This document shows positions 1 to 64,000 of a DNA stretch of 64,000 bases, one piece after another (the stretch's first letter is position 1; each line of letters opens with the position of its first letter). The stretch spans positions 8,083,957-8,147,956 of the forward strand of contig MU053881.1 of NCBI GenBank assembly GCA_013239625.1. Direction: 5' to 3'. The DNA comes from Lama guanicoe. Its lineage: Eukaryota. Under the pieces are notes generated by a model. That model had not been told where the DNA came from and did no database searches. It saw only the letters and a list, made by a program, of their open reading frames with translations. The position numbers and the translations under genes are program-made.

Positions 1-259
1 ACTATCACATTAAATGCAATACTTCATTAACACTCATCTCAACTGTTTCCTTTTATTGTTTTTAATGCAGCTAAGAGAACAACTTTAATTGCATTGGCGG
101 CTCCTATGGGACAGCACTGTTCTAGAGCTAGCAGGTCTTCCCTGGAGGGGTGTTGGCCTCTGCACGCCTCAGCTCTTGAGATGCTCCGTCGGCCAGCACA
201 GAGGGTTGCTTGGCTTTGACCTGGGGGAGTTAGTTTGGATTGGCCCTGCACTCTCCCCA

Positions 260-355
260 GCTCACCCCCTCAGTATTACTATTGTCCACTTTCAGCCTGC
301 CTTACCCATTTGCTTTAACCTGTGAAGCCCTGATACATTTGAGTTTGTGGTCTCC
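260..355 (+). mobile_element. hAT-Charlie relic (MER102-like end)
   Basis: cctgccttacccattt...gccctgatacatttgagtttgtg resembles the recalled MER102 terminus. Confidence 0.4.
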
Positions 356-889
356 GGAACATCCGCCCAGAAAGAGGCAGAAAGGGTGCCCACGCTAGGA
401 GCTACTCAGAGAGCCAGCCAGTAGCCCCATCTCCACCTGCAGCCTCTGGTCGCATCTCGTAGCCCTCAGGCCTCAGCCTGGGTGCTCAGCCCTGCTGTGC
501 TTGAACAGCAGGCCTTCATCCCAGCTCCCGGCCCTTGGTCTGCCCGTCAGCCTGGCGGCGCCGTCCTGCTCGTTACCTGCCCCCCCGGGATTTCCCACCT
601 AGATTGCAGCCCTCCTAGCGAACTACAGGGAATCACCTGGCTGTGAAGCCCCACCAGGAATGTCCTCATCTCAGGAAGGCAGAGTCTTCCCCGTGGGTTT
701 GGGAGGATCAGGGGCAGAGTGCTTAGTTTTCTTCCACCGTATCTCTGGGATCCCAGGAAAGGGTGTAATCACCCAGGGACTCTCAGCTCTTCCTAGATCA
801 GCCTCCAGACGGGGTCCCTGGGTGACCTTCTAAAATATAGACTAAATGTTGTCACTGCCTGCCTCAGTCGCCTCCTGGGAGGAGGCCCT

Positions 890-1040
890 GTCTACCCATC
901 TATCTGTCTGTCAGTCTATCTATTTATCTATCTACCAGTCTGTCTGTCTATCCACCAATCTGTCTTCTATCTACCTTCCTACCAGTCTACCTATTTATCT
1001 ATCTACCAGTCTGTCTGTCTGTCTATCTACCTATCTGTCT
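890..1040. repeat. Degenerate (TCTA/TCTG)n tetranucleotide microsatellite
   Basis: Directly visible: tctatctgtctgtcagtctatctatttatctatctacc... Confidence 0.9.
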
Positions 1041-1239
1041 TGTAGGCATTTTGCCTAATACCAGCAGACTCACACCTGAGACACAGGAGGCCTTTGCATC
1101 TTGGACCCAAGACTTCCCCTGAAATGAGACCAGCTACTTAAGGAAGTAGGATGCTGTATTTGTTAATTAAGAAAATGAATGCAGTGATTTGCACTTATGT
1201 ACTCTGTTGGAATATAGAAAGCACTTGCCTGTCCATTAT

Positions 1240-1350
1240 CCATGAAGTTTATCCTAATTTCGCAGAAACAGAAATTGAGGCTCAGAGAGTTAAACGAATG
1301 CTCTTGAAGACACACAGCCCACTAAGTAGCACAGCTGGGACATGAACTCG
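1240..1350 (-). mobile_element. MIR fragment
   Basis: cagaaacagaaattgaggctcagagagttaaa...agacacacagcccactaagtagcacagctgggacatgaactc. Confidence 0.7.
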
Positions 1351-1382
1351 GCCCCTAATCACACACACTAATCGTTCTACCC

Positions 1383-1470
1383 ATGTTCTCAAACTTATTT
1401 CAAGTGTCCAGAGCTCATCCCCAGGGTTTCTGATTCAGTAGGTCTGGGATGGGTCCCAGGAATCTACATG
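1383..1470. mobile_element. MER5A fragment
   Basis: ccccagggtttctgattcagtaggtctgggatgggtcccaggaatctacat. Confidence 0.7.
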
Positions 1471-1474
1471 AAAA

Positions 1475-1720
1475 TTTTTTTAATTATGGAAAATGTCACC
1501 CATGTATGAAAGTCAAGCACAGATTATCAGTGAACCCCCTTCATATACCCATCACTCAGCTCCAATAAGTTTCAGCTCATGGCCAGTCTTGTTTCGTGTC
1601 TACCTCTACCCAGTTCTCTGTCTTCTATTTTATTTTGAAGCAAAACCCAGACATCATCATTTCATTCTTAATTATTTCAATAGGTATCTCTCAAAGAAAA
1701 AGACCTAAGTAAAAGGAAAA
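1475..1720 (-). mobile_element. Ancient L1 (L1MC/ME) 3' fragment
   Basis: ttttttaattatggaaaat...gtgaacccc...tattttgaagcaaaacccagacatcatcatttcatt. Confidence 0.6.
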
Positions 1721-4179
1721 ATGGTAACATAGCAAACATTTTAAAACATCAGAAGCATAACATTATATACCATGATCGTATCTAAATTACTTTAGAAATC
1801 AGGGATCTATATTTTTTCAAGGCACCATCAGTAAGAACATTCTGATCAGGTAGACGGTGAACCCCGCTGTGAGAACGGCAGCTGTGCCTTGCCAGCTCTT
1901 AATGACATCTTCGAACTGTCCTGATTTTTATCAAACTGTCCACTTTGAAAGACAAAACCAAAGTACTTGATGAAACAGATCTGCACCCGTGCAAGTCCCA
2001 GCGATTCAGACTGGCAGCTTTCCCCTCCCCCTCCCCCCAAAAGCTGAAAAGACTTTGTATCGCGAGTAAAATAAACCTGTGAATTATTTTCCTTGGTGGT
2101 TAGGAACAATCTTGTGGTGTGAATTTAGACACAGGCTTCCTTCTTGTTGAAAAGGAAAGAAAAGTGAAACTGTAGCTGTTACTTTTTGAGGTGTCTGGGT
2201 GTTACGTTCACATGTAGGTACCGGTGTCTTCTTTGTCTGCTTATTTGTATCTGGGGGCGATGAGATGCATGTTCCAGGACAGAAGCTTGATTCTGTTTAC
2301 TTCTGTATCTCAATAGAGTAGCACGTAGTAGGTGCTCAATTCATTTTGTTGTTGCTGAGTAAAATCAGAATCTGAGCTGACATTTAAGCCACCAGGATTA
2401 AACATTTGAGTGCGCTGACGAGCTTGTCAGAGACGGCAGAGAGGAAGGAGCTCTTACTGAAGTCTTTCATTCAGTAACTTTTTAACATCAAGGGAGCAGG
2501 CGATGTCAGCTCCTACTGCAGTGAAATATTAGAAACTTGACTGGAGCAGTGGGAAATCACTGTTGCTTTTGGTTTTTGTTTTTGCCCCTCCATTAATACT
2601 TTGAGTCTCTGGCATTTCTTTCAGGCAATGATCCTGGTACTCCACTGTAATCTCCCTCAGACAAAGGATGCCACTGACCAGACACCCAGCGGGTGGGACC
2701 AGGGCTTCTGAGCTGGGACACATGTTTGGGGCTCATTTGGTTTTGACGGTGACCCAACTGCAAACATACAATCTTGCTTATTAAGATAAATTGCCTGCAC
2801 CAGAGATTTACCTTTTTAAGATAAATCCTCCCGGAAGCCCACATTATAAAATCCCCAGGGAATAACTTTTCCTGCATATCTGTCCCTCCTGCTATATAGA
2901 ATAAGGTAAGCAAAACGATCTTTCTCTCTGAGTCCTAGAGTAGAGTGATGAGTCAGTCCCAGCTACGTGTGTTAGGAGCTGGGGGTAGAAGAGCTAGGCT
3001 CAGCTTTGCAGAGGATGCTAGAACTGAGAGCACAAGAAACGTTAGACTCAGAGATTAGCCTTCATTTTTTAAATCCCTAAATGAGTTTTGATTGATACCT
3101 ACTGCACCAATGGGCTGTTTCTTCCTGCTAGGCAGCGAGTGACTAGGAAAATAATTTTAATGCATACTCAGGTCAAAGAGAATCAGAATGGCAATCCACT
3201 GCCCTGATCCCAAATCCAATAAAGGTTCTAAATATAAATGCTTTTAGATTATCCTCTCTTTTCATTTGGCTAATCAAGAATTGATGGATGGTTTAAAATG
3301 TTACTAAAAAGGCACCTGATTGGTCTCCGTGCAAGGGGCTTGGGGAGGTAGGTAGACAAAGAAGGTACCTGACTGGGTCGTCCCAGTTTCCTTTGCTCAC
3401 TTAGCTTCCTCCATGGCCTCTTGATCCTGGACATGTTACCTTTCGGGAGTGGTTTTTCTGAGTCTTCGGAGAGCTTTCTGATTTAGGAGAACTGTCCTTG
3501 AACCCTCTTATGAGTGCTTTGGGTTGGATCCTCTGGGTCCCTTTACAGACATTGGCTCCCATCTCCTGCCTCTTTGGGCCTTGCTGTTAAAAAGTCACGG
3601 CTGGGAACCTCTTCAGCAATCTGTCTGTGAGCTGCTGGAGCCACTTCATCCAGCCTTACGGAGAGCAGGCAGAGGCGGGGAATTTGCATTTCCCCTGGGT
3701 GGTCTAACCAAGGACTGTCTGGTGCTGGGCCACAGAGACCCAGATCCCTTGGTTAGAGGCAGGAACTCCCAGGGTACCGGGCTAAGGCCAGCCCTTTTCC
3801 TAATTGTCCTTCATTTCTTCTCCATCCTGCTTCCTCCATCCCTTACCTGTCTCTCCCAGGAGCACTCTGTGAATCCATCACTTGGCTAAGCAACTGCTTC
3901 TGAGAGAGTCCAACCTAAGGCAGACCTTTCCTCCCAAGTCAGGCGCTCTTGTTTTATCCAAAAGAATCTAGACTTCCATACAGATACTCTTGTCCAGATG
4001 ACAGATGTGTGAAACTTTGATCTCCCTCGGATTTTACAGAAAGAATATTAGCAACGTGTAGGTATTCTATTCCTTGCAGAGCTGTCAGTGTATGTTCTGA
4101 AAATGGCGATAAGGGGTTTTCAACAGTGTAAATCTAGGGCTAAATGGGGGGAAAGTCTAAGAAATAAATGCAGCCTTTC

Positions 4180-4350
4180 ATCGAATGCCTCCACGGTTCC
4201 AGGTGCTGTCCACAGTGCACACATACCAACTCATTTCATCCTCACTGTTGACCTGTGAGGTCACCAAAATTAACAGTCCCACTGTAAAGATGGGGACACT
4301 GAGGCATAGAGCATTTCAGTAGTTTGCATGCTCATACAGCTTGTCACTGG
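4180..4350 (-). mobile_element. MIR fragment
   Basis: tcatttcatcctcac...cctgtgagg...taaagatggggacactgaggcataga. Confidence 0.65.
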
Positions 4351-6729
4351 CTCTGCCTACTTTAGACACAAGAATTCTCCAAGGTCAGGGTGCTTCCAAG
4401 CCCTGTTTTGTACCTTTGGGAAGATTCGAGATTGACCTCTGGGAGCAAATCCCCCATAAACTGCCATGCAACACAGACGGGACTTGCTGGTAGCATGAGG
4501 GTGACCGAGACTAGCATACTGTTCCCACCAGGGCAAAGAGGAGAGCATTTTCTTGCTTCTTGCCTTTGGTCTTGCTGGTAAGCATGGGAGACAGGGGTGG
4601 GGTGAAGGTGGGGACTGTCATTCACTGTCGCTCTGAGAACAAAGCACGCCTGACATTGCAGGGAGAGCCCCAGGAAGCACGTCAAAAGCTCCACTGGAAC
4701 TAGACAACCTTTCAATCCATTTATCAAAGTGTCTGCAGTTCCCACTTCAAGGTAGATGAAGCAATAATAAATTTGCAAAGAAAGTTAATCTGTGTCCAAA
4801 GCATTTTAGTAAATTAAAAAGGTGGGGGGGGTGGGCAGGTGTTGGCTGGAAGGGGGATATATTGGTTCTTGCCAACTCCTATTTGACTTACTGTCTCCTT
4901 AATAAGTCCTCTTTGGTCTTGTGTTTTTGGATGGAATAATCAGTCCGTTAATCATTTTCCGGAAGCAGGAAAATGCACTTTAGCTAATGCAGTTCTCCTT
5001 TCTTTCAGAGTCCTAATTATTTAAAAAGACATCCCGATCTGTAGCCCCACTTCCCACCCAGCCATCTTCCTTTGTTTCCCCCAGAAAATCCCGGCACACC
5101 CCTCTCTTTCATTCTAACTCCAACCTCATACCTTTTATCTAAGGATTGAAGGGAAAAAAAAAAAAGCAAGTTCCCTTTCCCTGGTCACTTTAAAGCATTT
5201 TCCCCGAGGAAGAGGGAGGCACTAAACCCCTACCAACAAGCAATTGGCCGGAACTAGGCTCTTGGGCACTACGGATAGATTTTGTTATTTTTATTTAAGT
5301 GTCAGCCGAAAATGGTGGCTCTTGTCTCTCTCAAGGATAGTCCTTAACAATCGCTCCATGCTCTGGCATCACGCTGAGATAAACACACTATTAGGAACCC
5401 TCACAAAGGCCCAGGAGATAATTGTGAAGGGACAGTTACCGAAAATGAAGCACCCAGCCCTGAACCCTCCTCCACGCCCCATCAGTAACACCATTAAAGC
5501 TGTCAGTTTGTCAGCCCACTGGAGGTATTTATGAAATCAATATACAATCCTGCAGATGGATGGGAGCGGTATTGTTAGCCGGAGAAGAAGGACTCAATGG
5601 AAAATAAAATTAATAAAATTTACAAGCAGATTGTCATGGAGAACAGATAAATTCCCTGCAATCTACTGCCTTGCTCAGTTGCAGTAGGGGGAAATCCATG
5701 CGGGGAGGTGGGAAGAGCTATGCTTTAAACGGGGCTCCTTAAGACGGGGGCAAGACTGGGTCTATTTACAGCAAAAAGAAAAATAGTGAACAGAAACCCA
5801 AGTGGCTGTCCCATCCAAGCGCAGGATTTTGTCTGTGTGACTGCTTTCTTGGGAGATTTTCCACCGGATTTTTCTGCTTACACATGGCTCGCCTCTCTTC
5901 CTCCCACTGTACTGCAAACCAGAGCTCCCATACAGTTGCTGTTCCTTCAGTAGACTGGGGTGCCTTCACCTCAGAGGATTAATGCATTACTGGACTATGT
6001 ACCCCTTCTTCTGGCTTTCCAGCGGGCTTAAGGGTGATCATTCTAAACCTCTCTCCTGTTTCCTCCACCTGCCCCTGATTCTGATCATCAGCCATTTGCC
6101 AAAAGTGTGGCCTGAGCTGTTTCCCAGAGCGGCCACAGCTAGCAGCCAGGCCTGGGAGACCGCGGCAGGGGCTTGCTGTCACTTGCAGAGAAGACTGGGC
6201 CCATTGTGGCTCCCGGAGCCCTGGGTACGGCCCAGATGCCATGGAAATTGCATTAGTCAGATGACAGGACCTGGGCCCCTTTCTCCTGGAGGCTGATGGA
6301 GAGCAGAGGAGTGGCCTCAGTGACACTGCCTGACCTCTACTGTCATCGTGGGCTTTGTTCAGCGCCCTGACTCGAGGCTGGAGCCCTGCTCATTGAATCA
6401 GGCCCAGCCGGGGGAGCCTGCAACGGGGCTCACCGTGCATCTGAATTTACTTACATCTGCTGCAGGCAGAGGAAAGTGGATTTGCCATGGGGAGCGCTCT
6501 GTTCTTCAGCCCCAGAAGCCGCTAGCATCCATCTCCGAACCCTGCTGCAACTCTGAGCCTAACAGTGGCCCTGGACAGTCCCCGCGCATCTCCTTTTGGC
6601 CAGCTGCTCAGCGTGTGGCCCCTCAACTCAACAGACAAGAGCAGGAGGTGTTGACCCAGTGCATTCTCCTCATGGGACTTGATACCAAGGAAGTAGCCAA
6701 ACAAGTGTCCCCAGAATGCGCGGGCAGGA

Positions 6730-7080
6730 AAGTTCACCCCAGTGTTTCCGTAAATGGCAAACAAATACCCAGCAACGTGGGATCGTATAGCCGTTTATAG
6801 AACTGGATGATATACAGCCATTAAGAATGTCAGCGTAGATGTACAGTCAATGATATGAACAGATGGTCTCAATATAGTAAGCAAAAAAAAAAGGTTATGA
6901 CAGACTCTGTACTGTGAGATCATATTGGTGAAATTTATATACATTACTCCTAATTGGTAACCGTGGTTATGTCTGGGTAGGTAATTTTTTTACCTTAATA
7001 TGTGAAGGTTTTTGTGTTTTTTCCAAAATAGTAGGAATGCATATTTATAGATATAGATGTGATTGATATACATGCACATA
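6730..7080 (+). mobile_element. Degenerate L1ME 3' fragment
   Basis: gatatacagccattaagaat...taaccgtggttatgtctgggtagg, an L1ME-like pattern. Confidence 0.45.
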
Positions 7081-7932
7081 CTTGATTAATAATCTCTAAG
7101 ACCCCAAGCAAGTGTGAGGTATGAATGAAACAAGTGTGTGTGTTTGGTCCAGCAAAAAATGAAACCGGAAAACAAAATGGGAAAAAAAAGAGCATGGGTC
7201 TTAGGAAAGGAAATTGAGGCTTTGGGGATTCATAAAGAGGACCTTGGTGCAGGACTTGGGTTTGAGCCAGCTTTGGGACGTGACACTTTGTCCCTTCCCT
7301 TCTTTGCTCAAAGCAACGTGTTAGCAGGGCTAAATCCGAGATGAAGTGCAGTGGGACCCCCATTTTGGATGGGTTTGTGGAAATGCAAGTTGAATTCATC
7401 ACGCCTATCACTGAGATGATCCAGGAGACCCCCAGAGGTCTCTCTGGAGCACGAAGAAAAGCAGAGATGGTCATCCCCTGTCAGAAAATCAGGATGGCCA
7501 GGCTCCGTTCCAATCGCAGATGGCAAAAATCCCTGAGAGATGGGAGACGGAGTGGTGTTGGCCCTGCAGTGGGGGAGGGACGCTGTGGGGGAGGGGAGAG
7601 GAATGGGTCAACTCTGGGAGGTGGCAAAACAGAGACTTGGGTGCAGAATGTGTGCGACAAATAACCCAGCAGCTTGGCTCGTGGCCTGGAGGTGCGAGAC
7701 CACCCACAGAGCCCGCCTGGAGGCGAACCGCTCCGCCTGGTAACCATTTCAGCAAAGGCCGGCACCAGAGGAGCAAAGTGAAGGCTTGCAGCAGCCTGTG
7801 GCCTGTGACTGAACAGCCCCCCAGGCACCCCTGACGGCAGAGGCAGCCTCTGAGGGGTTTTGTTATCGTAATGAGATGCAGATAAAGCCAGGCCGGGTCG
7901 TTAACGCCTGTGCGTCTTCTCTTCTTGTTTAG

Positions 7933-8004
7933 AGATCTGAGCGAGAACCAGATCGTGGGCATCCCCAGGAAGGCGTTCCGAGGCATCGCCGACGTGAAGA
8001 ACCT
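7933..8004 (+). CDS. SLIT3: SLIT3 internal coding exon (probably exon 5), one 24-aa LRR unit of LRR domain 1
   Basis: Polypyrimidine tract tcttctcttcttgtttAG (AG at 7931-7932) and donor ct|GTAAGT at 8005. Length is exactly 72 nt. Translates (phase 2) to [24 protein letters not shown], matching recalled human SLIT3 [24 protein letters not shown]. Missed by the ORF track. Confidence 0.96.
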
Positions 8005-8564
8005 GTAAGTGATGTTTTCCTTCCTTCGATGCAGATGTGATTCTCTGGCCAGAGCAGGGGCGGGGGGACTGGACAGGAAGGCGGTGTCTCCGTGCTGTGT
8101 GCTGCCTGCATCCAGGAGCCTCTGAGATGGGTTGAGGGATGTGCTTCCATGGTTTCCAGGGAACACACGTCGATCGCCAGCTCCACAGAGTCCTGCCTTT
8201 CTCTGGTTTTTCATCCTCAAGTGTGAGCATGGAGTCCCAGACCTGAGTCACAGCCTGGCCCCACAGGGGCCTGTGGCCTGGAGCTCAACTCAGCTTCTCC
8301 CAAGGTCATTACCGTCTGTAAAATGGGGGTGATAGCCTGGTGGGGTAATGATGCAAATGAGAACGTGTTTTAAACACTTAGTGCCTCATGTATGTAAGTG
8401 TTCACTACGTGGGAGCCTTGATGATGCTGAAGATCGTGATGGTGAGGGTGTAGCTCACTGTTCATAATGGGATCTTGTGAGAGAGCCCTGGGACTTGTGT
8501 CTGTCCCAGGATCATGGGGAGAAACGGCCAGATCTGCACTAGGTGCTTGGGGTGGTTTTTCACA

Positions 8565-8850
8565 ATTTTTATTTTGAAATAATTATTGATTCACAGGAAG
8601 CTTAAAAAAATAGCAGACTGGTCTGTGTACCCTTTTACCCAGCTTTTTCCCAGTGGTAACATCTTATATAACCATAGTATAACAGCAAAGCCAGGAAGCA
8701 GACCTGGGTGCAGTCCACAGACCTCATTCTTCCGACGTCCCGGGTTCACGCTCACTCATTTGTATCTGTGTGCACACGTGCACACGTGCACTTCTGTGTA
8801 ATTTTGTCACGTGCAGATTCCGTTGCCCATTGCTGCAGAACTGTTCCATC
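8565..8850 (-). mobile_element. L1MC/MD 3' fragment
   Basis: ttttattttgaaataattattgattcacaggaag...cccagtggtaacatcttatataaccatagtataa. Confidence 0.65.
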
Positions 8851-10259
8851 ATCACTTTTTTGAACTTGTCAGATAAGGAATTTTGTCGTTCCCCACCTGG
8901 CCCCGTCTGTTTGCTTCTTATCATGACTCCTGGGCCCTTCCCTTCAAGAGGAGTATGTCTTCTGAATTTTCTACCCACGCCACTGTGCCTGTGGGCTAGA
9001 AACATGTGTTTGGACAGGGGTACAGAGGAGGCATTTCTGACCTCCTCTCCAGGCTCACATTTAACTTGAAAAAGTCCTTAGCTCTTACTTTTCCCTATAA
9101 GGACTGCAGGGATCTGCGTGTGCTGGGAAGCTGATGATGGCTTCCGGATACAGGCTCTCTGCCTCCCCTTTGCTGAGAACTGAACGGAAGGAAAGCTTTA
9201 GGTGTTTAACATGCAAAGCACATAAGAGGCAGAGTCAGCTGGGGTGAAGGGGGCAGGGGACAGAGAGGACTTTGCAAGGGGATCCCAGACAGTAGGCTGC
9301 CCACTGCTTCATCTGGGAACGTTTGCCCAGGAGCTGGAGAGGGCCAGGAGGAACAGACAAATTTGTGAAAAATGTGACTCTAGATCATGCACATAAAACA
9401 AAACTGAGAAGTCATGTTGATTAGCATCCCAGAAAGGCAAGATGAGGGAGGAGCTTTACAGATCCTCTAAAGCCCCACGGATCAGCCGTGAGAAAACTGA
9501 GGACCAGAGAAGGGCAGCAACTAACTCAGAGTCAACCAGCTTCTTGATGGCTGAGCCCTAAATTTACATTTTACATGCATAAGTGGTGTACCGGTCCTAT
9601 CTCCTGGCTCTGATTTTAAGTGGGCCAGCTAACAAAAAAAACATATTGCAGTGATGGATAAGCAGGTCTGTGTAATTACCAACTGCATTTTTGATTCTCA
9701 AGAAAGAGACTCAATGTCACAAGAGTCCTCGGCAGTTGCGGGGGGGCCGGGGGGGCAGTTTATTGCTGTTTTCCTATACTGTCTCCAACTTCACAAAGGC
9801 CTCGGGAGCTAATAGTGTCAAGAATCTGCAAACTCAGGAACTACAGTCAGCCCTCCTTCTCCAGGCCACGCAGATGTGTGTCACTCAAGGACCCGAACAG
9901 CCAGGATCGGGGGCGGGGGGTGGGGGAAGGGAGTAAGCACACTGCTTAAAGGATGAATTAACCAGCAAAGCTAAATGGGGTGGATTCCTTTACACTCCTC
10001 ATCAGTGCAGCCAGCACACTTTCGGGGTGGCCAGAACCTCTAAGGCCCAGAAGTCTAATTCATGTTCTCAGGTGACTTACGGTCTAACTGGGGACGGGAA
10101 AGATGTGTGCATACGAGAGAATGTTTAGGGAGGTAACAGTCCACAGCCAAACTGGCGAGTGAGCGGCCATGCATGGTAAGGGGCCGGCAGGGCTCCAAGA
10201 AGAGCAGTAGTTTAAGGCAGAGTAGCCATCTGATAGCGCCGGATCTGACCTCCAGCTGT

Positions 10260-10465
10260 TCTGCGTCCTGAGTCTGTGACCTCGGCTAGTACTTGACACT
10301 TCCGAGCCCAGATTTCTCCCACTGTGAGGGGAGGGTAGGAATTGTACTTAACCTCCTAGGGGGTTTGTGAAAGTTAATGAAATATGGCGTATGAGTAACT
10401 CAGGACAACGCTTGGCACATGGAAGGTGCTTAGAAAGTTCTAGCCACTGTTACTGCTGTCTTCCT
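10260..10465 (+). mobile_element. MIR fragment
   Basis: tgtgacctcggctagtacttgacacttccgagccccagatttctccc...cttggcacatggaaggtgctt. Confidence 0.6.
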
Positions 10466-13059
10466 TTGTTATGATTGTCAAGACTGTCGCTGAGCCCAAA
10501 TGATGATTGGAATTCACAGAGTGAACCGGCCAGTAGGGTGTGCAGAGTGTGGAGGCAAACCTGTGGAAGGTGTGTTTCAGGGGATACAGACAGAGCCATC
10601 TCGTGGGAGTGGGGCGGTTATGAGGCAGAGTGACAGGTGATTAGGTCAGAAAGAGAGGGAGAGGCCAGGTGCACGGACTGTAGCTGAGAATGTGGATGCC
10701 TTCCGACCTGGGAACGGTCACGATGAAGACGTCTGGAAGAGGATCTAACCTAGGACAGGAGAAGGTGGGAAAAGGACAGGCAGCGGGAGATGAGGCGGTG
10801 TAGTCCAACACGAGGGATCCAGGCTCGCAGTCAGGAGTGAGGGAGGAGTCCACAGTGAGACACCAGCGGAGACCAAGTCCACGGAACTTGGCAATCCACA
10901 CGTTATTAGAGGCTGGGGAAAGGAAGGGGGAAATGATGAGTTCCGAGTTTAGATGATACAGACCAGTGATGGCAAGTGATGTTTTCTGAGCTCCTACTAA
11001 ATGCCAGTTCTGGAGGAAACCACAGGAAGTAGGACACGTAGACCTGTGAGCTCTGCCCTCGTGGAGTCCCCACTCCACGGAGATCAAAAGATCGGGAATA
11101 AGACCCAGATCGGGAATAAGACCCAGGCGGGACGACCATGAGTTGGACGTGAAGCGATGTCAAGTCCTCCACAGACAGTGTGGATGGAACATCTTCTGTG
11201 CGTTAGCAAATTGGCGACCCTGACATCCCATCCTGTTCTGGCTGGTTGGTCTGTGGACCACAGCTACACGGACGGTGTTACTAAGAGGGAGTAAAGCTAA
11301 TCTTACAACCTTAAAAGAAAATGTCATGTGGGGAATTGGAGCTACAGGACCAGAGCCGAGGAGCAATTTCAAGAAGGGAAGCGTGTGGGTAAAGGTTGAT
11401 GGTCGAAGTTGTACATTTAAACGTGCATCCGTACATGTAAATAGGAGACACTTTGCAGACATGGCGTTTGTATAAAACCTGTTAAGGAAACTCCCCTCCT
11501 CCGACCAGACTTCGTTTACCCACGTGCAGATGTGTGAATGCACCGCATCTTTATCCTCGGAACGTACATCGCTGCCACCGGTCTGTGTGAGAACCACCTG
11601 CCTGCCTGCGAACCTTCTCCCTCCCCTGATGTCTAACCACTCTTCTACTGTTACTTACATAAAATAGGAGTAGATGATAAATTAGTGGAACATCAGGCTG
11701 TGAAATGACAGTTGGGCCCATTTATGATACCGTATGTTCATTAAGGGGAGAAACTCAAAGACTGGCTGTTTTTAGGTTTTAATTTTGGAGTTTTGACAAG
11801 AGTTCTCTTGGCTTGTCTTGACATCCCTTCCAGAAGGAAGACACTGTTACCACCCTTTTCCAGATGACAAAATTAAGTTTCGATCAGTGTGCGTAACTGA
11901 ATAAAAGTCGGCAGACGCCACTGGACCTAGGCCTCCACACTTAGCCTGCCTTTAGTAACACGGCCCACCGTCTCCTGGACTTGATCCAGGGCCCTTTCTC
12001 TCTGGCCCGATTGCTCCTTCTCAGCCATGCTAGCAACAGGGAGAAGGAAGAAGTAACCAAGGATGCTGCTGGCAAGTGGAGGCCTGATTCACGGAGGCAA
12101 GCAGGCAGGCTGGTGACTTTTGTTACTGCAGACAGAGAGGGAACCCAGGCAGGATTTGAACCCTGGGGGAATGCAGAGCCACCAGTGTGATACTGGTGCT
12201 GACGGGATTTGGTGCCCCACCCCAACCAGGCAGAGGAAGGAAGCCTCTAATTGCTTCCTCCTTCTCCAGGGAAAAAAAAAAAAAGAGAGAGAGAGAGAGA
12301 GAACTAATTAGCTGGGAATACCACTCTACGCAGTGACTAAAAGCTGGTTTTATGGGCTGGTCCCGCTCCGCTGCCTGTCTGGGAGGGAGAGAGGTGCTCT
12401 AATTAAAGAGAGACAATTAGATGGACAGACTGATCTGGAGAAAGAAACATTCGGGTAGACTGACCTGTAGATCCACCAACATTTGCCGAGCCAGCACTCT
12501 CTGCCCCACCATATGCAAGTACCGTGGTACGGGCTGGGTGAAGACACAGTGAGAAAAAGATGAAAGGAGAGAGAGGTCATCGTAAGACATAGCGATAAGA
12601 AGAAAATGAATTGGAAAAAAGAGAGACGACAGGCCACAATCCAACAAAGCATCTTAAGAAAAAGACAAAACCAAAATAGATTGTTTTTCTTTTAAAAAAA
12701 ACGTCCCCTTGCTCTATCTTTCCCAGCAGTTATGTTTTCCTCTGTTTTTCAGTTTCTGTTTGCGAGGACTCTGTAGGACATGCATTCCAGAAGGGAAAAT
12801 CAATAACCCCTGTCTCTGCCAGCTAGCAGAATTTGGAATTGACGGTTTCAAAACAAAGCTGGGCAGGCGGCCTTTGTGTTTCCTAGTTAGTCTGAGTTGC
12901 CGCACTGCCCGAGCCTGCCCTCCCGCTTCCTGAGATTAATGAGGGCTGTCTTAGCCCCCGTGAGCTGGCGGTAGTCTTGTGTGAGGGTGAGGGAAGGGCG
13001 GGGAGGGACACACAGCGCCCACTGGTGGGTAGCATCTCCGTCTGCTAATCTCAGCCGCC

Positions 13060-13510
13060 GTTCACTGTGCCGCTGCACCTGGAACAGAGTTCACACGCCT
13101 GGTCATACCCTGCAAGACTCTACACAGCCCGGGCCCTCTCTTACTCATCCCATGCTTCCCATGTGCCACTCCGTCCCTTGAACACCCCCAAGCTCCTTCC
13201 TGCCTCCGGGCCTTTGCACTTACTATTCCCTTTGCACGGGCTGCTAAGCCCTCAGACCTCCACAGAGTCGGCTCCTTCTGATCCTTCAGTTCTCACCTCC
13301 TCCAAGTGGCCTTCCTTAACCCTTCAAAAACAGCATCCCAGCCCTCTCTGCCCTTCCTCTGTATCCCACTAGCCAGTTATATTTCTTCAGAGCACTTACC
13401 ACCCTCTGAAATGACCTTAATCATCTATTTGTCACCCTGTGTCTGGATGTCACACAGGGACCCTGCCTGTCTCGAGCACTGTGGAATCCCCAGTGCGCAA
13501 ATAAGACTGA
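13060..13510 (+). mobile_element. L2 3' fragment
   Basis: tcctgcctccgggcctttgcacttactattccc...cactgtggaatccccagtgc. Confidence 0.65.
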
Positions 13511-13534
13511 CTAAAAATACATCAGATTAAGGTA

Positions 13535-14220
13535 TTTGTTCTTTCATTCCTCAGGTATTTGTAGTTGGCCTGTTACATATAAGAAATCATTCACGATTGT
13601 TAAGATGTTTAATATGAAAATAATTTCACAGAATAAGACACTGTCTTTGCACTTGGAGAACTCACAGTCAAGTGATGGGGAAGACTAGTAAACCAGTGGT
13701 TGCAGGACTGGGGCCAGGACTCTGTTGGGGGTAAGGACAAAGATGTGGGGAGGTCCAGTGAGACAGGCCTGATTCTGGCTTTACTCAGGAAGTGACATGA
13801 AGTGGGTCGTGAGGGGTGAATAGGAGTTCACCCAGGAAGGGCACTGCAGGCAGATAGAACAGCACGTGAAAAATCGCCAATCTGTGCAAAGGGACAGAAG
13901 TGTCTGGAAGAGTTGACGCTTGTCAGAGATTCATGGCTGGAGCACCACGAGTGAGAGGAACAGTGAAGAGAGATGAGGTTAGTGAGATTTGTGCGGTGGG
14001 GAGGCAGGAGGTAGGGAGTGACAGTCAGGGTGGCCTTGAATGCCTGATCCAAATGGCAATGGGGATCCACTGAAAAGCTTTTAATAGGGAAGCAGCGTGA
14101 TTAGATTTTTATTTCAGAAAGACATCTCCAACAACAGTGGGGAGGGTGGGTCCCCGAGACTGAAGTCAGGGTGGCCAGCAAGGAGATCTGTGCGTTTGTT
14201 GGAAGCTTATGGTCCTGAAC
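13535..14220 (-). mobile_element. L2 fragment, opposite orientation
   Basis: ggagaactcacagtcaagt...ggccttgaatgcc...ggcaatggggatccactgaaaagctttta...gattagatttttatttcagaaaga. Confidence 0.65.
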
Positions 14221-14643
14221 CAGGCAGGCAAACTGGACCCAAAGAGGCAGCAGCAAACTGCAGAGACCCGCGGGAGAAAGCCAGCAGGCCCCCCGGGGGG
14301 CTGACTGGACGGATGAGCTGAGTGCCTATCACCAGGGCTCATCGGGCAGAGGCAGAGGCCGCCTTCCAGGCAAGGCATCTCTGTAGACTCCGACAAGGGA
14401 AGAGCGCCTGCCTCTCGTGATGAAGGTGATGGTGCGCCTTGGAGGGGGGGTTTGGGGAAAAGCTGCCCGCAGGAGGCAAGCAGGTGCCGAGCATCACCTT
14501 CCCGAGGTGCAGCTGGTTTTCCAGCCTTTCCTTCTGTGGCTATGTGTGTCAGCTTCAGAGGTGCTGCTGGAGGAAGCTGGGCTGGACCCCAGTCTGCTGA
14601 GGGCTGCCCAAATGAGCTGTTTAAAGAAAGAGAGAGCATGTAA

Positions 14644-14795
14644 GTGGAGGACATAGCTCAGTGGTAGAGCGCGTGCTTAGCATGCACTATTCAATCCCCG
14701 ATTCAATCCCCAGTACCTCCATTAAGAAAATTAAATAAAACCCAGTTACCTTCCCACCCCCACCCCCACAAAAAAGAAGAGGAAAAAAAATTTTT
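14644..14795 (+). mobile_element. tRNA-derived SINE (camelid-type)
   Basis: A-box tagctcagtgg, then tagagcgcgtgcttagcatgcac, ttcaatccccagtacctcc and an A-rich tail. Matches the recalled camel/alpaca SINE head. Confidence 0.8.
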
Positions 14796-14849
14796 TAAGC
14801 ATTTGAAAAGTGTTTCCTTTCTTAAGAAAAAAAAATGAAGGGATGGCAG

Positions 14850-15000
14850 CCTACCTGCCTGCCTCCCCCTCCCCCCGTCCTCCCTTCTCTCCCTCCTTCT
14901 CTCCTTCCTCCCTCCCTCCTTCCTGCGCTCCCCTCCCTTCCTCCCTTTCTTCCCTCCTTCTTTCTTTCCCCTCTTCCATTTTCCATTCTTTCTTCCACAA
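14850..15000. repeat. Polypyrimidine (CCT/CCTT) low-complexity tract
   Basis: About 130 nt that are almost purely C/T. Confidence 0.85.
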
Positions 15001-16119
15001 ATCATCATTGAGCCCTTCCCCTCACCAGACCCCAAGCAAGTCCTGGAAATAAAAAGATGAATAAGCAAAGTCCCTGCTTTTGACACATTTCGTCACAGAA
15101 GGAGGCAAGCAGATGCACAAAGGGTGTATATAATAGGACAAACACTCGCCTAGAACACTCCTCTCTCTCTGCCCCACGGCCAACAGTGTAAGTACTCAAT
15201 GAATACTCGGTTGATTTATTTAAAGTAAATCCTCTGAAATGAGAACAAAAATAAAAGAAACTGGGAAGTGAGACTCCCTTGGTCTGGAAAGGATATGGCG
15301 CAGTGTGATCCCACGGCAAAGGGGTGGGGTGGTCAGCGCCCCTTCCCGCAAGTTGTGCCTGGACCTGGAAGGTGTATGGGTGACGAGGAGAACTCTTTCT
15401 AGGCCGAGACTGCAGTTTTGTAGACTGTGTTAGAGGTCCTCTGGCGGGCTTTGGGTATTTCTGATTACATCCTTCCCTCAGTGGTAACTGCCTGCTGAGA
15501 AGTTTTTCTCCTGCACCTGCCTGCAAGGTGTGTCGAGAGAGAATTTGAGTCTACCTTATTTACTGTTTTATTTGAAAGAGTTAGTTTTATGCCTGGTTCC
15601 TAGTAGGTGCTCAGTAAACAATGAATCCGTGGAGACTTTCAGGAGAAAGAGACTCCAGCACTTAGAGGACTGCTAAAATCCTGAGTGAGAGTGCATGATT
15701 GTGTCTTGTAACAAAGGAAAAACAGTCTGTAGAAGATAATGGAGACCATTATTCTAGCGCCAGCTCTGAAATTTACGATCTGGGACATTTTTGTTTGTGG
15801 GCAGAATTCTTTTTTTTTTTTTTAACCCCTTTAGGCACTAAATGCACAGTGAGCGAGGGGTTTAAAACAAGCATGTAGACCAGAACCATTTCTTTTCTGC
15901 GTCCTGGCAAGAAGGCACAATGATTCTGGGTCCCTCGGGGTTGGGTTCAGCAGTGTTAACAAGGCATTCACTGTTGGACTGAGCTTTTGCCTGGAGATTT
16001 GTGTCTTCAAAGAGAAATGAAGGGTCTTGAGAAGAGGGAAGGCGACTATTACGGACGGTGGAGATCACACTTCGAGACGCTACGATTGATGTTCTGATTG
16101 TTTATCTTATTGGAGTCAA

Positions 16120-16500
16120 TGTAGTGTAGTGATTGAGTATGAGTTTTGGAGTCAGGCTTGATTTTAAATTCTGAATTTGCTGCTTATGACTTCCATGACT
16201 TTGAGCAAGTGACTTACCTTTCTGAGCCTCAGTCTCCCAATCTGTAAAATGGGAAAAATACTAGTGAGGTATAAAACAGGGAAAGTATGCGTCTTACATG
16301 TGTGAATAATGCTTCTTTATGGTTCGCCCAAAGCCTTCATAGATAGTATCTCGTTTAATTAACACAACAGCCCTTCCAGATCGTTAGGGAAAATTGTATT
16401 AGTCTCTAGATATAGATGAGGAAGTTGAGGCTCAAAGAAATTCAGGAATTCTCCCAAGGCAAGCAGCAAGTCTGGAATGAGTCCGGAGTCTTGGTCAGTG
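16120..16500. mobile_element. Two MIR fragments in opposite orientations
   Basis: tgactttgagcaagtgacttacctttctgagcctcagtctcccaatctgtaaaatggg (+), then atagatgaggaagttgaggctcaaaga (-). Confidence 0.7.
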
Positions 16501-16714
16501 CTTTTCGAGTGGTTAGCCAGGAAAAGCTCTGAGGTTTGATCAGAGCAGAGAGATGGCTCATGGGAAACAGCAGGTACGGATCAGTGGGGGGCGTTTAAAG
16601 TGCATTTCTGCTTTCCAGCACCAGCCAAGACCCCAGGCAGGAACGAGCTGTGATGATCACCATTGGGAAAATATTTTTGAGAAAACCATCAAGATTGTCT
16701 GAAAGTGTGAGGTT

Positions 16715-17050
16715 TTTTTCTTTTTAATTAATAGACTTTATCTTTTAAGAGCAGTTTTAGGTTTACAGAAGAATTGAGTGGCAAGTATACAGTACACACC
16801 CCTCCTGTCCCCCAACACATGATTTCCCTGATGATTAACAGCTTGCATTAGTCTGGTACATTTGGTACCATTACTGACCCAATGTTGATACATTTTAACT
16901 ACGATCTACAGTTTACATTAGGGTTCACTCTGTGGGTTTTGATCAGTGTATAATGATGCACATACTACCACTGTAGCAGCATACAGAATAGCTTCACTGC
17001 CCTAAGAATTCCCCATGCCCCACCCATCCCTCTATTCTGCCAAGCCCTGA
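16715..17050 (-). mobile_element. L1MC-type 3' fragment
   Basis: atagactttatcttttaagagcagttttaggtttacagaagaattgag...gtttacattagggttcactct...catacagaatagcttcactgccctaa. Confidence 0.8.
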
Positions 17051-17877
17051 AGTGCGAGCTTCCACATGAACAGGTAAATCCCTTTGTGTCTTTCATAGCC
17101 CTTCATAATAGCTTATATTTATCCAATTTTTCAGACTCAGCACAAGTCTTCTTTTTATCTTCTTTGACAGAGGGTAAGGGACACCCTGCAGATTTAAGTG
17201 CCTGTAGAGCAAATCGGCAGGAAAGCCGGGCCAGCCGCAGCTTTCCCACTCAGAGCCTGAGGCAGGAGTGTGGGGATTTCTTCTCCCTCAAGGAAGACCT
17301 GTGTTTCAAAGAACCTGCCCAGGCCTGGGGTTATGTACAAACTGCAGTAAACTCCAGGATCTTTAGACGACGGTTAGTCAAACAAACCCTGACTCTTACC
17401 AACTATGTCATCTTAAGCAAATTATGTAACTCCTTCTTGGCCTCAGTTTCCCCATATGTTCAGTGGAAATAATATTACTCTCATCATGGTGTTGTTATGA
17501 AGGTTAATATAACGTATTATTGCTGCCTTTATTCCATCTCTGAGCATTAATTTGGCTCAGATCATCACATCTAATGGACTAAATCTTCCCTTCCCAGACA
17601 AATTCATGCCCAAAGAAAAAGGTTACCTTTATGGTGTTCTGTTCCGAACTCTGAAAATTCTGACTTCGTCACACCTTCTCTTATTTTTTCCAGTGGGGCT
17701 GCCCTATTCTGTGTATGGTTTGTAATAGGCCAGGTATGAAATCGTTCAGATAAAAAGAAGGTGCACCTTCCCTACCCTGTTCCTTCCCCCAGTCCCCATC
17801 AAGACTCAGACGGTACCCAAAGAGCCCAGGAGTTCTGGGTTTGGTCACAGATCTGCTATTAACTGCTGCCTATTTCA

Positions 17878-18330
17878 GACAGGCTGAATAATTACCCCTC
17901 CTCCCACAAAAGTGTGCACACCCTATTCGCTGGAATTGGTGACTGTGTACCCTAGGTGGCAAAAGGGACTTTACAGATGCAATTAAATTAAGGGTCTCAA
18001 GATGGATAGATTATGCTGGATTACTCCAGTGGACCCAGTGTGATCAGAAGGGTCTTTACAAGAAAGAAGACATGTGCTGAAGGCAGAGAGAGAAGGGACC
18101 ATGGGATGCAGGGAATGAAGACCCACCTATCCCGGAGAAAGCAAGGAAAGAGGTGCTCCCCCAGAACCCCCGGAAGGAACGCAGCCCTGCTTACGCCTCA
18201 GCGTTAGCCCAGTGAAGCCGATCTAGAGCTTCTGACGCCCAGAACGCTAAGAAAATACATTTGTGTTGTTTGTTGTAAACCGCTAAATGTGTGGTCATTT
18301 GTTCTGGCAGCAGTAAGAAACCAATGCTAA
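17878..18330 (+). mobile_element. MLT1 (ERVL-MaLR) solo LTR, MLT1C/D-like
   Basis: ggcaaaagggactttacagatgcaattaaattaaggg...ggaaggaacgcagccctgc...atttgttctggcagcagtaagaaaccaat. Confidence 0.85.
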
Positions 18331-19739
18331 CACTGCCCTCAGGCTGCCACCTAACCTCTTGGTCTCCGTTTCCATGTCTGCTAAACTCACTGACGTGTGT
18401 TGCGATCAGTGGATTTCAATGTGTGTTCTGAGAAACTCTAGCGTTCCAAGAGCCCACCAATAAAAGTAGCTTTTCAATAATCATAAAGTTTTAAATTGTC
18501 CCTTTTAGACATTAAGGTTCGACATAAGATTTGTATAATAAAGAGTTGTACTTTTTTTAAGGCTTAAAAAAAAATCACTGGAACTAAATAGACAATCTTT
18601 GTGGTTGGTTCAGGTTGTTTCGTGTGATAATTTTGAAACCATCTTCCATCAGGGAGGAGCGAAGCTTTGTCACTGAGACAAAACTCAGCAGCAGAATCAA
18701 GAAACCGGGGCCTGGTTAGGGATAGTAGAAAAGGGGGGTCAGAATGAGACCAGATCTTCATGCCTGGAAGCTGGATACCAAGGTTGAGGCCTGAGCTGGT
18801 CTTACCTTCAGAGAAAAGGAAAAGAAAAAGTTGGATGTTGACTGGGAGATGCTTTCTGGAATGGGGCTGAGGGATCTCTGCAGAGGGCCTGAGTTCAACC
18901 AGGTTTCCCGCACCATCTGCCTTTCTGCTCGCTGCAGCAGGACAACTGTGAAGCATCTCACGGGAAAGGCTGATTCGGGAAGGGGAGTTCTTACGGACTC
19001 AAGGGGGAAGATTTGGTCAGCCACAGTGCTCAAAAATTATTTGCTGGGTGAATAGAGGAGTCGTTTATGTAGGGCGTGGGACGATGGTGTTCAGAGCCTC
19101 CGAGAGCCTTGCCGCTGCTCGTGCTGGTTGTAGTCTGTTACGGGAGCTGGCGGTGCAGAGCCCCGTGTTGTCGGGGAGCTGACAAATCCACACACCCAGT
19201 GCCTGCCATGCGGGAGTAAAAGTACTTGGTTGTCTGCCACAAGCGTTCAGCTCTGTAAATGGACAGTGTGTTACAATGTGTCCGTTTAAAACGACAGCTA
19301 TTCTTTGCCATTGTTAACACCCTCCTTTAAAGCTGTCTCTATACCTAGTCCCCAGGCATAACGTGCAAACCTACATTACTTCTAAATGCCCATGATCAGT
19401 TCTCAGGTGCTCTGTCTGCCAGGAAAACTACCTCACCAGACAAATAAGTACCCGGTGAACAAGGCTTGGTTTATACGGTGCAAGGTCCAGGAGCAGTTCT
19501 GATATTTTATAGCTAACTGGCATTTTATTATGAAAGTTTGCGCTTCTTTTTCTGCTTATGGAGGCAGTACCATTTCCTGGGCTCAGGGATGGCGTATTTG
19601 TCCTGAGATTCCTTCTAAAGCCCATAGTAGCTGAAACACTGCTGTCTACCTCCCAGCCTCCACCCCACACCCAGGAGAAACAGAGGTTCTCTCAAGAAGG
19701 GAGTCGTGCCTCACACAGGTACTCTTTCTTCTGAGCAGG

Positions 19740-19990
19740 TAGAAAGTTCTGTTTATAGAGCCCTGACCATGTACCAGACACCATCGTATTAATTTCTGCC
19801 TATTATCTCGTTCAGTCCTCATGACAACCTTATGATTACTGTCATCAGTTTACAGATGATAAACCTGAAGCCCAGAGAATTGAAGTGATTCACCCACAGT
19901 CCCATGCTGATAATAAGTGGCCAAGCTGGAATTTGAACCCAGAGGGTTTATGTCTACAACCTGTAACCACTACGCAATACTGCCTAAGCT
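19740..19990 (-). mobile_element. MIR, near full length
   Basis: ctgaccatgtaccagacac...tttacagatgataaacctgaagcccagaga...ctggaatttgaacccag...taaccactacgcaatactgcct. Confidence 0.8.
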
Positions 19991-21819
19991 TAGAAAAGCA
20001 TTTAATGAAAATCAAAAACCGTGACCCAAATCCCACCTCCAGTTAAGTTTTGTTTCCTCTTTATGGGGTTTCAAAGATCAGTAGTACCTTTTGCTTGAGA
20101 GAACTGGATTTCCAGCTTCCCTGGAAAAATCATACATGTTAACCGTGGACGCTCAGTCCTGCCTGCGCATCACAGGCTGGAGCTGAATTGCGGCTTCTCT
20201 CTGAGATGCTCCTGTCCCCAGCAGGCCTGCTCACTGGTCCTGCAAGATTGTAGAGAACCCCCTGTGGCTGCACAGAGCCATCTTAAAGGAAGCGTTAGGA
20301 GCCCACCTCTTACCCTGGAAAGAGCCCCGGTCTTCGGTACAATAGCCGGGGTTTCTTCTTTGTGCTTCGCTGGTTGGGCATTGCTGCCCAACCTGAGCCT
20401 CCGTCTCCTCAAAAAAAGCTTAACCAAGCCATACATTTTCATGTGAAAGTTAAATGAGATGGTAAGCGGGAAGGACTTAAGCTAGAGCCTGGCACAGAGC
20501 AGATGCTCAATAAATATTAATATTCTGTACCCTACCTATCCACACACAACTTTCCACCTTCACAGACACAAAGACAGAATATCTCATGGCTGTGCTGTTG
20601 ATCTGCAGGGTTGGAAGAGAAGGGACGGTTTGGGGGTTTGGTTTGGTGGTCTTGGAGATTTTCTGTGATCTAGTGTGTTGAAAGTAAACCCTTCCATAAA
20701 GGATTATAAACGTACCTACCATGCATTGTCACATGGCAGCTGGACACTCATTCTGAGTGCTGTGTGAGGAGGAGCAGGAGGTGATGGGACGTCTGGCTAA
20801 CTGGAGAACGGGGGCTCCATCTCAGCATCACTGCTGGTCAGCTCCCGCAGAGAGGCACAGAAGCCTGGCTTTAACCACTATTTTTTCACTTTTCTGAAAA
20901 AGCAAGAAATTTAGATTTCTACATGAAATCATCTGATTTTGAAATATTGGCATCTAACGCAAAATCTCTTGAAACACTGAGTGTCTACACTGGGCAGGGC
21001 AGATCACACCATCTGTGGGTCAGATTCAGCCACGGGCAGAAGGTGCCTCCCACCCCCTGGGTGAGCCTGCCACAGGAATGGGGAGGTTCTGGAGGTTTGT
21101 CCCAAAGCCTCACGTTTCAATTATCTGATCCTCACTAGTGTGTTGGCAGGTCGTAGTGCTGTAATTCCTTAATCCAGTTAAAATCCACCTGTCTCCAAGG
21201 GCCCTGAAAGAGTATTTCTAATGGTGACAGTTAAGACAGTTAAGCTGGAGAAGGACAAATTTGGGAGCATAAACTCCTGAAACCGTACCGTGTGGATCGT
21301 TGCTAATTTCACCAAGTAGAGCGCTGACTCTCGACTTGAACTTCCCCTTCGACCACATTCCACGGTGTTTTGAGGCCAAATACTCTGCCAGGAAGTGGGT
21401 TTGCTGCATCAGGGTATGGCCCTGGCCCCTTCCTGAAGTGGATGCCTCTGCTCTGCTCCTTTTAAAGTCACACCCAGCAGTCATCTTCACTGAAGCATCC
21501 CAAAGCCTCCAGATCCCCCGGGACCGGCACATTCTTTAGCTTGAGTCATGGTTATTCATTTAGATAGACTGTTTACTCAATTCATGCACATCCATCTCTG
21601 TGCCTGCACTGTCGCCAGCATCCTCTCAACCCTGTCACTGCCTGCCTCTTCTTTGAGAAATGACCAGAGCTCACAAATCCTATAGGTCCCCTCCTTCCTC
21701 TCTCCCTGGCCCACCCTAGAATTTCTCTTCTTTTGTTTTTTAAAGTAATAATTATATTGTTTCCTTATAACCATGTGCAATGTTTCCAAATGTACTTTGG
21801 CGACCACCTGCTTCTAAAT

Positions 21820-21955
21820 CTCCTGGACCTTGTTAAGAATGCAGATTCCTGAGCCCTGTTAACGACTGAGTGAATCATAAATCCAGGTCAAAGCTCAAGA
21901 ATCTGGGTTTTTAACCCACTCTTCAGCTGGTCCAGTGTTTGAGAGCCACTGACAT
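21820..21955. mobile_element. MER5-type fragment
   Basis: cttgttaagaatgcagattcctgagccc...gtttgagagccactg. Confidence 0.6.
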
Positions 21956-23528
21956 GCTGAATAAGGAGTTAGCGCGGACATGAGTGAAACCTGGGTATGA
22001 GTCCCAGCTCTCCCTGCTGGTCTTGAGTAAGTGGCTAATTGCTGAAGCTCTGTTTTGTTCTGGTTTGGTTTGGTTCTTTTGTTCTTTTGTTTTCCCCAGG
22101 GAGACTAAAGGTCGTACCTAATCAGACAGTGTTTGTAAAGCAGTTAGCAGTGACACAGAGTGAGCACTTTCAATATTAGTTATTATTATCTCATTTAATT
22201 GTTGTAACAACCCAGTGGGGTTGGTGGTGGTGTCCCTTTTTTTTTTCTTATTGGTATGGAGATATATTTATTATAGATGTTACATGGAAAAAGCAAGAGT
22301 TACAAAACTGTAATAGCATCTTAACTACATAAACCATGTACAATATGTTTAGGGATCCATCTGGTTGAAAGAAACACTCAAATCAGCTTAAGAAAAAAAC
22401 AAAACAAAACAAAAAAAAAAAAGGGCACAAGATTCTCCCAGACCAAAGGCGGCAAGTGGAGAGGGCAGGATGATCCCATTTAAAGATGAAAAAAAATGTG
22501 CTCTCTGCAGAGTTAGGCAGTTTGCTGAGATTGCACACAGCAGAGCTGAAATTTGAATCTATGTTCATCTGACTCCAGTTGTTAACTATTCTTAAAACAA
22601 AAGTGGGAAATCCATCCAGAATTAAAATGAGGGCTAAAAGGCCCGGAGGATTGAAAGGGGGAGCACCTACCCCCGCGTGATGCTGGGCAAGTGTCTGTTA
22701 TGATGCTGGGCTTTCCCTGTGTGCCTTTAGGGGCGAGGGAGGCGTCGGCTGGGATTCGCATTGACTCCTTTTGTGCCTCGTGCCTCAGCCTTTGTAGCTC
22801 TTAATTTGTCAACCCCTTGGAATGCTGTCAGGGGAGGAGGTGCATTGGAGGGTGGTTGGAGAATGTGGGAGGGCCTCCCCTGGAGCAAAGCCAGAGAACA
22901 AAGCCTCCCTTTCAGGTCCATTCAGGCTTTTGTTTCCCCAAACAGTGGAGGGTGGAGGACCTCCGGTTTTCTTCAGAGCTTCTCCGTGCGAGCGCCCTAC
23001 CAGCTGCGGATGAGTCTGGCCCAGCTTTGGCCCTGACTGACTGCACTGCACCACGAAACATGGCCCCAGCGGGGGACGGAGGGGCGGGGAGAGGGGTTGC
23101 CATCTGCCGGAGGCCACTTTAGTCCACGCATCTTGCAGGGAGAAGGAAGAAGGCGTCTAAAACAAGAGATGTCGGAATTCATAGTGCTACCTCGAACTTA
23201 GTTACTCCACCAGGATGATTTTTTTTTTGCCTAAGGCTGGGGTGGGCAGGAAGGTGAAACTACTGACTGTTTCTGTGCGTGATAAGGAATTAAACTCATA
23301 CAGAATCCAGTCAATATATCGTTAAGATTTTTTAAAATCTGATTACCAAGCCATATATGCTCCCATTTAATTAAAAAAATGGAAGATACGTTTAAGGTAC
23401 ATTAATAAAATGTGAATATAGTTTTATACATGTATGTATTTGCATGGGAAATAAAGTCCAAAGGACGTAAACCAAGATTCTGTTTTATCAAGGTACAATC
23501 CACTTACCCTAAAGTGCACCCATTTTAG

Positions 23529-24295
23529 ACTGCCATCAAAAAGAATACAAATGACAACTGTTGGCAAGGATGTGGAGAAAAAGGAACCCTTGTACACAGT
23601 TGATGGGAACGTAACTTGGTGCAGCCACTGTGGAAAACAATATGGAAATTTCTCCAAAAAACTGAAAATAGAACTACCATAGGACCCAGCATTTCCACTC
23701 CTGGGTTTATATATCAAAACACACACACACAGGCACACAAACACAAATTTGAAAAAATACATACACCCCAGTGTTCACAGCAGGATTATTTACAATTGCC
23801 AAGGTACAGAAGCAACCTAAGTGTCCATCAGTAGATGAATAGATGAAGATGTGGTGTATATATATGCAGTGGAATATTACTCAGCTGTTAAAAAAACCAA
23901 AGTTTTGCTGTTTGCAGCAACATGCATGGACTTGAAGGGCATTATGCTAAGTGAAATAAGTCAGACAGAGCAAAACGAATACTGTATGATATCATGTACA
24001 TGTGGAATCTAAAAAATACAACAAACTAGTGAATGTAACAAAAAGGAAGCAGACTCACAGAGAACAAGCTAGTGGTTACCAGTTGGCGGGGGAGGGACAA
24101 TACAGACGTGGGGGGAAGTGGAAAGTACAAATTATTAGGTATAAAATAAGCTACAAGGATATATTTTTCAACATGGGGAATGTAGCCAATATTTTGTAGT
24201 AACTATAAATGGAAAGTAACCTTTAAAAATTGTATAAATGTTTTTAATATATTATAAATCAACTATGCTTCGATAAAGAAAGCAGTAACAAAAAA
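23529..24295 (+). mobile_element. 5'-truncated L1 (ORF2 end plus 3'UTR) flanked by a TSD
   Basis: tgttggcaaggatgtggagaaaaaggaaccc...ttggtgcagccactgtggaaaac...cattatgctaagtgaaataagtcagacagag...aaatcaactat; TSD tgcacccatttt at 23515-23526 and 24296-24307. Confidence 0.9.
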
Positions 24296-24710
24296 TGCAC
24301 CCATTTTTAACTCCACAGTTCAACACATTTTCACAAGTCTGTTGTGATGGACTCAGAATGTGCTTTGCATCTCGGCAGAGTCAGTCCCCTCTCCCGTGCC
24401 TCAGCCCTGGCAGCCACCAGCCTGCTCTGTGTCACTCTCCGTAGTTTTATCTGTAGAACCAGTTCATGTAAATGGACTCATGCAGTATGATGTCTTGTGT
24501 ATTCAGCTTCTCTCACTCAGCGTAGTATTTTGAAATTCATCTTACGTTCTATTGTCTGAGAAATACTCCACCGTACGGATATCCGACAATCCGTTTATCC
24601 ATACCCCTGCTGATGGGCACTTAGATTGTTTCCAGGTTTTAATTGTGAATAAAACTGCATGAACATTCACTTTTGTTTTCATTTCTCTTGAATAAACACC
24701 TAAGTGATTT
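24296..24710 (-). mobile_element. Older L1MB/ME 3' fragment interrupted by the L1 above
   Basis: gtaaatggactcatgcagtatg...cttctctcactcagcgta...gctgatgggcacttagattgtttccagg. Confidence 0.7.
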
Positions 24711-27559
24711 TATTTTTTTTTTAACTTTACCTGTGTTTTAAATATTTCTACAATGAACATACATTACTTAAAAACGACAATAGCAAATGCCAGAGGAGGG
24801 AGAACCTGCCCTATGTCCATGGTTTGAGAAAGCTCACATGAGTTGGGAAAGAAAGCTCTAATCAATATATTTTCTTCATGCCAGGGCAGTGCATCCCACT
24901 TCTTCCCATGAAATATAGATGTGATTGCAAAGATTTCTTTTCTTGAGTGCTTGGTAAGAGTTTATAGGACATGAGCTGGCAAAGGTGCGGGGCAGTGTTT
25001 CACACAGACGGTGGGCGTGTCGCTTGGTTTAACCCCCTTCACGAGGAATCTGGCAGCAGCTATCCAAGTCGAAAATACACATACTCCTCAATCCATCCAT
25101 TTAACTTTTATGAGTTTATTTAAAAAAATAAACTCATCCAAGTCCCCAAAAGGTGTATAGGTCAGCGTCATTGGTAGAGAAAATGTCTTGGGAGCCACCT
25201 AAACGTCCATCGAGAGGACACTAGTGAGATGAATCATGGTGTGTCGTTCCCTGGACTATTACAGGGTAGCTAAGGGCCGTGAGAGTAATCTTTAAAGGTA
25301 ACACAGAACAGCATCCAAAGCTGATAAATGAGAACACAAGATGCAAGAGAGTTGTTGCCTTTTTTTTTTTTTAACCATCGTTGCTTTTAAAAGTGCATGC
25401 TTGTATTTGTTCTCATTGGCTTTTAGATTTGAGAAATTTTTTTTTGGACAAATTTCTAGAAAATTCTGCAAGTAGTTGCTGCTGGGGAAGCAAAGTGCGG
25501 AACTGGAGGGACAGGGCGGGAGAGGGTGTCGCTTTTTCCTCCGGACTCTTTGAGGCTCCCTGAACTTCCCTTTATCGTGTGCATATATTTATATACTAAA
25601 AAAAATTTTCTGTGAGTTAAAGGAACCCATCTGATCTCAACCCAGAGAATGGGAGCACTCCTATTTCACCTGATTCTCTGGTACGAGGTACCAGAGTGTG
25701 CTTTTCTGAGCAAGAACTCACAAGACTCTGAGCTGGCCGTGCCCCCAGGCCGCCTGTCTCTGTCCCGGCTGACCCTCCGTAACTGGAAACTGTGATCATT
25801 ACCATTTGCATAAGTACCACCGCATTGACCCCTGGTCCTGGCTGCCGGTTTTGAATGAGGGGAATTATTTGTATTCCACGGGCATCTCTGACTGTGGCCT
25901 TGACCAGCCCTGAGATATCTTGCAACAACGAATCACCAGCAGCCAACCCCCTGACCTTTGGAAAATGAATTTGCCTGCCGTTGGGCGGCCTCAGTTCTCT
26001 TGCCCAAGTAAAATGTCAATTAGATCACCTCCTGAATATCGCTTTTGTCTACTTAAGCATATTCAGCCCACCAACCTGCAAATGTTTGCTTGAGTCTTTC
26101 TGAAATAAGACTCCACACCCAAATTCAGAGTGCATTCTGCGCGGTCACTGAAAGCAACCAGGGCGTCGATTCACGGGAAAGGTACAGATGTGGAGCCGTT
26201 GTGCAGTTGTCAGGCGCAGCAAACTCTGCTGTTTAATTTGGGTCCATGAGCATTTTGGGTCTTGGAGCATTTTGTTTCATGCGTGGTGTTTTTTTCCTTC
26301 CTTCCTGGCACACATGGTTACCCAAGCCAGACAATGAAGAAGATAAGACCCAGCTTTCTCTTAGATGATCTTTGGGAGTTATGGATGAGAAAGAAATGAA
26401 TGGGGAGGAGGGTGTGGCTGGGTGCTGGTGGTTCAACCCAGAATAACAGAGAAAGAGGACCCCGCCAGGCAGTGAAACCTCAATTTAACTGTCATCAGTT
26501 TCTGGAGTTTTCTGCACTCAAAATTTAAGACATTTCATAGGGATTTAAACAAAAGGGACTTTCCACAAATTCCCGTAAGCAGAGTCTCCCTGCCCCCATT
26601 CCCTTTAATCTGCTTTTACTGTTCATGCCTTGTTTTAAATATCCCAAGGGATTCCTTTGGCCTGGTGTCCGGCCAAGCCGGCTGCAGGGAAAATACATAG
26701 ACCACGAAGCCAAGATTCTACACTTTGCTTTAGAAATGGTCCTATTTTATTCTCTCTCAAAAGAGAAGGCTCGTCTCTCCGAATTGCATCTCCTGTAGCT
26801 CGTTAAGTGATGTTCTCGCTGTAGCCCCAGTTGCTATTGTTAAAAAAAAAAAAAAAAGGCCCATCGTCTCCCTGCACACTAAGTTCCCAAGGCCCCCAGG
26901 CTAGGGGTTCCGGCTTTGAATTTTAAGGGGCTTCCTTATCATGCATCTCAAAGTTCGGATGGTTTGAATCAGCCTCTTCCTGGGGCCTCTGTCCATGTCT
27001 CAGGCCATCTTAAAGTGAATGCTGGCGTTCAGCTCCCTTTGGGGTCCGTTGTGAAGGTGCTTCACAGCCTCTGCACCTTGCTGGCAGTTAAGGTGGCCCT
27101 TGTACGGTTTGGAGAGCCTGCGGGCAGGCAGTGTAACTGAGCTGTGGCTGCACAGAACTACTCAGCTGGATTGCTCGTCACAGAAGCCACCGCAATGAAC
27201 TATCCACCCAAGACAGTTTTCTGGAATCAGCTCCTTAATGCAGTTAGATTTCCCGAAATGAATTCTTCTCTTTGCCCGCCCTACTCCTGAGACCAGAGTG
27301 AGCTGTGCCTTTGTACTAAGTGGTCTGGCTGGCATTACGGCTCCTCTGCTGCCATCAGTCCCGCTGCCTGTTGAATGGAGGACTTGGGATTCGGGTCGCT
27401 CTACTTAGAGTCATAGACTTGCCAAGCTAGAAAGAGACTTGAAGAAAACACTGTCCACACCTCTCCTTGGAAAAATGTGGTGATTACACTTGTCCAGGAT
27501 CATTCAGACCACAAGCAGGAGTTGTAGCCAAAACCTGGGTCCCCGTGACCTGTGTCCGG

Positions 27560-27990
27560 GTCTTACTTTATAAAGGTGATCGAGTGCGAACCCAAGGAGG
27601 TCAGCGCCATTGAAAGAAAACTTGGTTGTTCCTCGGAGTTCTCCTAGAAATGGGAGGCACACCACACCATGCAGGGCCACGCAGAGAAGTACCAGAGTCC
27701 GCGAGCAGAAGCAAGAGGGAGGGGAGGCAGAGACCACAGCCTTTACTCGGGTTTCCTTTGGAAAGGCAAGACGGGGCTCAGTAAACAGCTTGGGATTGGC
27801 CAGTGGGACCATGGGCATATGAGCTGTCCCTGGTGGTCTGATACCTGGCCCACAGGTGACTTAGGCAGGGGTGATATCGGCTTGGTGTGTGAGAGATAAA
27901 GGAGGTGGTTGGGGCTATGGACTCGGGGTTGGTTAGTTTGTATATGAAAGATGGAATGACTGACAAATTGTTGACTATCTCAAGGAATAA
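27560..27990. mobile_element. ERVL-type LTR relic (MER76/LTR40-like; family uncertain)
   Basis: ccacaccatgcagggccacgcagagaagtaccagagtc...agcctttactcgggtttcc...gggattggccagt...ctgtccctggtggtctgatacctggccc. Confidence 0.55.
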
Positions 27991-30900
27991 ACCAGCTCTG
28001 AGAGAGGGAGTCTCTCCTCGGTCAGCAAGGCCCCCTAAGATGTCAGCCATCATACAATACAGAAAATTTAAATCCATGAATATACCCCAAACCCGTGGGA
28101 TTCCTCGATTCCTTCTTATTAGCTCCCCCCAACCACCATCTCACCACACCTGAAGCCCAAAATGGGTTGAAAGACTCAAGCATCCCTGAATTCTGATGGC
28201 AATACACATTCATCATCATTTCTGTCTTATTTTTTCCCCCTGGTGTATCATATGTCACTCTTCCCTCCCCAAATCATGTGACCTGAGGGGTTCTTGATCA
28301 AGTCCTGACTACTCTTAGGATTTTAAGTCACTCTCTCTCTCTCTCTCTAATCCTCACTTTCCTCTTTTTTGTTAAAAATGGTGGACTTGGACCTGATGGT
28401 CTCTCAGAGTGCCCGCAGCACTGACATTCTGTGACTCCACAGTTGTAATCCCCCAGAGGGCTGGCATCTCCTTCGGCAGGGCTGAAGGCCACAGTGGAGG
28501 ATATTGTTAATGACCTGAAAGCCAACAGCGATGCCCTGAAGTTAGGTGGCTGGATAGGTAGTTAGGGAGGGAGGGAGGTGGATATTTCGCAAGAAATCTC
28601 AGTGTTACAGTTCACAATCAGGGCTCAGAAAGTAAGTTCAAGGAAGATAACTCATTAGGACTGGAAGACTGGGTATCCCGTCCCCTGCCTCTCCCACTTC
28701 ATCCCAGTCCCAACTCCTGAAGGAAACAAAAAGGTCATCTCTGCATACACACAGACACCCGCACACACTCCTGAAGTCTCTTCTGAAATACGTGGGATGC
28801 ATAAAACAGCAAACGCTGTCAGATCTCAAGTTGGGCAAATACAGAGACAGCATTTTCAGTCTCATTGAAAAGTAGTTGTCAGAAATATGCCATTCATTCA
28901 GAGTCTCTAAGTGCTCTGTCAAGCTTTAACTTGATTAAAATTGAAAACCGCATCGCTTGAAAACCAAACGCGAAATCGAAATCTCTTTACTCAGTGCTCT
29001 TACATTCTGAAGCCTGGGCTTATGGATTATCTTCCGTTAATTTATGCCATCTTGGTGCCATACATTAATTTTGAATGTATTTGTTGAAAATTTCCTGTAG
29101 CTTGCATTTATGGTTGTCAAAGGGGCTTTTATCTTGAAAAAAATGGGGCTGGTTTTAATTACAATTCTAAATAGCTTCATAACCATTGTGAACCCTGGAT
29201 TTACATCATCTTTATGACAGCCGCACGATTCCCACTTTATTGATTTTGTCATTTGCTTCATTACAGTTAATGCAAACCTTTTGTAGAGACACAATTCAAG
29301 CTCTGCACTCTTCTTGGAGGGGTTCGTATAGCGCGTCATGACCGAAAGAGACCCCATCCCTCCACCCCCTGCTTCCACTGCAGTGCTGACCGAAGGATAA
29401 ATCCGGACAGGAAATAGTTCCAAAGTGGCTATCCATCACAGACAAAGGAAATGTTAGCTCTGACTGTCCAACCCTTTCCCCTGATCGGATGGGTTCCAAC
29501 TTTTCAGTTTTGAAGTCCTGGGAGGTGGCATCGCTCGCCGTGGCAGGACTGGTGGGTTCATCCCACCCCAGGCTTCCTTTGTCCTCTATTTTGAGAAGCC
29601 TCATGGCAGAGGTCACTCCATCTCACATTTCCCACGTGAATCCTGAACGCCCTGTGTCTAGTCTGGCCAGGGGCGAAGGAACCCCAGTGTATTGGGATGT
29701 TAAATGTGTCATGTCCTCTGCTGAGCATGTGGGCACCCAGGTAAGGATTCAAGGAACCTAGGATGGAAAACTGAAACCTTGGGTGGTGAATTCAAAAAGG
29801 AATTTTCTAAGGAATAAAAGAAAGGAGAACCTAAGCAGGGAGGCTGCTTCGGAAGACTTTGTGGACAAAGGCTGGCACGCTACGTAGGTGGAGCTTGGAT
29901 GGCCTAGAAACACAGCACTTTGACCTGGAAATGAGCATTTCCCCCTCAGCTCCAACTTCCAGGGGTTGTGAGGGACCTAGCCTTTAGCTAGGCTGTAAAA
30001 AGAGGGTAAACTTGCCAGAAAGAGCAGTGCTAGTCCCAAGATCACTTCTAGGGTTGAGGACTCCCATTTATAATGTACTTGAGTGGGAAATCTTGGGAAA
30101 ATCCCAGGAGGCTGGTTCTCTGTCCTGGCACCTCCCAGAAGCTTCTCAGTAAATCACTCAACTCCAGGGTGTCAGCCGGGGAATGGCTTTCTCCTCTTCT
30201 GCCTTCAGAGGCTGTGTTCCCCATTTTGTCAACCTCCCATTGGACGTGGGAGACTAGCCTTCGCTTCCGGATGCCACCATAAAAATTATCCAGCGCTTCT
30301 CAAAAGTCATCTCTGTGACTAATGGGAGGAAAGCCTGTTTCTGAGACCTGCTGTTTCTGACCAGGAAGAGGGGACACTTCAAGGAGGCAAGATAGAGGGA
30401 GCCACAGCAGCCTAACTGCTCATCTCTGACCCCACGAGCATCCAGAAGCTTGAGAGAGCAGGACATGTCCTACCGCAGACGTGCTCCACGAATCACGACC
30501 CGGCGGGCACTGGTGAGGCCGTCTGAGGTCGGTGGGTTCCTGTGGAGCATTTTGGCAAACGTTAATACCACAGTTCATTCATACTGGTATTTTTCTGCCA
30601 ACCTACCATTCAGACCTTCAGTATCTTAACTGTTCCAGACAAGAGGAAACTCACACCTGCATTCTCAACATACTGCGTTAAAATAAAACCTGACTCCTTG
30701 GCTAGTACCTGTAACAACACAATGTGGAAATCCTCATGTGAGGATTCAGGGGCTGGATTAAGATCCTGCAGCCCTGAATGTCTTCTCAGGAGGGGCGTGT
30801 AGAAATCATCTTATTTCACACTTATGTTTTACTGGTAGGGAAATTTTAGCCCAGAGAAGTTAGGCCACCACCCAGCAAGGTCAGAGATCCTTGTCACCTG

Positions 30901-31964
30901 ATTCCTGAGCAAACTGTTTTTATCTTCCCCACCGAACCACCGCGTCTTAAGAAAAACTCTGCTGCTGGCACATGGAGAAAAGAGAATCTTTGTTTTTCTT
31001 TTTTCCCCCCGAGTGAAGGGCTTCTTACCCTCTGTTCTCAAGTGGGAGCCATATCCTTATTTCCCTTTTCTGGAATCAGGGGAGGAATTAGAAGCCTCGT
31101 TCAGGCTTGACGTGACCAGCTAATAGCAGCAAGAGAGACGCAAAAACGGTCCTTCCAGACTGTCGGTTAAACTGACTCTCACCTTAGCACCCGGGTGGGA
31201 AACCGTCTCAGTTCCCTTCGACTCCTAGGCCTTTCTCTCCTTTGTTTTTCTGGCTTCTTCCTTCTTATCCAGCTTTTTGGAATTTATTCAGCTCAGTGAG
31301 ACCTGCTCCAGAGTCCTGCCGGCGTTTGGAGCCAAACAGTCGGGGAAGTGACTCACTGTTTTTACCTGGCGTCGCTCCTCATCGCTTCCCCAGCCCACTC
31401 CGACCTCTGGTCAGAGACCTTCTCTTGCTGCCCCGAGGGTATCGGCCGAGGTCTCCTTCCCAGCCTTCCCAGAGAGGGAAGCCAGAGAACCAATCTGAGA
31501 AAAGAAATGAAGAACTCAGCTTCTGAAATGCAAACACAATCCTCCGAGTTATCTGTGCTGGTAGCAGTGGAGAGGAGGCAGCAGTGGTGTGGAAAACACA
31601 AAATAGTGGCTAATCCCCCGACGTTTTACATTTGACTTGGAAATCGAGCCAGTGACTTTTACCTCTTTCCATTAAGTTTACCACTCCCTCGTTCCCTTGC
31701 TTAAACCGACTTTATTTTTCCCTGAGTGTAGAGTGACTGGTAGTGTCCCCAGAGTTCTACCAATAATCCCCCCCAGCATGTTTCTCCCCATCATTCTCAT
31801 TGCTCTTCAAATGCTGAGATGTTCTCTTCCACGTAAAACAGAATTGGGTTTGCAGCCTGATTGTGCCTAGTATAAGATCTGCGCCTGGGTTTCCCTGCCT
31901 TTCTCTGTGACATTGTCACAGGAAAATCACCCTCAGTGTGATGCTCTCATAAAGCTCCTCCTTT

Positions 31965-32680
31965 TTCAATTTTTTTAAGGTAAAATTCACATAACATCAA
32001 GGTCACCGTTGTAAAGTATGCAGTTCAGTGGCGTTTATTACATTAGCAGTGTTGTAACTTCCATTTTTATTTGAAACATTTTCATCCCCCCCCAGAAGGA
32101 AACCCCATACCCAGTAAGCACTCATTCCCCAGTCCCCGCTCACCCCCAGTCCATTGCAACAGGTTAATCTATTTTCTGTTTCTATAGACTATCTGTGCTG
32201 AATATTTCACATAAATGGAATCCTACAATGTGTGTCCTTTTTTGTTTGGCCCTTTCACTTGGCATCATGTTTTCAGGGTTCATCCATGTTGGAGTATGTA
32301 GCGGTATTCCGTTCCTTTTTATGACTGAATAATATTCCATTGTGTGGCCGGCTTGCAGTGTGTTTATCCATTCACCCACTGGCTGACATTTGGACCGTTT
32401 CTGCCCTTTGGCTGTTGTGAATAGCGCTGCGAACGTTTGTGTACAGGTTTTTGTTTGAACACCTGTTTTCCGTTCTTTGAAGTATAGCCCTAGGAGTGGA
32501 ATTGTGAGTCGTCAGGTCATCCTGTTTCACTTTTTGAGAAACCATTAAAATGTTTTCCAGAGTAGCTGCTGCACCATTTAATGTTCCCTCCAGCCAGGTG
32601 GGAGGGTCCCGATTTTGTGACATCTTTGCCAGCACTTGCCTTTCCATCCGCGTGGGGGTGAAGTGGTATCTCCTCGGGAC
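31965..32680 (-). mobile_element. L1MB 3' fragment
   Basis: taaaattcacataaca...atttcacataaatggaatcctacaatgtgtg...gactgaataatattccattgtgtgg...gtacaggtttttgtttgaacacctgtttt. Confidence 0.88.
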
Positions 32681-35069
32681 CCCCTCGGGTTTTGTAGCAA
32701 GCCCTTCCTGTGTGCCAGGTGCTGTGAGGCAGGTGCAGTCGGGAGCAAGACAGCTCCTGCCCCTGCTCTCCTGCTGCGATGAGTCCAGGCATCCATTATT
32801 CATCAGGAGTCACAGTGAAGGAAGAGCAGCCGGCCTCCTCCCCGAGTCTTTCGGTTCTGTGCGTTAGCTGGATTGGATGTAGTTATCAGCACTGCCCATG
32901 TTGCTGAGTTCTGATGCCCCTTTTTTCGGCAGTTAATTACAGGGACCTTGATATCCCCTTACACCGAGCTTACAAGACACATTTTAATTGGCTTCTGCCG
33001 CTGCAAAGATACCTTTGAGTGACGCCTGGCTAATGGCCACTGACCCCGCACATCCGAGTGCGCGACCTGGCGAGTGCTGCCCCGTTGTTTCAGGACCTGG
33101 GGCTTGTACACCTTTGGAAGACAAGTCTGTGTCACCACTGGGGAAGGCCAGGCCCAGGAAAGACTGATTAAAATCTGTGCAGTTTGCCACTTGCCTGGAG
33201 CAGAGTCATTTCCCTGGATGTGCCTCGCCTCCCAGCTCAAGAAAGCAGTAAGCTGTTGCAGCCGGGTTGGGAGTCCGCCCATCGGGCCCCAATAAGCGAT
33301 CCGGGATTGTAGCATCTCCTGAGGGATGTAGGCACCTTCCCATTATCCTCAACAACTGGAGCTAAAATCAGTCTGCTTTCCCCAAGGATTCTAAAAGTCC
33401 CGTGGCCTAGGACTCCCAGGAAATCTAATTCAGAGACACCCAGGGGACAGCGAGGGGACACTATGAAGTGTACTGCCCTCATCTACCGTCTTCTGGGTCA
33501 GAATGCTTGCAGGCCAGTGAAAGCTACTGGGTCCCAGTGACATGTGCCAAGACCAAACTGCGACTTTTCTGGCCAGCCTCTTTCCAACCGAAGATGAGTG
33601 AGTTAAGTCCGCATAGTCATATTACAGGCTCCCCATCCTTGCACTATGAAAGTCAGAGAGCAGTGGGATAGCGTGGAGGGTAAGCCCCGAGGCTCCTGGA
33701 TCAGGAAGACAGGTCTGAACCTGACCCTCCGATGTATATTAGCTGAGGTGCCTTGAAGATGCTACGTAACCTCTCTCTGAACCTTGGTTTCCTCTCGTGT
33801 TGGCAACTAGTCCTCCTGCTGAAAAATACATGCTGTCGTGGAGGGAGGCCCGAAGGGTCAGGAGGGTTTGGAAAGAGCGGTTCATTTTGCCCGAGTTTTC
33901 ACAGGCAGGTTTCAGAGAGGATGTGGCCTCTGAGGAAGGTCTTGAGGGAAGGGAAGGGATTCCCCGAACGGAGGAAGCGGGGTAAAGACCAGCGTGAGTG
34001 AGGCACAGAAACATGCGAGAGGTGTGGCACTTCCCCACGGTGCGTCGGGGAGTGGGACAGCACCACGCTAGGGAGTCTGGGCTGTTTACAAAGCAGCAGC
34101 ATCACCAGCGGTCACCACGGGCACGGACAGACCTGCCTGGGTTCAGAGCCGAGCCTAGAGATGGATGAGACGCTCGACACCTCACTTGCCTTTTCTGCAA
34201 AACAGGGATGATGGCGTTGTGAGACCCAACCGGGAGGAGGTAACCGAAGGTGCTCCGCTCAATTCCTGATGCACAATAAATGGGAATGGGTGCTGCATGA
34301 GGCGATGATTGTGGTTGTGTTGCTGCTGTTACAGTTTGTAGTGTGGCCACAGGGAGTCGTCAAAGGCTTGTGCACAGATTAAGGACTGAAGATGAAGAAA
34401 CCCCATGCCACAGGTGACGGTGTGCCATTGGACTATTTTAGGTGCTCAACACATGTACTTGATTAGTTATTCATTGCAAGCATTCTCCCAGAAATGGGGT
34501 TAAATTTTGCAATTACCCTCCTTAGCGGTTCTCGCCTGTGGGAATTGTAAGTATGGGCCCATACTGACATCGTCATCCTGGTTAGAGAAGAATTTGTATT
34601 TCCTTTCGTGTAGGTTTTTGATGGCTCCTTGTATTTCAGTTTCCCATCCGCTGGAGAAGTACAAAAGGCATATGAGTCTGAACTGCCACCCTCAGTCCAG
34701 AAATAATATATCGAGTATCTCAATTATAGATGCTTTGGTCTGGGGCAGAGGAAGAAGGGATAGACGGCTAGGCTCAAATCACAGCAGGATCTGAGTAAGA
34801 TGAGCAGGAACTTTTTCTTAAAGATCTCATAAGAAATCGGCCTCAGGGCACATAACTTCAGAGCTGAAAGAGACTTTTAGAGATTACCTGGACATATTCT
34901 TATATTTAACATTATTTGTTTTAAAGCAAAGAAAACTAAGCAATGCCACGAGTGCAATTTCAGAGTGCATACATGTCATAACTTCCATACTCAGAACTTC
35001 CTTTCAGGCTAAACGCTATTGTCTCCATTTTACAGATGGAGAAACTGAGACTTGGGGGCATGGATGGCA

Positions 35070-35422
35070 TCACAGTCCATTCAAGCTGGAATAACAGAAT
35101 ATCCTAAACTGGGTAGCTTAGGAACAGCAGACGTTTGTTTCTCCCAGTTCTGGAGGCTGGGAAGTCCAAGATCAAGGCACAGGCAGATTCTGTGTGTGCT
35201 GAGGTTTTGCGTCCTAAACAACTATCTTTTTGCTAGAGGGTCACGGGACAGAAGGAGCGAGGGAGCTTTTTAAGGGCCTCATTTATAAGGTCATTAATCC
35301 CATTCATGAGGCTCTGCTTTCATGACCCCGTCACCTCCCAGAGACCCCACCGACCTCTTAATCACCTTGAGGGGTAGATTTCAACATATGAATTTTGGGC
35401 AGACACAAACATTCGGTCTATA
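35070..35422 (-). mobile_element. MLT1A-like LTR
   Basis: cagttctggaggctgggaagtccaagatcaagg...ttataaggtcattaatcccattcatgagg...atttcaacatatgaattttggg..gacacaaacattcggtctatagca. Confidence 0.85.
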
Positions 35423-35660
35423 GCATTCTGCCCCTGGTCCCCAGATTTCATGTCCTTCTCACATGCAGAATAACATTCATTCCATCCCAGCAGACCCGCA
35501 CTCATTCCAGCATCAACTTCAAAGTCTAAAGTCCAAAGTCCCATTGGAATATCATCTGGATCACATATGGGTGGGACTCAAGGTACGATTCATTCTGGGG
35601 CAAATGCTCTCCAGCTGTGAACCTGCAAAATCAAACATGTATGTGCTTCCAAAACACAAA
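35423..35660 (-). mobile_element. MLT1 internal segment adjoining the LTR
   Basis: ttctgcccctggtccccagatttcatgtccttctcacatgcagaataacattcattccatccc...tctccagctgtgaacctg. Confidence 0.7.
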
Positions 35661-36469
35661 GATCTTTCGAGGTCTTAGGAGGCCATTCTTGCCCTCCCTG
35701 TGATGCAGCCTCGAGGCGGCTGGGGGAGGTCGGAGACTTCAGCCTTGAGTGGTGCTGAATGCATCTGAATGAAAACCAGCATCCTGCCTGCCCTCTGACG
35801 CCTGTAGCTACTTTGGTCTGGGAAGAGTTGCTCTGCTCTGGCTGCGCTTGTGGGTCAGGTTCTCATGCTGAAATAGTTTATCTCTAGAGTCCAAAGGGAA
35901 ATTTTCCAAAACCTCCTTGGGGGTGAAAAAAATTTAAAAACTCACTGCAGTTTGTGCTGGTTGATTTAAAAAAAAGAGGTAAAACACAAAGGTGTGGGAG
36001 ATAACTTTCAGGCCTGTTACCCAAAGCACATTTCATCTTTCCAATTTCTCATCCCTGCCCTCCTCTGCCAGAGAGGAACCTCAGATGGTTATCGCTCAAG
36101 AGTGTAACTAGGGAAACCACAAACCTGCCCCAATCACTATGGAGACAACCTTTTATTTGTTTGGCCTCTGAGTATTCATGACATCAGCAAGGATGCTCCT
36201 CACAAAGGAATTTTAATTCCCAACGAGGAAGGTTAAGAACTGCATTATAATATTTCAGCAGCTTGGAGAACTCCCACCGGCTTAGTCGTCGCTGTGTTTG
36301 TGAAGGGACAGCCCACGTTACAGTAGCTGCAGTGAGGAGCCTTTTCGAGCTGACGTAACTGAAATCAGAGTTTGTGAATCAACAAGACATGTTCAGGTTT
36401 AGGGATACTGGTGAAGGAAGGACGTGCTGAGAATAAATCTGTTTCCAGCAGTCAGCCCCAGGGCTGTAA

Positions 36470-36587
36470 TAAGGTGCACAACCATCAGGTTTGCCTGGCA
36501 TGGACGCCCTCCCAGGACAGGTCTCAGAAGTTTCAGTGCTAAAACGGGGGACGTTCCAGGCACACCTTGGCAAGTTGGACATCCTAG
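36470..36587. mobile_element. MER81-like hAT MITE
   Basis: caaccatcaggtttgcctgg...tttcagtgctaaaacgggggacgttccaggca...agttggacatccta. Confidence 0.7.
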
Positions 36588-39500
36588 ATACGAAGCCCTT
36601 TGGTCCTCACATCAGGCTGACACAAGAAAGGCTGGGTTTGAGGTGTGCCTCAAAACGTGAGAGCTCATTTTGCAAACAGTAACCAACCTCCCTCAGTCCC
36701 TTGGTCTCAAAGCTGCTAGGAAACAAAAGAAACTCTCTCGTTGTGAATGTGGGGTATCTTCGTTGGATTTGCTTTTTGTTTGTTGTTCTTTCATTTATCT
36801 AGAAATGCCAGAAGTTTGCTTCAAATCGAAAGTTGTCCAAAAGAAATGAGAGCTCAGCTTCTTTCCAACCACTATCCTTCCTGCTAAATTGGTTTGCTGG
36901 GATTTCCACCCCCTACCCCCCACCCCCTGCATTTTTCTGCACAAATTCCTTTGCCAAATCCCCAACAAACTGGAAACTATGTAAACACAGAAGCAGAGTT
37001 ATTGATATTTCCCCGTGATGTGTAAAACACGCCTTTATTCTCCAAGGTCTGGTGTGCCTCTTTGGTGCTCATCCATCACCTGTGTTTGCATTAACGCACA
37101 GCCTGTTTCCAGGAGCATCTACTGCAGTGGACGCAGTTACTCCCCCGCTGAGAAGTTGCATACGTCGAGCAACAATATGATACATACCAAATAAAAGGTA
37201 TTAATGCTAGCCATGTGTGTGTGTAGCAATGCTTGCTGGAACAAATTCATGCTTCAATTTGTAACTAAGTTCTAGGCAAGATGTTCCGATCAGAGAGTTT
37301 AATTAACCAGGACTCTGTCCCCTTGCAAAGTGGGATGGGTTGGCTGAAGTTTTGGAATACTAACCATCATTTAATTATCTAAATATCTTCGTAAACAGGA
37401 CTGTTCGCAGGCACGTTAAACTTTTAGAGGTCAATTATTGCTTACTATGCCTATTTTATAATATACATTTGCATTTACATGCATACAGTAGGGAAACAGT
37501 ACCTGTAATTATTATGTAGGAAAAATAGGCATAAACTTGTCAGCGCTATACACAGGGATCTTTGCGGATACATAAATAATTCATGGATCAGCAAACATAT
37601 CTATACGTGTGTATTCTTGGGGCCGGTGGACAAGTGTACCAAATGTGCAAAATAATAGATCCACCTCTTCTTGCTCATTTGAGATGTTGTTTTAATGTGG
37701 AATTACAGTAGCTCCTTAACGATGAGAGGCAGTGACAATTCATTAGCAGACCGTGGCTTGGATCAAGTGTTTGATTTGCCTACAAAGTGTGACCAGTACT
37801 CAATTACATGAAGTGTATGCATTTCTTTTGAACACGTTTTTTTTTTTTTTTTCCTTTTGCCGGTTAAAATAACCTTGAGCTTTATTTTTTTTTTCTTTTG
37901 AATACCCCAGCCAGCAGAAGACAAATGCTTTTATAATTTGTTTTTCAATAATGATTTTTTAGAATATTAAACTGTCGTGTAAGACAACCTCCAGCAGCAC
38001 TGCTAGATTTCTTGTTTTCTGCTAAAAGGACAGTTGGATAACAGGGAGAAAGGAAAAGCAGGTGACGGCTACTTCATGCTTTGTCTTCTGGCTTGTTTTA
38101 CGTAAGCTGGGATTTCCCAGGTCTTTTGTTCATAGTGGCAACATTCTATTTATCCTCAGGGTTAGAAAAAGAAATACACTTTGAATATATATATGTAGGA
38201 ACATATATATTTCATCAAAAACAAATTCAAATTAGCTCAGTTTTTAGAATTCTCTTATACCTTTTAAGGTAATTGAGATGTAAAGACCACAGGTGGTAAC
38301 TTTTCAAATATTTTCAAAGGACATCTCACATGTCATTCTGTATCCCGGGTACCTAATACAGTGTGAACATCTAATAATACTCATTTGCTCTTATGGCTTC
38401 GTTAAGTGTTGGATTCCGAGACCACAGACTTGCTTTGAATGTCTAAGTAAGACTTCCCTTGTGCATTTCATGGAGAAGTCCTTCCACTGATCTTGTGCAT
38501 TTCGTATAGGTAGTTTTGCTCAGAAATCGGCAAACTGTTTAACTAACTCCGAAAGGTGCCGAACCTTAGCTCCCTTCCCCACTTAGCATGAAGAGGACCC
38601 CGGTCCTGGAGCAAAACACTGCAGCTGGATTTGGGGCTCCCCGGAGTGACAGTGCCCCGAGGCTAGGTTTAACCATCCATGGGCCAAGGCACTGGGGCTC
38701 CCAGAACATCTGGATGAGAAGTGAACATCTGGGCAGACGTACCCTGGTATGTCAACCTTGCATCCGGATAACTAGTTGGGAATTGTTCACTTCTCCCAGC
38801 TATCCAAAGCCTGTTTCTGGAGATTTCTCCTTTCGAGGTGTTCCTTCTGCGGTCTCATATGCATCCTTGAAATCATAAACCATCTTTCTTCTTTTGTTCT
38901 TGTGTGCTGGTGGTGCTGGTGGTGCTGGTGTTTGGGAGGTACATTTGCTCTTAAGAGTGTAACCAGTTTTTTTTTTTTTGAAGCCCCTTTTTTGAGGATT
39001 TAGATAGGCTTCTTTCCATGTTTGAACCGCCAAAAAATATTTCTATCCCGCTTCAGTGATGAAATTTGAAATTGTGATCGAAAGAGATGAATTGTGATAG
39101 CACTACGCTTACAGAGGGGAATTCTTACAAAAGCACCGTCTCCCTGTCTGCTGTTTGTGGAGATTATTTTAAGCCCTCACTCCCGCTGGCTTTCCTTTCT
39201 GACTTGTTTATATTCTCAGAGTATAAAAATACAGTAGTCAGAAACCTCCTCTCGGGGAGTCTACATTTAGTTCTTGTCTGAGGATTCCTTTCTGAATGGA
39301 CTCCGGTATCGTTTTAGCTCTCAGCGTTGTTTGCCGAAACCTGAGCTGCCCAGGGAAATTAGAGCAGTTAATTTAATACCATGAACGTGCGGGGGCTTCT
39401 CGCCTTATTCACAGGCAGGAGAGTGTAAATCACACTGAGTATTCTGTATGAAGGAGAGGATCATAAAAGTCGCCTCAAAAAAAAAAAATACAGCCATCCT

Positions 39501-40036
39501 TTGCCTTCCCTCTATCCGCTGCCTTCCTGCTCCTCATCTTCACTCTGTGCACATGGAAATCTCCCTTTCTTCCAAATGGCCTCCCCCAAATGCTCGCTAG
39601 CAGAGATCTGTGGGGCAGAAAGGCAGCCCTCTTTCTCATTCCGGGAGCGCTCCATCGTTCTGCACTGTTAGTGTTGGGGCCAGAGGGCCACAGCCAGGAC
39701 AGCGTGGCTCGGCTTAGCACTTTCTGCCTTATATTTGGGCCCAGCCCTACCACACCTGCCCTAGGAGGACTCATTCTGCAGCTGCACGTGACCAGCTGTG
39801 AAGTTCCTGGCACTATGCTAGGCACTGGGGTAGGTTATTCTGTGTGGTAAGAAGACAGGATTCAGTAGCAGTATGGTAACCCACTTCTTCTGGCCGAGGG
39901 ACACTAGAAAGAGAGCTGCCAGGCACTCTCCAACTGCTGAGTTCTCAGCGCTCCGCTTCCAGAGTTCCTTGGCCCGGGCCTCCTGAGTAACGGCGATCTG
40001 TGTGCAGTGGGCAATGGAATTTTATTTTTTTTTTTT

Positions 40037-40046
40037 NNNNNNNNNN
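40037..40046. other. Assembly gap (10 N) inside a poly-T run
   Basis: Directly visible. Confidence 0.99.
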
Positions 40047-41014
40047 TTTTTTTTTTTTTTTTTTCTGAGAGGATCTTTGAATGAGTCTTTTCAAAGGCAC
40101 AGTATGGACCTTGGACCTGAGAGCTTAGAACACACGTCAGCGGCCTCCATCAACCCCCAGAAGCAAATGGCCAAGTCAGATGTTTTGGCCTTCGCTCTGG
40201 AAGGTTCTCTGTGTGCCTAGCCGCACTCCCCTCCCGCACCCGCGAAGAAACGCTTGGGTTTGCACTTATTTCCTCTCCCTCTCCTGTGCCTCAGGACTAG
40301 CTTGTGTGTGTCTGAGATGTAATTTAGAAAGAAAATGAAACCTTGTCTGAACCAAGTGTGTATTTACTTTGTTTTAGGAGCCAAGCTTATTTGCATGAAA
40401 TATCAGAATTGATTGCAGACAATTAATGAGCATTTTGCGAACAGGCTGATGCTCAGTGCCATGGAGATAGCATAGCTGGGAGGTGAAGCAACTCAGGTCT
40501 CCGTTTGCCTGACAGGACCCTCGCAGGCCCTACCCCTGTGGACTTCCGTATGAACGGTGCATCTCGGGAGCGACTCTGACACTGAGGCAGGGAGACTGTT
40601 TATCTGTGACTAGAATGAAAGGAGACAATCTTGGTTATGATAAATGTCTTCCAGAAAAGCACACTTCAGCATAAATATTTTAGATTTTGACACATTTCAT
40701 ATGTTCCAAAATACTCTGTAAAATACACCCATAGAGATGCTATGTTAAAGCTCGGTTTTCCCCATTGCTAATGAACGGCAAGGTGCCGGCGCGTGCCACC
40801 TGCTGAAACTATTTAAACATCACGTAATTGATAATGTAGCAGACATCTCCGCTTTGAGCCTTAACGTGAGCAGGGTCCTCTCAGGGACCCTTCATCCCCA
40901 CCACTTCTGTCTCCTGGGTTGCAAGACCCTGGTGGAACACTGAGTAGTGGATTTTTTTTTATCTTTTGCTCATCTCCTTTCCCTCTACCCTTTTAAATTT
41001 TTTCTATTATCTTT

Positions 41015-41230
41015 TCTTTTTAAGTTGAACTATAGTTGATTCACAAAGTTGGGTTAGTTTCTGGTGTACAGAACAGTGATACAGTTATACATACATACAT
41101 ATATATATATATATATTCCTTTTCACATTGTTTTTCATTATAGCCTATTACAAGGGATCGAATGTAGTTCCCTGTGCTATGCAGTAAGACCTTGTCATTT
41201 ATCTATGTTTTATCTATGGTAGTTAGTAAG
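41015..41230 (-). mobile_element. L1 3' end with embedded (TA)n
   Basis: tatagttgattcacaa...ttagtttctggtgtacagaacagtgatacagttatacat...tagttccctgtgctatgcagtaagaccttg. Confidence 0.8.
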
Positions 41231-42829
41231 CTTCTTTCTACTACTTCATTTTTTCTCTTCTTTCTATGAGTTTCTTCTCCCCTGCAAATTGCATTCTTTC
41301 CACATAAACTTCTGTGTATTTAGAGCATCCTGTTTGGTTTCTGGTGCTCTCCTAAAGAAGAGGAATAGAAAATGCTTCACAAATCTAGCAAATCAATAGT
41401 ATTTTAATAGCCAGGACCTCTCTAAATGTCTGCACAAAAGCCGATGGGCCGCTTACTGCCGCCTCTTCTCGCTGCCCCGCGCTTCCCAATTTGATGATTT
41501 AGATACTTTTCTACTTGGGTGGATGGTGCCGTTTTTGCCGAATTCAGCACGTTCATCGAACAATTTCTTGGAGCCCAAAGCCAGCTCCACTACATTTCTG
41601 CTTGGTAAGGGTTGGTGGCCTTGACGTGGGGCAGGAGCTGTTGATTCATTGGCCCTTAAACTGATGATAAATCTGGAAGTTGGGCAGTAGAACTAGACTG
41701 CCTTCATAGAGCCTTTGCGGGGCATGGGCAGCCCAACACTTACAGGAAGTCTACAAAAATAGCGCTCCGTAAACTCACGTCAGGAGAGGCTCCGGAAGAA
41801 TGCGGGGTAGCAGGAACGCTGGGGTCCCGTGTGAGTCGGCGTCAGCAAGACCTCTGAACACCAGACACAGAACCCGTCAACCTGCAGAGTGCTTCTGCTT
41901 CTCGAGACACCCATGTCCTGCCTGTCCTTTCATTCTAAACGTCTAGTATGTTGCATCGTGAGCGTTTTTTGAAACAAGTCAAGCCCCCACGAGACCGCGG
42001 CAGAGCCCCTCTGCGGCGATGTACTCCACCACTCCGATTGTGCGAATTTCATTCACGCACCTTTATGCAATCTTACATCTATGTATTTTTTTCAATGATA
42101 ATAAAGATTTTAATCGTAATTCCACCTTCCTTCAGCAGGCTATAAAATGCTCCAAGAGGGCTACCAAAGGGAGCTGTGACACATCTTCTGCGGAGAGTTG
42201 TCTTAGAATAGATTAGCACAAGTTTCAAATGAAGATTCCAGCATCAGGAGAGCCTCCCACCTGAGACGGGCTGATTTTTGGCTGAGACAAAAGATAAAGG
42301 AGTCTCGGAAGGAGTACTTCTTTCGGCCAGTTCCCCCAAAGACTGTGTGGTGTGTTCTGCACAAAAAAATATAATAGTCTAGTAATAATAACCATTTTCT
42401 GTGTAACACCTTTTTTTTTAATTAAGCAAGTTATATATTTATAATAGGTGATATTTAAGTTGAAATGTGGTCACGGTAAATCTCCTGACCTGTACACATC
42501 AGGCACATTTTGATTTGAGATCATGCTGTCTACCTGTTATCCCTCAACTAAAATAACCCAGTCCCCAGCTAGAATGTATATTAGTTAAGGCATCTTTTAA
42601 AAAAATAAAAATAAAAAACTTGATCTTCATGCTCATAAGACGGAAAGGGAAATAAGTAGGGGGGAAAAAGTCCCAAAAGAGGTGCATTTAATTCTCCCCA
42701 ATTTAAATTTAAGTGGTACATCTTTAAGGCCATAACAATATTCCTTTTTTTTCCCCCCTCATCAGGAACACTTCCATCAATGAATTTCTTTAATGTTGAT
42801 GCTGGTTGGTGCAGTTTGAGAGAATCTGT

Positions 42830-43500
42830 ATTTAGTCAGAAAATGCTTCAGTAGAATGACCTACCAGATGGGCCCCATAACAAAGCACGGAGGCATCAAA
42901 CCACCACAGACATTTGGTGCTTAGAATAATAAAAAGACTATAAAATTAGATTAGTTGAGTCTAATTTGGAATTGGTATATTCCCCATGCACCCTCGCCGC
43001 TCCTGGGCAGATAAAGCCTTGAGATTTAGCACTGTGTCAGAGCAGAAGGCTGCAACTTCCAGTAAAAGGGAGCCAGGGAGCGGGAGAGAGGGGGGAAAAA
43101 AGCATTCTGGGAGGTCACGGAGGGCAGAGCAGTGACCTCCAATGATTTACAGGCCTTTAGCTTAATGAAATTGTTTCAGTGACATGACGGTAAGAGCTCG
43201 TAATGGATTGGATGCCCTAATGTAATGAAATTACTCCCTTCTGCCTAAAAAAAAAAATGCGCAATTAATATTTACTGAGACCTGACAGCCTTAGGAGCGC
43301 TCGTCTGTGTGGTTCCCCCAGACAGTCAGAGCGGAGAGGCGAGCAGCGTGGCAGACAGGCTGGCTCTGCGCGAGCTCCTGGCGGGGACGAGCAGAGCCGG
43401 CGGCGCGGGGCGGAGGGCCCGGCGCTCGGGGGACCGCGGCCGCCCGGCCCCTCGGCGCTGCCCCGCGCAGCCTTCATGCTCTCCCCTTGCTTTCCCACAG
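42830..43500 (+). promoter_or_regulatory. Candidate internal promoter/enhancer upstream of exon 6: homeodomain-site cluster followed by a CpG-rich segment
   Basis: Repeat-free. Contains TAATGAAATTA (43223-43233), TAATGAAATTG (43163-43173), TGATTTAC (43143-43150), TGACAG (43283-43288) and inverted AAATTAGA...TCTAATTT (42943-42967), then GC/CpG-dense sequence. Confidence 0.7.
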
Positions 43501-43630
43501 GCAGCTGGACAACAACCGCATCGGCTGCATTGAAGATGGAGCCTTCCGAGCGCTGCGCGACCTGGAGATCCTGTGAGTGCCTTTTGCGATCGCTGCCTTG
43601 TGTGCGTCTGTGCGAGTGTGTCCGGGTGAG
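43290..43630. other. Small intragenic CpG island spanning exon 6
   Basis: Very high GC with many CpGs (e.g. gccggcggcgcggggcggagggcccggcgctcgggggaccgcggccgcccggcc), unlike the rest of the window. Confidence 0.75.
43501..43572 (+). CDS. SLIT3: SLIT3 internal coding exon (probably exon 6), one 24-aa LRR unit
   Basis: Acceptor ctccccttgctttcccacAG ends at 43500 and donor ct|GTGAGT starts at 43573; 72 nt. Splices in frame to the previous exon (ct|g = Leu). Encodes [24 protein letters not shown], which fits SLIT3 better than SLIT1/2 as recalled. Confidence 0.96.
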
Positions 43631-46600
43631 GAGGGGAGAGGGGGAGTGTGTGTGCCGGGGGGTCTGTGTGGACACATTTCTGTGTCTTCTGCTGCAGAGC
43701 TATTGAAACTGGGAACTGGGGAGATCCCTCCGGCTCACCTTGGCCAAAGTGTTTGTGGGCAGCAAAATGTGATTTCTCACCTCCCGCAGGCTAATTAAGT
43801 CTCCATTGAGTCCTTTCTCCCCCGATGCTCCCGCGGTATTTGTTGCTGGGTGAAACAGATGGGCTGGAGTTAAGACCCCCAGCGCCTGCCAGAGCATTCA
43901 GGGAGGGTCTGAATGTGAGCTTACGGAGAGACGGGTTACAGGTCTGGGAGATGAGAAAGGGGCTGCACCAGGGGGTCGGCTGGAATCACCCAGAATCAGA
44001 AGGCTACTTTGGCACAGGACCAGGGGAATGCCAAGCAGCCTGGTAAAGTCCAGTCATCGCCGCTGTTCTGGGGATCTCATCTCAGGTTTAAACCCAAAGT
44101 TTAAGCAGTAACCTTAAAGTGACGGGGGTGTGGGGGAGGATGGGAGGTGAGGGCCGCCTTCCCAGAAGACCACCGTGTGTACCTTGTCTGGGAAAAAAAT
44201 GTGTAGCTGCCTTTCTGTGTTCTGGATTTTCACATGGGTCTAGCTAAGGAAACCTGATTTCCAGGGGGAAAGTCAGCTAGGAGTCATCCTGGGGTCATTC
44301 AAACTAAAATTGAATTGTGTAAGAAAACATTTTGACAGTTCTCCCCCAAAACTACACTCCCAGCTGTCCCTGATTTGGGGAAACCTGGAGAGGAAGGCAG
44401 TAAAGCCTGGCAGAACTTGCATTGGGAGATGTGAGGTCCAGTCCCTGCTTGGCCCCTGAAATAGCTGTGTGACCTTGGGCGAGTCTCTTCTATGCTTGGA
44501 GCCTCAGTTTTCTCATACGAAAAACGAAAGGGGTGGCTGCTATATCTTGGGGTGACTTCTCCTTTCCAAGTTCTGTAATTCCTTGCTTCTAAAAATAATT
44601 CTGATGGTACAGTTTGAGCCAGAATGATAACAGTAGGATGTGTTGAGCATCCCCCTGAAAAATAAAAAAATTACATAGTCACCAGGTTACATATCTCTGA
44701 CTTCCAGAAGAATGAATAAATGTCAAATAAATGAATGAATGAATATATTAAAATATCCCTTTATCCATAAAGGAAGTTCCTCCTTCCACCTTCCTTTTCA
44801 CCTGGCCCCGCAGACAGTAGCAACGGGTTGGAGACATCCTCTCCACGTTGTGTGAGAGGAAGGTGATTCCAAGAGGAATCACGGGAAATCAAAGGGGATG
44901 CTGATGCTGCAGGCTGCTGGAAATCGGATGAAAGCCGAGAGTTCCCGGTACAGAAAAGGCAGGACCCACAGCCAGAGAGGTCAGGTTGTCATTCCTAAGA
45001 CGGATGGTCTCACCTCACCCAAACTCTGACCCCGGAACCAGCAACAAATGCGTGTCTGCTAGGGAGAGGATGCCAGCCCCAGTTTAGTAACCCAGGACTT
45101 CTGTTATCAAGAGGCTGGAGCTGAGAAGGGGAGGCGCGATTTTTCCCTGCCTGCAAAAAAGCCTCTGTAAAAAGGGTTTGCCAGGAGCATATCACCTTCT
45201 TCTTGAGAAGGATGAGAAAATTCCCTGGGAAGAGACCGGGAAATAGAAGTCACCAGCTGCCACGAAACAGCTGTGACGACCTGACAGCCCACGTGTTAGA
45301 TCTGTCGACCAGGAGTGGTGTCATCTCGCCTCACCAGGAAGGCTGTCGGGGGGGAGAGGGGTGGGCGTACCATCAGACACACCTGGGTGTGGGATCCCAG
45401 ATGTGGTGGGACATTGGCCGGGCTAGTCTGCTTCTCTGAGTCTTAACTCTGATGCCTTACATACTACGTAGGTGGGGCTCTCTAAATGATATCCCCTTCA
45501 TATCCCTAACTTTCTCCCCACCATGCCCTCATCTCCATCAAACCCCTGTCCAGGACAGAATTGGACTCCCCTTTCTGATGTGTGCTATGACAATATGAAA
45601 ATATTTTTTATCCAGATACCCTAGGTCTCTCAAACTTGAAGCTTAAAAGCCTGTGATTAAAAAAAAAAACAATAGTCCTCATTCTCCATCATTGTAAAGA
45701 GCCCATAGGATCTGATTAGTTTATCTTCTCAATTCCAAACAAAGCTAGATCAATAGCTTTGTTTTAAAGACACTCTCGTTTGGCTTCACATGGCTAAGTA
45801 CTTAAAATTAATCATAATCAGTTATTCCATGGGTTTTTAATTTCCAGCAGAGGCACATAGCTTTGGAACCATCCATCTTAATGGAGAGCCATCCTGAAAT
45901 TGGCTGGAGCTGACATCTCCATCTAAAGAACCTCCCCGCCCCACCCCCAGACCTTCCAAATCTCATCTACACATTGACATGTTAAAAGACTTCTCTGTGA
46001 TCACAACTCAGGCACCATAGAGAAACTTGACAATGAAATAATAAGTAGGAACTAAGTGAGGGCATCATACAGTAACTTAGTAAATTCTTCAGAGAGACAG
46101 AGGCAGAGAGAGGAGTTCAAAACACTCTGTCCCCACAAAGGTCATCTTCAAGCATCTCACGCTTCTAAAGTCTGCAAAGCAAGAAGACAAAATCTAGTAT
46201 TTGGGGTGTGTTTTCTCTCTGACATAAGAAAGCGTGCAGTACAAGGCTCCTGATTACTTCATGAAAATTATCTCTGAAAATTAAGTGTATGGACAAAAAC
46301 TGCTAGTGGAACTATTTCACATGGGATCACCCTGATATTCCATTCTTTCTGTGGGTGGATATACCGTGAACTCCTTTCCATCGGGGCTGAGGTCGGCCGC
46401 ACCGGTCACATTGAATAGAACCTAGGAGGTGAGTCGGGGCGGGAAGCCCTGGCAGTGAGGCGTGAGGAACTGTACAAGGTTGGGAAAGACTGTGAAATGT
46501 GCCCACCGCAACCTCATTTTTAACTCAGGCCCCCTGGGGGGATGTCCAGCACAGGGTATGGTAGACAAAGGGAGAGAGCCACCACCCTCCCCTCTCCAGG

Positions 46601-49524
46601 CAGCCAGAAAAGGGAGGAAGGAGGAAAGCATAGTATGGGCGAAACTTGTCAAGGCTCCCGCACCACTGCGGAGGAGGAATCGTAAGGCAGGTGATGACAG
46701 CTGACCTTCACTGTGTAGGTGCTGGTACCCGACACGAAAAGCAGCGCCTTTACATCTGTTCTCTCTTTGCATCCTCACAACCCCTCCGGGAAACTCTTAC
46801 TGTCACCCTCCTTTTCCAGAGGAATTCCCATTTCAGAGAAACCAAGCAACGGCTTAACTAGCAAGCAGCAGAACCCGTGTGCTTAACCCTTCTCCCAAGC
46901 TGCCTTTCTGACCTGTGTTGCGAAGGCTCTCGTGGCGTTGGCTCCCCGGAAGCATGGCCAGCGTGTGCCGCAGGGGGTTGTGAACCGGCCCCGAGGGCTG
47001 GTTGAGGCCGTGCCTCGCAGTCCTGCCGAGGAGACTCCCAGAGCCTCCCACAGCTCGTGAGATTGTCATTCCCTTTACTCAGCAACGGGTCCCCACAAAG
47101 TGGAAGGTAAATGAGACTCGTAGGGGAGAGAAAAGTCATCCTGCTCGTCCACTGACATACGTTCTAGTCCCAGAGGTGACTTATTCTCACTTCTGGATGT
47201 CGCCGATTGACTTTGGCACCCAGCAGTTTGGGGGCTCCGGTCCCCAGACCTCCCTAAAATACAGCCCCAGATTTCTGTAGGGAGCTTGGGCTTCTTAATT
47301 GAGGGACTCTGGCTTTCTGTGACTCAGCCACCCTTCTGTTACCCAAATCATGGACCCTTCATTTCCACTCTTTCTGTATGTTTGGTGGTTCATGTCCAAG
47401 GTTTTACCGGAGTAAGGCGTGTTGAAGCCGCAGTCAGATATGCCAAGACTGCACTTCCCTGGCTGGTCCGGAACTGTGTGTGGAGACTCTCTGAGCCCTG
47501 GGGTTCTAGCCCCTGCCAGCTAGATTGAGGACTGCCAGGCATTGCACCAATGTTACCAGGCTCCTCCCGGCCCAACCTGCCATCCTGGGCCAGAAAAAGT
47601 AGTTAATGGGAAAAGAATTTTAAGGGTATGGACGAGTGAAACAAAAACAAGAAAACCTAGTTAGTAAAATACTTAATTTTTGTTTTCAATAGTATTGCAG
47701 GAGAAGAGAAAAGATTCTCAGACATTGTCTTCTGAGCGTATCAGTTCAGTAGATACGCTGCCCAAAATGCCAAACCAAAGATGTCAGGAACACATCCTGA
47801 AAATGCTCTCAGTGCGTGGTCTGCCCTTGATAAATCACAAGTACTGGCCAGATTCCCCGTCGATCCGACAGGTCTGCAGATAACCACTGTGTGCTGTTTT
47901 GAAAGCCTCGCTCTCATTCATGTCACTTACCAATTTTGGAAGTTTCGTGACATTATTATCAGCAGGCTATGGGAGGACCTTAGATGTCTCCAGGATGACC
48001 TCTTATTGTTGAGATAAGGCATGAAAAGGTTGAGAACGGGGTCAGGACTAGAGGGAGGCCTATGCCTCCTAATATTTTGTGTCCAGGGCACCCCACTTCC
48101 CTTGCTCTCATCCTGGCCCTAGCTAGGAGACTTGACAAGGGCAACAAGCACAAAGGAAGAGAACCTTGGTCTCTGGACTCCGATCCCATGTTCTTTGCCT
48201 GCAGTGGGCATCTCCGTGCAACGAGGCTGTTCAAAAGCCATCCCCTGGTAAGGCTGGGGACCCTAATCACAGTTGTCCTTTCAAAACCCCTCATTAAATG
48301 CTTTATATCATTTAGGAGATTGGGAGAGGGCAAACTGTAGTCCACGACAGAAAGAAAGCGTGATTCTGCTTTCAGCTTTTTTGAAACCAGCGGTTGCAAA
48401 CTAGACTACTGACTGCAGATGAGGTGTTTTTTTTTTTAATTCAGTTGAGTGTTTTTTACAATTTGAAATTAGTATTTCATACTGAAAATGTATGTTATTT
48501 TTTTTAAAAGTCCAGAATTCCAGCCTTGGACTTGGGCAAACCAGAAGCATTGGCAACCCTGGGCTGCATTTCTGCATTGCAGTGGTCATTTGTGGCTGAG
48601 AAGCACATACCCCGCCTGAGACGGGGTATGTAGACTCCACTTGCCCACTGACCTCCACCCGCTTCAGTGACCTGCCAGCCCGGGCAGCCCCTGCTTTAAT
48701 CCACTTTAGAAGCAAGGGCACACTCCGCCGGGGACAGTAAAGCTTTAAATGAGCAGGTGCTCTGGCAGATCATGCGCTAAAGCCCGGCGCTTACCGGAGT
48801 TGTTGAATAGACATGCAGAGACAGAGGTAGGTGACGTGGAGTCCAAGATTCCCAGACTGAACAAGGACACCTCCGAAGCCATCAGGAACGTCGCATGCCT
48901 CATCTTCCAGGACGTTCTTCTCAAGAGTTGAACGTGCCTCGAGATTCCCTTCGATTTTAAAACAGTGTAACTGGGTTTATGCATACGATAAGAAATAAGA
49001 GATGAATATGCCCCCCCATTTCTTCCTCCCTAGACCCCAGCATCAGCCTGTGTAATGAGCAACCTCTCAGTCCTCCTTTAGAGAAAAGAAAGTCAAGCGT
49101 TAAAGCAGTGGTGGGAATTAACCAGACTTTGAGCACAGTCCTCATTCAGCCACGTCCGGTCAGGCATGACATGGCCTGACTCCGAGCCCTACTTGTAGGT
49201 ACAGAAAGAGAATGTAGAAGAAAGTCATCTTCTGGTATAACAAGAAGGCAGGGAAAAAGAAATTTGATGACCGTCCTGATACCCAGATTAGGGTGGTTGT
49301 CCCGGCTGAGGGGTGCTGGGCACTGGGTGTTGGGACATTTATAGACACGGTTGGTCCAGAGCTTAATGCAAGTGGTGGCGTTTCCTCCACTTCAAATGAG
49401 TGTCCTCTGGGTGTGGATCCGCATGTTCTGATTAACAAATAATAATGTATTGATACATTATATAATGCAATGATATCATACCAATTATCATCATAGTTAT
49501 TATAAATATGATAATTACTCTCAT

Positions 49525-49730
49525 AGCCTCCATGTTTTAGCATCTGCTATCTTCCAGGCACTGTGATAAAACATTAGAATGTCGCATCTTACGTAGCCGC
49601 TCTCCCCTTACAAGGTGGATCTTGGTAACCAGCTCTCACCAGTGAGGAAGCTGAGGCTTAGAGAAGTTGAGTAACTTCCCCAGGGTGACACTGACAAGCA
49701 GAGGGGAATTACTCTTCCAGTATCAAATCC
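49525..49730 (-). mobile_element. MIR fragment
   Basis: tgaggaagctgaggcttagagaagttgagtaacttccccagggtgacac. Confidence 0.7.
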
Positions 49731-50314
49731 AGCTCCGCCTGGGGTTTGAGCCCCCGCACTTAACTGCCCTGCTACAAAAAATTAAAGTTAAAAAATACGT
49801 ACCAGAGCAGACATACCAAAACACAAGACAGTTGCATGCATTGGTGAGATTAATAGCTGTGGAAAATGCCCAGAATAATTCAGAAAGCACAGGCTTTTTT
49901 GTTTGTTTGTTTGAGAAGTTGACCCCCAGGACGCTCAGATCTAAACCTGTGACGTCAGCTTAATCAGCCTCACGTCCCATTCTGTGAAACTGCCCCGGAC
50001 AATGGAGGCTGAGCTGCTCGGGGTGATTACTGTCCTCCCATCAGACTGGTGGCCAAACCAGCTTCACCAAATTGGGTGGTTTGGGGTTCATTTTCTTGAA
50101 AAAGAGGAGTAATACCACCCTCTCGGCTAGTTGTGTGGACTGAAGGAGATCCCTCAGGCGTGTGGCTGGCAAATAGCAGATGTCCAATCAGGATGCTTAT
50201 AAACATCAAAGTTGAAAAATATTCCTGAACTGCACACTGCCTGAGCTCTAGAACCTTGCACAAGTCTGGCCCATAGTAGGTGGTCAGTTAAAGTTCACAT
50301 TGAGTTGAAATTTG

Positions 50315-50413
50315 GTTCCGCCCTCTGCATCCGCGGATCCTGTATCCCACCGATCCGCCTGCTGTCGGTTGGGTCTGGGATGCGGAACCAGCAGATGTGG
50401 AGGGGCAATTGTA
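50315..50413. mobile_element. Tigger/MER2-family MITE reduced to its two inverted ends
   Basis: gccctctgcatccgcggatcctgtatccc ... gggatgcggaaccagcagatgtggaggggcaattgta resembles the recalled TcMar-Tigger TIR pattern. Confidence 0.65.
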
Positions 50414-51375
50414 ATGAACTGAATTTGAAGTTTTCCCCACCCCAGGCTCAAGGTTCTCCGTTATGTCTCAACCCTTAACAGAACTATGGTTGTGGTTGTC
50501 CTAGAATTATTTTAAATGTTGAGCAATGTAGTATTTTACTGAAACAGTACATTTCTCACATTACCTTTGGTCTTTTATTCCTTCAGCTAAGCGGGGATTT
50601 TTTTTTTTCCTTTTTTCCTTTTTTCCTTTCTAATAATGAACAAAATTAGAGCCATGGTGAAAACTGGTGTTTTCTAACAGAGACAGATTCATTTTCATTT
50701 ATTTATAAAATGTCTCACCTGGGTTTCTCTGGGAGATGCAAACATTTTATTTGTTTCAACAGCCGTCGGAATCAGGGTGTTTAGTCATGACATAGCTTTG
50801 AATATAGAGCTGTCATTGCTTAATGTAAGTCTTAAAATATCTCCAGAATATGATTTTTTTTTTGGTACTGTGCTGCAAATTGTGATTTGTTGAGGCGATC
50901 AGGATTAAAATTGCACTTTGTGGAAAGCATTGGTAACTTCCATTCAGCCCCTAGCGCACTTGAAAGGGAACTGAGTTTCCCATAAACGCACACCCTTCAT
51001 TCATAGTCTCCCAGCCTGGAGCCGGATCCTAGTCAAGCTCTTCAAATAACAGGCTTGGTTTTGAGAATATCAGCTTAAGGGAAAAGCGAACATTTCTTTG
51101 AAATGTCAGATTTTTTTTTCTATTTAAATAAGTAGCACTTTTAACAGTCCAAGTAACTAGAATCTGGGGGGCTTCTAGTGGTTTCCATGTTATTTCATTT
51201 TCCTGTTCCCGTAAAGGCTGGTTTAGTCTTCTGAACTGAGAATGTAGTGGTGTACATCCCTGAGCTAAGGATATGGTGAAGATCATTGAATCGTACTTTA
51301 AGAGGGTCTTGAATTAGCAAGACTCCCATGGTCAGCGTGTCCTGTGAGTGACACTTAGGTGGACTCAGGTAATGA

Positions 51376-51704
51376 TCGTGCTGCCTTCGTGGATAGTCCA
51401 GATTTGGAGCTGGGTGGGAGTACCGCATGTGGACAGGGCATGCCCTCTGCAGATCTCCAATAGCTCCCACCTGCTTCCCTGCCTCCCGTGTCCAGACCGC
51501 TGGAGGCTTTTCACATCCATGAATAAGCGCAGTGTTTAAACAGTGTATTTTCTGGCTCTAAATACTTGGAAATGCCTGCCACGTCCCTCACCCTCCACTC
51601 TGCTCTTTCTCTCTTTATTTCAACATCTGGATCTTATATCCCTGCAAAGACCCGTTTTCACTGAAACCCGGGAGTATGGTTATTAAAACCGTCTTCCACC
51701 AAAG
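51376..51704 (+). repeat. Copy A of a ~330-bp local direct duplication
   Basis: Aligns by eye to 52895-53226 at roughly 85-90% identity. Confidence 0.95.
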
Positions 51705-52717
51705 TGAAGTCTTGGTGTCCCCAAGGGCTGTGGACTCCAGCCACCAGATCTCTGGCTGAGATTCGAGCCTGATCAACTAGGTTGAGGAGCAGCCTTATGG
51801 TTTGCTTTGTCCCACCTAAAACTAAATGGAAAAATACCGTTGAAAAAAGATTTCCAGAGGGTTTTCTCTCAGGAACAAGAGGAAGGAGGCTGTGGGGGAA
51901 TGCCTGACAGCTGCCGAATGCCTTGGGAGGGACGGGGGTGGGGTGTCAGATCACCCCCAAAATGGAGCTTCAGCGCAGGTGTGAGAAGGCGCTTCTGTGC
52001 CGATGGCCAGACTCTGCCCTTTCTCCATCCCCTAGCTGCCAGCGGTGGCTTTGGTGACCATTTAGTATCCTGCCCCTTACCAGCTCTTGAATCCCCTTAG
52101 CCGAACCTGCCTATGCCTGCTGCTGCCACTTCCACCGAGTGTGTGGAAGATCAGATGGCTTGGGTGACCGATAGCCGAGAGTCCATTACTCTACCGAACT
52201 GGGTCCTGGAGGCCAAGATCCTGGGAACTCAAGCAGGAGACTGATCCCCTCTCCGTTAGTTGGCTTCATGAAGGGGAGGAAGGAATGGGGAAGACACAGA
52301 GACACAGAGCTGGGGCGAATCAGAGCATCATTGTTACCTTTCCCTGAGCTTTCATCTTCTATCTTTGAAGGCATTCATGAGCAAGGGATGGTGAGGAGGA
52401 TGAACGGTCCTGTTTCTCCAAGGCCACATTTGGACTCACCGTAGAAAAGCAATATACAGCTCATTCTCTTTTGACTTATAACTAAGTCAGAGGACCCCCA
52501 ACGGTTGGCCCTGTTTTAGTCATTGGTTGAATGAAACTTGCAGAGGTGAGGTTTCATTTAAAAAATTTTTTTGTCTTTCCAGTGTTTAAAAAAATTAGAA
52601 TTAGTTCCCAACACTTCGATCTTGGATAATTTTATTGAGAAGTGTATGATTTCAACTTCTCTTGAATATTTAGAAGCTGTGACCATCCTGGGTTCACACG
52701 TGGCTGTGGTGGCCGGG

Positions 52718-52922
52718 AGCAGCACCGTCCAACAGGACTTTCTGTGATGAAGGAAATATTTCACATGTGAGCTGTCCAATGTGATAGCCACTAGCGACGT
52801 GTGACTCTTGAGCACTTGAAATGTGCAACTGAGAAACGCAATGTTTAACTTTATTTAATTTTCATTGATGTAAATTTAAATCGCCCCGTTCAGCTCGTGG
52901 CTGCCTTACTGGGTGGTGCAGG
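52718..52922. mobile_element. MER3 (hAT-Charlie)
   Basis: gtccaacaggactttctgtgatgaaggaaatatt...gctgtccaatgtgatagccactagc...ttgagcacttgaaatgtg...ttatttaattttcattgatgtaaatttaaat. Confidence 0.85.
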
Positions 52923-53226
52923 TTTGGAGCTGAGTGGAAGTACCGCATGTGGACAGGGCATGCCCTCTGCAGATCTCCGATAGCTCCCACCTGCCTTCCT
53001 GCCTGCCCTGCTCCAATCCTGTGGAGCCTTTTCACATCCATGAATAAGCACAGTGTTTGAACAGTGTGTTTTCTGAAGCTAAATACTTCGAAATACCTGC
53101 CACATCCCTCACCCTCCACTCTGCCCTTTCTCTCTCTTAGTTACAACATCTGGATCTTATACCCTCCAAAGACCCTTTTTCACTGAAACCCAGGAGTATG
53201 AATATTAAAACCGTCTCCCACCAAAG
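52895..53226 (+). repeat. Copy B of the ~330-bp local direct duplication
   Basis: Shares an identical 40-nt run, agtaccgcatgtggacagggcatgccctctgcagatctcc, with copy A. Confidence 0.95.
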
Positions 53227-56200
53227 CAGAACCCTCTGCATGCATTACTTTCTGGATCCCAATTATTCACTTCTATCAGCTCTGCAGATGACTTCCACAA
53301 AGTCAGCTGGGTAGGAAAATCGCTCCCATGTCTGGACCCATCCCTTCTCCATACAGAAGCTGAAGATGCAGCAGGCGGTCAGGGAAGCAAGGCTGTTAAC
53401 CCCACAGAAGCTGAGCCTGGCGTCTGCATAAAGAGAAAGAAAAAGAGCTGAGCCCGCGCAACTCTTTCCGAATGCTGCACAGCGGGGTCTGGTTGCAACG
53501 TCCATCAGAGTTTGACCAGATGTCCTGTCTTTATGCAGATCTGGAGCGATCTGGGCATCTGCAACCCCTTCCATGGGCTTCTGGAAAACTGTTCCCGTTC
53601 CAGGAGTGCCATTTTAGAGCCAGCACCAGTGCATTTGGAATCAGAGAGTGAAACTGTAGGCTGGAAAGACCCTGGAGGTCAGCTGGTCCCACCACTTCAT
53701 TTTAAGAGAAAGAAACTCCCCTAGAAAGGCTGTGACTTGCCCACGGTCGTAGGAAAATGTCGTGGAAGAGCCAGGCCAGAAAATGGGTCTGTTTGACTCT
53801 CAATCCAATGCTGCATATTGCCACCTACCCTTTCCCTTTACCAGCAGACAGGAAACAAAAATTAGCGAAGCCAGCCTCTGTGTCCTGTCCCTCGGAGCAT
53901 CATCCCTTAATCTCCAGCATTTTGCCAGAGGGAACATTTTTACATTCGCAATGGGGACCACAGCCTCCCTTTCTAGGATCTTCCAATCCTGCAGCCTCTG
54001 CATGAGGGAGTGCCCCAACAGGAGGCTGTCAGGGGAAGAGATCAAATTCTGCATCATTGATCCCAGCTGCCAGGGGTGACTAGAGGCCCAGTGAGTAAGT
54101 GCCAGGGACCCCTGCCCATCTTTGAGCCCAAATAGCTGAAGGTGTCAATGTTCCCCAGATCCCTGAGAGCGTCCTGTCCCCCCCTCCCGCCCCCCACTTA
54201 CAAATACCAGTGGGCAAAAACAAGGTCTCTCTGACCTCTCCGCCCAAGAGCACAGCCTCCTTCCTGCAAAGAGTTTCTTTTCAGTTTTTTTTTGCTGACA
54301 GCTCTGAAGTGGCTTAGTTTTTAACAGTACACAAGAAAACTTCCATGTTTAGCCGCAGAGCTGGTGAGTAGTGTGCAGACACCAGACAAGAGTGCACATA
54401 CCTGGCAGAACACAGTTTTTCCCTAGAAACAGACACTTCTTCAGGGCTCTTTGTCCCTGAGTAATGACATTGGGGGCGGGGTGGAGAGCATTGACTAATT
54501 TTCAATGGTTTTTAAAGACAGTTCATTTGAATAGTCAGTTCTTGGGGTGCATCTCAGCCAGTAACTGCCCTGCAGGGGATACAGTATGGGGGCACGGTGT
54601 TAACCACATAGCACCACGGTGCCATTAAAGTACTTTAACTTACTTATTTCTGTATATCACATATCACATACGTGCTATATAGATGTTAAATATATATATT
54701 TGATTCAAATTGTTAAATTAGTCTGTTGGGTTCTGAGGCCCAAAACTGGCATCCACAAGCCAAATCCATCCCCGGGGTGTATTCCATTTGTGACTTTTGC
54801 TCCTTAAGGTGATTTAGTCAGCACTATCGAGGAACGAGGAGATGGCATAAAGAAAATTCTAGATGTCTGGCTTTCTCTTTAACCAAAGGAAAAAATTGTC
54901 GGCGCTGCACCTACATTCCAGCACAGCAACGGTCCTTTGAAAAGAGAAGTGATGGTTCCAGGCAGTTCAGTCAGTTTTTGTTAAGTGGTCCTAGGTGCCA
55001 AACACTGAGCTGGGCCCTGCCTGTACAACAACGGGGCACGAGAGAGAGGTGCTCTCTGCCCTCCTTAGCGCCCACATCAGTGGCTATTTAAGAACTTTCC
55101 CCTTCTTGCTCTCTTCCCGGCTCACCTGCAGCTCAGGTGGAATTGTCTGTCTGTCTCGCTCTCAGCTACAAACTGACCTGTTCAGTTCTGTAAGTTGGAA
55201 GTCATTCTTCCAACCCTCAGCCCACAACAGACATCTTGACACACTGGAACCTGCCTGGTTTCTAAATAATGTAGGAGACAAGATTGATCGTCCCGGCTCC
55301 CAGTTTATAGATGATGAAATAGAATCAGGAGACTGAGGGCCATCTCATTCATGTGGTCGTTTAAGGTACATTTCACAATTATTTTGGTCCTTGGGAGGCT
55401 GTTGAATCATTCTGAATCACCACTAGGCAGTATTTGTGATGATCTCAACAGATGAGTAAGGAGTTCTTCAGAATCCAGGGACCAAAAACAGTGGCGCATC
55501 ACGCATACTTACACCACCAGCATCTGACTGAGCAGTGGTGAGATCTAAAGATTCATCTTTCTCTCTTGCTCTTCCACTTCTTAACATTTATTTTGCGGCA
55601 TCTTTTTTTTTTTTTAAACACTGAGGCTCTGCCGAGTGGAAGGAGATGAGTTTCTTCCCGTCGTAGTATGAATATATAATGAAGAAAGAACCAAAGACAA
55701 GCCCTTTTGTTAAGGAATCCGTATCATCAAAGGCCCACATTGGCAGCTGACTGTTTTTATTTATTTCTGTGGGTTTTACATGACACCTGGAGACCGTTTA
55801 AAATGTTACTTGGCGGTGAGAGCCCTGTGTTTAAAAATAACGCTCACCCGGTGCCAAATCACTTTAGAGTCGGGTACAAATATTGAGACAAAAACCCCAG
55901 CTGTTACTGCTTTGGCTGCTAATTTGAGGTGTCAGATGAGAGCCCGACTGCTATACGTCAGTGAGTAAGGCCCCTTGTGAGGTCATTATGGTTTCTAACA
56001 GTTGAGAGTAATGGGCTAATCAGTGCAGCATCGGTTGTTTTCATTATATGCCCACACAATGGTTATGAGCTTTAATTTAAACGGTCCGCAGGGAGATCAA
56101 GGAACTCGGTGATACGCAGCACCCAGGATGGTCCAGGAGAGCAGGTGATGGGAGAGAGATGGCTTCCCACCCTCTTCTCGCTCCTCTCTCCCCCCGTCTC

Positions 56201-58589
56201 TCTCATTCCTCCTGCCCCATCTGCCCTCGGAGACTCATTGTCTGTCCCAAACAGGCAGAAGATGAGCTTTGCTTAAGGAGCAGATCTGGACTCTTGGTTC
56301 CTCCCAGATGTTCTGGAAAACCCCAGTCAGCCAGTCCGACAGTCCGGGTGGCTTTCGGCAACACTGAGACCTGTCAGCCAGGCCCGGACTTTGGAAGGCG
56401 TTGAGTTGTGATTGCCTTCCTTTCTGTGTAGCCTCTACCATCCCCTCCTCCCCGTGCTGAACTCTCTCTTCCTTGGACAGGAGGAGGGTCGGGCCAATGC
56501 TGTGGCTCTGAGCAGCCATGACAGCGAGGCCAACACAAAGGCCCCTGTCACATCGAAGCCAGGGAGGGCTGAGTCTGCCACTAACAGGTATGATTCACCT
56601 CCACCTCGGGACGGCAGGGAATCGGACAGCCGACGTCTGTCAAAGACAATCTCGTACGAGGCAGTTTTGTGTAATGATTAAAAACAGAGGGCCCGGTGTC
56701 CCACTTTCCTGGATTTGGATACTGGCTGTGCAGCTCCAGGGTCAGGTGATCAGGGCGGAGCTCACTGATCTTCCCGGGATCCGAACTGGAAATGACAAGA
56801 GTGTCTCAGGACCGTTGGGAGAATTAAATGAGATAATGCGTGCGCCCTGCAAAAACGTAATCGCCAGGATCAGTGCTGTGGTTGTTATTATCCGGACGTG
56901 TTTATTGGAGGATCTTGGCAAGCTCACCTCAGAGCAATATCCTTTACTGGTCCAGCTCGTTAGGGGAAGGCAAAGTTCATGAGAGAACCTATAACATTCA
57001 GTTTAGGTTTCTCGAAGGATGCATTATTGTACGTTATTCTTCCTGATTTCTGGAGTTTCCTAGAGCCTCCAGCCAAATCGGAGCAGTGCGGTAGAGCTGG
57101 ATGAGAAAGGCAAGTTCAGCCTTGATAGGAGAGAAGCACTCAGGGAGCTTCGCCCAAGCGGGGCTGAGGCAGCGCAGGTGGGGAGAGACCCCGGGCTGGG
57201 AGGGTGAGGCTAGGGGGTGCCCCTCTCAACCTCGGTAGCCCTGGTGGCATTCAGTGTGTTCTCTCCCAGGGCCAAATCCACAGAGATGCCACGTATACAC
57301 ATTGTAATGGGCCAAGTCAGCCAACAGCGTCCCCATTCCCAGGAGCTAGGCACGTGTGGAAGGATCTAGTATCATGGTACCTCGCACCATGATGACTGCC
57401 AGTCAGCAGCCACGAAGCAAGATCCACACAAGCCAGCCCTCTGTTAACACGCGAGCCAGAGAGGAGAGCGGGCACCCAGAGGGTCCGAAGTGGCCTCAGT
57501 TGCATTCGTCTCTCCCTGTCTGAGCCAGCAAGAGGGAGGGGCGGATGTGAGACCCTGCCCGCCCCTCCTGTTGAGGTCCACAGGCTATCAGAACCCCTCT
57601 GGGCTTTTCATCCCCCATGCCAGCCATGTAGTATTTCCCTCAGGGTCCAGCCACAGAGATTGCCCTCAGCTGCCCTTTAGGAAATGAAGCTGCCTACTCT
57701 GGTTGTGCCCGCCCCTGTGAATCACCCCTGTGAATTCAGTGCAGGCACTGTCGGATGTAGTTATATCTTCCGGGCTTAGAGTGCTGGCCATTGGGCTCCC
57801 ACATTTGTAAGGACAAGCCAAGGAATCTCCAGGCTCACTTAAAAAAGATATCCTACTGCCAGGGCTGCTGAGGACCCACCAAGAGTCTCCTTCCTGGAGA
57901 CCCTTAAGGAGGGAACCACCCTATTTATCTAGACTTAAGGAGAAGGCAGCCTGCCCCGGGGCAGGGGATGAACAGGCCAGTCTACCGAGAGGGTCCGTTT
58001 GACCCAAGGAGTCTGGACCCTCACCTGTGTGGTGGGGAAGAGGGGGGGTTCCAAGAGGACCCCAGGAGGCTTGGCACGCTGGGAGACTGCCGTGGCACTT
58101 ACTGTGGATGCCTGGTTTTGCAATTATGTGATCCATGCTCACAGATAATATCGCTGCATTAGAGCCAATTACATAGTGCTGTGGACACACAACACGCAGA
58201 TTGCACCCAGAGCCAGGAAAGCACAGAGTGATAAAGCGATGGCCTAATCGGAGGAGACAGGGAAATGTCAGCTTTATTAAGGTTGCCAGGGTGGCGGGGC
58301 TGCAGCTGGACTCGGCCCCTCCGGATCAGAGATGGCTGTCTTGAGTGACGCGAGGGAGGGCCACACGGTAGCACCCAGCGGAGGTCAGTAGGGAGCCGGG
58401 GGCAGAAGTCAAGTTGGACTTCTCCAAGAGTGACTGCGGCCACTCTACTGAGGGCTGTGTGCTGTTCCAGAGCTTCCTTGTGCCCTCCACACAAGGGGCC
58501 TGCGGTCCCAGCGGTGGCCAGGTGCTGCCCTGCACACTCAGGTTAAAGCCTGTTCTTAGCCTCTTCCCCTCGTTCACTGCTTCTCCAGC

Positions 58590-58745
58590 CTGGGCTTGCA
58601 TAAGAACCCTCTCCTGCGCTGAAACGCTGGGCCTACCCGAGTTTCTGATTCAGTAAGTCCGGGCGAGGTCTGAGAATCTGCACCTCTTAAGAAGTCCCCA
58701 GGTGAGGCTGCAGGTCTGGGGACCACCCTTTGAGAACCACTGCCC
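58590..58745. mobile_element. MER5A
   Basis: gagtttctgattcagtaagtccggg...gagaatctgca...gggaccaccctttgagaaccactg. Confidence 0.8.
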
Positions 58746-59104
58746 AGGCTCATTCCACGCCCACCCCAGGGTGGGCTCTCCTGCCCTGTCTCTGGAACAG
58801 AGCCTTCTGGGTTCTGATTCCATCACGGTATTGCAAGCTCCGGGAGCACTGGGACCCGGCTTCCCAGGTGGGAGTACGGGATGGGAGTGAGAAGTGCGGA
58901 TTCTAGACTCGGACTCCCTGCTCTCGACTCCCAGCCCTGCCACTGGCCGCTTGGGCTTCCCTGCCCATGTTTGGCTTAGTGTTTAAGTTCTGAAAGCCGC
59001 TCACCTAATCCCCTGTCCTTCCCGAGCAGCCATGCGACTCGCTCAGCATGTCACACTTCATCACCGGCAAAGGCTGGACCGGAACTGCCCAGTTCTAGAG
59101 CAGC

Positions 59105-59312
59105 CAGGAGGCAACAAACCGTGTTTATAAAAAGCCAGTTAGTAAATGCTTTAGGCTCTCAGGCCATATGATCTCTTTCGCAACCACTCAGCCACTGTAA
59201 CGTGGAAGCAGCCATAGACAGGATATGAACAAGTGGGTAAAACTGTATGTACAAGAACCAGGCTGCCCTGGATGGGATTTGGCCTGTGGGCAGCAGCTTG
59301 CCAGCTCCTGGA
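59105..59312. mobile_element. MER58A
   Basis: agccagttagtaaatgctttaggct..caggccatatgatctct...aagcagccatagaca...ggatttggcctgtgggc. Confidence 0.8.
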
Positions 59313-59741
59313 ACAGTCTGGTAGGCGCACCACTGCCTCCTGCCTACACTGTGACTGGGAGCCCTTGCCTTCCTGCGGCGCCCCAGTGTTTAGCTGAGGG
59401 ACACAGGGCAGCACAAACTTTTTCAGGGCACCAAGGTTCAATTTGTGCATTATAGGAGCAACAGTACGTGCACCATTCCCCCAGAGCCCTGGGAAACAAG
59501 TTTAATGCCCCCTTCCTAGTGCTCACAAGCAGGAGAGAATGGAATCCATTGTCCAAACGGATCTTTGTAATATGGAAAGTGACCCCTTTTCATTAGGCAT
59601 CTGTGCTCCAATTAATGACAGAACAGATGAGAGACTGGACAGAATACAGCTTAAACTTAGTCTCAGCATAAATGCAATCTGTATAACAGGGCAGGGGCTT
59701 TCTTTATAAGAGACAAATAGGAGGCAGATCCACTGACTGTC

Positions 59742-60200
59742 TTTTATTTTATTTATTTTTTTTTACATTTTTATTGATTCATAATCATTTTACAGTGTTG
59801 TGTCAAATTCCCGTGTTCAGTACAATTTTTCAGTCATACATGGACATATACACACTCATTGTCACATTTTTTTCTCTGTGATTTATCATAACATTTTGTG
59901 TATATTTCCCTGTGCTATACAGTGTAATCTTGTTTATCTGTTCTACAATTTTGAAATCCCAGTCTATCCCTTCCCACCCTCTACCCCGCCCCCCCCCCGG
60001 TAACCACAAGTCTGTATTCTCTGTCCATGAGTCTATTTCTGTCCTGCATTTATGCTTTGTTTTTGTTTGTTTGTTTGTTTTTGTTTTTTAGATTCCACAT
60101 ATGAGCGATCTCATATGGTATTTTTCTTTCTCTTTCTGGCTTACTTCACTTAGAATGACATTCTCTAGGAGCATCCATGTTGCTGCAAATGGCATTATGC
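59742..60200 (-). mobile_element. Relatively young 5'-truncated L1 3' end
   Basis: Poly-T tail, then ttccctgtgctatacagt...ggtaaccacaagtctgtattct...tttagattccacatatgagcgatctcatatggtattt...catccatgttgctgcaaatggcattat. Confidence 0.88.
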
Positions 60201-60979
60201 TAGTCTTTTAAATCCCCTGGTGGGAAATTGCCTCATTTCTAGTTCTTACTGAAATGCCAATTCAGTAGCTTGTCATGGTGCAAAAAAAGGGGAGACCAGA
60301 CAGTCCTGAAGTTTCATAGAATTAATGTGACCCTGAACTTGAGCTTGCAACCTGATGGAAAATGCTGAATTGAGAGCATTTACTTGGAGGAAAACCTCCA
60401 ATCTGGGTGCCTTGCAGTAAAGGGTGTCTTCTCACAGTATCTCCAAAGGAACAGAGCAGTGGGATTGAAGCTAGATTCTGGAACTAGCAAAACTCTTCCA
60501 GGAGGAGGGGGTAAGTGAGATTGATGAGGTCACTGTAGCGTAGGCTTGTCCAGCCTTCTGATGAGGGTCGGGGTGGGGCATTGCCAGACCAAACCATTTA
60601 TTTTTTTTTCCCGTCGGTTAATTTTCAAAGTTTATACAACAAGAGGAAAGAGGAGTCTGTGCAGTTAGCTCTAGCTTTGGGTCCCTGAGTGGGGATCACA
60701 GAGACTGTCTTTGCTGGGGTAACAGACTTGCCCTGAAAACAGGAGGCAGTGGGTGAGTGGGGGGGGGGATTGTGGTGCAAACAGAGAATTGTTGAGTCCT
60801 GAATCCTCCGGGGTCTGGTGTGCTACCCTGGGTAAGGCCCTTACCTCTTGTCGCCTCGAATTGCTCATCTATAAAATGGGGACAAGAGTTTCAACCTCAG
60901 AGTGCTTCAAGCACCGAAGAAGATGAGGATGAAAGTATATTGTAAACCATCAGTGTGCCTTCCGTGCCCTGTCTCACGG

Positions 60980-61345
60980 GCATGACGGTCCGCTGAACAG
61001 TGCCCCCCCACTGCCCCCCAAAAGGTGTCCGTGTCCTCATCCCAGGAACTTAGGAATATTACCTTATGTGGCAGGTGGAACTTGGTGAACCTAAGAAACC
61101 TGAGAAGAGGGGTTATCTCGGATTAGCCAGCGAGGCTCTAAATGTCATCACACAGGTCCTTTTAAGAGGGCGCAGGTCACAGTGAGCAGTAGAAGATATG
61201 CCCACAGATGAGGTTGTGGGGGATACAAACACAGTCCTGGGAACCCGTCTGAGACTTCTGACCTGCAGACTGTCTGAGAACAGATGTGTGTTGCTTTGCC
61301 ACCCAGAAAATGTGGTCATCTGTTACCGCAGCAACAGGCAGCTAA
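60980..61345 (+). mobile_element. MLT1C/D-like LTR with internal deletion
   Basis: aaaggtgtccgtgtcctcatcccaggaac..gaatattaccttatgtggca...gacttctgacctgcagactgt...tgtggtcatctgttaccgcagcaacagg. Confidence 0.75.
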
Positions 61346-62544
61346 GGGAGGCGTCCTTTCTGGAGTCAGGCTTGTTTGGATTCAAGCCCTGGGACCATCA
61401 TTTGCTTCACCCACGAAATGGAGGTGATGGAAAGGTGCCTGCCTCATTGGATGGTTGTAGGAATTGAATGTGATGGTGCAAGTGGAACCCTCCACCCAGT
61501 GCCTGCTTGGCGTACAATACACTCTCAGTCAATGTTGGCAATTATTAGTAGCATCTCATTTAATCGCCGTATCACTCTGTGAGATCGGTGCTGCTGTTTC
61601 CCCCGTGTTACATAGGAGGAAACCTAATAAGATTACTCCTGGTTGCATGGGCTGTAAGTGGCAGAGGCGGAATCTAAACCAGGTCTTTGCCTTTGAGGCC
61701 ATGAGCACCCGCTCTGCCCCACTGCATGGGGGTTAAGACAGAGACAGCCCCCTCGAATGCCAGCTCTATCTGGTTCTTGTGCGAACCAGATAGACCACAG
61801 TGCTCCCTGCATGGGCAGAAGCCACCAAGACTGGAAATCAAATCAATCTGTGTTTATTAAGGAAACAGAAACTGTAGCTGCCACGGAGATCGGCGTCCAA
61901 GAGATTACCAACCCTCTGACGTCCCTGGGCTGGCCAGCCCCACACAGCAGATCCTGAGAGTCTGAATACTGTGTTTAGCCATTTTGGTTCTGGAATAATT
62001 GCTATTATCGTAAATGTTTTATAGCCCTCATTACGGCTCACATTTAAATATCAGTGTAGTAATACATTAATAAGTCATCGCTGCCGGACTATTGCCGGAT
62101 ACAGTTACAATCCAAGCCCTGCACTGTATGTTCAGCTAAATTAGGGCTGGCTGTGAACTCAACCTGACGCTGAGTGGCTGGGCGTGTTTGGAAGACAGCC
62201 TCTTTTCTTCAGAGGCTTCTTGCTCTTTGCCTTTGAGAGATAAGGGGGACGCTTAAATTTTTGTGTGGTGGTGGTGAGTCAACAGCCCTAACTAACTAGG
62301 TACCCCCGAGTGTGGCGCTTGGAACTCTGGGGCGGATGGACGAGGAACCGAAGGCAGCGTTTCTGCCCTGAAGGCATTCCTAATCCACGGAGAGTGCGGT
62401 GGGGTGGGGTGGGCTGGTCCTCACTCCCAGGAAGCTCCCTGCCAAGGCAGGAGAGCCTGGTCTGATGGGAGTGACAGATTGTTCCTCTCTGTCTGATGAG
62501 CTATTCTGAACACTTCCTGGGTAGATGGAGATAGGATGGGTTCA

Positions 62545-62566
62545 CACACACGTGCACACAAAGACC

Positions 62567-62601
<35 letters not shown>

Positions 62602-62605
62602 AGAG
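62545..62605. repeat. (CA)n microsatellite followed by (GA)n
   Basis: Directly visible. Confidence 0.95.
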
Positions 62606-64000
62606 AAGATAAGCCACATGAAAGAAAACAGCTACATGGATTCAACTTCATAAAATGCCAAGTGTCTGAACTGGTGCATTAGTGGAGGTGCAGAGCGGGC
62701 AGAAGCCGGCAGCGTGAATTCGGTTCATTCCTCTTTATCGTGCCCTATGCCTAAAATAATGCCAGACACGTGGTACGTGCAGAATAAATATGGGGGGAAG
62801 AAGGAGGGGAAAGTACTAGATTCTGTGCCTTTGTGTAAATAGAGGACAGATGCCTTGAGGAATCGCATAGGGCAAGGGGCTGTGGTTCCCTGGAATTCTA
62901 CTGCGGGCTAGGGTCGTGGGGCGAGAGAGAATCTGATCTGTGCAGGGCCCCTTGAGGGGGTGGGGGGTGGGTATGGGGGCCGCTGTGTGCTGGACACAGC
63001 TATGTTCCTGTTCCCGTGGGGGTTGGGGTTAAGTGAGGGGAACAGGAATGACCACCACAGGACCGGGTTCTCTCCACTAATGTCAGTAAAATGGTAGCCT
63101 CGGCTTACAGAGCATTTCCTGCAGGCTAAGCCTCATACCAGCCCGTGAGTCGGGTGCCGCTACCTGCCTCCTTGAACCTGTGGGTGAGGGATGTTGGTGA
63201 TTTGCCTGAGACCACATGACTAGGGTAGGTAAGACCGAGTGTGAACCACGTATGGGCCAGGTCATGGGACTGTAGTCATGCACAAGACAGAAAATGCTAC
63301 AGGGCGTTTTAAGAGGAAGGTCGTGTGTTTACCAAGAGCCAAGGGCAGAAGAAGTCTGCTTAACCAGCTTCCAAAGAAAGGCTCTTTCCTGGGCCACTGG
63401 GAGCCCGTGATAGGGCAAGAGGAGTGGGACTGATGAGGAGGGAGGTGACCCCGAAGGAGCACAGGGGCGAGTGCCATCACGGAGGATCAGACCACAGGCT
63501 GTATCCCGCTCTTGCTCTTTGGGATGCAGAGTGAGGCAGGTGTGGGGCAGAGAGCTGAGAGCTGGGCTCAGCCTCACCACAATCGGTTGCCTCTGTCTGC
63601 GAAGTCACCGAACTAAGCGGCCCAGGAAAGCCCTCCTGCTCCGTAACATTTCCACCTCTGCAGATGGCTTTCTTGGCTGCCGCGCCTTCCCTGGGATTCT
63701 AGAAGGGTAAGCCCGGCGCTGTGTTTACCTACAGCCGGATTTCATTCTAGGGCAGACTTACTTCATTTTGGTCCTTTTACGGAGCTCCCACCCCTCTCTT
63801 CCCTTCTCCCTGTATGAAGATACCGGTCAGTCGCACTGGCGGAGTCCCCATCCTTGGTCACGGGGAGGCACAAGAGGAGGAGACTCCATCCCTGTCCTCG
63901 CCGAGCTCAGACTCACTTGAGATAAGATGTACTTGAAGAGTCAGAAGGTGCCTGGAAAATACTCATAAAATAACCTATCCACGTGGCATCCTGTATGAGG

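What the first reader, a model, noticed from the sequence alone, without database searches (positions are those of the whole stretch)
42830..43300. Homeodomain-site cluster upstream of exon 6: likely ortholog of the motor-neuron internal promoter driving pri-miR-218-2
Seen: a repeat-free block with a perfect P3 palindrome TAAT-GAA-ATTA (43223-43233, the paired-type/Phox2 dimer site), a near copy TAATGAAATTG 60 bp upstream, TAATGTAATG, a Pbx-Hox-type TGATTTAC and a Meis-type TGACAG, running into a CpG island. Established (from memory): miR-218-2 lies in a downstream SLIT3 intron, and in mouse motor neurons it is transcribed from an alternative promoter just upstream of Slit3 exon 6 bound by Isl1/Lhx3 and Phox2a. 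Inference: this is that element. It is not novel biology, but it is probably unannotated in this genome.
Basis: partly seen in the sequence, partly recalled or inferred. Interest (0 to 1): 0.7.

Follow-up and report, generated by a model that had tools for sequence, protein, structure and literature searches.

The report
SLIT3 internal promoter for miR-218-2
This is a conserved stretch of transcription-factor sites just before the sixth exon of the mammalian SLIT3 gene, most likely this animal's copy of the already published switch that turns on microRNA-218 in motor neurons, so it is real but not new biology.

Summary
All five motifs sit where stated. The doubled 10-mer TAATGAAATT beats chance (0 of 5000 shuffles); the Meis-type TGACAG does not (825 of 5000). 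The next exon (43501-43572) encodes SLIT3 residues 163-186, the sixth exon by isoform junctions. One metagenome contig from another, unnamed species aligns at 364 of 399 columns, with perfect runs of 78 and 64 bp outside the search pattern. The window's strongest CpG island adjoins. Two RefSeq SLIT3 isoforms start at Met204, which fits an internal start but does not prove one in this intron. A motor-neuron-specific miR-218-2 promoter in Slit3 is stated in print, but its position before exon 6 is recalled: the primary papers were not held. No start site, factor binding or miR-218 hairpin was shown here. The P3 site does not single out Phox2. Verdict: conserved regulatory element, probably (0.8) the orthologue of the known promoter. 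Already known; low interest.

The parts
7933..8004 (+). SLIT3 exon 5 (72 nt, AG/GT ends), residues 139-162
   Evidence: 23 of 24 residues match shrew, two whale and one bat SLIT3
42899..42976 (.).
   Evidence: a run this long in 219 of 100000 permutations
42939..42945 (+). TATA-like word TATAAAA (fails the stricter TATAWAWR; use as a TATA box not shown)
   Evidence: identical in L001
42943..42967 (.). Homeodomain array: AAATTAGATTA (one mismatch from P3) and the inverted pair AAATTAGA / TCTAATTT, 9 bp apart
   Evidence: identical in L001
43098..43247 (.). Downstream conserved block: 145 of 150 bases identical to L001; perfect runs 43102-43127, 43130-43193 and 43201-43246 (the last holds the search pattern)
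43143..43150 (+). TGATTTAC, Pbx-Hox-type word (label recalled)
   Evidence: identical in L001; 174 of 5000 shuffles
43163..43173 (+). TAATGAAATTG, near-P3 site
   Evidence: identical in L001, outside the search pattern
43187..43195 (+). Donor-like ACG|GTAAGA; possible end of an alternative first exon; weakly supported
   Evidence: 35 such words on the + strand of the window; +5 G is A in L001
43201..43227 (+). TAATG words: TAATGGATTG and CTAATGTAATG (Isl1-type half-sites; label recalled)
   Evidence: 4 TAATG/CATTA within 75 bp, the window's maximum; mostly matched in L001 by construction
43223..43233 (.). TAATGAAATTA, perfect TAAT-N3-ATTA (P3) site
   Evidence: P3 definition and Phox2 binding from PMC13530268 passages; matched in L001 by construction
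43283..43288 (+). TGACAG, Meis-type word; at chance level, conservation untested
   Evidence: L001 ends before it
43173..43746 (.). CpG island spanning exon 6; two GC boxes (43408, 43440)
43501..43572 (+). SLIT3 exon 6 (72 nt, AG/GT ends, one leucine-rich repeat), residues 163-186

Best explanation
A bipartite, conserved homeodomain-binding element at the 3' end of SLIT3 intron 5 that, with the adjoining CpG island, works as an internal promoter. In postmitotic motor neurons the Isl1-Lhx3 complex (spinal) or Isl1 with Phox2a/b (cranial) binds the TAAT arrays at 42943-42967 and 43163-43233 and starts RNA polymerase II just before exon 6. The RNA skips exons 1-5 and runs on to the downstream intron that holds pre-miR-218-2. 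Because it lacks the signal-peptide exon and its first in-frame Met is residue 204, it yields miR-218 without yielding secreted SLIT3. Shown here: gene, exon, motifs, CpG island, conservation in one other species. From papers read: miR-218-2 lies in a later SLIT3 intron, is an Isl1-Lhx3 target and has a motor-neuron-specific promoter in Slit3. Inferred or recalled: that this element is that promoter, the start site, the bound factors and the cell type.
For: SLIT3 identity: best hits are SLIT3; both window exons match 23 of 24 residues of shrew and whale SLIT3, against 19-20 of 24 for eel SLIT2 and 17-19 for fish and caecilian SLIT1. Isoform junctions at residues 67, 91, 115, 139 and 163 make this the sixth exon if residues 1-66 are one exon (that last point recalled). 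Conservation: L001 matches 77 of 77 and 145 of 150 bases in the two blocks, against 61 of 76 and 77 of 121 in the linkers; outside the search pattern, runs of 78 and 64 together arose in 0 of 100000 permutations. Strongest CpG island of the window adjoins. 2 of 59 listed cluster members (Damaraland mole-rat and pig-tailed macaque RefSeq isoform X3, 1320 aa) begin at Met204, as an internal start predicts. [quoted passage not shown]
Against: No text read places the published promoter before exon 6 (0 papers; primary papers not held). No start-site, RNA or binding data for this element. miR-218 is not in the window (0 Rfam matches) and no genome is held, so its presence downstream in this animal is untested. 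Conservation rests on a single contig of unknown species, found with a pattern that forced 28 bases to match, with no neutral flank for comparison. A recalled tandem Isl1-Lhx3 consensus has 0 matches with up to 2 mismatches in 42830-43500. The TATA-like word fails the stricter consensus. Met204 isoforms fit a start in any of introns 2-6; 4 of the 59 listed members begin at other internal exons, so 5'-shortened models are common at this gene; the 7 of 59 models that run from intron 5 into exon 6 mostly lack a start Met and look like gap-filling. No mammalian SLIT1 or SLIT2 was among the named entries of the 120 hits listed.
Confidence: 0.8

Rival explanations
1. A conserved homeodomain enhancer without its own start site: it acts on the main SLIT3 promoter or on a miR-218-2 start elsewhere (for example near the second CpG-rich block at 41406-42084), in motor neurons or in other cells that use paired-like, LIM or Hox factors.
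For: P3 sites are bound by many paired-like proteins; the Slit2 paralogue's intronic element was described as an enhancer; fish mir-218 elements are called enhancers; no strict TATA box; a second CpG-rich block lies 0.8-1.5 kb upstream.
Against: The element abuts the only strict CpG island of the window; Met204 isoforms exist in 2 species; a promoter in the Slit3 locus is stated in print.
Confidence: 0.14
2. An RNA-level element: a non-coding cassette exon ending at the donor-like site 43190, or a conserved structure or splicing control region for exon 6.
For: Donor-like ACG|GTAAGA inside a conserved run; the + strand of 42890-42985 folds at z -2.11 (3 of 200 shuffles).
Against: The other 3 of 4 folds are unremarkable (z -0.14 to -0.57); the main stem is invariant in L001, so no covariation, and is also what an inverted pair of DNA sites gives; the donor loses its +5 G in L001 and such words occur 35 times on the + strand; 0 Rfam matches.
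Confidence: 0.04
3. Chance AT-rich words in neutral intron DNA.
For: Motifs were picked after the fact; other places in the window hold as many or more TAAT words; TGACAG is at chance level.
Against: Perfect runs of 78 and 64 bp between linkers at about 80-84% identity with gaps.
Confidence: 0.02

Closest known systems
Mouse motor-neuron-specific miR-218-2 promoter in Slit3 (Amin et al. 2015; paper not seen, existence read second-hand in bioRxiv 10.1101/2025.07.22.666120)
   Same: Same gene; internal position before exon 6 (position of the published element recalled); homeodomain sites; conserved.
   Different: Other species; no sequence comparison with the published fragment was possible; activity not measured here.
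Isl1-Lhx3/4-bound Slit2 intronic enhancer (PMC5098159, passages)
   Same: Intronic, conserved, AT-rich sites, near the sixth exon of a Slit gene that hosts miR-218.
   Different: Paralogous gene; described as in the 6th intron and as an enhancer of Slit2; sequences not compared.
ChAT hexamer response element (PMC3998908, passages)
   Same: TAAT-N3-ATTA core; 2 mismatches in 11 to the sites at 43223 and 42943; its enhancer is bound by Isl1-Lhx3 and by Isl1 with Phox2a.
   Different: Different spacer bases; an enhancer of a protein gene; 19 such 2-mismatch matches occur in the window, so the likeness alone is weak.
Paired-like P3 dimer site (PMC13530268, passages)
   Same: 43223-43233 fits TAAT-NNN-ATTA exactly.
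   Different: The spacer GAA is neither tested spacer (TAG, CCG); the site does not name which protein binds.

Membership tests
Orthologue of the motor-neuron pri-miR-218-2 promoter | Host gene is SLIT3 | tested here: met
   23 of 24 residues in both exons to mammalian SLIT3; paralogue comparison limited to fish and amphibian sequences
Orthologue of the motor-neuron pri-miR-218-2 promoter | Lies just upstream of exon 6 (criterion recalled) | tested here: met
   element ends about 200-270 bp before the exon for residues 163-186; isoform junctions give the exon count
Orthologue of the motor-neuron pri-miR-218-2 promoter | Conserved non-coding sequence across species | tested here: met
   one contig of an unnamed species only
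Orthologue of the motor-neuron pri-miR-218-2 promoter | Sequence match to the published mouse or human fragment | not testable with these tools
   primary papers not held; no named mammalian genome to search
Orthologue of the motor-neuron pri-miR-218-2 promoter | miR-218-2 hairpin downstream on the same strand | not testable with these tools
   outside the window; no genome held
Orthologue of the motor-neuron pri-miR-218-2 promoter | Transcription starts here, in motor neurons | tested here: inconclusive
   only indirect: CpG island, Met204 isoforms in 2 of 59 listed members; no RNA laid on the element
Isl1-Lhx3 hexamer response element | Match to the HxRE-long or HxRE-short matrix | tested here: inconclusive
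   no matrix available; recalled tandem consensus has 0 matches at up to 2 mismatches, ChAT core matches at 2 mismatches
Isl1-Lhx3 hexamer response element | Bound and activated by Isl1 plus Lhx3 | not testable with these tools
   needs ChIP or reporter data
Paired-like P3 site | TAAT-NNN-ATTA | tested here: met
   43223-43233; definition
Paired-like P3 site | Cooperative binding by Phox2a/b | not testable with these tools
   needs EMSA or ChIP
Known structured RNA family | Rfam match at gathering score | tested here: not met
   0 matches to 4227 families in the window

The most novel reading that the evidence does not exclude
The 78-bp upstream block is the core promoter, the homeodomain cluster lies inside and just after a non-coding first exon that splices from 43190 to exon 6, and some of these RNAs run to the end of SLIT3 and are translated from Met204 into a 1320-residue SLIT3 without signal peptide, an intracellular form made alongside miR-218.
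Probability: 0.07. Interest if true: 0.55.

Novelty: already known. Interest (0 to 1): 0.2.

Why it matters
If the assignment holds, it annotates in one more mammal the switch for a microRNA whose loss kills mice at birth with neuromuscular failure (review passage). The small gain is a base-level map: two separate invariant blocks, which narrows where to mutate and where to look for human regulatory variants, and could shorten a motor-neuron reporter. It would not surprise a specialist.

Tried and rejected
Rfam scan of the window: 0 matches. PDB sequence search with the exon: 35 generic leucine-rich-repeat chains, no gene assignment. Own-genome search for mir-218: no genome held. Search of L001's record for flanking DNA as a neutral control: not held. 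Sequencing-run index: 22 of 24 listed runs hold part of 42700-43700, 2 hold half of the words or more; none was laid on the window, so which part they share, and any transcript form, stay open and they are not used as evidence. Earlier scan findings: nothing by place or words. Coding extension of exon 6 as in bear, dingo and donkey models: rejected, because the dingo and black bear leaders switch frame against the window near 43340, the window frame has a stop further up, and no ATG in 42830-43500 opens a stop-free frame into exon 6. TGACAG as support: rejected. RNA structure: 1 of 4 folds at z -2.1, no covariation. Recalled tandem Isl1-Lhx3 consensus, the Acly core and strict TATA: no match in the element. 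Ten paper searches gave no listing or passage that places the promoter before exon 6; most listed papers were seen as listings only. PMC6742670 and PMC11335214 passages gave nothing relevant.

Full report
Observation. The perfect TAAT-N3-ATTA form occurs twice in the 64 kb window. In 5000 dinucleotide shuffles of 42830-43300 a perfect P3 arose in 61, two P3 or near-P3 sites in 5, the 10-mer TAATGAAATT twice in 0, TGATTTAY in 174 and TGACAG in 825. These motifs were chosen after seeing the sequence, so the figures flatter them. Among 135 real tiles of the same length, 1 reaches two P3-type sites and 31 hold TGACAG. The repeated P3-type site is therefore unusual; the Meis-type word is not. The CpG island is real: 43173-43746, GC 0.61, obs/exp 0.78, with the window's densest CpG stretch; of 33 segments that pass a lenient test it is the only one that passes a strict, recalled one. 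No tandem repeat overlaps the block and it has no match better than E 0.30 in the flanking window; no repeat library was on hand.

Gene and exon. Two 72-nt exons with AG/GT ends, each one leucine-rich repeat, lie on the + strand at 7933-8004 and 43501-43572. A protein search with the second (plus 16 intron-side codons) gave 265 hits among 284 candidates, 120 listed, led by SLIT3 entries. Both exons match 23 of 24 residues of shrew, gray whale and minke whale SLIT3, at residues 139-162 and 163-186, against 19-20 of 24 for eel SLIT2 and 17-19 for fish and caecilian SLIT1. One shad entry named 'slit homolog 2-like' scores 21 of 24 but carries the fish SLIT3 peptide; no named mammalian SLIT1 or SLIT2 was listed. 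Database isoforms join or skip at residues 67, 91, 115, 139 and 163, which makes 43501-43572 the sixth exon if residues 1-66 form one exon (recalled). The finding thus lies at the 3' end of a 35.5-kb intron 5. No miR-218 hairpin is in the window (0 Rfam matches), as expected for a later intron, and no genome is held to look further.

Conservation. One scan of 241 million metagenome records with a 28-base pattern from 43201-43233 gave one contig, L001, of unnamed species. It aligns to about 42824-43250 with 364 of 399 columns identical. Identity is uneven: 77 of 77 at 42900-42976 and 145 of 150 at 43098-43247, but 61 of 76 and 77 of 121 (29 bases gapped) in the linkers. Leaving out the pattern, 352 columns hold 37 difference events; a run of 78 arose in 219 of 100000 permutations, runs of 78 and 64 together in 0. 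TGATTTAC, TAATGAAATTG and the whole upstream array are identical although not selected for. Limits: one species, distance unknown, no neutral flank, and L001 ends before TGACAG and the core of the CpG island.

The longest invariant run, 42899-42976, holds TATAAAA (42939), AAATTAGATTA (42943-42953, one mismatch from P3) and an inverted pair AAATTAGA / TCTAATTT. With a recalled Phox2-like consensus at one mismatch, 2 of the 6 matches in the window fall in the element, one in each block. The element is therefore bipartite. A donor-like ACG|GTAAGA lies at 43190, but such words occur 35 times on the + strand and it loses its +5 G in L001.

Who binds. TAAT-NNN-ATTA is the cooperative site of paired-like proteins, PHOX2B strongly so, and is present in over 75% of Phox2a peaks (PMC13530268, passages). 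The same core lies in the functional Isl1-Lhx3 element of the ChAT enhancer, which Isl1 with Phox2a also binds (PMC3998908, passages). Isl1-Lhx3 motifs are described with a 3-bp gap between AT-rich cores (PMC12501316, passages) and as long and short forms containing TAAT (PMC5394944, passages); the matrices were not available. A recalled tandem consensus has no match at up to 2 mismatches in the element. Sequence alone fits both complexes and proves neither.

Is it a promoter. Indirect signs: the adjoining CpG island; and 2 of 59 listed cluster members (mole-rat and macaque RefSeq isoform X3, 1320 aa) begin at Met204, the first Met after residue 79 (the largest cluster has 336 members, 40 read, 15 listed). 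That fits a start in intron 5 but equally in introns 2-4 or 6, and 4 other listed models begin at other internal exons. Seven models from two bears, dingo and donkey run from intron-5 sequence into exon 6; six lack a start Met, and the dingo and black bear leaders switch frame against the window, so I read them as gap-filling rather than evidence of a protein. The TATA-like word fails the stricter consensus.

Literature. [quoted passage not shown] Not seen: Amin 2015 and 2021 and Thiebes 2015 and Punnamoottil 2015 (not requested). That the mouse promoter lies just upstream of exon 6 and carries Isl1, Lhx3 and Phox2a peaks agrees with my recall but was confirmed by no text; the search that included 'exon 6' returned 0 papers. 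No supplements were read; those of the primary papers would settle the coordinates.

Mechanism and verdict. Most likely (0.8) the element is an internal promoter: motor-neuron homeodomain complexes bind the two arrays, transcription starts just before exon 6, and the RNA delivers pre-miR-218-2 while lacking the signal-peptide exon, so miR-218 is made without secreted SLIT3. Gene, exon, motifs, island and conservation are shown; binding, start site, cell type and identity with the published fragment are inferred. Rivals are an enhancer without its own start (0.14), an RNA-level element (0.04; one of four folds at z -2.1 without covariation) and chance (0.02). The biology is already known; the increment is an annotation and a finer map. 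Interest 0.2.

Noticed in passing
window 41406-42084: Second CpG-rich block (679 bp, GC 0.52, obs/exp 0.75) about 0.8-1.5 kb upstream of the element. Its first part (41424-41609) matches the leader of three donkey SLIT3 models at 70-73% residue identity, so orthologous DNA is kept in another mammal.
   Followed up: partly
window 40037-40046: Run of 10 N, an assembly gap about 2.8 kb upstream of the element; the true intron length may differ.
   Followed up: no
window 43249-43270: After a 12-base A run comes TGCGCAATTAAT, a further AT-rich homeodomain-like word next to a C/EBP-like word (labels recalled); beyond the end of L001, so conservation untested.
   Followed up: no
window 49325-49890: Highest TAAT/ATTA density of the window (9 in 120 bp, 15 in 470 bp) in AT-rich DNA of intron 6; not examined.
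   Followed up: no
window 61625-61635: The only other perfect TAAT-N3-ATTA site in the window, in intron 6, in a TAAT-rich stretch.
   Followed up: no
window 51376-51704 and 52895-53226; 23911-24026 and 60073-60189: The only four stretches with a similar copy elsewhere in the window (about 330 and 116 bp), probably interspersed repeats; the window as a whole shows little internal repetition.
   Followed up: no
whole window: Background CpG obs/exp is 0.39, high for mammalian intron DNA by my recall, which makes lenient CpG-island calls common here.
   Followed up: no
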